From Octopus vulgaris (taxonomy: Eukaryota): a stretch of DNA of 64,000 nt. The notes under the pieces are model-generated. The model saw only the letters and a list, made by a program, of their open reading frames with translations. It was not told where the DNA came from and made no database searches. The position numbers and the translations under genes were made by a program. The stretch covers positions 3,658,001 to 3,722,000 of the forward strand of contig OX597832.1 in assembly GCA_951406725.2 (NCBI GenBank). Direction: 5' to 3'. Shown here piece by piece: positions 1 through 64,000 of this stretch (its first letter is position 1; every line of letters starts with the position of its first letter).

Positions 1-310
1 TTTCTAGTACTACTCCGAACGGGTGTGTCAGTTTATCTGGTGATAGTGCTCCAAACAGTGTACATAAAATCCATAGGTTCTGCTTTCTTTGCATTTATAT
101 CCTCGGGGTATCTTTTTCTCGACTGGCTTGCATGTCTTGAAATCAAATTTTTGTCTTTTTGCCTTTTTACCATATAGATCGGTTTTCCAATTCTATTACA
201 AATAATACCGTCCTCTCATTATTGTTTTCCATATCTGTACGATTTCACCAACTTCAAAATTTTTCGTTGCAGCGCTTTTGTCATTGTTATTCCAAGTCTT
301 TTTCTCTACT

Positions 311-700
311 TCATAGTAGTTTGTTGAATATGGACTTAATCTTTCTTGCGAACATTAATTCGGCTGGAGATTTACCTGATGCGTTTGGAGTAAATCTGTA
401 CACCCTTAGAAATTTTATTAATACCGGATCAATCTTTCTGTTGTTCGCTTTTCTTAACGTCCTCTTGAATGTGTCCACGAACCGTTCCGCCAGATCATTT
501 GACCGTGGGTGATATTGTGGCGTAGTTATATGATCAATTTGGAACATCTGGCAGATATCTCTGAATTGAGACTCCGTAAACCGTGTCCCATTATCGGACA
601 ATGGTATACGGTATACTATATCGAGCAAATATCTCGTGGAGGAAATCAATTATTACAGAGGATGTAGGGTATTTTCATTTACACACTTCTTGTCATTTTG
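311..700 (-). mobile_element. Ty3/gypsy LTR retrotransposon integrase (rve) fragment, degenerate
   Basis: Translation SDNGTRFTESQFRDICQMFQIDHITTPQYHPRSNDLAERFVDTFKRTL...YRFTPNASGKSPAELMFARKI matches the gypsy integrase core (SDNG..F, YHP.SNG.AER, SPAELMF). 790-1342 may be LTR remains (not verified). Confidence 0.85.
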
Positions 701-2229
701 TGTAGCTAACCACAAATGTGGGTCTCCAATTTAATATTTTGCTTGCCATTGTATTCCTGTTCCTCACTAATTTTGAAGAGTGGAATACATCAAGGACGAC
801 AATTTGAAAAGAGAGACCAGTTCGCTCCAAGTGGAGCGTAAACGGTTACGAGACTTAATATTCTTTTGGTTTCTTCAGTTATCAAAACGATTGTTTGTTC
901 CTTTACATCTTAACAACTCGGAAGCAACACAAATATCAATACAAAATAACAATCACTAAAGGAAAGGTGATTGTAGTCATCCAATAATAAAGCTATTCCC
1001 AGTAGTTTGTATACACTGATCCCGCTATCTCTACCAATTGGTTGGAGATCATTTAACAAGTTCGCCGATCAACTATTACACCTATCTCTCGAGTGTAATA
1101 GTTTTTTTTATTACTAATCCTTTAGTAGAAATAAAAAAATATAGCTGTCGGTCATTGGAAAGTAGCGGTAAAATTACTATATTTGCAGATTTGCCAGCAT
1201 CTCACCAGTTCTCCAGCTTCTGGTCAGCCAAAGTTTTGAGAATCAGCCGAACAACATTCTTCCCCACTGATTCTACAACTTTCTATTCTTTTACTTGCGT
1301 CAATACAATAAATTACTAGTCAAGTACTTTGGTCAATTTACATTGCTATAAAATCTGCTAAATGTGGATAAATGTGTATAATATGTGTATAATAAAATGT
1401 GTATAATAAAAACCAAAGACATCAATTACAAGACGAATTAGCAGAAGGAATGTATGTGCTACTGTTGATTGTGATAGTGTTGTTGTTGTTGATGATGATG
1501 GTAGTGGTGGTGGTGGTGTTGGTGGTGGTTGTGGTGTTGATGTTAAATGTTTTGGAAAGTAAATTTTACCGTTGACCTTGACGGAAGTGTGACTACTTGC
1601 CCCTTCTCTGTTCTTTCACAGTTTTGACGAGTGTACATTGCCTTTAATTTTGATGATGTTGGTTCTTGTTTTTATTTTGATGATAATGTTGTTTAGGTAG
1701 TTTTTTTATTTTTGTTGTAGCTGCAGTTGTAGTAGTTTGTGTTATTAGAGGATGTTGTTTTAGTGTTTGCTTTTCAAGAGGACGGAAATTCCTACAAGTG
1801 AACTATCCTTCCGCACCCATATCAGTTTGGCTTCCTGCCCTCTGCTACAGACATTTCGTGAAACCTTTAAAATCATTCAGATATTTCCCTCAGCTATTGA
1901 TAACACCTGGAAACTTTACTCTATCCTCGACCAGTTCTCCTGGGAGGAATATCTAAAAGTTATCCCATAGAAATCTGCCAAAAGAGCCACTGAAAACAAT
2001 CTTGTACATATGAATTTCTGTGTCACCATTCATATGCATTTGATAATGGAATAAGATGTGCTTCAAGAGGAAGCAACTGGGATTTTACCCTACCAATCTT
2101 TACACACACACACACACGAACGCACACGCGCGCACAATTATAATTATACATACATATACATACATATGCATACATACATACATACATACATACATACATA
2201 CATACATACATACATACATACAAACATAC

Positions 2230-2580
2230 ATATATAATAATTATTATTTGAGTGAATAAAATCCAAACTTACAAGGAAAAAAATTCAATTTAGAAATACT
2301 AAATGAAATTTCACACAATATAATATATATATATATATACAAAATTAGAAAAAAACACCTTTTATCCATTCAAAATGAACAATTAAATTACACCATCTAG
2401 AAAATTACATATAATAGAAATATTAAAATTAAAATAACAATAACATGTCAATGATTAAGTAAATTGCAAAAAAAGTAATAATAAAAACGTATATAATTGG
2501 TAGAATAACGACATCTGTTTCGTGGCTATATTTAAGAAATGATTACAGTGGTAGAGAAATCACTTCGATATAAATATATT
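2230..2580 (-). mobile_element. Truncated PLE-type terminal module with the 3' half of a hammerhead
   Basis: Minus strand reads GCCAC-GAAAC-AGAT-GTC at 2510-2526. AT-rich module abutting a (TACA)n tract; the CUGANGA half is missing at the Tc1 junction. Confidence 0.4.
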
Positions 2581-3593
2581 GTACTGAAGAAAACTTTATC
2601 TCGAAAAACTGTGTCTCGTCCTTTAGTTGAACATGACCTACAAGCAAGAGCACCTGCAGTGAAGCCACTGATCAGCTCCAAGAATAAAAAGTGTCGACTT
2701 ACTTTTGCAACCGAACATGTGTTGTGGTCTCAAGAAAAATGGCAAACGGTGCATTTCAGTGATGAATCTAAGTCTATGTTATTTGGCTCAGATGGGAAAA
2801 GGTACGTTCGTCGAAAAGCAGGTGAAAAATTGTCACCTAAATGCTTTAAGACTAGTGTTAAATTCGGTGGAGGAAGTGTCATGGTTTGGGGGATGATATC
2901 TGGAGATGTTATGGGCCCTTTGCTGCGATTACATGGAAAGGTAAATGCAGGAGTTTACAAACAACTTGTAAAAGATCATGTCTTGCCTGTGCTGAGAAAT
3001 TCAACTAAGCGACCACCCATATTCATGCAGGACAATGCCCCATGTCACAAGGCTAAGGTGGTCATGAACTTCCTCAAGGCTGAAAAGGTTATTGTTATGG
3101 ATTGGCCTGCTCAAAGCCCAGACCTCAATCCTATTGAAAATATGTGGAATATTCTAAGAGAACGTTTGAAAGCCAGAAATCCTAAAACAACCGAGCAATT
3201 ATGGAATGCCCTTCACGAAGAATGGAATAAGATCACCCAGCAAGAAATTGAAAATTTAATTTCCCCATGCAGTCAAAAATGTCAAACTTTGATTGAAACT
3301 AAAGGGCTTCACACTAAATATGAAATAATTCCAGCATTCTCTGTCACTTTTTGATTATTTTGTTATTTTTTCAACCGTTCTGATCATTTTGGCCACCATG
3401 GGTTTTGCAGTAAATCACTATATCATCCATAACTTTTGTATTATCCACTCAAATTACACCAATATCTCAGACAATACCAATTAATAGTATTTATTGTCTG
3501 TGAAAATTATAGAATATAAAACAACTTTAATAAAAACTTATACCTACTTTTCTGACGAAAACAATGCCGTTCTGAACATTTTGGCCGCAACTG
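2580..3593 (+). mobile_element. Tc1-family (DD34E) DNA transposon, 5'-truncated, IR-DR type 3' end
   Basis: ORF 2539-3354 has FSDESK, MVWG, QDNAPCH and WPAQSPDLNPIE with 34 residues between the second D and E. Direct repeat CCGTTCTGA.CATTTTGGCC at 3375 and 3567; end ...GCAACTG followed by TA at 3594. Confidence 0.92.
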
Positions 3594-3769
3594 TATATAT
3601 GTATTGTCTACCTGACCGCTAGATCTACAAGTTTTTAAAATTCTCTCTGTTTATTTTCTCTTATTCCTTTCTTGTTGTTTATACCCCTGTCTTCTTGTTT
3701 TTCAATAAATTTCAACTAATATATACATACATACCATACATACATACATACATACATACATACATACAT

Positions 3770-3845
<76 letters not shown>

Positions 3846-3847
<2 letters not shown>

Positions 3848-4110
3848 AAAAAGTCAAGATTGAAAATTCTAAAATAATTTTATAAAAAACATTTCAGTAC
3901 CGGTTAGAGTCATTGAGACTTTTTCAACTGTAAGCATGGAAAACAATTAAATTTTGGAAAAATTAAAAGAAATTTTTTTTTAAAAGAATATTTGCATAGT
4001 GTTCAAATACAAGTGGCATTTTCCTTGTCGAAAAAGTCTCAATGACTGAAACCGGTACTGAAATGTTTTTTATAAAATTAATTTAGCATTTTCTATTTTG
4101 ACTTTTTTCC
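3846..4110. mobile_element. Foldback PLE-type module with ~80-bp inverted arms carrying hammerhead-like motifs
   Basis: 3846-3925 is the reverse complement of 4030-4110 with a few mismatches; flanked by (TA)n and (CA)n. Confidence 0.75.
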
Positions 4111-4122
4111 ACGCACACACAC

Positions 4123-4169
<47 letters not shown>

Positions 4170-4177
4170 CACACACA

Positions 4178-4214
<37 letters not shown>

Positions 4215-4215
<1 letters not shown>

Positions 4216-4380
4216 TATGACGGGTTTCTTTCAGTTTCAGTCTGCCATACCCATTCACAAGGGTTTTGTCGGCCCGTGACTTTAGTAGAAGAAACTTACC
4301 CAAGGTGCTACGCAGTGGCACTGAACCCAGGACCATGTGGTTGGAAAGCAAACACCTTATTACGCAGTCACGCCTGCGCC
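4215..4380 (-). mobile_element. tRNA-derived SINE family A, 5' half
   Basis: Homologous to the full copy at 57724-58155 (GGCGCAGG head, GGTTCAGT.CC B-box-like motif). Confidence 0.8.
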
Positions 4381-4903
4381 TATCTTGTAAATAGAGGTTT
4401 GATAAATATCATAATTTGATGTATTTGCGTTGGTCTTTCTGAAAACTTTTAAAAGTTTTTGAGTAGTTTCTCTATAATAGCGTCTCTATAATAGCGTTGA
4501 CATGTTCGGCTGATATTTGAGCTTCAGTAACTCAATCTATTTTGGTAGGCATATATCCAGGAAAACCTTAATTCAGTATGTTCCTGAATATTTAGATTGT
4601 AGAGTGCCATTTGGTGGTGATATAGCTCTTAATTATAGTAGGTTGAGCGATTGCGCAGAAACTCCTCTACAGACCGCAAGGTAAACGGATCGCTGCGTTT
4701 CTAGCAAACATATCTTAGCAACATTCTAAATACATAACAGTAAACACAAGGAGAAGTCAAAAATTATTGTGTTTTCGCCAAACTTTTTTTAGGTTGGCCG
4801 CACCGCCTTCAGCGCTCGCGTGCTAAAAGGTGGCGATCTTCTGGTTACATGACCGAAATTTGACCTTGATCACTGCAGTTTTCTCCCTTGTGTTAAAGTA
4901 AAC

Positions 4904-5632
4904 ATGGCCGCCCTGTTGGCAGTGCACACCAAGGAAGAACAGAAATAAGTGATTTCTCTGTTCTGAAAATGTGTCACGGGTTGAAATTCATACAATACGG
5001 GGACTGCGCTCTACCGCGCAGAGGTGTGGATGACGATGTTTAAAAATAGTCGGAAAGCGTGAAGCAAGAAGAGGGAGAAGGACGACAATCAACCACCACC
5101 ACTTACATGAAGATTCGACAGACTCGAGAGGTGGTTCTGGCGGACCGACGAGTGACCATCGATGAGGTGGCATGTTCTCTTCAAATTTGTCATGGTTCTA
5201 CATGCGAAATCATCTACGACAAGCTTTGCTTCTGTAAAGTCTGTGCAAGATGGGTGCCAAGAGAGCTTACCGAAGCGCATAATCGTAATCGTGTGGAGAT
5301 CTGTCAACGCTTACACGATAAAGGCAAAGTTTTTTGGGAGAGAATAGCGAGAGGATATGAAACCTGAGTCCATCATGTTGATCCAGAATCTGAAAAGTAG
5401 AACATGGAGTATAAACAACTTGAAATGCTGGTGAAAAAGTTTAAAAAATGTAAAAAGAACGCCCAAAAATTCGAGACTCAACCGTCAGCAGAAAATGTGA
5501 TACCTTTCCGGGGAAGCAAAAGGGCCCACTTTGGAACATCACCACTGTAGACTACAGAGAAATTCTGGCCAACAAACGGAAACCAGCAATTCTCATGTTA
5601 AAGCAAGTGTTATTGCTGCATGACAATGCACA
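4904..5632 (+). pseudogene. Degenerate mariner transposase
   Basis: DRRVTIDEVA, KVCARWVPRELT, a G.ET.VHH-like motif and LLLHDNA, broken by stops and frameshifts. Confidence 0.85.
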
Positions 5633-7182
5633 GCAAAGGTTCTCAATTCTGGTGCCACAACAGTTTTGCTTCTCTCATCTTATATTAACTGGCTTGATAG
5701 CCCAGAAAAAATATTTCATTCTTTCACATTTGAACTCGCGAGCGATTGTTTTCATATTCTCTGCTGATTATGCTTCTTTCCCACGGACAATAAAAAAAGG
5801 AAAAATATACGCCATAAACTTACAATTGATTTTATATATGTATGAAATTCACTTAAAATATCATATTTTAACCGAGAAGAAATGAAAGGGAAAATTTGGA
5901 AACCGTACAACCTTAGTTGTATGACTGCTATTATATATAACATGCATAAGCAGAAGAATGAACTCTGTAATTCGTAAGTGGAATTGAGAATGTGGAGTTT
6001 TGCCATTTTTCTAAGATGAATAGCCTAAAAGAAGAAGCTCCAAGTAGAAATTGAAGACAAGTTATAAACTCAGTTTAATGATTACGGTATCAATTAAAAA
6101 AATGAAAACTACATAGCTACATATTATATAACAAACTATATAACAACATATTTGTGTCCTAAAATGAATTTGTTTGAAGGTACTCCAATACAATATTACT
6201 TTACTCAAATCGAAGGCAATAAAAAATTTACATTTTTATGTGAACAACAAAAGCAAACATTTTTGTAGTGGTAGACAATTCTTTTCACCTGATACCCTAA
6301 ATAAAAAAAATATCTTGTAGAAATTAATTTGGAAGCGAAATTTGTGATTAGCATCAAAAAGTTTCTTACTGAGGAAAAAAGAAAAAAGAACTTGCAAAAA
6401 GCTAACAAACCAAACTTAAAACACCGATATTTGAAACATTAAATCCAACTCTGAACCGCTGTCAGTTAAAAAGTCAAACTAGTGCCTTGACCTAGAACAG
6501 TAAAGAATGCCAGCTGAATCTGAGAAAATGATGTCTAGCATATGTACCCTGAACAACCTGATAAATGATATCTAGTTTATATGAACCAGTTTATTTATTC
6601 CATATACATTCTTAGTTGCATCACCTGGAGATAAATAATACTACTGAAAAAAAAAAAAATTTTGTGATGTTAAGATATAACGAGATATATTGTAACTGAC
6701 ATTACCATTTAGCAGAGATTGAATGTAAGAATATACTATTTCTTGAGATATACTTGCTAAGAATCTAATACTGCCCCACTCCAATTAATTTTACTGACAT
6801 CAATATCGTTAGTTTTTCTTCCCCAACCCCGTTTATGCAACTTAACATTCTGACGTTGATAATTTTAACTACATTCCAGAGGCCTTACCGTGGGAGGGTT
6901 TTCTTTATCAACACTTCCTCCTAGAACTCTGAGATATTCGATAAAATTCTTTGCCTCATAGCGGCTGATATTTTTTCACTATAAATTATACTATACCATA
7001 AAATCGTTAGCCACTACTGATTGTACTTGTTTTTTTTTTATTGTTGGTAACTTGGTATTTGCCTACCTACGCTATTTAGAGAAAGTGTTTTTCCTCCCAT
7101 TACACTGAATTTTTTCACATGACCTATGTATGCAAAAAAGGATAGTGCAACTACAGCTAATTCTGTTGATTACCGTCAGATG

Positions 7183-7227
<45 letters not shown>

Positions 7228-7819
7228 CTCCTTCGATTCTGTAACATTATCTACATTCTAGATGTCTTCAGACTTTTTCAGGAGAAACATTTATTAATTT
7301 CAAAAAAGTACAAAACTCTAATTTCCTTCGAAGTAGGAACTTCAATGTACTCATTGCCTATGGCAATTTCAAATTCTCATCTTAGATTTTATCACTAATT
7401 CAGTAAATGTGATCTAAACATAAAGACAACTATTCGAATTTTATCAAAACGAATGGAACATCAGGTTAGTCGAGAATCGTGCCACATATTAATGATAGAC
7501 CCAGCTGGCATACGTTATGAATTATTAAGTGTATATGTTGCATAGCAGCCACACAAACGAGAACTATTTATGCATACACAAGCAGTTTTAGAATGCTCTT
7601 AATTATGGATGAACAAAACCTTCATTCAGCAGAAGTAAAAGAGATTTTCCACTGTCATACACATATATCCATACAGTCGTACCGGAAGAAACATGATTCC
7701 ACTCATACATTTGCCATTTACACACGCACATATACATATATACAAATATATACGCAAACCCAAGTGTGTAGGAGGACACACACTTATACATATACCCACC
7801 CGTAAACATATACAAGATA

Positions 7820-8230
7820 TAATTACAGAATATTCTTAATGGAATGAAAAGAGGAAGAGGACACTTGAAGTGAGGCATAGTGGAAGTTGAGGCGTACTTT
7901 TGCGGAGTAGATGTTCCCAGGGTAAAGACATGATTTTCCTTGCGTCTGCAAGAATGAGTCGACCATGGTGTAAGAGAACATTCCAGATCGTTGCGTGGTC
8001 AAATGTGTGGCTTGGCGAATTAAAGCGACTTGTGAAGGGTTTGAGGACTCCATAAACGTTGCTACAAATACCAAAGCATTTACGGAAAAAGCGTTGCCTA
8101 TGTATAAAGCACTGCAGAATTTGCATGATGTATTAGATCGGGGTAGAACAGTCGAAGTGGTCAGTTACGTTGATATATGACGTTCAATATGAAAATGGAC
8201 AGTGTTCAATACTGCTCAGTGATGGGCACC
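7820..8230 (-). pseudogene. Highly decayed Tc1/mariner-superfamily transposase relic
   Basis: Fragments resembling the FQQDGAT.HT...GRLIS region (RQATHLTT...HGRLIL); weak. Confidence 0.35.
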
Positions 8231-9231
8231 GTCCTGAATGTAGGATAAAATCATCAACATGACTATTCTGATAAATTCTGAAAAATTCTTTTAATCCAGG
8301 AACAAATGTATTTAAACACCTGAAATATTGATTTTCTGCATAAGCACAAGACCAAGGTCATTTTTATTTTTGAGATGGAGAGGTGGAGGAACCATCGTAA
8401 AGATGTGGAACGAAGAGTGGCAGAACCACATAGTGCAAAGCATTTTGCCCAGCACTCTACCGATTCTGCCGATCCATTCGTATTCTGCAGGTCTGCACAA
8501 ACACAAATTTCCTTCACACATCAATTGCTCATGGACACAATTATCTATGTATGAAGTGAAGGATTTGTCAGTTACACCAACTCTCTCAATATTTAATTAA
8601 TTTCTAAAAAAACTGTAATACTTGTTAATGGCCAAAGAACATTCACACTGAAATGTGCTGCTCATTTAGGAAATAAACATGTGCAAACAAGCTGCAGGGA
8701 ATCATAGCTTTAGGAGTAAGTTATCGATTGAGGTGGGAATTAAATTCCTATATAATTTCTTGTTCCTCTTGGAAACTTACAAAATAAAAGGAAGCGGGAA
8801 AAATTCTGAGTGCTTATTTTAATTTCTAATTACTTTTTGGTAAATATTTCAACATTAGTTATAGAATATATTTACTTCATATCCGGTTCCCACGACAGTC
8901 AAGTATCAGCTTCCGACTCTTTGAACCAACTAATTTCAGACGCTTGATGATGCTAGATTACTTCTCATTTAACTATATGTTGCACACGCCACCTAATATA
9001 TTCCCTCTCTGTCTCGTTCTCGTTCTCTGTCTCTCTTTGTCTCCCTCTCTCTCTATTCGTTACCCCTACATCTACTGCTAATCATTGCACTCTATCCCCT
9101 CTTTCCTCCGCTTCCTTCTTCTCTTTGTATTTGGTTTCTATTTCTCATTCATCCATTCGTACTTTTACAAGGGACCAAAGTCCATTCTGTTCATCCATAC
9201 CATCTCATTTCATTTTCAATCGCACACTTCC

Positions 9232-9234
9232 ATT

Positions 9235-9314
<80 letters not shown>

Positions 9315-9330
9315 TTTTTCTTTCTTTCAT
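9232..9330. repeat. (TTTC)n microsatellite
   Basis: Directly visible tandem repeat. Confidence 0.95.
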
Positions 9331-9631
9331 TTTCACATTGTTCTTGTCGATTGTGTTTAAGATGGTCAGGGTGGTTTTTGCTTCGTCGAAGCCATCTATG
9401 ACATTTCATCCATGACCATTTTGTTTTCTATATCTAAGCTTACTTTGTTCAATCTCTTTTTTTTTCAAGACGATAGGATTGAGGGGGATTTAACTGTTTT
9501 TTTCTAGCAAGTCAAGTGACCCATAAATGCGACCTCATCAAGCTGGTTGTGACATGGTTGATTTTAGTAACATGGTTTGAATCCGTGGAGAGATGATGAA
9601 TATGAGGACAGGTAATATCTAGGATGTGAAA

Positions 9632-9830
9632 GGTGGTAAGCTAGCAGAATCGGGCACAATAGCTAGTGACATTTCGCCCGTCCTTATGTTCAGGGTTCAA
9701 ATATCTCCGGAGTCGACTTTGCCTTTCGTCCTTTCGGGGTCGATGAAATAAGTATCATTTGAGCACCGGAGTCATGTAATCTACTTAGCAACCCCTAAAT
9801 TGCTAGCCTTGTGCTAAAATTTGAAACCGA
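9632..9830 (+). mobile_element. tRNA-derived SINE family B
   Basis: GGTGGTAAGCTAGCAGAATCG head and GTCGACTTTGCCTTTC.TCCTTTCGGGGTCGAT core, shared with many copies in the window. Confidence 0.8.
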
Positions 9831-10049
9831 TATTTAGGATGTGGTTTTATTTGACCTTTGAAAGTGTACTTTGGAGGGTCTTTTATCTTTTCAGCCAGGT
9901 ACTGAAGGCAATCTCATCGACTAATATGCTACCCTTAAAATTACTGACCTTGTATCTAAATGAGAAACAATGAAAATATAAGGGCTGTTATCACTTTTAC
10001 GTGGCTGTTCCATGCAGAACAATTGTTACTATATTTTGCTCACACTATA

Positions 10050-11186
10050 TTGGGTCATTCCATAAATAATGCGGTTTTTTTCAATTGCACGAACTAAAAG
10101 TTGGAGGGGGCAGGATAATCTCCCTGCATAAACTTGCTATAAAAGCAGGTAGTAATTTTACTTTGTGCTTATTCTTAGTGCAAGTTTTGAAGAGTGCAGT
10201 TCGATTTGAACAGTTATTTTTTCAAAGCTATAATGGAAGTGACAAAGGAGCATATTCGACATATTTTGCTTTGTGAGTTCAATAAAGGCAACAACGCTAC
10301 GGAAAGTGCGAGGAATATTAATGCAGTATATGGGTATCGGACAATAAGCGTAAGCCAATGTCAACGGTGGTTCCAGAAGTTCCGAGCTGGAAACTACAGC
10401 CTAGAAGACAAGCCTCGTCCTGGAAGATCTGTAGAGCACGGCGAGGACGCCCTGTAAAACCTGGTGGAACAAAATCCCATCATAACTGTTAAGGAGCTAG
10501 CAGTGAACGTGCGCTCTTCTTTGCTGTCTCGTCTCACGAATGAATATTTTTTGGTTCAAATGGGTTCTCTATTAAAATGTCAAGAGCCGAAGACAGTGGG
10601 TAGGGAAAGGAGAAACACCGACACCCCAGGTTAAAGAAGGTCTTCACCCACATATGGTGTTATCTGTTTAGTGGGATATGAAAGGTTTAGTTCACTGAAC
10701 TTTTAAACCCAAACCAAACGATAACTAAGGAGATCTACCGGGAGCAGCTTGAGCGGCTTAAGTGAGCACTAGAAGAAAAACGACCATCTTTGGTTTCAAG
10801 GCGAAAGGTGTTCTTCCATCAGGATAATGTTCAGTCACATATAGCGAGGATGACATTCCAAAGGCTGGAGCAGTTTGAATGGGAAATGATGCTTCACCCA
10901 CCATATTCGCCGGACATTGCCCATCTAATTATCATTTATTCCGCAGCCTACATAATAATTTGGACGGAAAAAATATGAATTCTGTAAACGAGTGAGAACA
11001 GTACTGGAGGAGTACTTTTCGTCACGGATAAGTGAATTTTGGAAGCGGGGCTTTGTAAGTCTACCAGATAGATGGAAGATCATTGTAGAAAATGAAGGAG
11101 AGTAGATTAAAAAAAAACTTTGTTTATCTTAATTTTGAAAAATAAAAAAGAATGGAAAAACCCGCATTATTTATGGGATGACCCAA
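10050..11186 (+). mobile_element. Mariner element with both TIRs, internally deleted, defective transposase
   Basis: TIRs TTGGGTCATTCCATAAATAATGCGG / CCGCATTATTTATGGGATGACCCAA with TA on the left. MEVTKEHIRHILL...QRWFQKFR...PRPGR, FFHQDN and HPPYSPDIA motifs with frameshifts. Confidence 0.92.
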
Positions 11187-11194
11187 TTTAAACA

Positions 11195-11828
11195 AAGAAG
11201 CAGCTATCAGTCGCTAATCTTGCAACAAGCTGGTTTTAAATCTCTGAAAGAAATGCATATAGTAACAGTACTAAACGATAAAGGCTGTTATCACTTGCAG
11301 AACAAGTGTTACTATATTTTAACCCCAGAAAAATATTTTGTCCCTCTGGCTATCGACACACGACCTGTGTCTGATTTATTGTGAGCAAGGGAGCAAACCA
11401 CTGTAGCAAAGCAGAGCCAGTTGACCGGTTTCAGGGTTCCTTCTCGTCCTCATTACTGGAAGTTTGACTACTAGAGATAACAACCATTCGTCCGTCGATA
11501 GCCAGCGGGGAAAGATGTTTTTCTTGGATTAAAGTATAGTAACACTTGTTTTGCATGGAACACTTACGTAAAAGTGGTAACAACCTTTACTGTTTAGTAC
11601 TGTTACTATGTGAATCTCTTTGAGAGATTTAAAACCAGCTTGTCGCAAAATCAGCGACCGATAGTCGCATCTTTGTGTATATATTGTGAGCAAGGACGAA
11701 TAGCTCCCATCTCTAGCAGGCAAACGTTCAGTACTGAGGATGGGAAGGAACCCTGAAATCAGTCCACTGGTTTTGTTTTGCTGGAGTGGGTGTGGTTCAC
11801 TCCCTTGCTCAAAATAAAACAGACACAT
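11195..11828. mobile_element. Composite foldback module (X-Y-X'-Y') with two hammerhead-like motifs
   Basis: 11195-11360 is inverted at 11492-11673; 11365-11480 is inverted at 11706-11828. HHR-like motifs at 11417-11459 (-) and 11729-11770 (+). Confidence 0.7.
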
Positions 11829-11971
11829 TTGTAGATATGTATGTATATACATATATATGTATATATATATGTGTGTGTGAGTGTGTGTGTGTGTGTATGT
11901 ATGTATATAAATGATATATATATAGATAGATATGCATATATATATATATCAAATGTATATATACATATATG

Positions 11972-12083
<112 letters not shown>

Positions 12084-12156
12084 CCTTAAATCCTTAAAAA
12101 TGTTTCAGCCCGAAGGCTGCGGCCATGCTGGGTTACCACCGTTGTATATATATATA

Positions 12157-12850
12157 CTAGCAGTAATACCCGTATATACAAATACATGATCGGGTAATTA
12201 CTTACACTGTTTCTCGGGAGCCACATTAAATGTATTATTATATATATATATAATTTACTTTTCCAGTATGTGTGTATTTTTATTGGAGAAAAATATGTAA
12301 TAATTGTAGTAGAAAAAATATCTATTTCATACATGAACTTGATTTTGTTTTCATTTGAAACTTCTGATATAGTTATTATTGCTTCGAAGCATTTGTTGTA
12401 TTATGTCAAAGTAAAGATTATACCTTGTTTCAGCTTCAAATAAACTTGCAAAAATTTATGGTCTTCATTTTCTGGTGGTAAAATGCCACCAATTCAATGA
12501 TATACTTGCCGTTGGATTTTGAATGTGGGCAAATATTCACAATATCAGCTCCAAATGAAGTCATTTGCAAAGCATTATTTTAGTGTTGTATTTTTTTTAG
12601 AAAATGCTTTGAATGGGGGGAACTTCCATGAAGAAAATCTTTCAGTTTTTCAAGTGGATCAGGAAAGAAAGGCAGCATAATTTCCCCCCTCGTGCAGTAT
12701 AATGCAGGTGGTTCATTTAACCATTTTTTCCCACTACAGTAATAGAATTGGTGAGACATTGAGCCAATTTCAGATTCATAGCAATGACTGGGGTTGTAAT
12801 TGAAAACAACAAGACGCCATTGCTGACGTGACCTTCCTTCATTGTGCCTG
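12157..12850 (-). mobile_element. Helitron relic: Rep N-terminal fragment plus 3' end
   Basis: Minus strand gives QMTSFGA and PTFKIQRQVYH (Helitron Rep region), then a TACCCG...CGGGTA hairpin and terminal CTAG-T at 12160-12157. Confidence 0.7.
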
Positions 12851-12859
12851 AATCGCTCC

Positions 12860-13555
12860 CTTTAACGTCTATTTGCAGTTTCTTGTGTTGATTTTTGTAT
12901 ACGATGTGATGCTCTTCGAAGACGACCAACTGCAAGTCGTGCATTTCTTTCGTCTTCGTTTTCTGCTGCACGTCGAACTGCCATTCTTTGTTGGCTGTCT
13001 GCACGTCGTGCATTTCTTTGATCTTCGTTTTCTGCTGCACGTCGAGATTTCTTCCTCAGACAAATTTCTCCACCAAGTGTCTTTAAGCCTCCTGAGTTCT
13101 TTTTGCAAGTCTGCTTTCTGAGACTTGCACAACTTTTCTATTTGCACTTTGTTCTTAACGTTTGGGTCAAGAAGCTTTTCATGAGTGGACCTCTTTGTTG
13201 CTAAAAACTCATTTATCACTGTATCATTGGATTCAAAGCAGTCTCGTTTGCTGTCTTCTCTTAAAACCTAACACCTCTGATCCCATTTTATATATTCCAT
13301 CCCGAAAACATGGCCATGTACCTTCAAAATGAACATTGCTGCATTTCTTCTGAAGCAACTGCAAAACTTGTGGTTATTTTAGCTGCTCTACATCAATTTT
13401 CTTTGGTACTCGTACACCTGCACTATGAATCTTCTTACGGACCCTGAACTTGAACTTAGCCCTAACTATTTTGTGATCAGTATCACAATCGACACCTCGC
13501 AATACTCTGAGATTGCGCAGATCTTTCCGAGTTAATACAAAGTCAGTCATACGTA
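12860..13555 (-). mobile_element. RTE-clade LINE fragment (APE C-terminus and linker)
   Basis: DFVLTRKDLRNLRVLRGVDCDTDHKIVRAK (APE terminal DH motif) and LQKELRRLKDTWW; ~45-bp internal duplication at 12930-13045. Confidence 0.7.
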
Positions 13556-13579
13556 TATATGCATATATACATATATTCT

Positions 13580-13902
13580 GAGGTCACTACATAGACCATG
13601 GGATTGTACCTAGAAAGTTAACCTCCCAGGCACAAGTCCGGGCAAGGTTGTTTATGGAAGACCAGCAGTCGCCCATGCATACCAGCCTCCCCTCTCCACG
13701 CTACCTGTGTTATCCAAGGGAAAGACAAAGACCGATACAACTTGGCATCTGTGACGTCTCAACTCATTTCTACGGCTGAGTGAACTGGAGCAACGTGAAA
13801 TAAAATGTCTTGCTCAAGAACACAATACGCATCCTGGTCCGGGATTCGAGCTCACAACCTCACGATCGTAATCTCGACGCTCTAACCACTGAGCCATGCG
13901 CC
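13580..13902 (-). mobile_element. tRNA-derived SINE family C
   Basis: Head GGCGCATGGCTCAGTGGTTAGAGCG...CGAATCCC (A and B boxes); homologues at 38152 and 51031. Confidence 0.85.
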
Positions 13903-13919
13903 TTTACATATGCATATAT

Positions 13920-14016
13920 ATGATATTTTATAATAAGAGATGCATATGTATAATTATATATATGCATATGTAATTATACATGTATATATATATATGTATA
14001 TATATATATATAGATG

Positions 14017-14085
<69 letters not shown>

Positions 14086-14398
14086 GTATATATACATATA
14101 TATATATTTGTATGTATACATATATAAACAAAATATGACCGCGTGTGTACCGTTGGCGGTTTTTTTTCCTCTGTCTTCCCTTCTCTGGATCTTTCCTTCT
14201 CCTATGTTTCCGACGAAGAGCTCCGCTCGAAACATTAAACCCTCCTTCTTTCCTTCTTTCCTGAGCGTCCAATAATAATAATATTTTTTTCCACGTCCTC
14301 GCGTTGTTGTGTTTTTTTGTGCTTTCTTGTTTGGATTAACTTTATATACATATATATGTATAAATGTATATATATGTGTATATGCACATATGTATATA

Positions 14399-14444
<46 letters not shown>

Positions 14445-14594
14445 TATATAAATACATATATATACGTATATATATACATATATGTATATATATGCATATA
14501 TGCATATATATATATATATATCTATATATACATAGATATATATGCATCTATATACACAAACACACATATATATATACGTATATATATATCTACA

Positions 14595-14689
<95 letters not shown>

Positions 14690-14690
14690 G
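13920..14690. repeat. Compound (TA)n/(TATG)n/(CA)n microsatellite field
   Basis: Directly visible; hosts the insertion at 14133-14340 and abuts the module at 14688. Confidence 0.95.
14133..14340 (+). mobile_element. PLE-type 3' terminal module with minimal hammerhead-like motif (14206-14240)
   Basis: GTTT-CCGACGAA-GAGC(TCC)GCTC-GAAAC-ATT-AAAC; downstream TTCC.GAGCGTC is shared with the module near 50430. Confidence 0.6.
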
Positions 14691-15094
14691 AAAGAATGGA
14701 GTCGAACGAAGATGTTAACAAAATTCCTTTACTCTCGACATATGTTTCGAAGACCACATGGTTTCATTCCAAAGGAATAAAGGGTGTATGATGCAATCTT
14801 CTCATCAGGAAAGAAAGATGAGAAGATTGCATCATACACCCTTTATTCCTTTGGAATGAAACCATGTGGTCTTCGAAACATATGTCGAGAGTAAAGGAAT
14901 TTTGTTAACATCTTCGTTCGACTCCATTCTTTCATTTATTCATATATAACACACAAATTTCTGCAAATGAACCCGGAGTTTCAACCCTTGGACAGGTCGC
15001 TTCAACCGTGTTTCTGACGCGAATTTGCTACCCTGGTATCGGTTCAACGAATTTTCCATGCTGACGATAAACATAGGATAATTCATTCACCTAT

Positions 15095-15105
<11 letters not shown>
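14688..15105. mobile_element. PLE-type module with a perfect 119-bp inverted repeat
   Basis: 14688-14806 is the exact reverse complement of 14817-14935 with a 10-nt spacer; unique tail to ~15105; (TA)n on both sides. Confidence 0.85.
14727..14816 (-). ncRNA. Type I hammerhead ribozyme, canonical core
   Basis: CTTTC-CTGATGA-GAAGA[long loop]TCTTC-GAAA-C(ATAT)G-TC-GAGAG: stems I, II and III pair, GUC triplet, palindromic stem III (CATATG). Confidence 0.8.
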
Positions 15106-15154
<49 letters not shown>

Positions 15155-15157
<3 letters not shown>

Positions 15158-15560
15158 TATTATAAAAGGCAGATTTTATCTGCCTCCCTTTGGGAGTTAT
15201 AGAAATCTACAATATAGCATTTCTTCAATTACAATTTACCTAGCATTTTTAAGAGTACAATGCATCGCGTCATGCCAGGTCCAGTTTTTAAAATTTAAAC
15301 TCCAATTAAGCAAAATTTACAGAAAACTCACATTCTGGTGTGTGTGTCAAATGCTTTTCTTAGTCTGGTTTACAGCACACGCAAACGCACACACACAGTG
15401 TGCAACGAATAAAGTGAAACTAGATGTAATATTTGTTTCTGTCTATCACGCTGATAGATACATGAGTAAAATGTATGGGAAGCTAACACATAAGAGTGAG
15501 TGAAAATGTTCTTGGAAGAGAGTAAATAGCCAGAGAGAGTGATTTGAGGAAGACTTTACA
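15155..15560 (+). mobile_element. Possible non-autonomous Helitron 5' portion
   Basis: A|TCTTATTATAAAAGG start resembles the other Helitron 5' ends here; no CTAG end seen. Confidence 0.4.
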
Positions 15561-16051
15561 TTAAATAACCGTAGTGGCTTGTGTTAGTAATAAAGTAAAC
15601 ATACACTCATACATACATACATACATACATACATACATACATACATACATACATACATACATACACACACACATACACACACATACATACATACACACAC
15701 ACATACATACATACATACACATATACATACATACATACATATTCATACATACATACATATACATACATACATACACACACACACATACACACACACACAG
15801 TATTGAAGCTTGAGAACAATCAGATACATTTGCAACACATCTGTTGAAAATATTATTGTTCACACACATACATATACATATATACATACAGACAGACAGA
15901 CAGATAGACACACACACACACACACACATGATCCAGCATGACCACAACCTCAAGGCTGAAACATATAAAAGAATAACAGAATATAAATGTGTGCATGTGT
16001 GTGAGAGAGAGAGTGTGTGTGTATATGTATGTACGTATGTATGTATATATA

Positions 16052-16648
16052 TATAATAATGCGGTTTTTTCAACAGCTTGAACTAAAAGTCAGGGGGGAA
16101 TGGGATAAACTACTTATATTAACTTGCTATAAAAGCAGGTAGTAATTTTATCTTGTCCTTATTCATAGTGCAAGTTTTGAAGAGTGCATTTCGATTTTAA
16201 CAGCTATTTTTTTCAAAGCTATATTGGAAGTAACAAAGGAGCATATTTGGCATATTTTGCTTTATGTGTTCAATAAAGACAACAACGCAACGGAAAGTAC
16301 AAGAAATATTTATGCAGTATATGGGGATTGGACAATAAGCGTAAGGCAGTGTCAATGGTGGTTCCAGAAATTCCGAGCCATAAACTACAGCCTAGAAGAC
16401 GAGCCTCATCCTGAAAGATCTGTAGAACTCGACAAGGACATCCTGAAAACCCTGGTGGAACAAAATCTCATCGTAACTGTTGAGGAACTAGCAGAGAAGC
16501 TTGGATTTGGTCATTCAACCATTCATTGAGACCTGTGTGCTATCGGAAAAGTCAGCAAATTGGGTCAATGGGTTCCTCACGAACTTTCCGAGTCTAATTG
16601 CATGCAGAGAGTGAATGTATGCTTTTCTTTGCTGTCACATCTCACCAC
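16052..16648 (+). mobile_element. Mariner copy (same family as 10050), 3'-truncated
   Basis: ATAATGCGGTTTTT TIR remnant, EVTKEHIWHILL...WWFQKFR and GQWVPHEL; ends just before a Helitron. Confidence 0.88.
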
Positions 16649-16664
16649 TACTGCGCTATGTATA

Positions 16665-17300
16665 TCTATATATATAAAACTGTAGTTGTGTGAGTGTCTG
16701 TCCCCTTCGATTTAGATTCCTAACTACTCCCACATTTTGCGGTGCAGTTTAACCAAATTCGGGTAGCTTATAGTCGTGATTCATATCGAGCCCGTCTGAG
16801 TATTAGCGCGCGTCTACGATGAGTCTACGATTTTAAAAATAATTTAACATCATTTTTTATTCCATTTTAATGCATAATTTTTCGTGTGTCGATGGCGGCG
16901 GAGTTGGCGTCCACGCTCACACCTGCACCTGTGGGGAAGGGAGTGTAAGGAAATCAACGTCGTAATGCGTTGTCAAGGAGACCAGCGTTCTTTTAGAACA
17001 ACGACTTCATGGCTTGAAGACACCAAAACAGAAATGGCTAAGAAAGCGTCTACATGAGTCTACGATTTAAAAAAAAATTTACCATCGTTTTTTTTCCATT
17101 TTAATGCATTTTTTACCTATTATATAAGGGAAGTAACTCTCTAAAATGTCTACGATGAGTCAACGATTTAAAAAAAAATTTACCATCATATTTTTTCCAT
17201 TTTTAATGCATTTTTTGCTATTTTTTGGCTATAACTCTCTAAAAATGCTTATATAGTTATTTCCCTTACAAACCCGAGCAACGCTGGGCGATACTGCTAG
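16665..17300 (+). mobile_element. Non-autonomous Helitron
   Basis: A|TC 5' end, 3' hairpin CCCGAGCAACGCTGGG then CTAG|T; internal direct repeats; shorter sister at 52058-52354. Confidence 0.85.
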
Positions 17301-17316
17301 TATATATATATATATA

Positions 17317-17370
<54 letters not shown>

Positions 17371-17899
17371 TATATACGTATATATATACATACGTATATA
17401 TGCACGTTTTGTGACGTCCTGTGCCCACATATGCAAATATATATATTATATATATTAGTATATATACATATATATATCTATACACACACACTCACACACA
17501 CGCATATATACACATAAAACACTTATTTAAATACTTTATAACTTTAAATCATTTATTCGTAAGTTATCAATAATTTCAATTTTAATTATTTAATTGGGAA
17601 AACTTTCTCCAAGCCATCGACTGTTTGCAATTTTTGTGTCTTTCTCGTCTACTTAAGATGAATGTGAATGCTGCAATACTCATTTGAAAAATATTTATTG
17701 GTGTTATTCCTTGCATGATCATTCTGTTTTAAGAACGGACCGTTTCAAAAATTCTTCAAACCACTGACGATTTGTTATCAGAGTTGGTGATAAAGAAGAA
17801 TGCAGTGTAAATTTCCCCTAGATATAAAGCTGTCCTCCATTTCGGAAGGAATATAATAACTGCTATTCTGTAATGGGGTAGAAAAGACGAACATGAAAT

Positions 17900-18460
17900 G
17901 TATTCACGTAAATGATGTTTGAAGAATAAGGCTAAGAAATGGAACACATTAGGAAACTTCCAAACTTAGGTTTCTAATGAAAATGCATGAATTGGTTTCG
18001 TTGTAGAGATTGACAATAGTATATTTGCAAGAAGTATTTCGTTGGATATGTGATACGGATAATATGAATGCTTAAAATGTTGTAAGTTATCTTTGTGCTT
18101 GGAATTTTATTAGAGACGCTGCAAATGGATGAAACATTGTTGTTGTCAATAATTCTAGATTATATCGTGTTAGGCTCCTCTTTATAGTCTAATAGACGGG
18201 CAGCATACGTGCTAGCTATAATCTTTATTTGGTAAGGCACAACCATCGCGCAGACAATGTTTGAGGCAATTTTTTTAAAATCCATTAAATGAATCTGTTA
18301 GAAACCATGTGAGGAGTAGGTGATAGAAAGCGAAGATGGAAATACAGAACTATTATGGTCCAATAGTTAACATGCTGTCAGAGTATTTAATCGAATTTGT
18401 ATGGTGTAAAGGAGGCTGACGGATATGCTTTGGATGCTATGTTTTCAAGGATCAGATTTT
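17900..18460 (+). pseudogene. Merlin/IS1016-like (ISXO2) transposase relic
   Basis: GFVVEIDNSIFAR (cf. VEIDES.F), DETLLLSIILDYIVLGS and LSEYLIEFVW (cf. YL.EF.WR); many stops. Confidence 0.5.
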
Positions 18461-18500
18461 ATAAAACGTTCTTTTCTGTTTTCCAGTATATATAGTTTAA

Positions 18501-18731
18501 CCCTTTAGCATTCAGATTACCCGAATGCAATGCTCATTTATTCACATTGCTTTGAATTAATCAGGGATTATCTCATAGCTTTGAGATTCTGATGAAGTGA
18601 TTGTTTATTTTTAGAATGACTTTGAAAGATAAATGCGAGAGGCTGGATCTGGCCAGTTTGCCCTTAGAACAGGTAGTATATATTTTCACATGATACTTAT
18701 AAGAGGGATACATATAAGAGATGCTAAAGGG
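18501..18731. mobile_element. piggyBac-type MITE
   Basis: TTAA|CCCTTTAGCAT ... ATGCTAAAGGG|TTAA: 11-bp TIR with TTAA target duplication. Confidence 0.85.
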
Positions 18732-19224
18732 TTAAATATCACGTTTATCAATTTTAATAATTATAATTTTCATTTATTTTCAAAGTGGGGGACGAGGAAG
18801 CATTTTTCGTTTTTAATATATATTATTTAATTGTTCTTTTTAATATCTATTGTTTCTAATAATTTTGGTATGGAAACAGAATGAACAAGTGAGTTTTGAT
18901 TATAATACATACACACATATATACAAACATGTAAACGCACGCGCACGCACAAACGCATACACACGCGCGCATCCCCCCCCACACACTCACAAACGCACGC
19001 GTATTAGTGTGAGGGACAGATGTGTTATCATTTTTAAGGTGTATCGTTTTAGATATCTTTAAAAAGATATTTAAAAAACACAATCTTCAAAACTAGCAAA
19101 ATTTAAATTATCTCTTTATTACAATAATTTTTTAATTAATGACCTGGGGTTCCAGTAAACCGAAATTATCAAGGTTTTTTTTTGTCTCTGTTCCAGTTTC
19201 TTACTCGTTCACAAAACTCACAAA

Positions 19225-19428
19225 ATATTGATTTCAAGTTTTCGCACTTTCGGGGAGGGCTAATTTGATTACATCGGCTCCAGTGCTCAGCTGATATTTA
19301 TTTTATCTACCCCAAAAGGGATAAAAATAAACCGACCTCGATGGAATTTGATCTCAGAATGTGAAGACGGACGAAAAGCTGTTAAGTATTTCGCGCAGCA
19401 TGCTAACGATTCTGCCAGCTAGCTGCCT
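19225..19428 (-). mobile_element. SINE family B
   Basis: Reverse complement of the family B head and core. Confidence 0.75.
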
Positions 19429-19699
19429 TCAAACCCCAGAAAATATTGGAATGTCTAAATAATTAATATGCTCGTTGGTAAAATTGTTTTTGCTGTCAAA
19501 CTGCCTCCAAATGAATATCTACAAAATTCACAGTCTTCAGAAACCTTTTTATTTAATAAACAAAAACAAAAAAAGTGTATCATTTTTAGATATGATTGTT
19601 TTATTTTTTTTTGTGAGCGAGTGAGGAAGCCCATATTTTCGTGACTGTTTCTGTATATATATTATGTTTTTTCTCGATAGGTCCAACATAATTGATAAA

Positions 19700-19888
19700 A
19701 TGGCTGCTAACTGGTTTCTGAGTTTGTTAATATGTCTATTGATAAGCATCAACCTTCATCTTTCATTTTCGCAAGATGGTGACTTGACTTCATTTATCTA
19801 CAGCAACAGCTTTGCTCTCGAACTGATTTCAACAAAACAAAACGTAACTGATTTGGCAAAACAATATGGCTTCCATCTGGGCTCAAAG
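19700..19888 (+). CDS. Furin/prohormone-convertase-like protein, first coding exon (signal peptide and pro-domain start)
   Basis: Acceptor ...TTCTCGATAG at 19680, ATG at 19700, MAANWFLSLLICLLISINLHLSFS signal peptide, YSNSFALE...LAKQYGFHLG (S8 pro-domain pattern), donor AAG|GT at 19889, phase 0. Confidence 0.85.
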
Positions 19889-20797
19889 GTCAATATTTTC
19901 TGAAGAATTTTGATTCAATTATATTTTACATTTCTCGAACTATCATCGTTATCTTGAGTCACAGAATGTTGTATATCTAATTTCAGAACTTGAAATATAT
20001 CTTTAGTTCTGTTAAAACATTTTACATTGTTGTTGTTTAGTCTCAAGACAGCTGTGATCTTGCAGGCACATGATTAAAAGAATTTCATACCTTGGCTTAT
20101 ATTGTTCAACGAGACATTTCGTTTTTAGAATAAGATTGTAGGTTGTCAATTGATTGAAATGTGGTTGTTAATTCGCGCAAATGAAACAACTAAACAGAAG
20201 TTCTTTTGTTGTCTTGCTTATGCGATAACTAATTTTCTCAGTTTATTACACTGTGTAATAAATATTTTTCTGCTTTGGTCAGTAAACGCTATTTCCATTT
20301 GCTTCTATTTAGAACTCAAAGGAAATGATTACTATTTCCTTCAAAATTTACTTTTGTGATCTGGATATCGATGTTTTTGAAACAGAACTGTTTTCCATCA
20401 CATTTCAGACAAATTCAACGCTGAGTTGCTGAAGTAGAAATATTATCGCAAATATTCTGCTCTATACCACAGATTTACTTGTCTCTGATTATGAGCAAGA
20501 ATAGTGGGAGAGCATCATGGCCATGTGTTGAGAGGGATTCTTTGGGGTTTGAATAAATGCAGCAAAGGCAAAGTTTGAAGGAAATATTAGCCGTGTTTCA
20601 TACATAGCAAATAGGAAATAATAGTTGTTACCCAAGGACAAGAATCGTGTTATATATAGTAACTTTAAAAAATCAATATGTAATTATAAAGTTTCTATGT
20701 TGAATAGTAATGATTTCACATATTTACCACGATATTTATTCTAGCCAAATTATCGTTGACTAAATTTTAAAACACTTATATTTAATTTCTATTTCAG

Positions 20798-20899
20798 CAC
20801 GATTATTTGAACGTTTATAGATTGGTTCATCCAGATATCCCCGTTTCGTCGAAAAGAAAAGCTCACAAATTCCTTGAAAGACTCAAGCAAGATGACAGG
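20798..20899 (+). CDS. Convertase-like protein, second coding exon (pro-domain)
   Basis: TTTCAG|...AGG|GTAAAT, 102 nt, HDYLNVYRLVHPDIPVSSKRKAHKFLERLKQDDR; the KR matches the secondary pro-domain cleavage position. Confidence 0.85.
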
Positions 20900-21734
20900 G
20901 TAAATTGAATGGTGTAGTTTGAATGTCTATTATGTCTGTTATGGTAATTAAAGTAACCAGGCTCTCTAATGTTTAAATAAAATGTTCCCATTTAAAATGT
21001 TTACATCTTTCGTTTGTTAACGTACACCCGCAGAAATATTTCGTGCTGTGTGAATATGTAAATAATACCATCAGGCAACATCCAGTTAAGTCTGTTACAA
21101 AGTGTATCTAAAGCCCTAGTCGAATAAATAAATAAAATCAGTTCCTGTTATCAGCTTTCAAACGCTCTGTTGAATATATGACGTGTCAACACACATTATA
21201 TAATTTAATTATAAAGGGATGCTGACCCACATTTAAGTAATTAAAAGGTGGGTTTGATTATTTCTAAAGTTTTCAACATCAAAAATAACGACAGTAAAGC
21301 AGTGATTTGGAAAAATATTAAGGATTAGTTAATAATATTTGTCCGAAAAAATAATGGAGACCAGTCAGATTGTAGACTCAGCTAGGCTGTTTTCTCCGCT
21401 GTGAAAAAACAGTGAAGTATATCCAAAGAATAGCCATTGCTATTCGTGGCTATACTTCTGTGGACGAAGCTCAACTAACCATATAATATCGGAGAAATTT
21501 CTCTTGCTTGCTCGATCAAAGTCCTAATACTTTCTCTAATAACTGTATGTAATCCCACAGTAGTTAATTACGACGTTGAAAACATTGCAAATAGTGAAAC
21601 CTACTCTTTTATTACGTACCTCTTATGGTTTAGTTTATTAGATGTGTACCCTATAAATCACAAGTCTTACTTAATTTTGTTTTGAAAATAAATAATTATA
21701 ATAAGTGAGTGTCATATATTATTTAAAATGCTTG

Positions 21735-21900
21735 GGCGGTGAGCTAGAATAATCATGATCACGTCGGACAAATTGCTTAGCGGTGTCAGTAACGTTGTTA
21801 ATAGGGGGAGCGACCGTCTCCACGGGCACATTTTTCAAAGTTGGTGCTTTTTCAACAATTCTTATTAATTCTTTAGTTCACTTGTGCGATAAAAGTCGAA

Positions 21901-21969
<69 letters not shown>

Positions 21970-22340
21970 TTGTTAATCGCATGGCCTTGGAAGAACCTTC
22001 TGGAATCATTATTTTATTTGGCCAACCTCCAGCGTTTTTGAACTGTCTGCTCAATCTCCTCTGATGTGTTGGTGGCCGTCGGCATCTGAAGGATCAAAAC
22101 AAACCCTGATGTCATAATCTCACGACACAGGATGATCCCGTTGAGTTTCATCTTTTTCACGTCACACCTATATCAGTAGTCGTAAGTTTCATACATAATG
22201 ACATTTTTACTGAAATGTCTTTTTTTATGTGCTCGCTCCCCCTAACTTTAGGACCTGAATTGTAAGAGACATGTTTTTCTCTCTTTACATTCTCATTGCA
22301 AATTCTGCTGTGGTCGACTTTGCCCTTCATTCCTTATGAG
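21735..22340 (+). mobile_element. SINE family B split by a MITE-like insert (~21787-22257)
   Basis: SINE head at 21735-21786 and core resuming ~22290. The insert has inverted TAGGGGGAGCGA/TCGCTCCCCCTA; no target duplication found. Confidence 0.55.
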
Positions 22341-22926
22341 TTATAGATTGTAAATTGTTGTATTTCACAAAATATTTACTGCTTCCGCTCTGCTTTCCAA
22401 AGTACTGCAGCTTAGGAAGTCCAGCAGAGTCGACAATTCATCCAGTTGTTTCTAAGCATAAAGTGTAGACATAGAAAAGTTCCCCAACTGTCAAAACCAG
22501 TGGAAACATTGGTATCGAGGATCCAGTCAGTAAACAGCCTTTAATTTTAGATATAAGCAAATAGTGAAAATCTTGGAATTGTTTTCAAATTATCAGTTCT
22601 TTAAATGAGTTTCTGTTACTGCTACAGAATTCTATCATTGTAGCTATATTCTGCAATATTGCGACAGTGGTAAAACATCCCATTCTCAACGACTCGGCAT
22701 AATTGGAAAATTCTTTTCTTGTTGTATTGCTTGCTACTAAGCAGTGGGGGAAGAGGTCACTGTTTAAGTAACAAGTATTTTTCTTTTTGTTATCTTGTAG
22801 TGCTTCGGCGAAATCCTCTCAAAACTTCTACTGGAGTGAAGTGAGGAGTTCTATAGGGTTGAATAGGCGAAGATATGACCTTTCATTTTTGCACCTTACT
22901 TATAAAGTATTTTCATGTTTAACTAG

Positions 22927-23112
22927 GTGAAATACATTTTACAACTTAAACAACTGCTTCGCCATAAAAAAGGATCAGCTACATCTGCCGATCAAGAATT
23001 ATCTTCCATGAGTAACTTCTCTGGTTACGATGCACATCACCAACAAGCACAAGCTATGAATTGGAGCCGGCCCATATTTACAGACCCATATTTTATTGAT
23101 CAATGGTATTTG
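22927..23112 (+). CDS. Convertase-like protein, third coding exon (pro-domain end and start of catalytic domain)
   Basis: TAG|GTG...TTG|GTACGT, 186 nt, VKYILQLKQLLRHKK...FTDPYFIDQWYL; F.DP.F..QWYL is the hallmark N-terminus of kexin/furin catalytic domains. Confidence 0.9.
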
Positions 23113-23997
23113 GTACGTATTTATATATATACATGCATACAATTATATATGTGTATGAGTGTGTGTGTGTATGTGTGTGTATGTGTGTGTGTGATTATAT
23201 CTATCTATTTGTCTGTCTGTCTATCTGCACGCATGTATGCATAACTTTATCTAAATTCAATTCTTGATGCATGCGTTTCTCTTTGTATATTTATTTTATG
23301 TTGTCAATGATATTCACTGAATTCTAAAAAATGCTAAAACGACTTTTCATTTTATAAAATACCATCTTGGCGTGAACCTCTTTGAAGAATCTCAAGAGAA
23401 TTTTCCTTGTTGTTTCTTCAAAACTAGGTTTCACTGTTAGGCGTTATTCCAGTATGAAATCTTGTCCTCAACAGCATAACCTCTAAGGGGTTTTGTTGAC
23501 CTACTTCTGTTAATATTTCATAAATGACTTACGAGCTATGTTGGCGAGCCAAGCTTAATTATTTTCAGATGATCAAAAAACAAAAAATAAGAAGAAATAC
23601 AATTGTTCTTGTGAAGAAGCATAATAAAATACTGCACTTTGTGTGTGTGTGTGTATTTGTGTGAGTGTGTGTGTGTGTGTATTTGTGTGAGTGTGTGTGT
23701 GTGTGTGTGAGTGTGTGTGTGTGTGTGTAATGATATGATTTTCTTACGTACGCCGATTTTAAAAGTTGATATTGTTATCGTTATTAAAATTATCATAAGT
23801 CCCAACTGAGGACTGAGTTCAATTATATCGATTATACACCCAACAAATCGATCGCATTGTGAGTGAACGCATTTCCACGGATTACAGGCACATCTCAGTG
23901 CAAACATATGCCCTTTAGAAGGAAAAATATTGATTTTTCCTGTAGATTAATACTGTTAAAATGAACCTAAGGGTATATTTACCAAAACCAAAAGAAC

Positions 23998-24043
<46 letters not shown>

Positions 24044-24064
24044 CACAAAAACATCAGTTGAAAG

Positions 24065-24742
24065 CAGTGGCGACTCGTAGATAAAATTAATGGGGGTACT
24101 GCTTCAGTAAAATTTTAGCCGTTGTTTTAATATTGTGTAAAAGGAAACAAACATATTAAAAAGAATATTTATCGATGAACTTGATCGGTTCGCGTTTTAG
24201 CTACTGCCGAGTAGTGTGTTTAATTTGTTCACTGAACATCGTTGCGAATTACCCCTTGCTTTTCAAAAATCCTCCCTAGATAACAAAATCTGTCCCGTTT
24301 TTCAAATCCTGACAGAAACATTGAAACTGGAAACAGGATAATAATCTAATTCTACACTGTATCACATTCAAGAATATAAACACGCTTTTAAGCACAGCAC
24401 ACGCAGAGTCAAAAAGAAACACTGCCTTCCATCGGCACTGCGTAAACGACAACACCCCTTCACCCTAGCGTGAAGCTTCTTATCTCGGACATGTGAGCAT
24501 GCGTACAACAGCCAAACACCGCGTCGCTGGAATGTGAAGTGCATAGTTCTATACAATGTGTTTTGTACTTTTTTCATAGACTAGGGGATGGTTACTGCCA
24601 TTAAGCTTAAGTATTATATAATGTACAAGTATAAAGAAATAATTAAAGAAGAAAGGACTCATTATGTTGAATGTTATCGATAATATCGGGTGGAAATAGG
24701 GGGTGCTGCAGTTTCGCAGTGCCTATACACGAGCCCCCACTG
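24065..24742. mobile_element. hAT-type non-autonomous element
   Basis: TIRs CAGTGGCGACTCGT / ACGAGCCCCCACTG (12 of 14 match) with a perfect 8-bp target duplication GTTGAAAG on both sides. Confidence 0.85.
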
Positions 24743-25349
24743 GTTGAAAGTATCTATTTCTTCATGATGGAAATTTGATTGAAGGACTGGTTTCGTCGTT
24801 TGCACTAACTGCTTGTTGGAACAAGAAGACAAAAGAAACACTGCATAGTATGGGTGTTGTTTACACGAGTATAAGAGAGAAAGAAGGTAATCTACCAGTG
24901 TAATAAAATTTAAAAAAAGAAGATACAATAGCTTTCTTTATGCCTCCCAAAGAAGTGGGACTCATTGAAACATGGAGTGAAATCTCCTACATCTCAAAAG
25001 AGAGAGAGAGAGAGTTAGCTACTACTTGTGTTGTCTTCAAGAACGAATTTTTTTTTCGTTCTTGAAATTTTTTAATTAAATAAACTCAGCACATAACACT
25101 CTTGTTCAAATTATTATTGTAAAGAGAAAGGTTTGGTTGTCATTAGAATCGTTAGAGAAAATGCCTGGTGGTATTTGTTCCGGCTCTTTACGGTCTGAGT
25201 TCAGATCCCATCGTGGTGAATTTTGCATTTCATCCTTCTGCAGTCGATAAAATAAATACCAGTCATGCACTATTCTCTCCCCATAATACTTCTTGCCTTG
25301 TGCTTCTGTAAAATATCATATTTGCTGTTTTTTATACGATGTTGGCATT

Positions 25350-26640
25350 GTAACCGGTTTGATAACACTCCGCACCAGACCACAACCAGTGGTCTTGCAT
25401 AAGATGTATTTTTATTCTTTCTGCTATTTTGGCCCTTCTATGTTCTTATCTATCCTTATTTCGTATTGAGGACTTTCAAGACACGTCCTGCTGTTTCAAG
25501 TAAATAAGTTTTCTGCAACCGCTCTTCTATTAAATTCTAACTTTCCAAAGTCGACTCTGGTATTTATCGTCTGTTTCCCAAGTTCTTATAGATAATTAGT
25601 GGACGCATGACCTTATCAACATTTATATTCTAGCATTTGAGAACATTTTTACTTCAAATTTGTGTAATATATTACTTTTCCTTTTTCTGTTTACTTAACT
25701 CAGCTATCAAATGGGTATGCTGCGGCAATTACAAGATACTTTCTTCATATCGACGTTCAATAAGGTGCATTCCAAAGCAAACTCATTTAATCGTTTTCAA
25801 GAGCTTTTTTTTTTCTGTGCCGACAAACTAGGTCTTTTTCTGTGTATACAAAACCGAACATCTTGCAAATAATTCTAGTGAATTATTGCAACAATCTTAT
25901 CTTACACAATTTTACGAACTTTGAATGGATTCTGAGCATACTGAGCTATAACTGAATGTTTTCTTACACATTCTACATAAAGGTGAATGGTTCCGCTTAT
26001 TTATCACTCTCTTGATCCATTTTAATCTTACAGGCGGCTTCTGTGCTGCTAAAATTAATCCCCCAATTGTTCTTGTCATTCTTTATTGAAAGCACAGAAT
26101 GGCATTTTTTCTTTCAAATTTTAACATATTTTTCACATTTCCTGTATTGTTTTTCTTTGTGATCCCTACCAGCTCCGTTAAAAACAGATCTCTTACACGG
26201 ACTTAGGAATAACTTCCTCCTTTTTCAGAGAATGTCTCCGGTTTGATTACTCTAAACGAACAATCACTATAAAAAATTCATAAATCTCTCCTTTCTGTTC
26301 CCTTCCGGTATAAAGGCTCACATCTGGTTGGAGATTCAGGCTGCTGTACAGTGGGAGTCACTTTCTCGTCTTAATGTCGTAATTTTTCAATTTATCCTTT
26401 CTCTACTCAATCATTGCTGCCCCATAACTTATTAGTGATACTGCCCTTGAGTTGATTGTTAGTATGTTATTTCCTGGATTTTGAAATCTTTTAATTCTAA
26501 GGAGATATTCTTTACTAAGGACTTCCTTCATTTATGTACTTTTAATTTTATCCCTTTCTGGTTCTCCACAATCGTTGTGGTCTATTTTATAGACAAACCA
26601 CTTTCCCTAAATTTCTCACCTCATGTCTATTATTTTTGCG
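25350..26640 (-). mobile_element. Old R4/Dong-like (RLE) LINE relic
   Basis: GLILAAQ, SPLCRMCK and DKIVAIIH fragments similar to the better preserved copy at 27045-27735. Confidence 0.55.
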
Positions 26641-26979
26641 GCTTTTAATTGCGACTCTCTATACTCTTGGTTCCAACAGAGGGCAACTTTGCTTTTCATC
26701 CTTTCGAGGTTGATAAAATAAAGCAACAACGAAGAGCTGGGGTCAGTGCTTGGTTGCCCCTGGGTCATTCTTCCTCTATTGCGGAATATTTTTTCAAACT
26801 TTCTTGTTATTGCTTCTATTGTTTACACGTGTTTATATAAATCCTACTCTTCTGCCCGTGATCAGAGATGCACATATCGTCAGCCACTAAGGAACATGCT
26901 CAACTGGTTAAGGTCAAACAACTGACTAGCAAATCTGTGGCACTGAGCAGAATATTTGCTGTAGCCCATCTTTTATCCT

Positions 26980-27735
26980 TCGTAAACAGTCTAGGTAAAA
27001 ATGCACCGAAGTCTTTAGTCATCTATCAAGTCACAACAAGGACCTTAGACAGATAATACTTTACTTAAGATGTGCGCTATGCCCAGTAAGGCTGCTTTTT
27101 GCAAAACATCAATCTTGCATGGGATTTCCAGTTGCCTTAAGAAGTCTTGAAGTTTCCGTGGGATTGAGCCCAACACTCCGATCACCACTAGTATCACATT
27201 AACATTACCCTCTCGCATTCCATACAGTCTTGCCATTTCCACTCTCAGTTCGGAGTACTTGGTGATTTTTTCAACCTCTTTACTCACAATATTCATGTAA
27301 TTTGGTACGGCTACATCAATGACCTGACAGTATTTGTCTCTCTTACTCAATGTTACAATATCCGGCCGACAATGTTCGATTACACGGTCCGTCTGAAAAT
27401 CATAGTCCCAGAGTATCGTTACTTTTCCGTCCTCCTGCTTAACTTTACTTAGTACATGCTCTTACTACTTCTCTATTACTTCATTTTGGTATTTACGGCA
27501 TAAGAGCCAATGAAGATACACACATTTTATCGTGGCGGCGGTTGTATTCTTTTTTATGCAAGGCTCTCACAAGTGGACCACATTTTCCACATTCTTTCCA
27601 CAGAGTCTGCATTTCAAAGTGTCAGAAGTTTCATAGATGTTATACTTCACTGAATTGGTAGCGAGAGCCTGGTCTTGTGCAGCAATGATCAAGCTTTCGA
27701 TGGTACGCTTCAAATCATCTCGGTCTAGCCATGCT
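26980..27735 (-). mobile_element. R4/Dong-like LINE 3' fragment (Zn knuckle and restriction-like endonuclease)
   Basis: ESLIIAAQDQAL, KCRLCG, RRHD, TILWDYDFQTDRVIEHCRPDIV, IDVAVP, EKITKY, LQKAALLG.AHIL. Confidence 0.88.
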
Positions 27736-27804
27736 CACGATGCTGTATTATTCTTAACATCCTGTGTTAAGAATAATACACTGACTGGTACTGCATCAGG
27801 GCAT

Positions 27805-28310
27805 TTATTATTATTAATCAGTTTTATTTTTATAGCGAGCGCAGCTCTATGCCTTGGGTATGTGTTGTGATTTGTTGTGGTGCTCTGATGGTTACTGTAT
27901 TGAAAGTGTTTTGCGTAGGATATGTGCAGTGTCCAGTAGTGCAATTTTCTGTATGTTATATGAGTTTGTAATCCTGGTGTTTTTTGTTATGTATTTGTCT
28001 GAATATTTTTTTATCATACCTAATGCGCCTACTATGATAGGAATTGTTTCTGTTTTTAGATTCCACATTCGAGTTACCTCTATTTCCAGGTATTTTGAAA
28101 GTTTCTCCATTTCTTTTAGAGATACGTTGTCATCTGCTGGTATTGATACATCAATTAGAAAGCATTTTTTTTTTTGTTCATGATCTCTGACAACTATATC
28201 TGGCCTGTTGCCCTTAATTTCTCTATCTGTATGTATTGGCATATCCCAGAGTATGGTTGCTTTCTCGTTTTCTGTGACATTTTCTGGTGTGTGCTTATAC
28301 CATCTTTTTT
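27805..28310 (-). mobile_element. Second R4/Dong-like LINE 3' end with (TAA)n tail
   Basis: WYKHTPENV...ILWDMPIHTDREIKGNRPDIV...LIDVSIP...EKLSKY...QKIALL.TAHILRK; cut at its 5' side by the SINE at 28312. Confidence 0.9.
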
Positions 28311-28311
28311 C

Positions 28312-28515
28312 TGAGCGGGCAGAATCGTTAACACGCTTGACGAAATGCTTAACGGTATTTCGCCCGTCGCTACGTTCTGAATTCAAATTCCGACGAGATA
28401 GATTTTGCCTATCATCATTTCGGGGTCAATAAAATAAGTACCAGTTGAACAATGGGGTCGATATAATCGACTCATCTCCATCTCCCCCAAGCTGCCCTTG
28501 TGTCAAAAAATTGGA
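28312..28515 (+). mobile_element. SINE family B followed by (AAT)n
   Basis: GAGCGGGCAGAATCGTTAACACGC head and TTCGGGGTCAAT core. Confidence 0.8.
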
Positions 28516-28563
<48 letters not shown>

Positions 28564-28599
28564 TAATGATAAAAATAATAATAATTATAATAATAATAA

Positions 28600-29715
28600 T
28601 TCTTTTATTAGACACAAGGGCTTACATAAAGCATTAAAGGACAAGCAACAGCAAAAAAGACAATACCAGACGAGACAAAGGGTTTTCAGCGTCTAAACAC
28701 TATATAACAATGACAATTAAACAATATAAAACTCCCAAAAGGGAGGCGCTTTAAAGGTCCTCGTGGAAAACCCCACAAAAACCACGTGTGCCTGATCAAC
28801 AGGGCAAGAGCTCTTCTCCTTTTATCTTTCTCAGAATTGGTCCTTTTACACTGGGTATTCTTCCAACATCCACCCATCTTTCAACAAACTTATTAGAAGG
28901 CAACACTTACCTCTTCACCCCAACTTTCTTCTTCAAATGAAACTTGAAGAAGTTGATGAGGGCTTGGCCAAAGAGGAAAGTGTCTGACTTTAGCCCTTTC
29001 AAACGGGTCCACCATACAACCTCTTTCCCCACAGCCACCAGACAAATAAAAATTGCCTGTCCCCACCAACCAAAGGAGAGCCGCAGGGCAATTTTCACTA
29101 TGGATTCAGCTGATAGCCGGATCTGTCCTAGACGCGAAAGCAGGTGTTCGACATAAATCCACAGGTCAGCAATGCTTGAGTACTGCACGAGGGCGTGCAG
29201 AACGGTTTCCATCGCTCTGCGCGCACCTTGGGCAGGCCCGGCTGACAATACTTCCGTGCTTGTAAAGTTTATCCCGAACAGGCAGCGCCCCTCGGTAGCA
29301 CTGTTAGGTGAGGGATTTCTGGAGGTTGTCCATAGGCCCCGGCTCGAAAGTCCTCCGAAACAGACCGGTCTGCAGATCTTCGTCGACGCCCAGAGTTTCC
29401 CCGAGAATATCGTCGCACTTTCCCTCCACTAACCCTCTATATAACGCTACCACCGACCGCATTGCTCACCTGGCGGATGGCTGTGAGGGGTTGGCGGCAC
29501 TCGAGATGCCAAGCGCTCCTTCTCGGTCTACGCCTAATCCAGGTTTGCAGCTCAATCAAAGAAACGAGCTGTGGAAAAGTGAGTCTGTCAAACGGCAACC
29601 ACACCTGCTCACCATCAAGGAAACGCTGGAGATGCCGTACCCTGAGCGCATGCCTGCGCATCAGCAACCACGACTTGCCTAGCCCTCCATTCAGCGGCTG
29701 ACCAGTGGAATGCGC
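28600..29715 (-). mobile_element. Tx1/L1-clade LINE ORF2 3' fragment, degenerate
   Basis: Zn-finger remnant ETVLHALVQ...LW..VE.LL and C-terminal FVERW; GC-richer than its flanks; (TAA)n on both sides. Confidence 0.7.
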
Positions 29716-29718
29716 CCC

Positions 29719-29777
<59 letters not shown>

Positions 29778-30336
29778 ATTGAATGAGAGAGCTGTGCATG
29801 CCATCAAAGTGACACTGGGATAAAATATACGAAACCCAGTATACCCATCATAATTACCCGTCTGATAAGGGTACACTAGACACATGCATCACAACCATAT
29901 GTGCGCGACATGGTGATCTCATATCAAGATAAACAGCACATGACCTTGCAGGTGGGGCTCAGTTAAAATTTTCTTCTGGTCGAGTAACCAACCTGCTCAA
30001 TAGGTCCCTGAATAAGGGTTGTTTAAGGATGTTGAATGGACCACCCAGGTTTCCAGACGTGAATTATTCAAACTCCAAAGAATCCCTCTCAACACATGGC
30101 TATGATACTCGCTCACTATTTCTCCTCGTGATCACAGACGCACATATCGTCAGCCACTAAGGGATATGCTCAACTGGTTAAGGTCAAACAACTGACAAGC
30201 AAATCTGTGGTATTGAGCAGAATATTTGCTGTAGCCCATCTTTTATACCAAGACAAAAGAATGTACATGATAACACTTCCAGTCAGTTAGGATAATACTT
30301 TCAGTCAGTTAAGATTAACACTTCCAGTCAGTTAAG

Positions 30337-30338
<2 letters not shown>
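29778..30338. mobile_element. Non-coding interspersed element flanked by (TTA)n
   Basis: Partial homologues at 26845-26975 (same strand) and 20480-20555 (opposite strand); ends in three copies of TAACACTTCCAGTCAGTTAAGAT. Confidence 0.7.
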
Positions 30339-30426
<88 letters not shown>

Positions 30427-30427
30427 C

Positions 30428-30645
30428 ATAGGGATGTTGCCTTGGTGTTTGGTGTCAATAAGTCTCCTAAAATCTCAAAAATCTGTCTTCTGTATTCTGC
30501 AAGAATACAGAATTGCACTTTTCTGAAGGTCGTCAATGTGACTCTCAATTCTAATATTCTTCAACCTCTTAGGTAATAGTTTGGGTCTTATTTCAAGTGC
30601 ACCAGTTACCATAAGAATAATTGTCTTAGTCTTCCATAATCTTTT
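30428..30645 (-). mobile_element. Third R4/Dong-like LINE 3' tip with (CTA)n/(TAA)n tail
   Basis: RLWKTKTIILMVTGALE...LQKSAIL matches the RLE C-terminus of the neighbouring copies. Confidence 0.65.
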
Positions 30646-30940
30646 TTGTCAATCAATTGATTTTATTAGGGTTATTTCTCTTGCTTGCTCTTAGATTTTA
30701 ACATCTTTTGAGAGAGTTTTTGTTGTCTAATTGCCAGTAAATTGAAATTTTCAACTCATTACATATGGAAAATCTTTTTATATTTAGAATGGGAATAATT
30801 CATTAATGTAAGCTACGTCAACACCTAGCTTCTAACATCTATGATTAAAATAAAGTTTGTGAAAGATTAGGCTATTATGCTGTAGGCCTTTTAGAGTAGA
30901 AATCAAACAGAACATGGTGTAATAAACAGTTCATTAAATG

Positions 30941-31200
30941 CTTGGCCTAGTGGTTAGAGTATTGCACTTACGATCGTGAGATTGTGGATTCCATTCCCGG
31001 ACCATGCGGTGCGTAGTGTTCTTCAGCAAAACACTTCATCTCATACTGTTCAGCGTTCACTTCGACGTTTGACATGCCACACCGTACACCTGTACAGGTA
31101 ATATCGATTTGATGGAAGACATGAGCTAATGTACAACAAACATTTTATCACTATAAACAAATCATCTGTACAGCTTGTTCAGCAAGAAATTACAGAACCG
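30941..31200 (+). mobile_element. Diverged SINE with family C-like tRNA head
   Basis: TGGCCTAGTGGTTAGAG...GATTCCATTCCCGGACC...GTGTTCTTCAGCAAAACACTT. Confidence 0.65.
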
Positions 31201-31775
31201 TTTCTCGGATCTAGAGACTACAATTATTACCATCAAATGCACTATATTAATACTATCCCCAATGAAGACATTATCTTAATCTTTTTCGTGCGTTGATTAC
31301 AAGAAGTTAAAGAAAGAGTAAACCTAACTTCTTTTGAATAAATTACATCCAATTTTAAAAATGTCTATCATTTTAATCCTTCGGAAATTTATTTAATGAC
31401 TTGAAACGTTAGTTTATCAATCCCAAGGGTATATAAAATTTAGTTACCTCTACCAGAACCTTGACACCCTAAATTTGGCATCCTGTTGATACACTGTCAT
31501 TCACCATTAATTTTCCTGTTTGTTGTTTTATTTTATTTTAATAATTTATGTAATTACTGTTATAAAAACTAAATTGACTTCCGTCATCTTATCGCTTTCA
31601 AATCAACATGAGATCACTTTACAAATAACGATACATTAAAATTTTCCACGATAAAACTGTCAGCTTTAGCAAGTAAAGAAATCGGAAGAATATTAGGATA
31701 CAAAGGAAGAATTATTGCGTGTAGCATTCCAGCCGATGTTTAAATCCCCATTCTCCATACTTGAAATTAACATTC

Positions 31776-31865
<90 letters not shown>

Positions 31866-31875
31866 CAAAAGACGC

Positions 31876-34855
31876 AACAAGGATATCCAGAGGTAATGCA
31901 GTACGATCGTTTCATACAACCCACTCCATTTAATTGAACAATGCAATCATTACATCAATTTAAAATGTAGAGCAATCTTCAGCTGCACAAAGACATAAAA
32001 TTTAATTAAAATAGAACAGATGGACACATTAGTATAATTATACCTAAAATCTCCAAGAAGTTAAGGAGATAGACAAAGAACATGTACCTACAACATCATA
32101 GCCGTAACTAAACATTTTCAAGAAGACACTGCCTGTCACTGATTTTTTTTTTTATGGGGTCATTTTAAAACATTTAGTGTACAGATAGCATACCCTACAA
32201 CATTAATTTTTCTTTTAGTTTATACTAGGTATAAATGATTAAAGACACAAGCTAATTAAGTAAATAAACAATTTTTAATTTCTTGAATTATTGTATGTTT
32301 TATAAATCTTCTCTATTGAAGTTGCTAAGTTGTATATATACTTCATCATGATTTTAGTGATTAATCTATTTTATATCTTTTTCCTGTGGTGTCTTCTACT
32401 CTACCCTATCCTTTTAATACTTTATAATTACCTTTATAAAAACCTAAATTTTTGTACCCTTATAAATCCATACTTAGCTTATAAAAAATAATATGGGCAT
32501 TTTCACAATTTAAAATTAAACTGTCAAAATTAAACTGCCTAAATTATAAAATAACTAATTTATTGTATATTTATTCTCTCACCTAAATGGTAAATCTTTC
32601 TGATAACCTTAAATTTTAACCTTATACAAAAAAAATGACATATTGTTTAAAATAGTTTTAGTAATTAGGTTTTTTTATCCCTGTCTTAAAATGTTCCACC
32701 CTCTTAACCTTGGTATTTATATTGGCTTTATACAAATAGCCCTTCCAATTAAGAACCCCTAAGAAATTGTAATATCATTTATGGATTAACACAAATAACT
32801 TTTGAAATCTATATTATACCTCTTAATTTAATATTAGTATATGGTTAGCTTGTCCTTTTAGCAAAAATTACCTTTTCAACTAATACCTGGTTTCAGACCT
32901 GATTATAGTAAGCTAAATAAGTTAATTAACAATTTTAGCTCATAAATTATTATACATTTTCTATAAATACATGCTATTGGAGTTAATAAGGTATGAATAT
33001 TTTATTATTTTATTATGGTTTTTAGTGCTAACTGATAATTTTATTATTGTTGTTATTGTTATCTTTATAGCAGACTCAAATAAATCTAATCATTGTACCC
33101 CTATTAATTCATACTCAGCTTATATAAAGTAATACTGGTATCTCCACAACTTAAAATTAGTTCAATTTTAATTAAATCAGTATATAGGTGACATGTTCTT
33201 TAACCTCAGTTGCCCCCACCCCTTATTAATTACCAGTTAAATCTATTTGCTCAATTTCCATGGAAACCATATAAGTTAATATTTTAGAAAAGTAATAAGT
33301 ATATAAAAATTAATCTATTTCTTTGCAATTTCCTTTTCCTCCCTCTATTGTGGTAAAAATTTGGTATATACTCATAATATTCAAGAAGTGGTATCCTTTT
33401 GTTAAAATTTTCATTCTTAATAATCTTCTTGATTACCCTAAATTTTAACCTTATACTGTATGACAATAATTGTTTGAAATGATCTTTAAATGATTTTCCT
33501 CTTTCTTAAATGGCTCTACCCTCCTGATCTTAGTATTTATAAGGACCTTTATATAAATAAAGAAGTACCACTAAGAAACTATAAATATCATGTAGGGAGT
33601 AATAATAATAACTTCTTAAACCTATAGAATAACCCTAAATTAAAAAAAAAAGATTAGTGTAAAATAGAATTTTTCCATAACTTAAATATTCCTTTAACTG
33701 ATACCAAACATCAGTCTTTTATAGATATTAGCTAAATAAGTAAATATAATTGTTAGTCTAATATATTTTGAATTATTATCCTTTTTTTCTAAAAACCTTC
33801 TCTATTGGTGTTGACAAGCTGCATATACTTTACCATAGTATTAGTAATTAAGCCGTTTTATTCCTTTTCTATGGTGTTCTGCTCTTGATTATTTTATTTA
33901 GCTTATAATTAGCCTTTATTTATTTATAAAATTATTCTAAGTTTTGTATCTCTATAAATTCATACTTAGCTTATATAAAACTATTCACTGCTTATAAAAA
34001 TACTGCTTAGATTAAAATTTTTATTAATATATAATTAGCATATACTTTTACCTCAATACTTCTTTATAACTACCAATAAATATCATTTAATCAATATTCA
34101 CAGATATCATCTGATGAGTTAGTATTTAAGTATACAATATGTAGAAATATTAAACTATTTCTATATAATTTCTTTTCCTCTCTCTAACATGGTAAAAGTT
34201 TGATATTTATTCAAAAGTATTCATAAATTTCTAGCCTTTTGTTACAATATTCTTCTTAATAATCTTTTGAATAACCCTAAACTTTAATTGTATACAATAT
34301 AGCAACACTGTTTTAAAGTATTTAACTATAATGCTACAGGATAAGACTTCCCCTATTTCATTATCAATAGTCTGCTTTGACCCCTTAATTATCAGCTAAC
34401 ATCTTGTTTTAAGTTTTCCCTTACTAAACCTCATGACATTGCTTCTAATAAATTTTGATTTATATGACTATACCATCTAGAATGTCTGTCTACTCCCTCA
34501 ACCCTACCGCAAACAGATACTGCCCTCTGTTTCTCTCGGCCTTAAATATACAAAGGATTTGATAAACTAGTCTACAAATTAAAAATGACCCCATAAAAAA
34601 ACAAAAAATCAAATTTTTAGTTACGGCTATGCTATTGTATGTACAATATGTTCTTTGTTTATCTCCTTAACTTCTTGGCGATTTTAGGTATAATTATACT
34701 AATGTGTCCATCTGTTCTAATTTAATTAAATTCTATGTCTTTGTACAGCTGAAGATTGCTCTACATTTTAAATTGATGTAATGATTGCATTGTTCAATTA
34801 AATGGAGTGGCTTGCATGAAACGATCGTACTGCATTACCTCTGGATATCCTTGTT
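31876..34855. mobile_element. 3-kb PLE-type element with ~290-bp inverted termini carrying hammerhead-like folds
   Basis: 31876-32168 is inverted at 34579-34855; CAG-CTGAAGA-[long]-GAAAC-GATC-GTA-CTG in both arms; interior of diverged ~830-bp repeats. Confidence 0.75.
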
Positions 34856-34947
34856 ACTTATTTTGATTTTAATTACCTTATTTTGAAATTGAATGGATAA
34901 TACCGTACTAAATTCTGGTGCCTCAACTTAACTACCATATTCATCTG

Positions 34948-35329
<382 letters not shown>

Positions 35330-35564
35330 TCCATCATCTGTTTGATTTCTGCTCTAAAAGGCCTACAGCATAATAGCCTAATCTTTCACAAACTTTATTT
35401 TAATCATGGATATTAGAAGATAGGTGTTGACGTAGCTAACATTAATGAATTATTCCCATTCTAAATATGAAAAGAAGTTCCATAAGTAATGAAATATACA
35501 CACACATACACACACGCACACATACATACATACATACAAACATACATACACACATATGTGTGTG

Positions 35565-35612
<48 letters not shown>

Positions 35613-35900
35613 ATTCAATATACAAAAATATTTCTAATATTTTCGGTATGTGGTTTTGAGCAACTTGTTGCAATTAACCCTTTATTATAATTAATATAAT
35701 TCTTACCAAATATGGTCTTTTCCATACCTATAAATCTACTATGTGAAATTTATTAATTTTATTAAAATAATTATATTTCACCCTTTTTTGTATATTGAAT
35801 ACTATCGCTCCCTTACAAGAAATCTACGAAACTTCGTTTCGTTGGTAATGTTTTTGTAACTCACGTGGTAATATTGGAGGGAGATACGAATTCGCCTGTC

Positions 35901-35974
35901 TATATAAATGTAGGGATGCTAGCAGTCCGTTAGATCGTTCGATATCGTTGGTCGAGCCGGTGTAACGGGTGAGT
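35901..35974 (+). promoter_or_regulatory. Candidate TATA promoter, mini-exon and splice donor inside the module
   Basis: TATATAAA at 35901, Inr-like GCAGT ~33 nt later, ACGG|GTGAGT at 35969; the same order is seen on - at 49231 and 49117. Confidence 0.4.
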
Positions 35975-36009
35975 TTTTTTCCCTAGCATTTCTAGATTTA
36001 TAGGAAATA

Positions 36010-36065
36010 TTATATTGACAAGGAAATGAGCCTTCGGTTCTAATCCAGAAACGATTTGTCTATAA
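36010..36065 (+). ncRNA. Type I hammerhead ribozyme with U3:A8 core variant
   Basis: TTATA-TTGACAA-GGA.GAGCC(TTC)GGTTC.TCCA-GAAA-C(GATTT)G-TC-TATAA: 5-bp stem I and GUC triplet. Confidence 0.65.
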
Positions 36066-36843
36066 TTAATCCGTAGGCTGGGATTTCGTTATTTTCTTTC
36101 TTTTTACCATATACGGGTTACAAATTCTGTTTGTTTGTGGAGACATTTATTAGTAGGAGAAATAGTGATCAATTTGGCTGCTATTTCTAATATTTTCGGT
36201 ATGTGGTTTTGAGCAACTTGTTGCAATTAACCATTTATTATAATTAATATATATTTATATATATATAAATGCTAGTGCATTTGGTTATGCATGTGTGTTT
36301 AGCGCCGAAAGGCTCTGAAACTGTGAACCCTCGAGAAAAACGAATTTAATTTTCGAAATTAATGTTCTAAAGAGAAAGTTGTTCGTAAATAATAATAAAA
36401 GATATAATTTGCTACGAGAAAAGATTCAATTTAGACCGACATCCCTCCCACTCTCTATCTGTTACCACTAATCTATCTCTCTATATATTCTTCACTGTCG
36501 TTATCTCTTCCTCCCTCCATCTCCCCTCTCTCTTTGTATATATATTATCTCATATTGCTTTCATTTTGTTTAAAGCCTCGTCTAATGTTTACTTTCATTT
36601 TATGATACACGGCTATTATGCACAAATCCTACTTTCTGATTGGATAGAAATGACCAAACTTGAAACCTCTTTAACATTTTTCTAAATTTTCTCTGGAATG
36701 AATCACGAAATTGGATTCACCATGAAAAATTACATCAATATACTAAATTTGAAAATTGTCACTTAATTTTGAAATTTCAAAACCTGTGACAGCAACAGGA
36801 AAGATCCCCCTCTCGCACTCTCTCCTCCCCTCTCTCTTTCTTG

Positions 36844-36931
<88 letters not shown>

Positions 36932-38074
36932 TTCTTTCATTTTCGCTTTTCACATAGTATACTGTACTCCTCTCTATATATATTACACACTCTCTCTCAG
37001 CACCACTTGTAGCTCTACGATTTTCAGAGAGGCATAAACGTAAACATACACACATACACACGTCCGTACACGCGCGCGCGCATGTGTAGGAAAATAGTTC
37101 TTTTCACACGAGTGAGAAGCATGGAAACCGAAGTTGAAAATTTACTTGAATCCTTTAAAAAGATTTATGACTGAGTATATGCGTGTATGTGTGCACGCAC
37201 AGATATACTTATGTTTAGACTCAACGCTCGAATAGTTATTTGAGTTAAATGTTCCTACTCAGAATATAACAATACTACACCCTTTTTGTAATATATTTCT
37301 GTCATCACGCAAAACAAATGATAGTTGTTTGTGCACCTGACGAGTGAATAATCCAATCATAATATAATTTTTTTAAACAATTCAAATTATAATGTACTGC
37401 ATTGAGAGATGAATTGACAACTCATTGCTTGTAACGTATATTACCATTCAGATTGAATTATTTTATCAAGTAACTTGAGTTTCACGTCATAACAATCTCC
37501 AGACGAGAACTGTTTCACTTATTTTATACACACTGGATTGCATGACCACTGTTTGTTTTCTAATGTTATTTTAATATGTTGATTTTTTCTGTGTATTATG
37601 TGGCTATTATTTTTATTGGTTTTCGATGTTGTTTCGTTACCTCGTTATTCTGTATTTTAGGCCTAATCATTTGCTAAATTGTTATTTGTATTATGATCTC
37701 CTTTGTTGTCTTTACTGTTGTTTATCTAAATACCCTTTCCTTTTGAATTTGAATTTTGTGCTTTTAAATATATACACACACACACACACATTTTATTACC
37801 GATCTCTTTGGTTAATTTTTATATCCTGTTTACTTATTTTCTTGTTGCTTAATTTTTGTTTTATAATTCAACTAGATTGTTTGAAATTGTTTCTTTTAAT
37901 TTCGTTATGGTTTGCTGGTTGGTAGTGGTGGTTTTTCTGACATCCTGTTTTTCTAAGCTCAGTTCGGTCGTAATTTATTCGTTGTTTTTTTTTTAGTTAT
38001 GGATTGGTGAATACGAATTACTGTTCAGTATATCTTTTATTATTGAAATATAATTCTTTACGTGTGGTAACACA

Positions 38075-38145
<71 letters not shown>

Positions 38146-38151
38146 TGTATA

Positions 38152-38472
38152 GGCCCCCCTTCAGTCATGAATGATCTTGGGATTGCACTTAAAATGTTAT
38201 CTTCTGAGACACAAGTACGGGCAAGGTTGTTTATGGAAGACTAGCAGTCGCCCATGCGTACTAGCCTCCTGTCCACCGATGTTATCCAAGGGAAAGGAAA
38301 AGGCCGATACAGTTTGGTACTATTAACGTTGCAAATCATTTCTATAGCTGGGAGAAGGGGAGCAATGTGAAATAAAGTGTTTTGCTCAAGAACACACACA
38401 GAGCCCTACTGGGATTCGAACTCACTACTTGATGGTTGTGTTTCCGACGCTTTAATCACTGAGTCATGCGCC
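38152..38472 (-). mobile_element. SINE family C
   Basis: Homologous to 13580-13902. Confidence 0.85.
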
Positions 38473-38476
38473 TCCA

Positions 38477-39120
<644 letters not shown>

Positions 39121-39129
39121 ACATACATA

Positions 39130-39610
39130 TATGGGTACAGGACATCAAAAAACCGTAGACAAAATGAAACGAGAACAAAAAGCAAAAACATAGAAAATGA
39201 ATTTCTTTTCGAACAACGAAAGAAACAAACAAACAGAGAAACGAGACAGGCAACATAAAGAACATTCCCTTCATCAGTTGTGCTCTGTTTTATCTACTCC
39301 GCGTTTCGAAGGTAGGGACAAGACGTGACTTCGTTAAGACAGTCCTTCCTACAAAGCAAATTAAATAAAATTTGGGATTTTTTTGCGGAGGGTGTAAGTG
39401 GTAACAAAAACAGGACAGTGAGAACAAAACAGTAAAAACAAGCGGTAAGGGCTGTTAAGCCATGACGATGTGAAGTGGTGAATGCTGGAAAAATGAGCTT
39501 TGAGAAGAGACATATAAAAGTACATCTTGTCTTTAGGAAGTAAGTGGAAGAAAGAAAGATGGATGGCCGTTGGTCACGTGAGAGCAACGAGAGAGTCAAG
39601 GAGGAAGAGT

Positions 39611-39656
<46 letters not shown>

Positions 39657-39730
39657 CCCAAACAGAAGTATCCGGTGTAGTTCAAGTATCGTGTCCGTAG
39701 TAGAAACATAGAAAGGTTTTATGAACAACT
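39130..39730. mobile_element. Microsatellite-embedded interspersed repeat, probably PLE-derived
   Basis: Collinear homologue at 51325-52020 (CAGGACA...CCCTTCATCAGTT...CAAAGCAAATTAAATAAAAT...GCGGAGGGT...GATGGCCG). Confidence 0.65.
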
Positions 39731-40149
39731 TTTTGTATGTAAGTATATTTGCGTATATTCACAATATATTTGAATATAATTAATAATGCCGATACATCTC
39801 TAAAGTTGAATTTTGCAAGCCATTAGGATATGCCAACCGTTTGAAACTGCTTTCAGAAAATTTTATTTCATGACTTAAGTGAATACGATATTTTACTTTA
39901 TATACATCTTATTGTAATTCTAGCTTGATATGTAACACATAAAACTTGGAATTTTATCAGAAATTTGTTTTATTCAGTAGACGCTCCGACGGGGATAGCA
40001 TTTCTGCGGTTTGGGGCATCAATGAAAATACCTCTTCTCAACTCGCTGGCATACGACATAGAACTGATTATGGGGAGAAATATAGAGTTGTCAGTTTAGT
40101 TTCAGAAGTCCTCAGGGACTGTCACGGTGACATTTTGATAGCAACAGAG

Positions 40150-41150
40150 AAACTCTAGAATGACTCTAGAAACTGAAGGTGCTTGAACGTATATGGCCTG
40201 TCTAATAGGTTGAGAGGTATGCGTGGCATGAAAATACATTCTCCCCTGGCACAATCTGTCACAATGGTGGATTTTATAACAAGTTATACCGAAGTTTCGA
40301 CAGCTAGTTTTGTACTGTTGCAGAGTTACGGTGTAGCCAAAGTTTATAGCAACATAATGAGTGTTCATACATTCAATTGCAGATTGTAAGGAGGGACAGC
40401 AACAGGGCGAGAAGAATTGAGGAACTCTGGTGGATAGTTAACAGTACCACTAACATCAACTATGTTGAGAACTGACATACCATCTGGATTGGGTTGGTAT
40501 CTGTTGAATGGTAGTGGCATTAGTATACTGCAGAATGGTAGCTTTTTGAGCCAGTATAGCACGTGCACAAAGCCACCCATGGTTTTCATAATTCTAAGAG
40601 GGGCTAGTATAAATTTATAATAGCACTTCTTGAGATGTATTAATAAGTTGTTATTTATACATTTGAATATTTTCATTCTCAGTGCCAACTAGTCATTGAC
40701 AACTGTTCGTTGCTTCCAACTGAAGTAAACGTTTCTCGAACTCGATTGTTGGGGCATCTACATTAAGTGTATATCGTGTTGTAGAAGGATGAAGCTTTTC
40801 ATCTCGACTCCAAATGTTGATTTTTGGGGGGCAGGTTCTCAACTTATCAACAAGTATTCTTTCGAATAACTGGCAGAATGTACCTGAAATCCTCAGAGAA
40901 TAAGAGAGAGTGATTCAATTCAGTTTTGAGATCTTGAATATATGGCATCGAAATTCTTAAATGCAGGTCTGTGAAACATTGTAGATCATATATTCTGTAT
41001 GGCTTGCTTAAGAAAATCTGCCTGTCAAAATATTTTGCCAATATTTCTCGCAGAGCTGTCATTATGTGCAAGGTTGTGTGGCAGATTAGCAAAGCGTGGT
41101 AGCAAAGCGCTACCGAAACAGTGATCTGATTAAATTTTGTCAAAATTAAT
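40150..41150 (-). pseudogene. Helitron PIF1-type helicase relic
   Basis: LLFSEDFRYILPVI (GDFRQ motif), NYPPEFLNS...VPPYNLQL, LIMLL, LCNSTKL and GECIFMPRIPL...FKHLQF, across frameshifts. Confidence 0.85.
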
Positions 41151-41641
41151 TTGATCCAAAAGTCTTGTCTGCTTTACGTGTAACTTAAGGAAAACTACTC
41201 CTGGGTCACGTTATACCAAATTGTTTGATCATTGTATAAGTATTTTTAAAATCTTTAACTAAGAGGGATTCATTTTAGTGGACATGCAATTCAAGTTCTT
41301 GAATGTTAAAGCTGGTTGCTTGAACAATTAGCTAACTGCACAACTTGCAGTCGTTAATACTGAAGATCCTTATCAGTCATAGAAGACAATACAGTATTTT
41401 CAATGAAGATCAGTGCTTGTTGTACTTAGCAGAGGACGGAAGTTTTCGGACCCTGCTTACACTAAGGAAATTCCTACTGAAGTCCCGGCACCCACAAGCC
41501 GACTAGGTCGATTACGGACAGTGGTCTAAGGGAGACATTCCATTGTGCTTAATCCTTATCCATTGTCCGTAGATTCAACAACTAACCACAAGGTTTTTGT
41601 CTCTTTCCCCTTTGAAGAGAGGTTACTATCCACTGGCATTT

Positions 41642-41701
41642 AGGATCTGAAGAGACGCCATAAAGCCAAGCGCTTTTATGGACATGAAACCAGGGTAACC
41701 T
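41642..41701 (+). ncRNA. Hammerhead-like motif just upstream of a (TA)n tract
   Basis: AGGAT-CTGAAGA-..CCATAAAG/CTTTTATGG..-GAAA-CC(AG)GG-TA-ACCT; stem I and the base of stem II are imperfect. Confidence 0.5.
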
Positions 41702-41728
41702 CATAGACCAGCCATAACTATCTTTATC

Positions 41729-41885
<157 letters not shown>

Positions 41886-42004
41886 TATAGTAAACTCCAT
41901 AAATAAAGGACTCAAGGTACAGCAAAATGCTGAGGACCTGGTTTTCCTTAGTTTTCCAAGGAATTCATTACACAAATTTTGCATACTTGTTTATATTAAA
42001 ATAT

Positions 42005-42195
42005 TGATTTCAAATTTTGGCACAAGGCCAGCAAGTTCGGAGGAGGGAATGAGTCGATTAGATCGACCCCAGTAATGAACTGGTACTTATTTTACAATCC
42101 CGGAAGGATGAAAGGTGGAACTTGAACTCAGTACATGCTGACGGACAAAATGTCGCTAAGTATTTTGCCTAACTTGCTAACGATGCTGCCAGTTT
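42005..42195 (-). mobile_element. SINE family B
   Basis: Reverse complement of family B. Confidence 0.75.
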
Positions 42196-42721
42196 AGTGT
42201 ATATCTTCGTAATAACGAGGACTGTGAGAAGAAGACATTATATCTGAAAATGAAAGAAAAAGGGAGCGCAGAAAGGTGGTAATACTCAAGAGCGAGTTGA
42301 CAGCCACCATATATCTATAACATTACTGAAAAACCTAAAATCTGCTTTCGAATCTGATGGTTGTTTCCTTTGTTTTTTTTCGGTTTTTTTTTTGTAAAAT
42401 GTCGGAACGATTCAACAGTAGTACGTAAAACCGAATGGAAACAATGGCAAGCACGATTTATATCTTTGCATATGAAAATCACAAAATTGTATTGCTCCAT
42501 TGCACCCAATTTCGGATAGACTCTAAATTCTAGTTTGATTCAAGAAAAAACTCTAAATTCAAGTTCGATTCTACAAAAAAAACAAAAAACAAAAAAACAC
42601 GCGAAGAAACAGTACTCTTGATATCAATACTGACTGCAATTGTATTAAACGTAGCAATTTTCCATTAGACTCCGAGTGCCCAGATAGTATTTTAGTTTAT
42701 CAACGCAATGATACCGCCAAT

Positions 42722-42724
42722 AAC

Positions 42725-42756
<32 letters not shown>

Positions 42757-42770
42757 CACAAACACACACG

Positions 42771-42856
<86 letters not shown>
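42722..42856. repeat. (CA)n microsatellite
   Basis: Directly visible. Confidence 0.95.
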
Positions 42857-42860
<4 letters not shown>

Positions 42861-44434
42861 TCTGACATCCCCACTTCACAAATTGTACCAGAATAGCCAT
42901 TTCTATAAAAAAATTTGATGAATAAAAGGAATTCCCTCACTAAATTATTTCAGACTTAAAGGAAAAGGCTATTCACTAAACTCTCAAATGGAGTATAGTG
43001 AATAACTTATTCGGCATTCAAAGGAAATGACTATTCATTCCACCTTCAAATGGAACGTAATATTTAGAGATAAGTCTCATACTGGTAATGAAACACCATG
43101 TAATAAACGCTCAAAGGAAAGAAGGGCTGTTGTATCTGTTAAGGGCAATTTACCCCAAAAAGATTTCGGCATCAACAACTTACCTACGCTACAAAGCTCA
43201 AAGGTTACTCCACTTTTCAAATCTGGAAGTGTACTTACCATAATCCAATGACTAACATTTTCAACTGGGTATTATCTACTTGCTAATTCTAAGTTAACCA
43301 CCATAAATATAAGACAACGAACTCATTCCAAATATTTTATCATCGGTTGAAGAGTTCAAAGTATTTGACAATATTTCTTGTACATTATTTTGGTTACTAT
43401 TGTTCTTACATTATGATTTTCATACTCTCTGATTTTAACGATTTTTCCAATTCATAATCGTATGAACGATATTCTTTGGCAACAGAAAATTTTGTTGAGA
43501 TTATTTCACCATTCCCATATCACTTGGTTCTTGTCTAACTCCTATCTTTCTTTCCCTCTTTCTATCCCATTTCCCCTTCTTATTCTTTATTTTCCATTTC
43601 TCTCTATTCTACCTCTCTTTCTTTCTCTCTCCTGTCTATATTCAATTTATTATTTATTTTCCGATAAATCCAACTTATTTTGAAAATTAGATGCACAGTT
43701 TCTATATTATTGAAAGAATTGAAATTCCAAATTCTTCATTTCACTCTATGGATTCTAGATCATCCCATAGTCGATAGCTATACATTCATACTTTTTCCTC
43801 CTCAGTTCCAAGTTATGTTTGTCAGTTGTATTTAGTAGAACCAGAATATAATGAATTTTCAAAATTATCAATATAATAAAATAAAGTCACATGTTAACAT
43901 TTTTATACATACATACTGTCATACAGACATTCATTCAAGCACATACACGCGGAGAAAAGCACCCACTCATTTGGACACATGTACACATTTCCGAACATAA
44001 CTACAAACTCATATAGGCATTCACATATACATATAGCCAAGCAATACACAAACGCACATACAGACACACGCCTGCATAAACACAGATAAACAGACATGTT
44101 AAGTATATATATGGATACATAAACACACAGAGAGACAAGAAGAATGAGAAACAGAAGGAAAGAGAGAAAGGAATGTTGTAACATGTGAACTGAAAATAAA
44201 ATACAAGAACATACAATCATTGTAATAAAGGACTTAGACGAGGAGGAAGATATTCATGACGACAGATGACGGGATAGGGGCGGGGGTAGAGGAAAATGAG
44301 AAAAAGAGTCGTTTGTTAAAGATTTAAATGTTTTTGTTATTTTTAATTATTTTTCGTAAAAAACATATTCGGGTTTTAAACAATCTGTTGTTTTCTATTT
44401 TAGTTTTTGTTTAGGAAACTGCTACATTCTTAGC

Positions 44435-44900
<466 letters not shown>

Positions 44901-45484
44901 TATCAGTAAATATAATATGTGACAATTATTCAGAAGCCATGATAAAATTCCGTGTTTCGGATGTCGGGGCGGAAACTGACACCGCCATCTCTTCAATTAT
45001 CCGACCATCGAAAAAATGCTATGAAAATGACCGTTAAACAAAGGAAAATTACTGTGTGATTGACTGTTATTAAGACAAAAGAACTATTGGAATGACCGCT
45101 AAGTGAGGCGGGTGAGTAAAGGTAAAGGAGTAAAAATGTTCATAGTATTCACGTAAGCGCGCATGTCCATACCTACACATGCGCGCCCACTCATCCACGT
45201 ACATGCGCCTATACTCATCCACCCTCACTTGAAACACACACATGCTCACCCATACATTCGCCAAAATATATATACATGCACGCTCGTACGCACGCACACG
45301 CACAAATAAAGGTTCCTACACACGTCTATATACGCACATGCAAAAGAAAAAACAAGGTTAAAGGCAAAATACGTATTAAAAAATAAGCAATAAGAGTAAA
45401 AAACATCTATATACGCACATACCCGTATGCACGCACTCATATACACACACGTCTATATACGCGCACATCCGCACACGTCTATAT

Positions 45485-45520
<36 letters not shown>

Positions 45521-45834
45521 ACAAAATAGTTCATACACATATCTATATACGCACATGCACAAGAAAAAACAGGTCTAAAGGCAAAATACACGAAAAAGTG
45601 TAAGAAATGTGTAAAAATAGGCAATGAGTTAAATACGTCTATATATGCACATACTCGCACACACGCACTCATCCACACGCGAGCACAAAAGATTCCATAT
45701 ACACGTCTGTATACGCACAGGGAAAATGCAGGGTGGAAGGCAGAATACAGAAAAAAAATATGTGTAAAAATATATAAGCAATAAACCTATAAAACAATAT
45801 CTATAAATATGTAAGAAATATATATAGATATATT

Positions 45835-46037
45835 ACTCTTTTACTTGTTTCAGTCATGTGACTGTGGCCATGCCGGAGCACCGCCTTTAGTCGAGCAAAT
45901 CGACCCCAGGACTTATTCTTTGTAAGCCTAGTACTTATTCTATGGGTCTCTTTTGCCTGACCGCTAAGTTAGGGGACGTAAACACACCGGCATCGGTTGT
46001 CAAGCAATGTTGGGGAGGGACAAACACAGACACACAA

Positions 46038-46085
<48 letters not shown>

Positions 46086-46276
46086 ACACACACACATATA
46101 CATATATATACACACACATATATACGACGGGCTTCTTTCAGTTTCCTCTACCAAATCCACTCGCAAGGCTTTGGTCGGTCCGAGGCAATAGTAGAAGACA
46201 CTTGCCGAAGGTGCCACGTAGTGGGACTTAACCCGGAACCATGTGGTTCGTAAGCAAGCTATTTACCACACAGCCA
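45835..46276 (-). mobile_element. SINE family A inserted in the PLE 3' region
   Basis: Near-complete reverse copy of 57724-58155. Confidence 0.9.
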
Positions 46277-48236
46277 ATCAAAGAAATATAAGTAAAAAGC
46301 ATAGAGAGATAAACAGCTTGTACATGGACACAATATAGAAAGCAAGTCCTATCTGTAATCTCGGTGGGGGGGGGGGACCAAAAACGTAACAAATATTTAG
46401 CCACACATGGACATGAACCGAAAAGTTCAGTTCTTGAATTCAGACATGTAGCGGGGTCTAAGCTACTTTTCTTGATGAGCCATCTTTCCATATCACAAAG
46501 ACCGCACTTTCCACTGCCGTTGGTTTAGGGCTTAGATTTGGTTAAGATCTTCCAATGGATGTTGTAACTGACACCTTTATCTTTTAAGGATCATGTATGA
46601 CTGGATAATTTGGTCGTTTTCCTTTTGTCCCAGTGCCTGAAGCTCAAGGTGTGATTATTGAACATGGCCTTGAAATTACCCTCTGTAAGGCCCACGTATT
46701 TCTTCGTCGAAACCGTGTCCTTAGTGGATATAGAGTCCACGGTGGCTTCATAAATGATGATCTCGGACATGCAAGCTCCATTTAGCGGGCACAAATTTTT
46801 ATTCCTGCATGAACAGCTGGTTTCATATTGTGGTTTTTGTGTGTTGTGTGCGATTATATTTTTTTAAATTAGTAGTTGAGCCGAAACTGATTTTTAAGTT
46901 ATGTCTATTGAAGAGCTTTCTTTAACTATGGTTGGCTGGAAAATATCTATCTATCAGTGCTAAGAAATACTTGCCTATATTGAAGGACACTTCGGGTGAG
47001 TAGGGGAGTGTGAACCAGATAGTTTTCCCATTCCTATATTTCCTCTTCTTTATTATTGGACTGGTGCCAGGTGTATAGGTTATTTCCTCGCTAAATCCAC
47101 CATCTTTTAGAGCCTTATTATATACTAGTGCAACGCTATTAGAAGTGTCCCTATCGGAGGAGAGGCTAGAAATTCTTTTGCTAATGTTTTTAACTAAATT
47201 TGTACACACTATGGGGCGGGGGATGGCAGGAACCCACATGAATATAACTAAGTCTATTGTTGGGCTTCCTATAAGGTTTATAAATATTCTTATTTAGATC
47301 TAAGGATACATCTAGGAAATTGGCAACCGTCAGGTTGGTGTCTGTAGATATGCTAAGAAAGAAGGTTTTCATCAAATGGATAATGTCCTTCCTAAACCGA
47401 TTTTGTGCTGGTCCATTGGTATTTGCGGTTAAGGCGAGGGCATCATCTTTGTAGATGGCGAAGTATACGTCAGGAAAAGTCTTGCCCAACGTACCGAGTA
47501 GGAATAGTCCAATCTTTTGTGCGCGCGTGTGGATGTGTGCGTGAATGCGAGTATGTGCATATATAGCCGTGTGTGTGTGTGTGCGTGCGTGCGTGCATGC
47601 GAGTATGTGCGTATATAGACGTGTTCTACTCAGTGCCTATTTTTACATATTTTTTACACTTTTTCCTGTATTTTGCCTTTAGCGCTGTTTTTTCTTGTGC
47701 ACGTACGTACGTAGACGTGTGTATGAACTTTTTTGTGCGCGCGCGCGTGTGTGTGCGTATATAGACGTGTGAGGGTGTTCGCGTATATAGACGTTAGTGT
47801 GTTTGTGTGTGCGTGCATACGGGTATGTGCGTATATAGACGTATTTTACTCTTATTGCTTATTTTTTATGCTTATTTTCCCTTTAATCTGTTTTTCATGT
47901 ACATGTACGTATATAGACGTGTGTAGGAACCTTTTTGTGCGCGTGTGCGTGCGAGCGTGCATGTATATATATTTTGGCGAATGTGTGGGTGAGCATGTGT
48001 GTGTTTCAAGTGAGGGTAGATGAGTATAGGCGCATGTACGTGGGTGAGCGGGCGCGCATGTGTAGGTATGGACATGCGCGCTTACGTGAATACTATGAAT
48101 ATTTTTACTCCCTTACCTTTACTCACCCGCCTCACTTAGCGGTCCTTCTAATAGCTCTTTTGTCTTAATAACGGTCAACCACACAGTAATTTCCCTTTGT
48201 TTAACGGTCATTTTCATAGCATTTTTTCGATGGTCG

Positions 48237-48297
48237 GATGATTGAAGAGATGGCGGCGCGGGTTTCTGCCCCGACAACCGAAACTCGGAGTTTTATC
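48237..48297 (+). ncRNA. Hammerhead-like motif in the pseudo-LTR (mirror copy at 44941-45001, - strand)
   Basis: GATGA-TTGAAGA-GATG...-GAAA-CT(CGG)AG-TT-TTATC; the mirror copy has a perfect GATAA/TTATC stem I. Confidence 0.55.
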
Positions 48298-48424
48298 ATG
48301 GCTTCTGAATAATTGTCACATATATTTACAGATAAATTCTTCTACATGATATCGAGGTCTCTTTCATTCTTTTGTTGTCTTACCATTTCTATCAATATAT
48401 ATATATATATATACTTTCAACTAT

Positions 48425-48620
48425 AGGCACAAGGCCTGAAATTTGGGGGAGGTGTAGTCAATTACATCGATCTCAGTACTCAACTGGTAATTAATTTATC
48501 GATCCCGAAAGAATGAAAGGCAAAGTAAACCTTGGCAGAGTTTGAACACAGAAGGTGAAGACGGACGAAATACTCTAAGCATTTCGCCCGGCGTGCTAAC
48601 GATTCTGCCAGCTAGCCGCC
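48425..48620 (-). mobile_element. SINE family B
   Basis: Reverse complement of family B, well preserved. Confidence 0.85.
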
Positions 48621-48638
48621 TTTACACACACACACTCA

Positions 48639-48714
<76 letters not shown>

Positions 48715-48720
<6 letters not shown>

Positions 48721-49450
48721 CAATGATTAAGGGTAGAATCAATTAATTATTAATTAATTAATTTCACCAAGTGGTGTTCAGTATGTAAAAGGACCATTCA
48801 AGGCGTATTCAATATATTACGTTATATAATTAGGGCTCAGTAAAATAATTTACTTAGCCACATACTGAAATTTTTAAAAATAGCAGCCAAAAAAGTTTTT
48901 TTTAGCTATTTCCACTACTTTAAGAAGAGTCTCCCAGATAGTGTTTACTCAAAAATAACTCACGAAGATATGGAGGGAAAATTCAAAATATCACATGTAC
49001 AAAGATTATTTGAGAACGCTCACGTTTCTAGATAAGTCGGATTAAAAACTCGACATTTCTTTCGTCAGCTCAACATTTCTTAATTTGGATTTGAAAGCAC
49101 TAAAAAACTGAACATACCCGTCCGACATGAATGATCTCAGACAAACATCTCCAAGCTGCCAGTGCCAGCAAATTCAAACAGTACGAGTGAAGATTTATGT
49201 TCTTCCCGCCTCCATCCACGTGATTTATATAGTAAACAGGTTATAACGGTGAGAACCGCAGTAAAAGAACAGGGAGAAAGGAATTGTATTATCAATGATT
49301 AAGGGTAAAATCAATTAATTATTAATTAATTTCACCAAGTAGTGTTCAGTATGTAAAAGGACCATTCAAGGCGTATATATATAAATTTATAAATGAGGGT
49401 GAAAAATTGATATTAATTTAATAATACCATTAATTTAACACCAAGTGGCT
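48715..49450 (-). mobile_element. PLE pseudo-LTR-like module with ~90-bp direct repeats
   Basis: TATTATCAATGATTAAGGGT...CAAGGCGTA at 48715 and 49287, plus a third diverged partial copy at ~49395-49450. Confidence 0.75.
49010..49073 (-). ncRNA. Type I hammerhead ribozyme fold
   Basis: TTGAG-CTGACGA-..GTCG/CGAC..-GAAA-CG(TGAG)CG-TT-CTCAA: perfect 5-bp stem I, canonical core, GUU triplet. Confidence 0.65.
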
Positions 49451-49554
49451 TAGCACAAAAAACTAGGGAGAAAATACAAATTTATACATGAATTTATACA
49501 TATGTATATATTTATGTATAATTTATATATAAATTTGTAAACTCTCTAATAATT

Positions 49555-49605
<51 letters not shown>

Positions 49606-49611
<6 letters not shown>

Positions 49612-50460
49612 CTCGGCAATGACACCCCGGTCTCGCGCCATTTCCGCTCTACTGGTCATTCATTACAACACCTGTCTGTGTGAGGATTATCTTTGCACTG
49701 GGGCCATTCGGACTCCCGCCTTCATCGTGAACAGGAATTAATCTTCTCTATTCGTTCCTTTGCCCCACATGGGTACACATCCCCTCCTCTCTTCATCTGA
49801 CACCTACTTCTCTTCACTCCTATCCACCTTCTCTCTTCATTGATACCCTCTCCACCCTACCCACCCCATACATCCCCCTCCCACACACCACACCCCTGCG
49901 CCACATCCTCACCTCACCCCAATCTTCCCCACCCACATCCTCACCCCACCCTTACTTTTCCACAACCACACATCGTCATACCACACCACCCACCACCACA
50001 CCAAAGACCACACCACACCACCCTACACCACTCCACAGTAGCACTGACCACTTTCCAACACCCACACCACATACATCATCTGCACACCCACACACCATCA
50101 TCCGCACACCCACACACCACCATCCACATACCCACATATTACAGGCGCACACACACACACACTCACACAGCCACACGTCAAAGTCATTAGCCCCTATCCA
50201 CACGCACACGCTTACACACTCTCACATGCACAACGCACGCTTACCATTTGGGGATCACCAGTACTTTATTATCTCTCCATCTTCCTAGCTCTCATGTCCA
50301 ACTACCTCTTTTCAACCAGTCGCTAAACTGACGGCTAAATTCACAAGTTTTTAAATTCTCTCTTTGTTTATTTTCTCGTGTTCCTTGCTATTGACGAGCG
50401 TAAGCTCGAAACGTAAAAGACTTTCTCACCTTCCCGAGCGTCAAACTAATACACCATGCA
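49606..50460 (+). mobile_element. PLE 3' end: GIY-YIG C-terminus, C-rich UTR and terminal hammerhead-like motif
   Basis: TPVSRHFRSTGHSLQHLSV*GL...RLHREQELIFSIRSFAPHG (PV..HF...HS and RE...I motifs); GAGC(GTAA)GCTC-GAAACGTA at ~50396-50415. A UTR fragment of the same family is at 3605-3680. Confidence 0.75.
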
Positions 50461-50851
50461 AGCTTAATCTGAGGATGATGATATATGCGCATCTGTGTAT
50501 AGATGTACGTATCCATATGTGTGCATGTTTATCTACATACACACAGACAGACATACAGACAGACACACACACATACACACGCACGCACACACACACATAC
50601 ACACACAAACACACACGCACATACACGTGAATTCATATATATACGTATATCAGATGGAAAAATCAAAGACTCCAAGAAAACTTGGCTGTGTTTTGCCAAA
50701 TTGAAATTTGCATCATCTGGAAAAAGCGCCTGAAGCAAAGTGAAATTGCCGTATTAGAAAGAGTCCCCTTCAATGTAAAGCTGACAGGAGGGAAATAAAA
50801 GAAAAAAATTATCATTTATAGCTGGTTACTCAGCAACATACGTAAATTTAC

Positions 50852-50905
<54 letters not shown>

Positions 50906-50928
50906 GTGAGTATGTGTACTTGTATATA

Positions 50929-50989
<61 letters not shown>

Positions 50990-51030
50990 TTGTAAATGGA
51001 TGCGTGGAGTTCAATCATATAATAATATAA

Positions 51031-51253
51031 GGGTAAAGACCCCCTTCGGTCATGAGTGACCATGGGTTTGTACCTAGAGAGTTACCCTCTGAGGCACAAG
51101 TCTGGGCAAGGTTTTTATATGGAAGACCAGTAGTCGCCCATGCATACCGGCCTCCCCTCTCCACGCCACCAGTGTTATCCAAGGGAAAGACAAAGGTCGA
51201 TACAGCTTGGCACCTGTGACGTCGCAACTCATTTCTACAGCTGAGTGAACTGA
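51031..51253 (-). mobile_element. SINE family C lacking its tRNA head
   Basis: Homologous to the body of 13580-13902. Confidence 0.85.
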
Positions 51254-51324
51254 ACTAATATATAAATATATATGCATACATACAGATATATATGTACATA
51301 CATATATTTGTATATACATGAATA

Positions 51325-52020
51325 TATGGGCACAGGACACCACGGAAAGTAAACAACATAAAATAAACATAAAATACGAAAACAACATGAAATACGAAAT
51401 GCGACAACATAGAATACGAACTTACTTTCCGAACAACGAAAGAAACAAACGGAAAACAAGACAAGCAACACGAAAAAAATGAACCCTTCATCAGTTACTG
51501 GCTGTTTTTCTACTTCGTATTTCGAGCATTTCACAACAAGATACGTTTTCGACATAACAGTTGCTCCCGCAAAGCAAATTAAATAAAATTGGGATTTGCG
51601 GAGGGTCAAAATTGGTAACAAAAACAACACAATGAAAACAGACAGGAAGGGCTGCTAAGCCTAGACATGTTGAGTTGGTGAACGCGTTGAAACAAGCTCT
51701 GACAGATGACAGAATGCGTCCAATACCTGTGACTGATCAGAGAGAAGGAAGGAAATTAAGTTAGGAGAAAAAGATGGCCGACGGTCACATACGAGCCACG
51801 AGAGAGCAAAGGCGGAAGACTGAGGGAAAGAGAGAGGGACAGACAAAGAACGGCGAAGGGGAGGGGAAAGGAAGGATGAGAGAGGAAAACGAAAAAGAGA
51901 GGAGATAAAGAGAATAGAGATAGGAAGATAGAGGAAATGAAAGAGGGGAAGAAAAAGGACAGAAAGTGTGTCGCATCGATATTATTAAGATAAAACTTAC
52001 TTAGAAATGGATGCGTCGCG
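51325..52020. mobile_element. Homologue of the 39130-39730 repeat
   Basis: Shared collinear blocks (see 39130). Confidence 0.65.
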
Positions 52021-52057
52021 TTCAATCATATAATAATATAAATAAAAATAATATAAA

Positions 52058-52354
52058 TCTTTATATATAAAAGTGAAGATGTGTGTCTGTCTCCTACGAT
52101 TTAAATTCCTAACTACTCCCACATTTTGCGGTGCAGTTTAACCAAAACCGGGTATCTTATAGTCGTGATTCATATCGAGCCCTTCTGGGTATTAGCGCGC
52201 GTCTACGATGAGTCTACGATTTAAAAAAAATTACCATAATTTTCTCCCATTTTTAATGCATTTTTTTGCTATTATATAAGGGAAGTAACTCTCTAATAAT
52301 GCTTATATAGTTATTTCCCTTACAAACCCGAGCAACGCCGGGCGATACTGCTAG
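52058..52354 (+). mobile_element. Non-autonomous Helitron, internally deleted
   Basis: A|TC...CCCGAGCAACGCCGGG...CTAG|T; ends nearly identical to 16665-17300. Confidence 0.88.
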
Positions 52355-53842
52355 TAATATATAAATATATATATGCATACATACACATATATATGTACGC
52401 ATGCATATATATATGTACAATTAGATGTCCTGTTTGAGTTTAGAACTCTACGTAGATTATTATCATCCTGTCTGCTTCGTGTATAGTTGTTCGTCTACTA
52501 CTCTACAAAGAAGTATTACTGGTTATGATATTAAAGCCAAATGTAAGAGATATTATGATAGACACAACTTTATAGCACTTGTTCCTACGTATGTTTCACC
52601 TTTGTGGTTATTTGGAACTCTGCATTGGATGTTCCAAGTACAACTGGGTGCTTAACCACAACGGATCATCAAGGGAACACACACACACACACAGACACAC
52701 ACGCACACACACACAACATATAGTAATTTACACAAAGTAGGTATGATATTCAATGATTTATAGAACCTACACTGATTTATAGAACATACAATGATTTATT
52801 GAACATGCCGTAATAATTATCTAACAGTTGCGGAAGCATCATGAATCTTGCATTTCACTTTGTAACGTGTTGCGCTTCACAGCGCCATATACATACGTAG
52901 GGTAGTTCGATCCGGTAAGGTTTTTGTACAGGTGATTACTAAGCATCAAACATGTAACGACTTGTATAAATGACATAAAGTGGATGATACTCAGTCAAGT
53001 TTATTATATGTATCTCATTATTCAGTTTATTTCAAGATTTATCAATAAAGAAAGAATAGGTTTCTAACCTAGATCTAAGACTCCTTCATTGAGATTTCAA
53101 CATCAACAAAATGGTATTTTTGTATGTATGTATGTATGTATGAATGTGCAGATTTGTATGTTTTATGAATGTATTCTCATGCATATAGTTGCATATCTAG
53201 ACATGCCCATATATCTTGTGGTGCACCTGAGTATTGTGGTGCACCTGAGTATTGTAGTGCACCTGAGCACTGTATACAATAATTTCATTATTATTTTTTT
53301 TATCTTTAAATGATAAACTTCTGGAAAGTTTTACAGATTTTTACAGTTCAAGTGATGGATTGGATCTGTAGTCTTCGAATTAGCTTTCTCCTTTCTGGTT
53401 TTGAGAAGCCTAATTTCTCAAGATTGGTATTTAGGCAGTTGTTACATATCCCAGTGCCCCGATAATTACAGGTTTAAATTTGTACTTTTAATCTGGATAA
53501 AGTAACTGCAGATTTCTCAATAGTTCAGCATAGGTTTTCTCTTTTTTCACTGATCTTCAGCTTTATATTAACATCCGCTGGGCAGCTAATTTCCATGTAT
53601 GTATGTATGTATGTATGTATGTATGTATGTATGTATGTATGTATGTATGTATGTATGTATGTATGTATGTATGTATGTATGTATGCATGTATTGGTTTTG
53701 GGTGTTGAAAATGCACCTGAGTCTTAAAACGTAGTAGTTTTTAAATTTTGTAAAATCTAAGTGCATTTTCAACCCCATCCCAACACCACGCCTATATCCT
53801 TTCCTGCGGGGGAAAGCACTACTTTTCTACACACACACACAA

Positions 53843-53899
<57 letters not shown>

Positions 53900-54476
53900 T
53901 GTGTGTGTAATGTATGTTTGAATGTATATATGCATGCATGCCGGGGTATGTATTATATAGAATATATAACTTGTTGATTCGTGTTTTTGTTCTACCGAAA
54001 CCTTTTCGTTGTTCAAAAATGTCATTGCGTATCTTCCATAATTGTCTTGAAACTTTCCTTTGTGCCTCTCCCTGTTTAACTGTTTCTCTCCCCCTCTCTC
54101 CCCCTCCCTCTCCTTTCTCATTCTCCTCGCCATTCATCTACTAGCTTTCACCTAGGGCAAATCTAGGGATGCCAATCTGAAATAAAATCTTTCTTTGATC
54201 ATCTTCATTTCCTCCCATCCTCAACAATTAATCACTATTAATTAAATTAATTATTTACATACAACTTGCAGTTTGTTGATGTATATTTTGTCTCCTCAAA
54301 AAATTGCTTTTGTTTTTTGAAAGTCTCATATTTTTATTTTCTCTCCTTGTCCAAATGTTCTCTCTTTCTCTCATTTTCTTTCTCTCTCTCCCCCTCTCCC
54401 TCTCCATTTCTTTTTCTGTATACATAGATTCACACACTGACACAGACACACACACACACATCAATATGTATGTGTG

Positions 54477-54519
<43 letters not shown>

Positions 54520-54534
54520 ATGTATGTATGTATG

Positions 54535-54580
<46 letters not shown>

Positions 54581-54626
54581 AGACGTTATCCCATAGAGGG
54601 TTGCATTTACAACCCCTATCTCAATT

Positions 54627-54688
<62 letters not shown>

Positions 54689-55168
54689 CATACATATATA
54701 TATATATATCTTTTTCACCCATTTAACTACCGTTTTTTCACCAACACTAGACCTTGACGTGCCAAACTAAATCAAAGCTTTCTTTGATCTGCTTGGTGTT
54801 AACACATCATCACAAATTATTATCCATTAATTGAATTAATTATTTTTTAAGACATATAACTTGATATACATTTTGTCCCACTGAAATCTTTTTGTACCTC
54901 AAACACACCATATGTGCTCCTCAGTAGTTCCCGTGCTACTAGTTTCCCAACCGTTCATTGTGATGCACTCCACTGGCAGTTAGTGCTTTTCATACTTGCA
55001 TGCATGCATATTATACCGCTGTCATCTTCCCTTCTCTACACTCCATGACACCTATACCCATATGCTTTTTTCTAAGTTTCAGTGTCTATAGTCGAGTCAT
55101 AAATATTAAACACCATTTGAGTTTACTTTATGTACGTATGTATCTGTGTATGTATGTACGTATGCACG

Positions 55169-55204
<36 letters not shown>

Positions 55205-55405
55205 CACACATACATACATACATACATACATACACACACACAAACCAGTGCAACCGAATACCCGGCCATCGGTGACTAAACCGGCAACCCCGCCCGGCTG
55301 GGTTGGGTTGTTGGTGATTTTTGGACGCCCTGCGGCTTTTAAAAACAATACTTGTCAAAGAACGACGGAAGTCAAGATAGTCAACGACCATCCAATAAGT
55401 TTATG

Positions 55406-55494
<89 letters not shown>

Positions 55495-55559
55495 GTTTCT
55501 GTGTGTAAATGCATATGGGGGAAAGGGGAGCCTAATGCAGAACCAGCGGTGTATGTAAT

Positions 55560-56750
55560 GATTGATAATTAATAGCTTGAAACATGCAGAACGTATTCTC
55601 GTGTTGCGCAAACGTATGTCGCTATTAAAATTTGATGCATTAGTACTTCTTGCAATTTTTGTTTTGTATATATGACTGCAATTCCTGACAGGAGGAAACT
55701 GATCATGGCACTTGATCTTCTTTAGACCCTTTATACTAGAAAATGGGAAATTCACAGAATACGACCTGGTCATTAGAAACATTCTTTCATCTGAGATCGA
55801 TGCACACACTACTTTGGACGCAATGAAGGTCTAAGAACCGGTACTCATTTCACTTTGTAATTGTGCGTCGCCATGATATATAAGATGTGTGTATAGTGCG
55901 TACAGATGTACAGAATGACAACAGACCATCATATGATTTAAACAAAGTTTGAGTTTGTTCTCAGACAAGAAATCTAAAGGAGTTATTAAGTGTTCAAAAA
56001 ACATTGATGCAATCGAACTCAGAGTTGGAATATTTGCTAATGAACTAAATGAAAATTTGGACAATCTGGAGATGGATGGCATATGAAGGGATTTTAAGGA
56101 AATGTTCTACGATGTTGCTTCAACGATTTTGAGTTATAAGAAACGAAGCCATTAGATCTCGTTCGATAATAATGACGTTGAACTTGGGGCAGTTAAAGGA
56201 AAAATGCTTTCTAAACTCTTACAATTAGATATTTTTGTGATTTAGAAATATGTACGGAAAGTACAGTTTGCCTCTGTAAAAGTTATCAAGCAGCATAACT
56301 CTAGACTCACGAAGAATAGCTAGTGGGTAAAAAACTTGTGGAAATTCAAGTAGCGGCATTTAAGGATATTGGTTTCCTGTATGACCCCGATGAAATGTGC
56401 CTCAAAATTCACTCATCACACCCATGGATAATAAAGAAGGATCAAAGTCCATATGGGACACGACTGATACTGCGAGATCCTGGACTGAACACTTCACGGA
56501 CTTTTCAGAAATTCCTCCATTGCAAATGAAGATATTACCAAATCATTTCTTCAAAGAGATGTAGCGTACACCAACATTGGAAGAAATGTAGAAGGTTATC
56601 AAGCAGACGAGAACTGGCATCGGAGACCACTCAGAAATTCTTCTGGAAATGATAATCTAGCTGGTAATATTCGTCGCCTACGAGGTGATGTTTTACAGGA
56701 ATAGCTTGTCTATCAGGACTAGAAAAATGCTATACTGCCAGAGTATGAGA
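55560..56750 (+). mobile_element. Decayed RTE-clade LINE fragment
   Basis: RSKNRY..FVIVRRHD..DV, TDHHMI and FDNNDVE resemble RTE APE and linker motifs (HPRSKHW, TDH, WFDEND). Confidence 0.6.
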
Positions 56751-57214
56751 GCAATGGAAGGAGATGTATGAAAATGGAATGTGTCTAAGATTAGGAATAA
56801 TATTTAAAGAAAAAAATAATCAAAATAATTCCACTTCTATATAAAGAATTCAACATATTTTTAATGTGAATTCAGAACACAATCTCGAACGAAGACTGTG
56901 GTCTGTCGAACAGAGGCAATTTCGTCGTGAGATATAAACGTAGGAATACGGAACAATTTATATATCACGCTATATATTCGCGAAAAATACCATCAAATAT
57001 CTAAATATATAGATGACAGTGAATGTCCTCAGGGATATGTGATCCTGCAGTTAAACCCCTTTTAATATGAGTTTTTAAATTTTTATTTACCAAAGAAGCA
57101 TTAAATATGTAAATCTTAAGAGTTAAAAAATATTAGTTAATTGTAAATAACCGAATTAAATATCAAACCAAGCTGTAGAATAATACAAGAAACCCGCTCA
57201 CATAGATGCAAAGC

Positions 57215-58330
57215 ACATTCCAGAAATTTCGAGACTTTCTCAAAGAAGTACAAAACTAAACTCCTTTAAAGTAGGATCCTCTGACTTTAGTGCGATTGTT
57301 GTAACGCTCCAACTATTTCGCGAAGGCCTCGTGAAAGTCCTTCAAAGTGAAGGTGTCCAGGACCCTTGTCATAACCCTCTTCACCTTCTCTTTCAGCTTG
57401 GGGGACAACCAAAAGTTACGGTTGGCAAGGTCTGGACTGTAGGGAGAGTCTGTCAAGTAGTTGGTTACGAAGATGGAATTGTGGATTGATGTATTGTCCT
57501 GATGCAGGTGTTCTGGATTTTGCGATGAAATATCTTCCTGAATTCTCCCAATACCGCCACAAAGTACTTTCTGTTGACTGTCTGACCAGAGGCACACCAG
57601 TGGAGGTAGATGATGCCCTTGCCTGGTCTTTTGTGTCAGTAAAAACTAATGCTCGGCTCATACAAGTTCATTCATAAGCAGACTGGAGCATTTCATAAGT
57701 TTCTGTAGCATTTTGCCCACGTAGGCGCAGGAGTGGCTGTGTGGAAAGTAGCTTGCTTAAGAACCACATGGTTCCGGGTTCAGTCCCACTGCGTGGCACC
57801 TTGGACAAGTGTCTTCTACCATAGCCTCGGGCCGACCAAAGCCTTGTGAGTGGATTTGGTAGACGGAAACTGGAAGAAGCCCGTCGTATATATGTATAGA
57901 TATATATATATGTATGTGTGTGTATATGTTTGTGTGTCTGTGTTTGTCCCCCCCCCCCCAACGTCGCTTGAAAACCGATGGTGGTGTGTTTACGTCCCCG
58001 TGACTAAGGGGTTCGGCAAAAGAGACCGATAGAATAAGTGCTAGGCTTACGAAGAATAAGTCCTGGGGTCGATTTGCTCGACTAAAAGGCGGTGCTCCAG
58101 CATGGCCGCAGTCAAATGATTGAAACAAGTAAAGGAGTTAAAGAGTAAAAGAGAGTCTAACACAAAACTTCTATTGAATAGCAAACTTCCAAATTGTCCT
58201 CACGTCTCGCCTCCCCCATTCTGCAAACTAGTCAACTGTAACAAAGCAGTGAGTTCAAAGTACTCTTACAGCCAACTCCTTCAATCTGGAATAACAAAAG
58301 CTGGCAGGTGAGCTTATTAGATATGCAGTA
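57215..58330 (-). pseudogene. Mariner relic interrupted by a SINE
   Basis: NATETYEMLQ, HQDN, PYSPDLA and FWL.PKLK; the N-terminal part resumes beyond 58157. Confidence 0.75.
57724..58155 (+). mobile_element. tRNA-derived SINE family A, full length
   Basis: GGCGCAGGAGTGGCTGTGTGG A-box, GGTTCAGTCCC B-box, central (TA/TG)n and AAAGAGT-like repeated tail. Confidence 0.9.
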
Positions 58331-58659
58331 ATGATATACCAAAATTTCAGTAACCTAGGAAAGGTATAACTGCTCTCCTAACAAAAGAAAAAAGTTTCAA
58401 AACTTCTGGACTGCACCTCGCACAATAGATACAAGTAAAAACATGCGCATCCCACATATCATATACTTCATGAACAAAATGCATCATAATTAAAGAAGAT
58501 GAATATATCGCTAACAAACGCTTAAAAAGCACTCTATGTATCACACCTAACCACAAACTAATAGAATATTATTATAAAAACATCAAAATTAAAATATTCT
58601 CAATATCTGCAGGCTACGTAACGTACTTCTGACAACCAAATACAAAGTAATATTTCTTT

Positions 58660-58828
58660 CAAATTTTGACACAAGGCCAGCAGTTTCGAGCGAGATGATA
58701 AGTCCATTACATCAACCTCAGGGTTCAACTGGTACTTATTTTATTGATCCCGAAAGAATGAAAGGTAAAGTCGACCTCAGCGACATTTGAATCCTGAACG
58801 TAAAATCGGACGAAATGCCGCTAAGCAC
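58660..58828 (-). mobile_element. SINE family B, partial
   Basis: Reverse complement of the family B core. Confidence 0.75.
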
Positions 58829-60465
58829 ACTACCTTAAATTACAAAGTAATATTACCAAAGTAATATATATACTCTATTTCTTCTGGGTTAATTGTATGT
58901 GTGTGTGTGTGTGTATGAGGGGAAAGGGGTGAGGTGTTGTACGGGAATGGAACCATTTTTCTCCGTCTGGCTAAACCATAATATGCCCAGAATACTACCA
59001 CCGTAATCCAATATCAAAAATATCCTCTGAAAGCCGTTGCTTGACCCGTAGCAAACAATTCTCCGGCGACAGAAGCAACTATTTTGAAGCTAGAGTCACT
59101 TCATTCTTCCACCCATTGAACTTGTATTACCAAAATTTCAGTCTTTGGAGTGTCGCTTCTTAGTGTTCTACGATTGTTGATGACATCACTGAAATGTCAA
59201 TTATCACTGCCATATTCACCGTCTTGCTGCTAAAGGCCTACCCCGTAAACCTGGACATAGAATCCCTTACTGGATGCTGTCAGCCAGAGCAAACTGGACA
59301 TAGAACACACAACATGCAAAATCGTTACTCTCTGAAGAAGTTAAAATAATACACGCTACACACAACATTGTATTTTTACGAGTCTAACATACAAATGAAC
59401 AGTTAAATTTTGTTTGAAAAATCAAGAAAAAATAGAAGCATGTTCATCTCAATTTTATCCACTTCTACTGCAAGCTGCTATGATTTTTATTTCTATAGTT
59501 AAATTGTGCTAAATATAATGCATTTGAACTGAACACTATTATCAACTTACCTGAGCTCAACAAAAAGCAAATATAATTCTCCTTTATATTCAAACTTCAA
59601 AATTACACTTACAATATCTAATACCAAAACCTGTATGCTAATAGAATATTTGGAAATTAACAAAATAAATTAAGTACGTTATTATTTGCTTGTTTTTCAA
59701 ATTTGTATTTTAAATTTCTCATGGAAAATATACCGTTAAGTATATATGTATCCAACTGAAGATAGGGGACATTTATCGTCATTCTGCTTTTCAAAACTGG
59801 TGAAAAGATAACCACGATTAGTGTTGCCTTTGTTTAAGATACTATTCGAGATCCATGTCTGGCAAAGAATGGCTTCAAGTAATTTTCGGTTATATCGCTT
59901 AGATAGCAGCCCTTGGACGTAACCAATTTTCACCTGTTCGGAAGTTGGGTTCTAACTAGGTCTGACCGAAAGTCGGCGTTCATCATTTCAAAACATCAAG
60001 ATAATGCTTAAGCGTCTGTTTGTCACAACTTAAAGAGAGAATTTGTTAAGAGGAAATCGAAATAAAACTTTTTGTTAGATGTAAAACATTATTTTTCAAA
60101 CACTACATAGAGCTGAACCACAATGTTCTCAGGGCTGAACAAAAGCTTACAATATGTTTTGTTATTATAAGCACGTATGTGTAACACTGGTTATACGTAC
60201 GTAAGAATGTTTTTATTGACAGGTATACAGTATGTTAGTGAGACCCAAGTTGTATTGAAAATGGTTCAGGAGAAAATAACTTTAGGAGGTGAACTTTTGA
60301 AAAAGTAAGTGAAAATGGTGATGGCAACTGCTGCAGTTCGCAAGGTGAGACGGTGATAGCCATGAAGAATGTAAATGTTGCTGGCCCTAATCTGGGAATC
60401 GATGTGTTGTCTCATTAGGTGTTCTTGTATCAAATATCAGATACCGGCTATAAATCCTATATTTA

Positions 60466-60629
60466 AGGTTTTTTCAGTTGCTGTCACAGAAGTTGAAACT
60501 TTAAAATTAAGCGACAATTTTCAAATTTGATATATCGATGCAATTTTTAACACTAAATCAGTACACCAGATTTGAAAATAACTGAGACAAAATTTAAACG
60601 CAAAAACTGACAGCAATAAAAAAGATCCT
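60466..60629. mobile_element. MITE-like foldback
   Basis: AGGTTTTTTCAGTTGCTGTCA / TGACAGCAATAAAAAAGATCCT imperfect inverted ends; related sequence in reverse at ~36720-36807. Confidence 0.5.
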
Positions 60630-62127
60630 CTATTTCTTTTAATTCACATGAATTTCCTTTTCGGTGAATTTTTCTGATATTTGACTTTTACTTCGTTTTG
60701 CGCACACATCCACATACAAATTTATATGCGTACAAACATATACAGATTACAGTATCCGACATTTTTTGCTCTTTACCCAGCAACTTTGCAATCGTGGAAT
60801 ACGTAACAGCAAGATACTAATGTCTCTTCTTCATTCCACTTTTTCACAGACCCACTAGTATGAAAGTTCCCGATATTTTCATTTCTTGCATACTACATTT
60901 GCAGTTGGTGTATACATTTCACAAATCTCATGAGTATCCGTTGCACTTCCATGCCTTTCTGGCCTGTATTCGGCACTTGTTTAATGTTATCTCGGTCCTT
61001 TTACCACGACTTCTTTTTTACCCAGTCTTATTAGTTACCTTACAGCTCAACTAGGTTTTCACTATCCATTCTTTGGTATGAATGAGGCTATTTTCTTGAG
61101 GTACTACACTTGTGGTTTTCTTATACTACATTTTCTTTATAGGCTCCAATAATACAATGTTACAAAACGCATACTAGCAAACCGCTCTACACATCTGGAC
61201 TTATATCAGTGATTTTTTTTTTACTCCAAAGTCTATTTTACTATTAAGCTCAAATTCCTAACATCACTTCTGTCAAATGCACTAATAGCATAATTATCAC
61301 ATTTTGGGGGAACTCGGACACGTTACATATCGGTAGTTCTGTAGTCCTGACTATTCAATTCCCTATATTGCTTATCTCAACAAGTCTTCTCAAACCATCC
61401 ATCATCTTTCGTTGGCATCTCCATCTGGAATACAAGCTGCACTTCCTACGCTATTCCATCCGGCCGTTTTGAAACTTTTCATTTATAGGACCTCAATATC
61501 TTTTATTTTTCACTTGTTTCAGTCACTGGACTGCGGCCATGCTGGGGCTGGTTGCGAAAAATATAAAGTTCTTTTTTTGTCACTTTGTTCGGTGCATCTC
61601 ATTCCACTCATCGTCTTCGCTTGCACACAGTAACTATGTACCACCATATTGGTCAGCTCGTTTCCTGTCGATTTACGAGCAAGACTATCCTTGTAACCAC
61701 AGCAGACTCTCTGCAGAGGAAGTAATGAAGCAGGAGAACTGGTCAGATTTGAAACCCGAACTTGTAGTCCATCGATAGGAACTGTCGGCATATCTGTAAA
61801 ATTCTTTTGAAAACTTCATCTGCACTAGCTTTCTCAAAATTTTACCAACCGAATTTCTTTTGTCAAAGCATGTATGATGCTTGCATACAAATAACACACA
61901 TTACTATGTGTGTCCACAAAACATCCCCACAAGCAACCAATAAAATTACAGATTGTAGATGTCTACAGTGATAAAAGACTACAAATTTCATTTGTCAGAG
62001 AATTTTAGCCGTTCATTTTCCCTGAATATTTCTCTTGGTCCATTGTAACTCGGTGAACCCTCTTTAGCGTTTAATAAAATATGTTTATATTCAGGAAAAA
62101 GCCCCATCTCATATTTAAAAACACTAC

Positions 62128-62190
<63 letters not shown>

Positions 62191-62196
<6 letters not shown>

Positions 62197-63450
62197 ACCA
62201 CAAAAGTAATGTCGCACACATACTAAACAGAAACCGGTTTATTAACAGACTGCTATAACATTGATTGAAGATTGCTAATTAAGAAACCGCTCTGTCCTAA
62301 TGATAAAACTTCAAAACCTGAAACATGTTTGACGTCACATAGTGTCACGTGATGAAAGGATGCCCTGGATCCAAAGAGATGAACTCAATATCTCGTGTGA
62401 TTATCGTTAGCGTTAATTACCGCCAGGCATCTTCTGTACATTGAATGCACCAAATGATTGATGAAGGCCATTGAGATAGAAGCTCACACTCTGTTAAAAC
62501 TTGCAGTGAGTTGTGCCGGATGTCATTTAGCCTTCTTTGGATTTTGTCCCACAGATGATGTATGGGGTTCAAGTTCGGACTTAGGGCAGGTCATGGTAGA
62601 CTCTGGATGTTGTACTGTTAGAGGAAGTCTGTTGCCAACCTGGCAGTATGGGCACGGGCGTTGTCGTGTTGAAACACGTGATTCTGATGACTGGCAAAGT
62701 ATTACACAATGTGAGGCCTCAACACTTGGTCGATGTAGCGAGCAGCGGTTACTCCATTGCCTTGACTTTGGCCGATGTTTTGGAAGACCACGGGTCCAAT
62801 TTTTTTGTTGAGCGCAATCCCGCCTCATACTATTATGCTCTGTCCTTCTCACGAGTTTCTCTCTACCACACAACCATCGGCATAATGTTCACCTCTTCTT
62901 TCCCAAACCCTAGCTCTGCCATCTGGCACAGAAATGCAATATCGAGTATCGTCAGAGAAGATTACGGTCCTCCACTGCTGATATCGCCAGTTCTGACGTT
63001 TTTGAGCTCACTGCAGACGTGCCCGTCAATGACAATCTGTGAGGATGAGGCCCCTAGCCGGACGTCGACAAGAGAGATTGAAATATCTCAGTCGACGGCG
63101 AACTGTCTCAGCACAAATAGGTCTGTGGTGAGTTCCTATGGCCTGCCTAGCTGAATCTGTTGCCCTCCGGAATAGGTCCTGCAAGTGCAGGCAGTGCAGG
63201 TGTCGATCTTGACGTACCGTTGTAACCCTCGGTCGGCCAATGCGTTGATGATCATCCATGTTGTGTGTGGTACTGTATCGTTCTCTCAGCCGCTCAGTTG
63301 TCCGAATACTGCAATTCAAGTCATTAGTGATGACCCATGGACGTTGACCAGCATCGAGACGCCCGATGGCTTGCTTCCTCTGATCTCATGTCAGTCTTGG
63401 CATACTTACTGCGTTCAGGAAACGAATTTATTTTCCACTAACAACCTGAG
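62191..63450 (-). mobile_element. Tc1-family element with full-length but disrupted transposase (62385-63403)
   Basis: MPRLT..., GRPRVTT, TVRRRL, VIFSDDTRY, FQHDNARAHTA, PALSPNLNPIHHLWD, HTRY*; several stops and the catalytic Glu is lost; one TIR-like end at 62191. Confidence 0.9.
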
Positions 63451-63900
63451 TTAAACATAGAAGAGGACTGTACAGGAGAAAACAAGGGGATACATATGAG
63501 GTCAGGGACTTGAACGAATGTTTAAACAATATGATAAATGATAACCCGTAATTAAAAATCAATGACAATAATTCGAATGAATAACAATTAGAAAGGTGGA
63601 ATGGTTCGAACCCACAAACCACATTCCTACGCCGAACCGTTTTGTAGCCTTTTACATGTTCACTCAACCAGGCTCTTTCACTCCCAGCATACGAACCACC
63701 TCCATCTTTTGCCATATTTGCTGGATGGCAGGCATCTCCTCTCCAGCCGTACTTTCCTTCTCAAAGCGATAATATTTTGGACATTCAACACACCACGAGT
63801 TCCTACACAAGACAACCCCGACAGGTGTCGAGGGACTATCAAAGACGTTTGTAGACTGGCGACACCAAAACAATGAACTTTGGTTGCAACACAACAAGGC
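63450..63900 (-). mobile_element. Tx1/L1-like LINE 3' tip
   Basis: LRRKVRLERRCLPSSKYGKRW resembles the C-terminus of the 28600-29715 element (KKKVGVKR.VLPSNKFVERW). Confidence 0.55.
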
Positions 63901-64000
63901 AGGAAATGGTTAGTCTTGTCAAGCCGATCTCTGGACAAAGAGAAGGCACCGAGTTGCTGCTTCTGATGATGCTGATAATACATATACATATATATATGTA

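What the first reader, a model, noticed from the sequence alone, without database searches (positions are those of the whole stretch)
35629..36251. TATA - mini-exon - splice donor - hammerhead cassette between direct repeats
Order on +: CACGTG, CTATATAAAT (35900), ACGG|GTGAGT (35969), then ~40 nt later an HHR with U3:A8 core (36010-36065), all between 70-bp direct repeats. The divergent sister at 48715-49450 keeps the same order on - despite little sequence identity in between. PLEs are known to carry promoters, introns and HHRs in pseudo-LTRs. Inference: a self-contained non-coding unit in which the ribozyme lies just inside an intron, so splicing and self-cleavage compete. The donor could also splice into host exons.
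Basis: partly seen in the sequence, partly recalled or inferred. Interest (0 to 1): 0.7.

Follow-up and report, generated by a model that had tools for sequence, protein, structure and literature searches.

The report
Ribozyme jumping repeat with folded "promoter"
This is one copy of a non-coding, hammerhead-bearing repeat that is scattered through this animal genome and is likely moved by Penelope-type retrotransposons; the stretch that looks like a TATA box, mini-exon and splice donor varies between sister families and is predicted to be part of one long folded RNA, so it is probably not a small spliced gene.

Summary
The motifs are at the stated places. The element is 1.13 units of a 553-bp dispersed and tandem repeat with Penelope-like insertion marks: two fixed 3' ends, (TA)n targets and inverted 5' arms. 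The "70-bp repeats" are a run-over of the unit, not LTRs. Hammerhead stem I and the 3:8 core pair covary across four sister families (53-71% identical). The proposed promoter-intron cassette is not conserved. TATA is present in 10/25, 0/30, 14/14 and 0/14 sampled copies; the donor in 23/25, 28/30, 12/14 and 0/14; no acceptor is shared; no intron-less genomic copy was found. Instead, CACGTG, TATA, "exon", donor and pyrimidine tract fold in all four families into one 270-nt domain around the ribozyme (z -7.4). Inherited changes keep pairing on the sense strand (G-U 49 versus A-C 15; singletons 64 versus 57). The selected RNA therefore likely contains the TATA itself, which points to read-through or circular RNA. 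Verdict: a new member of a known kind (non-LTR retrozyme). Earlier notes of this scan report similar elements elsewhere in this genome. Cutting, circles, start sites and splicing are untested.

The parts
35629..36181 (+). One full 553-bp unit of family A (circularly permuted; non-coding)
   Evidence: Repeats head to tail with a 558-560 bp period at G000:C2:84.288M; 108 matches listed from 40 of 1964 candidates scored
36182..36251 (+). Run-over into a second unit, ending at fixed 3' end no. 1 (unit position 70), then (TA)n; this is the 'direct repeat'
   Evidence: 69 of 70 identical to 35629-35698; same end in many relatives
35613..35628 (-). Short inverted 5' arm, the reverse complement of 35785-35800, ending at fixed 3' end no. 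2
   Evidence: Read directly from the sequence; 11 of 23 independent loci have longer inverted arms
35780..35801 (+). Fixed 3' end no. 2 (unit position ~167-173), about 13-18 nt after ACCCT; inferred second reverse-transcription start
   Evidence: Ends of relatives; two-start mechanism shown for another PLE in PMC11167929
35853..36124 (+). Predicted 270-nt RNA domain: an outer rod (35853-35896 with 36076-36124) closing a junction with the long hairpin and the hammerhead
   Evidence: MFE -98.2 kcal/mol, z -7.4, 0 of 200 shuffles; antisense z -2.8; same layout in four families folded separately; inherited G-U excess
35862..35867 (+). CACGTG; lies in the 5' strand of the outer rod; possible upstream promoter motif
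   Evidence: Exact in 23/25 A, 26/28 B, 1/13 F, 0/14 E; a looser CAC(G/A)(T/C)G in 10/13 F and 13/14 E
35901..35908 (+). TATA-like TATATAAA; 35903-35909 pairs with 35996-36002
   Evidence: TATAWAW in 10/25 A, 0/30 B, 14/14 F, 0/14 E; A35907G is matched by T35998C in one 7-copy clade
35903..36002 (+). Long hairpin holding the TATA arm, the 'mini-exon' and the donor; core helix 35916-35922 with 35983-35989
   Evidence: RNAalifold picks the core helix unaided on 81 rows; 8 of 19 pairs change on both sides; predicted in each family separately
35969..35974 (+). 5' splice-site-like GTGAGT; positions -6 to +2 are paired in the predicted fold of the window copy
   Evidence: G|GTRWG in 23/25 A, 28/30 B, 12/14 F, 0/14 E, where GT is AT; fold
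36009..36066 (+). Type I hammerhead motif, U3:A8 core, short stem III; predicted cut between 36060 and 36061; one extra A before G12
   Evidence: core pattern intact in 22/25 A, 21/30 B, 13/14 F, 10/14 E
36173..36206 (+). Most conserved 34-nt block of the superfamily, upstream of 3' end no. 1; inferred part of the site read by the borrowed reverse transcriptase
   Evidence: 30 of 34 columns identical in A, B and F; 2522 exact pattern matches genome-wide, reversed control 0
48715..49400 (-). Sister copy, family B (unit about 565 bp), C3:G8 hammerhead core at 49068, ends at 3' end no. 2
   Evidence: domain fold z -4.8

Best explanation
This is a single, 1.13-unit insertion of a non-coding 553-bp hammerhead repeat (non-LTR retrozyme type) that is likely copied into (TA)n tracts by a Penelope-type reverse transcriptase, and its apparent TATA-exon-donor cassette is predicted to be part of a 270-nt folded RNA domain rather than a working spliced gene. 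Steps: (1) shown: dispersed and tandem copies, two fixed 3' ends about 97 nt apart, (TA)n targets, variable and inverted 5' ends. (2) Shown by comparison: hammerhead stem I and the 3:8 pair covary, and the surrounding 270 nt keep base pairing on the sense strand in inherited changes. (3) Inferred (about 85%): the RNA under selection contains CACGTG and the TATA segment, so it is a read-through or multimeric transcript or a circle, not an RNA starting 30 nt after the TATA. (4) Inferred (about 60%): tandem copies are cut at 36060/36061-equivalents, probably with dimer or protein help; the outer rod holds the two ends of the released monomer together and it is ligated to a circle. (5) Inferred (about 80%): a PLE protein starts cDNA at two internal sites and copies more than one unit, which gives the '70-bp repeats' and the two-armed insertions. 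The donor and TATA are probably leftovers of the ancestral pseudo-LTR promoter and intron, or chance by-products of an AT-rich stem. This copy has one ribozyme only, so it could not release a unit-length RNA by itself.
For: Insertion marks: 33 of 34 arms at 23 independent family A loci end at unit position 68-70 or 160-173, and run into TA-rich microsatellite; 11 of 23 loci have an inverted arm, and in 10 of these 11 one arm ends at each site. Arrays with 558-560 bp period. Covariation: 88.4% of cells paired against 35-44% for slid partners; 14 of 28 pairs change on both sides. Domain fold z -7.4 sense, -2.8 antisense; family alignments fold at z -9.0, -8.4, -2.8, -4.9 against column shuffles and better on the sense strand in all four. 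At Watson-Crick pairs of each family's majority fold, changes shared by two or more copies give G-U 49 versus A-C 15 (p 2e-5) and singletons 64 versus 57 (p 0.59); Fisher p 0.002. In family A the six paired TATA positions 35904-35909 keep pairing in 22-24 of 24 rows while most copies lack TATAWAW. Family E is dispersed over many chromosomes (53 matches listed) with neither TATA nor donor. No intron-less family A copy: 96 unspliced pattern matches against 3 shortened matches, none of them this element. Coding PLEs with RT and GIY-YIG domains and 781-aa open frames exist in the genome.
Against: No autonomous partner was found: profile searches of 80 PLE loci (421 kb) hit 6 loci at E below 0.001 or close to it; the ones read were separate insertions, several in the (TA)n tail of a coding PLE, not its pseudo-LTR. 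Predicted folds leave the hammerhead core mispaired in the window copy, there is an extra A before G12, and published metazoan PLE hammerheads cut weakly (PMC4209133) or not at all in 8 of 9 dimers tested (bioRxiv 10.64898/2026.07.22.740005). The number of pairs with two-sided change did not exceed the shuffle control (14 against a mean of 15.5), and rows are related, so events are few. Family F keeps both TATA and donor, and its fold is the weakest (z -2.8); family E shows no G-U excess (6 versus 6). The unit (553-570 bp) is longer than the 150-400 nt typical of published retrozymes. Copies were chosen as best matches to each seed, and the family A query favours copies that reach position 70.
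Confidence: 0.72

Rival explanations
1. One reading: the unit is a small Pol II gene. TATA starts a capped RNA near 35932, a 35-nt exon ends at 35968, and the hammerhead sits in an intron so that splicing and self-cleavage compete.
For: TATA to donor to hammerhead spacing is plausible in the window copy and all three are present in most family F copies. D. virilis Penelope has a 75-bp intron 46 bp after its start site (PMC2377424, passages), whose 3' end meets hammerhead helix I (PMC4209133). A coding PLE in this genome shows TATA-like, donor-like and acceptor-like motifs in its pseudo-LTR (read by eye). Donor variants in A, B and F (GTGAG, GTAAG, GTATG) all fit the consensus.
Against: TATA is absent from 15/25 A, 30/30 B and 14/14 E copies; the donor is lost in 14/14 E. 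No shared acceptor: the best candidate is in 10 of 25 A copies and not in the window copy. The motifs are paired in a fold under sense-strand selection that includes the TATA. The Penelope promoter is described as TATA-less (PMC2377424).
Confidence: 0.08
2. Dual use: the same bases act as a promoter in DNA and as structure in RNA. An RNA started after the TATA lacks the 5' arm, so its donor is open to U1 or to splicing into a downstream host exon; read-through or circular RNA has the arm and masks the donor, so the mobile form stays unspliced.
For: Computed cost of opening donor -3..+6 is higher in read-through RNA than in RNA starting at 35933: medians 9.2 vs 5.1 (A), 11.0 vs 6.9 (B), 6.0 vs 2.9 (F) kcal/mol. 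A CAC-box, a G-rich box and an AT-rich segment keep their order in all four families. The donor survives in three families.
Against: The same drop occurs in donor-less family E (6.5 vs 3.2), so it is a general result of removing a hairpin arm; the donor-like site of the coding Neptune-type pseudo-LTR shows no masking (2.7-3.1 in all contexts). The start site is only predicted. Donor conservation is not above background (P = 0.11).
Confidence: 0.15
3. Same element and same fold, but the ribozyme rarely cuts: the template is an uncut linear multimer, tandem copies arise from read-through transcripts of arrays, and no circle is needed.
For: For the anole PLE, ribozyme mutants did not affect insertion in vitro and no reads ended at the cut site (PMC11167929). 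Weak or absent cleavage of minimal PLE hammerheads (PMC4209133; bioRxiv 10.64898/2026.07.22.740005). Mispaired core in predicted folds.
Against: Stem I and the 3:8 pair covary across four families, and loop III is palindromic in F and E (12 copies each), which fits selection for dimer cleavage. Coral, mussel and axolotl retrozymes were shown to give circles (PMC7229834).
Confidence: 0.3
4. The self-complementarity is a DNA-level relic of old inverted duplications, with no RNA function.
For: PLE insertions often make inversions (PMC8557442 section 6); the antisense strand also folds better than shuffles (z -2.8).
Against: DNA symmetry predicts equal G-T and A-C departures; inherited changes are 49 versus 15 while singletons are balanced. 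Arms change together between families.
Confidence: 0.04

Closest known systems
Metazoan non-LTR retrozymes (Cervera and de la Pena 2020, PMC7229834; Li, Clavereau and Pollet 2026, bioRxiv 10.64898/2026.07.22.740005)
   Same: Non-coding, AT-rich, one type I hammerhead per unit, solo and tandem copies, predicted highly self-paired RNA, coding PLEs in the same genome.
   Different: Unit of 553-570 bp is longer than the 150-400 nt described; comparative evidence for selection on a 270-nt fold is given here; RNA, cleavage and circles are not shown; no sister pseudo-LTR of a coding PLE was found.
Pseudo-LTRs of EN+ Penelope-like elements (Neptune/Naiad-type (TA)n targeting; PMC8557442) and PAc of Anolis (PMC11167929)
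   Same: Partial tandems, inverted 5' arms, two fixed 3' ends, AT-rich targets, hammerhead upstream of the start sites.
   Different: No ORF; the two ends are about 97 nt apart rather than 30-40 nt.
D. virilis Penelope promoter, intron and hammerhead (PMC2377424; PMC4209133)
   Same: Order of promoter-like motif, short 'exon', donor, hammerhead.
   Different: Penelope's promoter is TATA-less, its donor and acceptor are both conserved and spliced RNA was shown; here no acceptor is conserved, the donor is lost in one family and the ribozyme would lie 46 nt after the donor rather than at the intron's 3' end.
U3-A8 minimal hammerheads of Schistosoma Cercyon PLEs (PMC4209133)
   Same: U3:A8 replaces C3:G8 in families A and F.
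   Different: Here families A and F lack the unpaired base between positions 9 and 10.1 and carry one before G12; B and E have both.

Membership tests
Non-LTR retrozyme | Type I hammerhead in every unit | tested here: met
   Core pattern in 66 of 83 sampled copies; stem I and 3:8 covariation; one motif per unit in the array, 559-560 nt apart
Non-LTR retrozyme | Tandem units plus dispersed copies | tested here: met
   96 family A pattern matches
Non-LTR retrozyme | No protein coding | tested here: met
   No stop-to-stop frame of 90 aa or more within the window copy; families differ by many indels
Non-LTR retrozyme | Self-cleavage of the RNA | not testable with these tools
   Needs in vitro transcription
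Non-LTR retrozyme | Expressed as unit-length linear and circular RNA | tested here: inconclusive
   Only contigs of runs guessed to be RNA were available; they cannot show ends or circles
Non-autonomous PLE derivative | Fixed 3' ends with optional tail, 5' truncation and inversion, microsatellite targets | tested here: met
   33 of 34 arms at two ends; 11 of 23 loci inverted; same two ends in family B
Non-autonomous PLE derivative | Sequence shared with the pseudo-LTR of a coding PLE | tested here: inconclusive
   Not found in 80 PLE loci; these are a small part of 6136 and 9613 first-look candidates
Autonomous PLE | RT plus GIY-YIG ORF between pseudo-LTRs | tested here: not met
   The unit closes on itself without an ORF
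Penelope-type 5' intron unit | Conserved donor | tested here: inconclusive
   63 of 69 copies in A, B, F; 0 of 14 in E; not above background
Penelope-type 5' intron unit | Conserved acceptor | tested here: not met
   No YAG with pyrimidine tract shared across families; best 10 of 25 in A
Penelope-type 5' intron unit | Spliced transcripts | tested here: inconclusive
   No GT..AG joint listed in contigs of 8 runs; contigs cannot show absence
TATA-box Pol II promoter | TATAWAW conserved at a fixed place | tested here: not met
   24 of 83 copies
TATA-box Pol II promoter | Capped start site about 30 nt downstream | not testable with these tools
   Needs CAGE or 5' RACE
LTR element or plant LTR retrozyme | True terminal repeats with type III hammerhead and target-site duplication | tested here: not met
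   Repeats are unit run-over of variable length; the ribozyme is type I and outside them

The most novel reading that the evidence does not exclude
The fold is a switch built from the old Penelope promoter: RNA that begins upstream (read-through or circle) pairs the promoter arm over the splice donor and stays unspliced and mobile, while RNA that begins at the promoter exposes the donor and can splice, for instance into host exons. This would be a simple physical answer to how Penelope-type elements keep introns through retrotransposition.
Probability: 0.12. Interest if true: 0.7.

Novelty: new member of a known kind. Interest (0 to 1): 0.36.

Why it matters
The class is known, and earlier notes of this scan describe similar repeats in this genome. 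That supports a read-through or circular RNA as the replicating form of animal retrozymes, and gives four natural families (with and without TATA and donor) as a ready comparison for probing and minigene work. If the donor-masking switch were real, it would make the long-standing question of intron retention in Penelope-like elements directly testable.

Tried and rejected
Rfam scan of the whole window: 0 matches at gathering score. RNA evidence: no RNA holder listed (all runs were guesses). Contigs of 8 of the 24 listed runs were laid, 4 on the window copy and 4 on a family B copy. All ten listed joints were examined and none is a GT..AG skip from the donor; one 189-nt skip in run X9 starts 34 nt after the donor with a 24-nt side. 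Listed contigs cross the donor unspliced in 7 of the 8 runs. Contigs show presence, not absence, the tables were cut, and the runs may hold DNA, so this counts neither for nor against splicing or expression. Intron-less genomic copies: family A pattern gave 3 matches and family B pattern 7; none is a spliced copy (9 unrelated, 1 a two-armed family B fragment). Families F and E were not searched this way, and PLEs are known to keep introns, so this test is weak. Autonomous partner: not found; the PLE remnant at window 46591-47636 and its relatives carry a different hammerhead. Donor masking as a general PLE rule: not seen in the one coding pseudo-LTR tested. A first table of pair probabilities was off by one base and was not used. 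Rows left out: L024-L027 and L029 (same array as L023), L045 from structure work (stretch replaced by microsatellite), L021 from alignment A1 (identical to L022), and copies not covering a motif. L021/L022 and L023/L030 are arms of single loci, so a few 'shared' changes are not independent. Literature searches listed no paper on this fold by title or abstract start; only open-access papers were searched and no supplements were read, and supplementary structure figures of PMC7229834 may bear on novelty.

Full report
Observation. Rfam finds nothing in the window at gathering score. The sister at 48715-49400 (minus) has CACGTG, donor and ribozyme core at almost the same spacing, but its TATA-like string lies upstream of CACGTG and is peculiar to that copy.

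What the element is. A search of the 2.8-Gb genome lists 108 matches from 40 of 1964 candidates scored. The unit is 553 bp and forms head-to-tail arrays with a 558-560 bp period, so the '70-bp repeats' are a run-over into a second unit. Among 23 independent family A loci, 33 of 34 arms end at unit position 68-70 or 160-173, shortly after ACCCT, and run into TA-rich microsatellite; 11 loci carry an inverted arm, and 10 of these have one arm at each end. The query favours copies that reach position 70. The window copy has a 16-nt inverted arm at 35613-35628. Family B shows the same two ends. These are the marks described for Penelope-like elements: partial tandems, inverted 5' copies, optional tail and (TA)n targets (PMC8557442, section 6 and passages read), and two internal start sites of reverse transcription (PMC11167929, parts 1-2 of the text read). 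A 34-nt block is shared by a larger group, with 2522 exact pattern matches and 0 for the reversed control. From these I took two more families, F and E. The four families are 53-71% identical. Sampled copies were the best matches to each seed: 25, 30, 14 and 14.

Ribozyme. The core pattern is intact in 22/25, 21/30, 13/14 and 10/14 copies of A, B, F and E, with U3:A8 in A and F and C3:G8 in B and E. On 81 rows, 5 of 6 stem I pairs and the 3:8 pair change on both sides. Loop III is palindromic in F and E and mostly not in A and B. The U3-A8 variant, dimer-type activation and low activity in vitro are published (PMC4209133, parts 1-2 read). Predicted folds leave the core mispaired in the window copy, and A and F have an extra A before G12. 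Activity is untested.

Test of the promoter-intron reading. At matched columns TATAWAW occurs in 10/25 A, 0/30 B, 14/14 F, 0/14 E; G|GTRWG in 23/25, 28/30, 12/14, 0/14; in E the GT is AT. Across A, B and F the donor is identical at 5 of 7 columns against 139 of 337 overall (P = 0.11), and no acceptor is shared; the best candidate is in 10 of 25 A copies and absent from the window copy. Family A gives 96 unspliced pattern matches and no intron-less copy. The known Penelope promoter is TATA-less, with conserved donor and acceptor and spliced RNA (PMC2377424, passages read).

What the stretch does instead. Folded family by family, 35903-36002 forms one long hairpin that holds TATA arm, 'exon' and donor, and 35853-35896 pairs with 36076-36124 to close a junction around this hairpin and the ribozyme. 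The window copy folds at z -7.4 on the sense strand and -2.8 on the antisense, the sister at z -4.8. Family alignments score z -9.0, -8.4, -2.8 and -4.9 against 25 column shuffles each. RNAalifold picks the core helix 35916-35922: 35983-35989 unaided. For 28 named pairs, 88.4% of cells pair against 35-44% for slid partners; the count of pairs with two-sided change (14) does not exceed the shuffle mean (15.5), and rows are related. In family A, the change that breaks TATAAA at 35907 is matched by a change at 35998 in one 7-copy clade, and the other common changes at 35907-35908 leave G-U pairs. The best control is internal: at Watson-Crick pairs of each family's majority fold, changes shared by two or more copies give G-U 49 and A-C 15, singletons 64 and 57 (Fisher p 0.002); family E alone shows 6 and 6. 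Neutral transitions or DNA symmetry would give equal numbers, so this points to selection on the sense RNA. Because the fold includes CACGTG and the TATA segment, the selected RNA must begin upstream of them: a read-through transcript, a multimer or a circle (inference).

Mechanism. Most likely tandem or read-through copies give multimeric RNA; ribozymes cut it to units, the outer rod keeps the two ends together, and a circle forms, as shown for coral, mussel and axolotl retrozymes (PMC7229834, passages and discussion read). A PLE protein then starts cDNA at two sites and copies more than one unit into (TA)n. Insertion marks and covariation are shown; cutting, circles and the enzyme are inferred. 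Coding PLEs with RT and GIY-YIG domains are present, but none of 80 PLE loci shares this unit as its pseudo-LTR. An uncut linear multimer remains a fair rival, since the anole PLE did not need its ribozyme in vitro (PMC11167929) and 8 of 9 frog dimers did not cut (bioRxiv 10.64898/2026.07.22.740005, parts 1 and 3 read). This copy has one ribozyme and could not release a unit.

Residual case for the donor. It survives in three families, and it is 3-4 kcal/mol harder to open in read-through RNA than in RNA starting at TATA+32. The same drop is seen in donor-less family E and none in a coding pseudo-LTR. I give the switch 12%.

Host context. The copy lies on the sense strand, and the sister on the antisense strand, of a gene with Peptidase S8 exons downstream (G000:C19:3731901, 3745153, 3772176). 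An exon ending at window 23112 and the next at C19:3731826 read on as one frame, which suggests an intron of about 51 kb; this is inferred from sequence, intervening exons were not excluded, and the label 'kexin-like' is recalled. Splicing from the element's donor into that exon is possible in principle and was not tested directly.

RNA data. No run on record as RNA was listed; the contig results are given under Tried and rejected and carry no weight either way.

Verdict. Real feature, known class, first interpretation mostly not borne out. Earlier notes of this scan report similar hammerhead repeats with two fixed starts and a U3-A8 core elsewhere in this genome; a look-up by sequence found none. 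New member of a known kind; interest 0.36.

Noticed in passing
window 19625-23112 (+) and G000:C19:3731826-3772283: Exons of a subtilisin-family (Peptidase S8) protease gene; both hammerhead repeats lie in what appears to be a ~51-kb intron of it.
   Followed up: partly
window 44915-48323: Decayed Penelope-type element: RT and GIY-YIG remnants at 46591-47636 (-), 392-nt inverted arms at 44915-45306 and 47932-48323, and its own hammerhead-like motif at 48242 (+), unrelated to families A and B.
   Followed up: partly
L081-L088, L099, L100 (e.g. G000:C16:20833500-20841500): Young Neptune-type PLE family with a 479-aa frame overlapping a 781-aa RT/GIY-YIG frame; its pseudo-LTR has CCAAT-like, TGACGTC, TATA-like and donor-like motifs, and an acceptor-like TTTCAG inside stem II of a U3:A8 hammerhead-like motif. 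A better place than this finding to test splicing against cleavage.
   Followed up: partly
L212 (G000:C10:27049500-27051830): Family A copy with an internal 267-bp sub-array (unit positions 204-470: CACGTG to ribozyme, without the 3'-end block), joined at short TTCG/TTTC similarity.
   Followed up: partly
L094, L184, L193: Members of this repeat group sit in or next to the (TA)n tail of coding PLE copies, giving nested insertions.
   Followed up: partly
L127-L129, L131, L135: Near-identical short two-armed family B-like fragments with similar flanks at several places on C1, perhaps part of a larger duplicated segment.
   Followed up: no
window 49400-49480 (-): An 80-nt diverged piece resembling the 3'-end block of another family abuts the 5' side of the sister copy.
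   Followed up: no
window 2536-3354, 5050-5367, 16146-16529, 62600-63454: Tc1/mariner-like transposase fragments (label recalled from the look of the translations; not searched).
   Followed up: no
window 27045-28425 and 28907-29718: Fragments resembling non-LTR retrotransposon C-terminal regions (label recalled; not searched).
   Followed up: no
window 38490-39160 and 44490-44910: Very long (TA)n-rich tracts of 400-600 bp.
   Followed up: no
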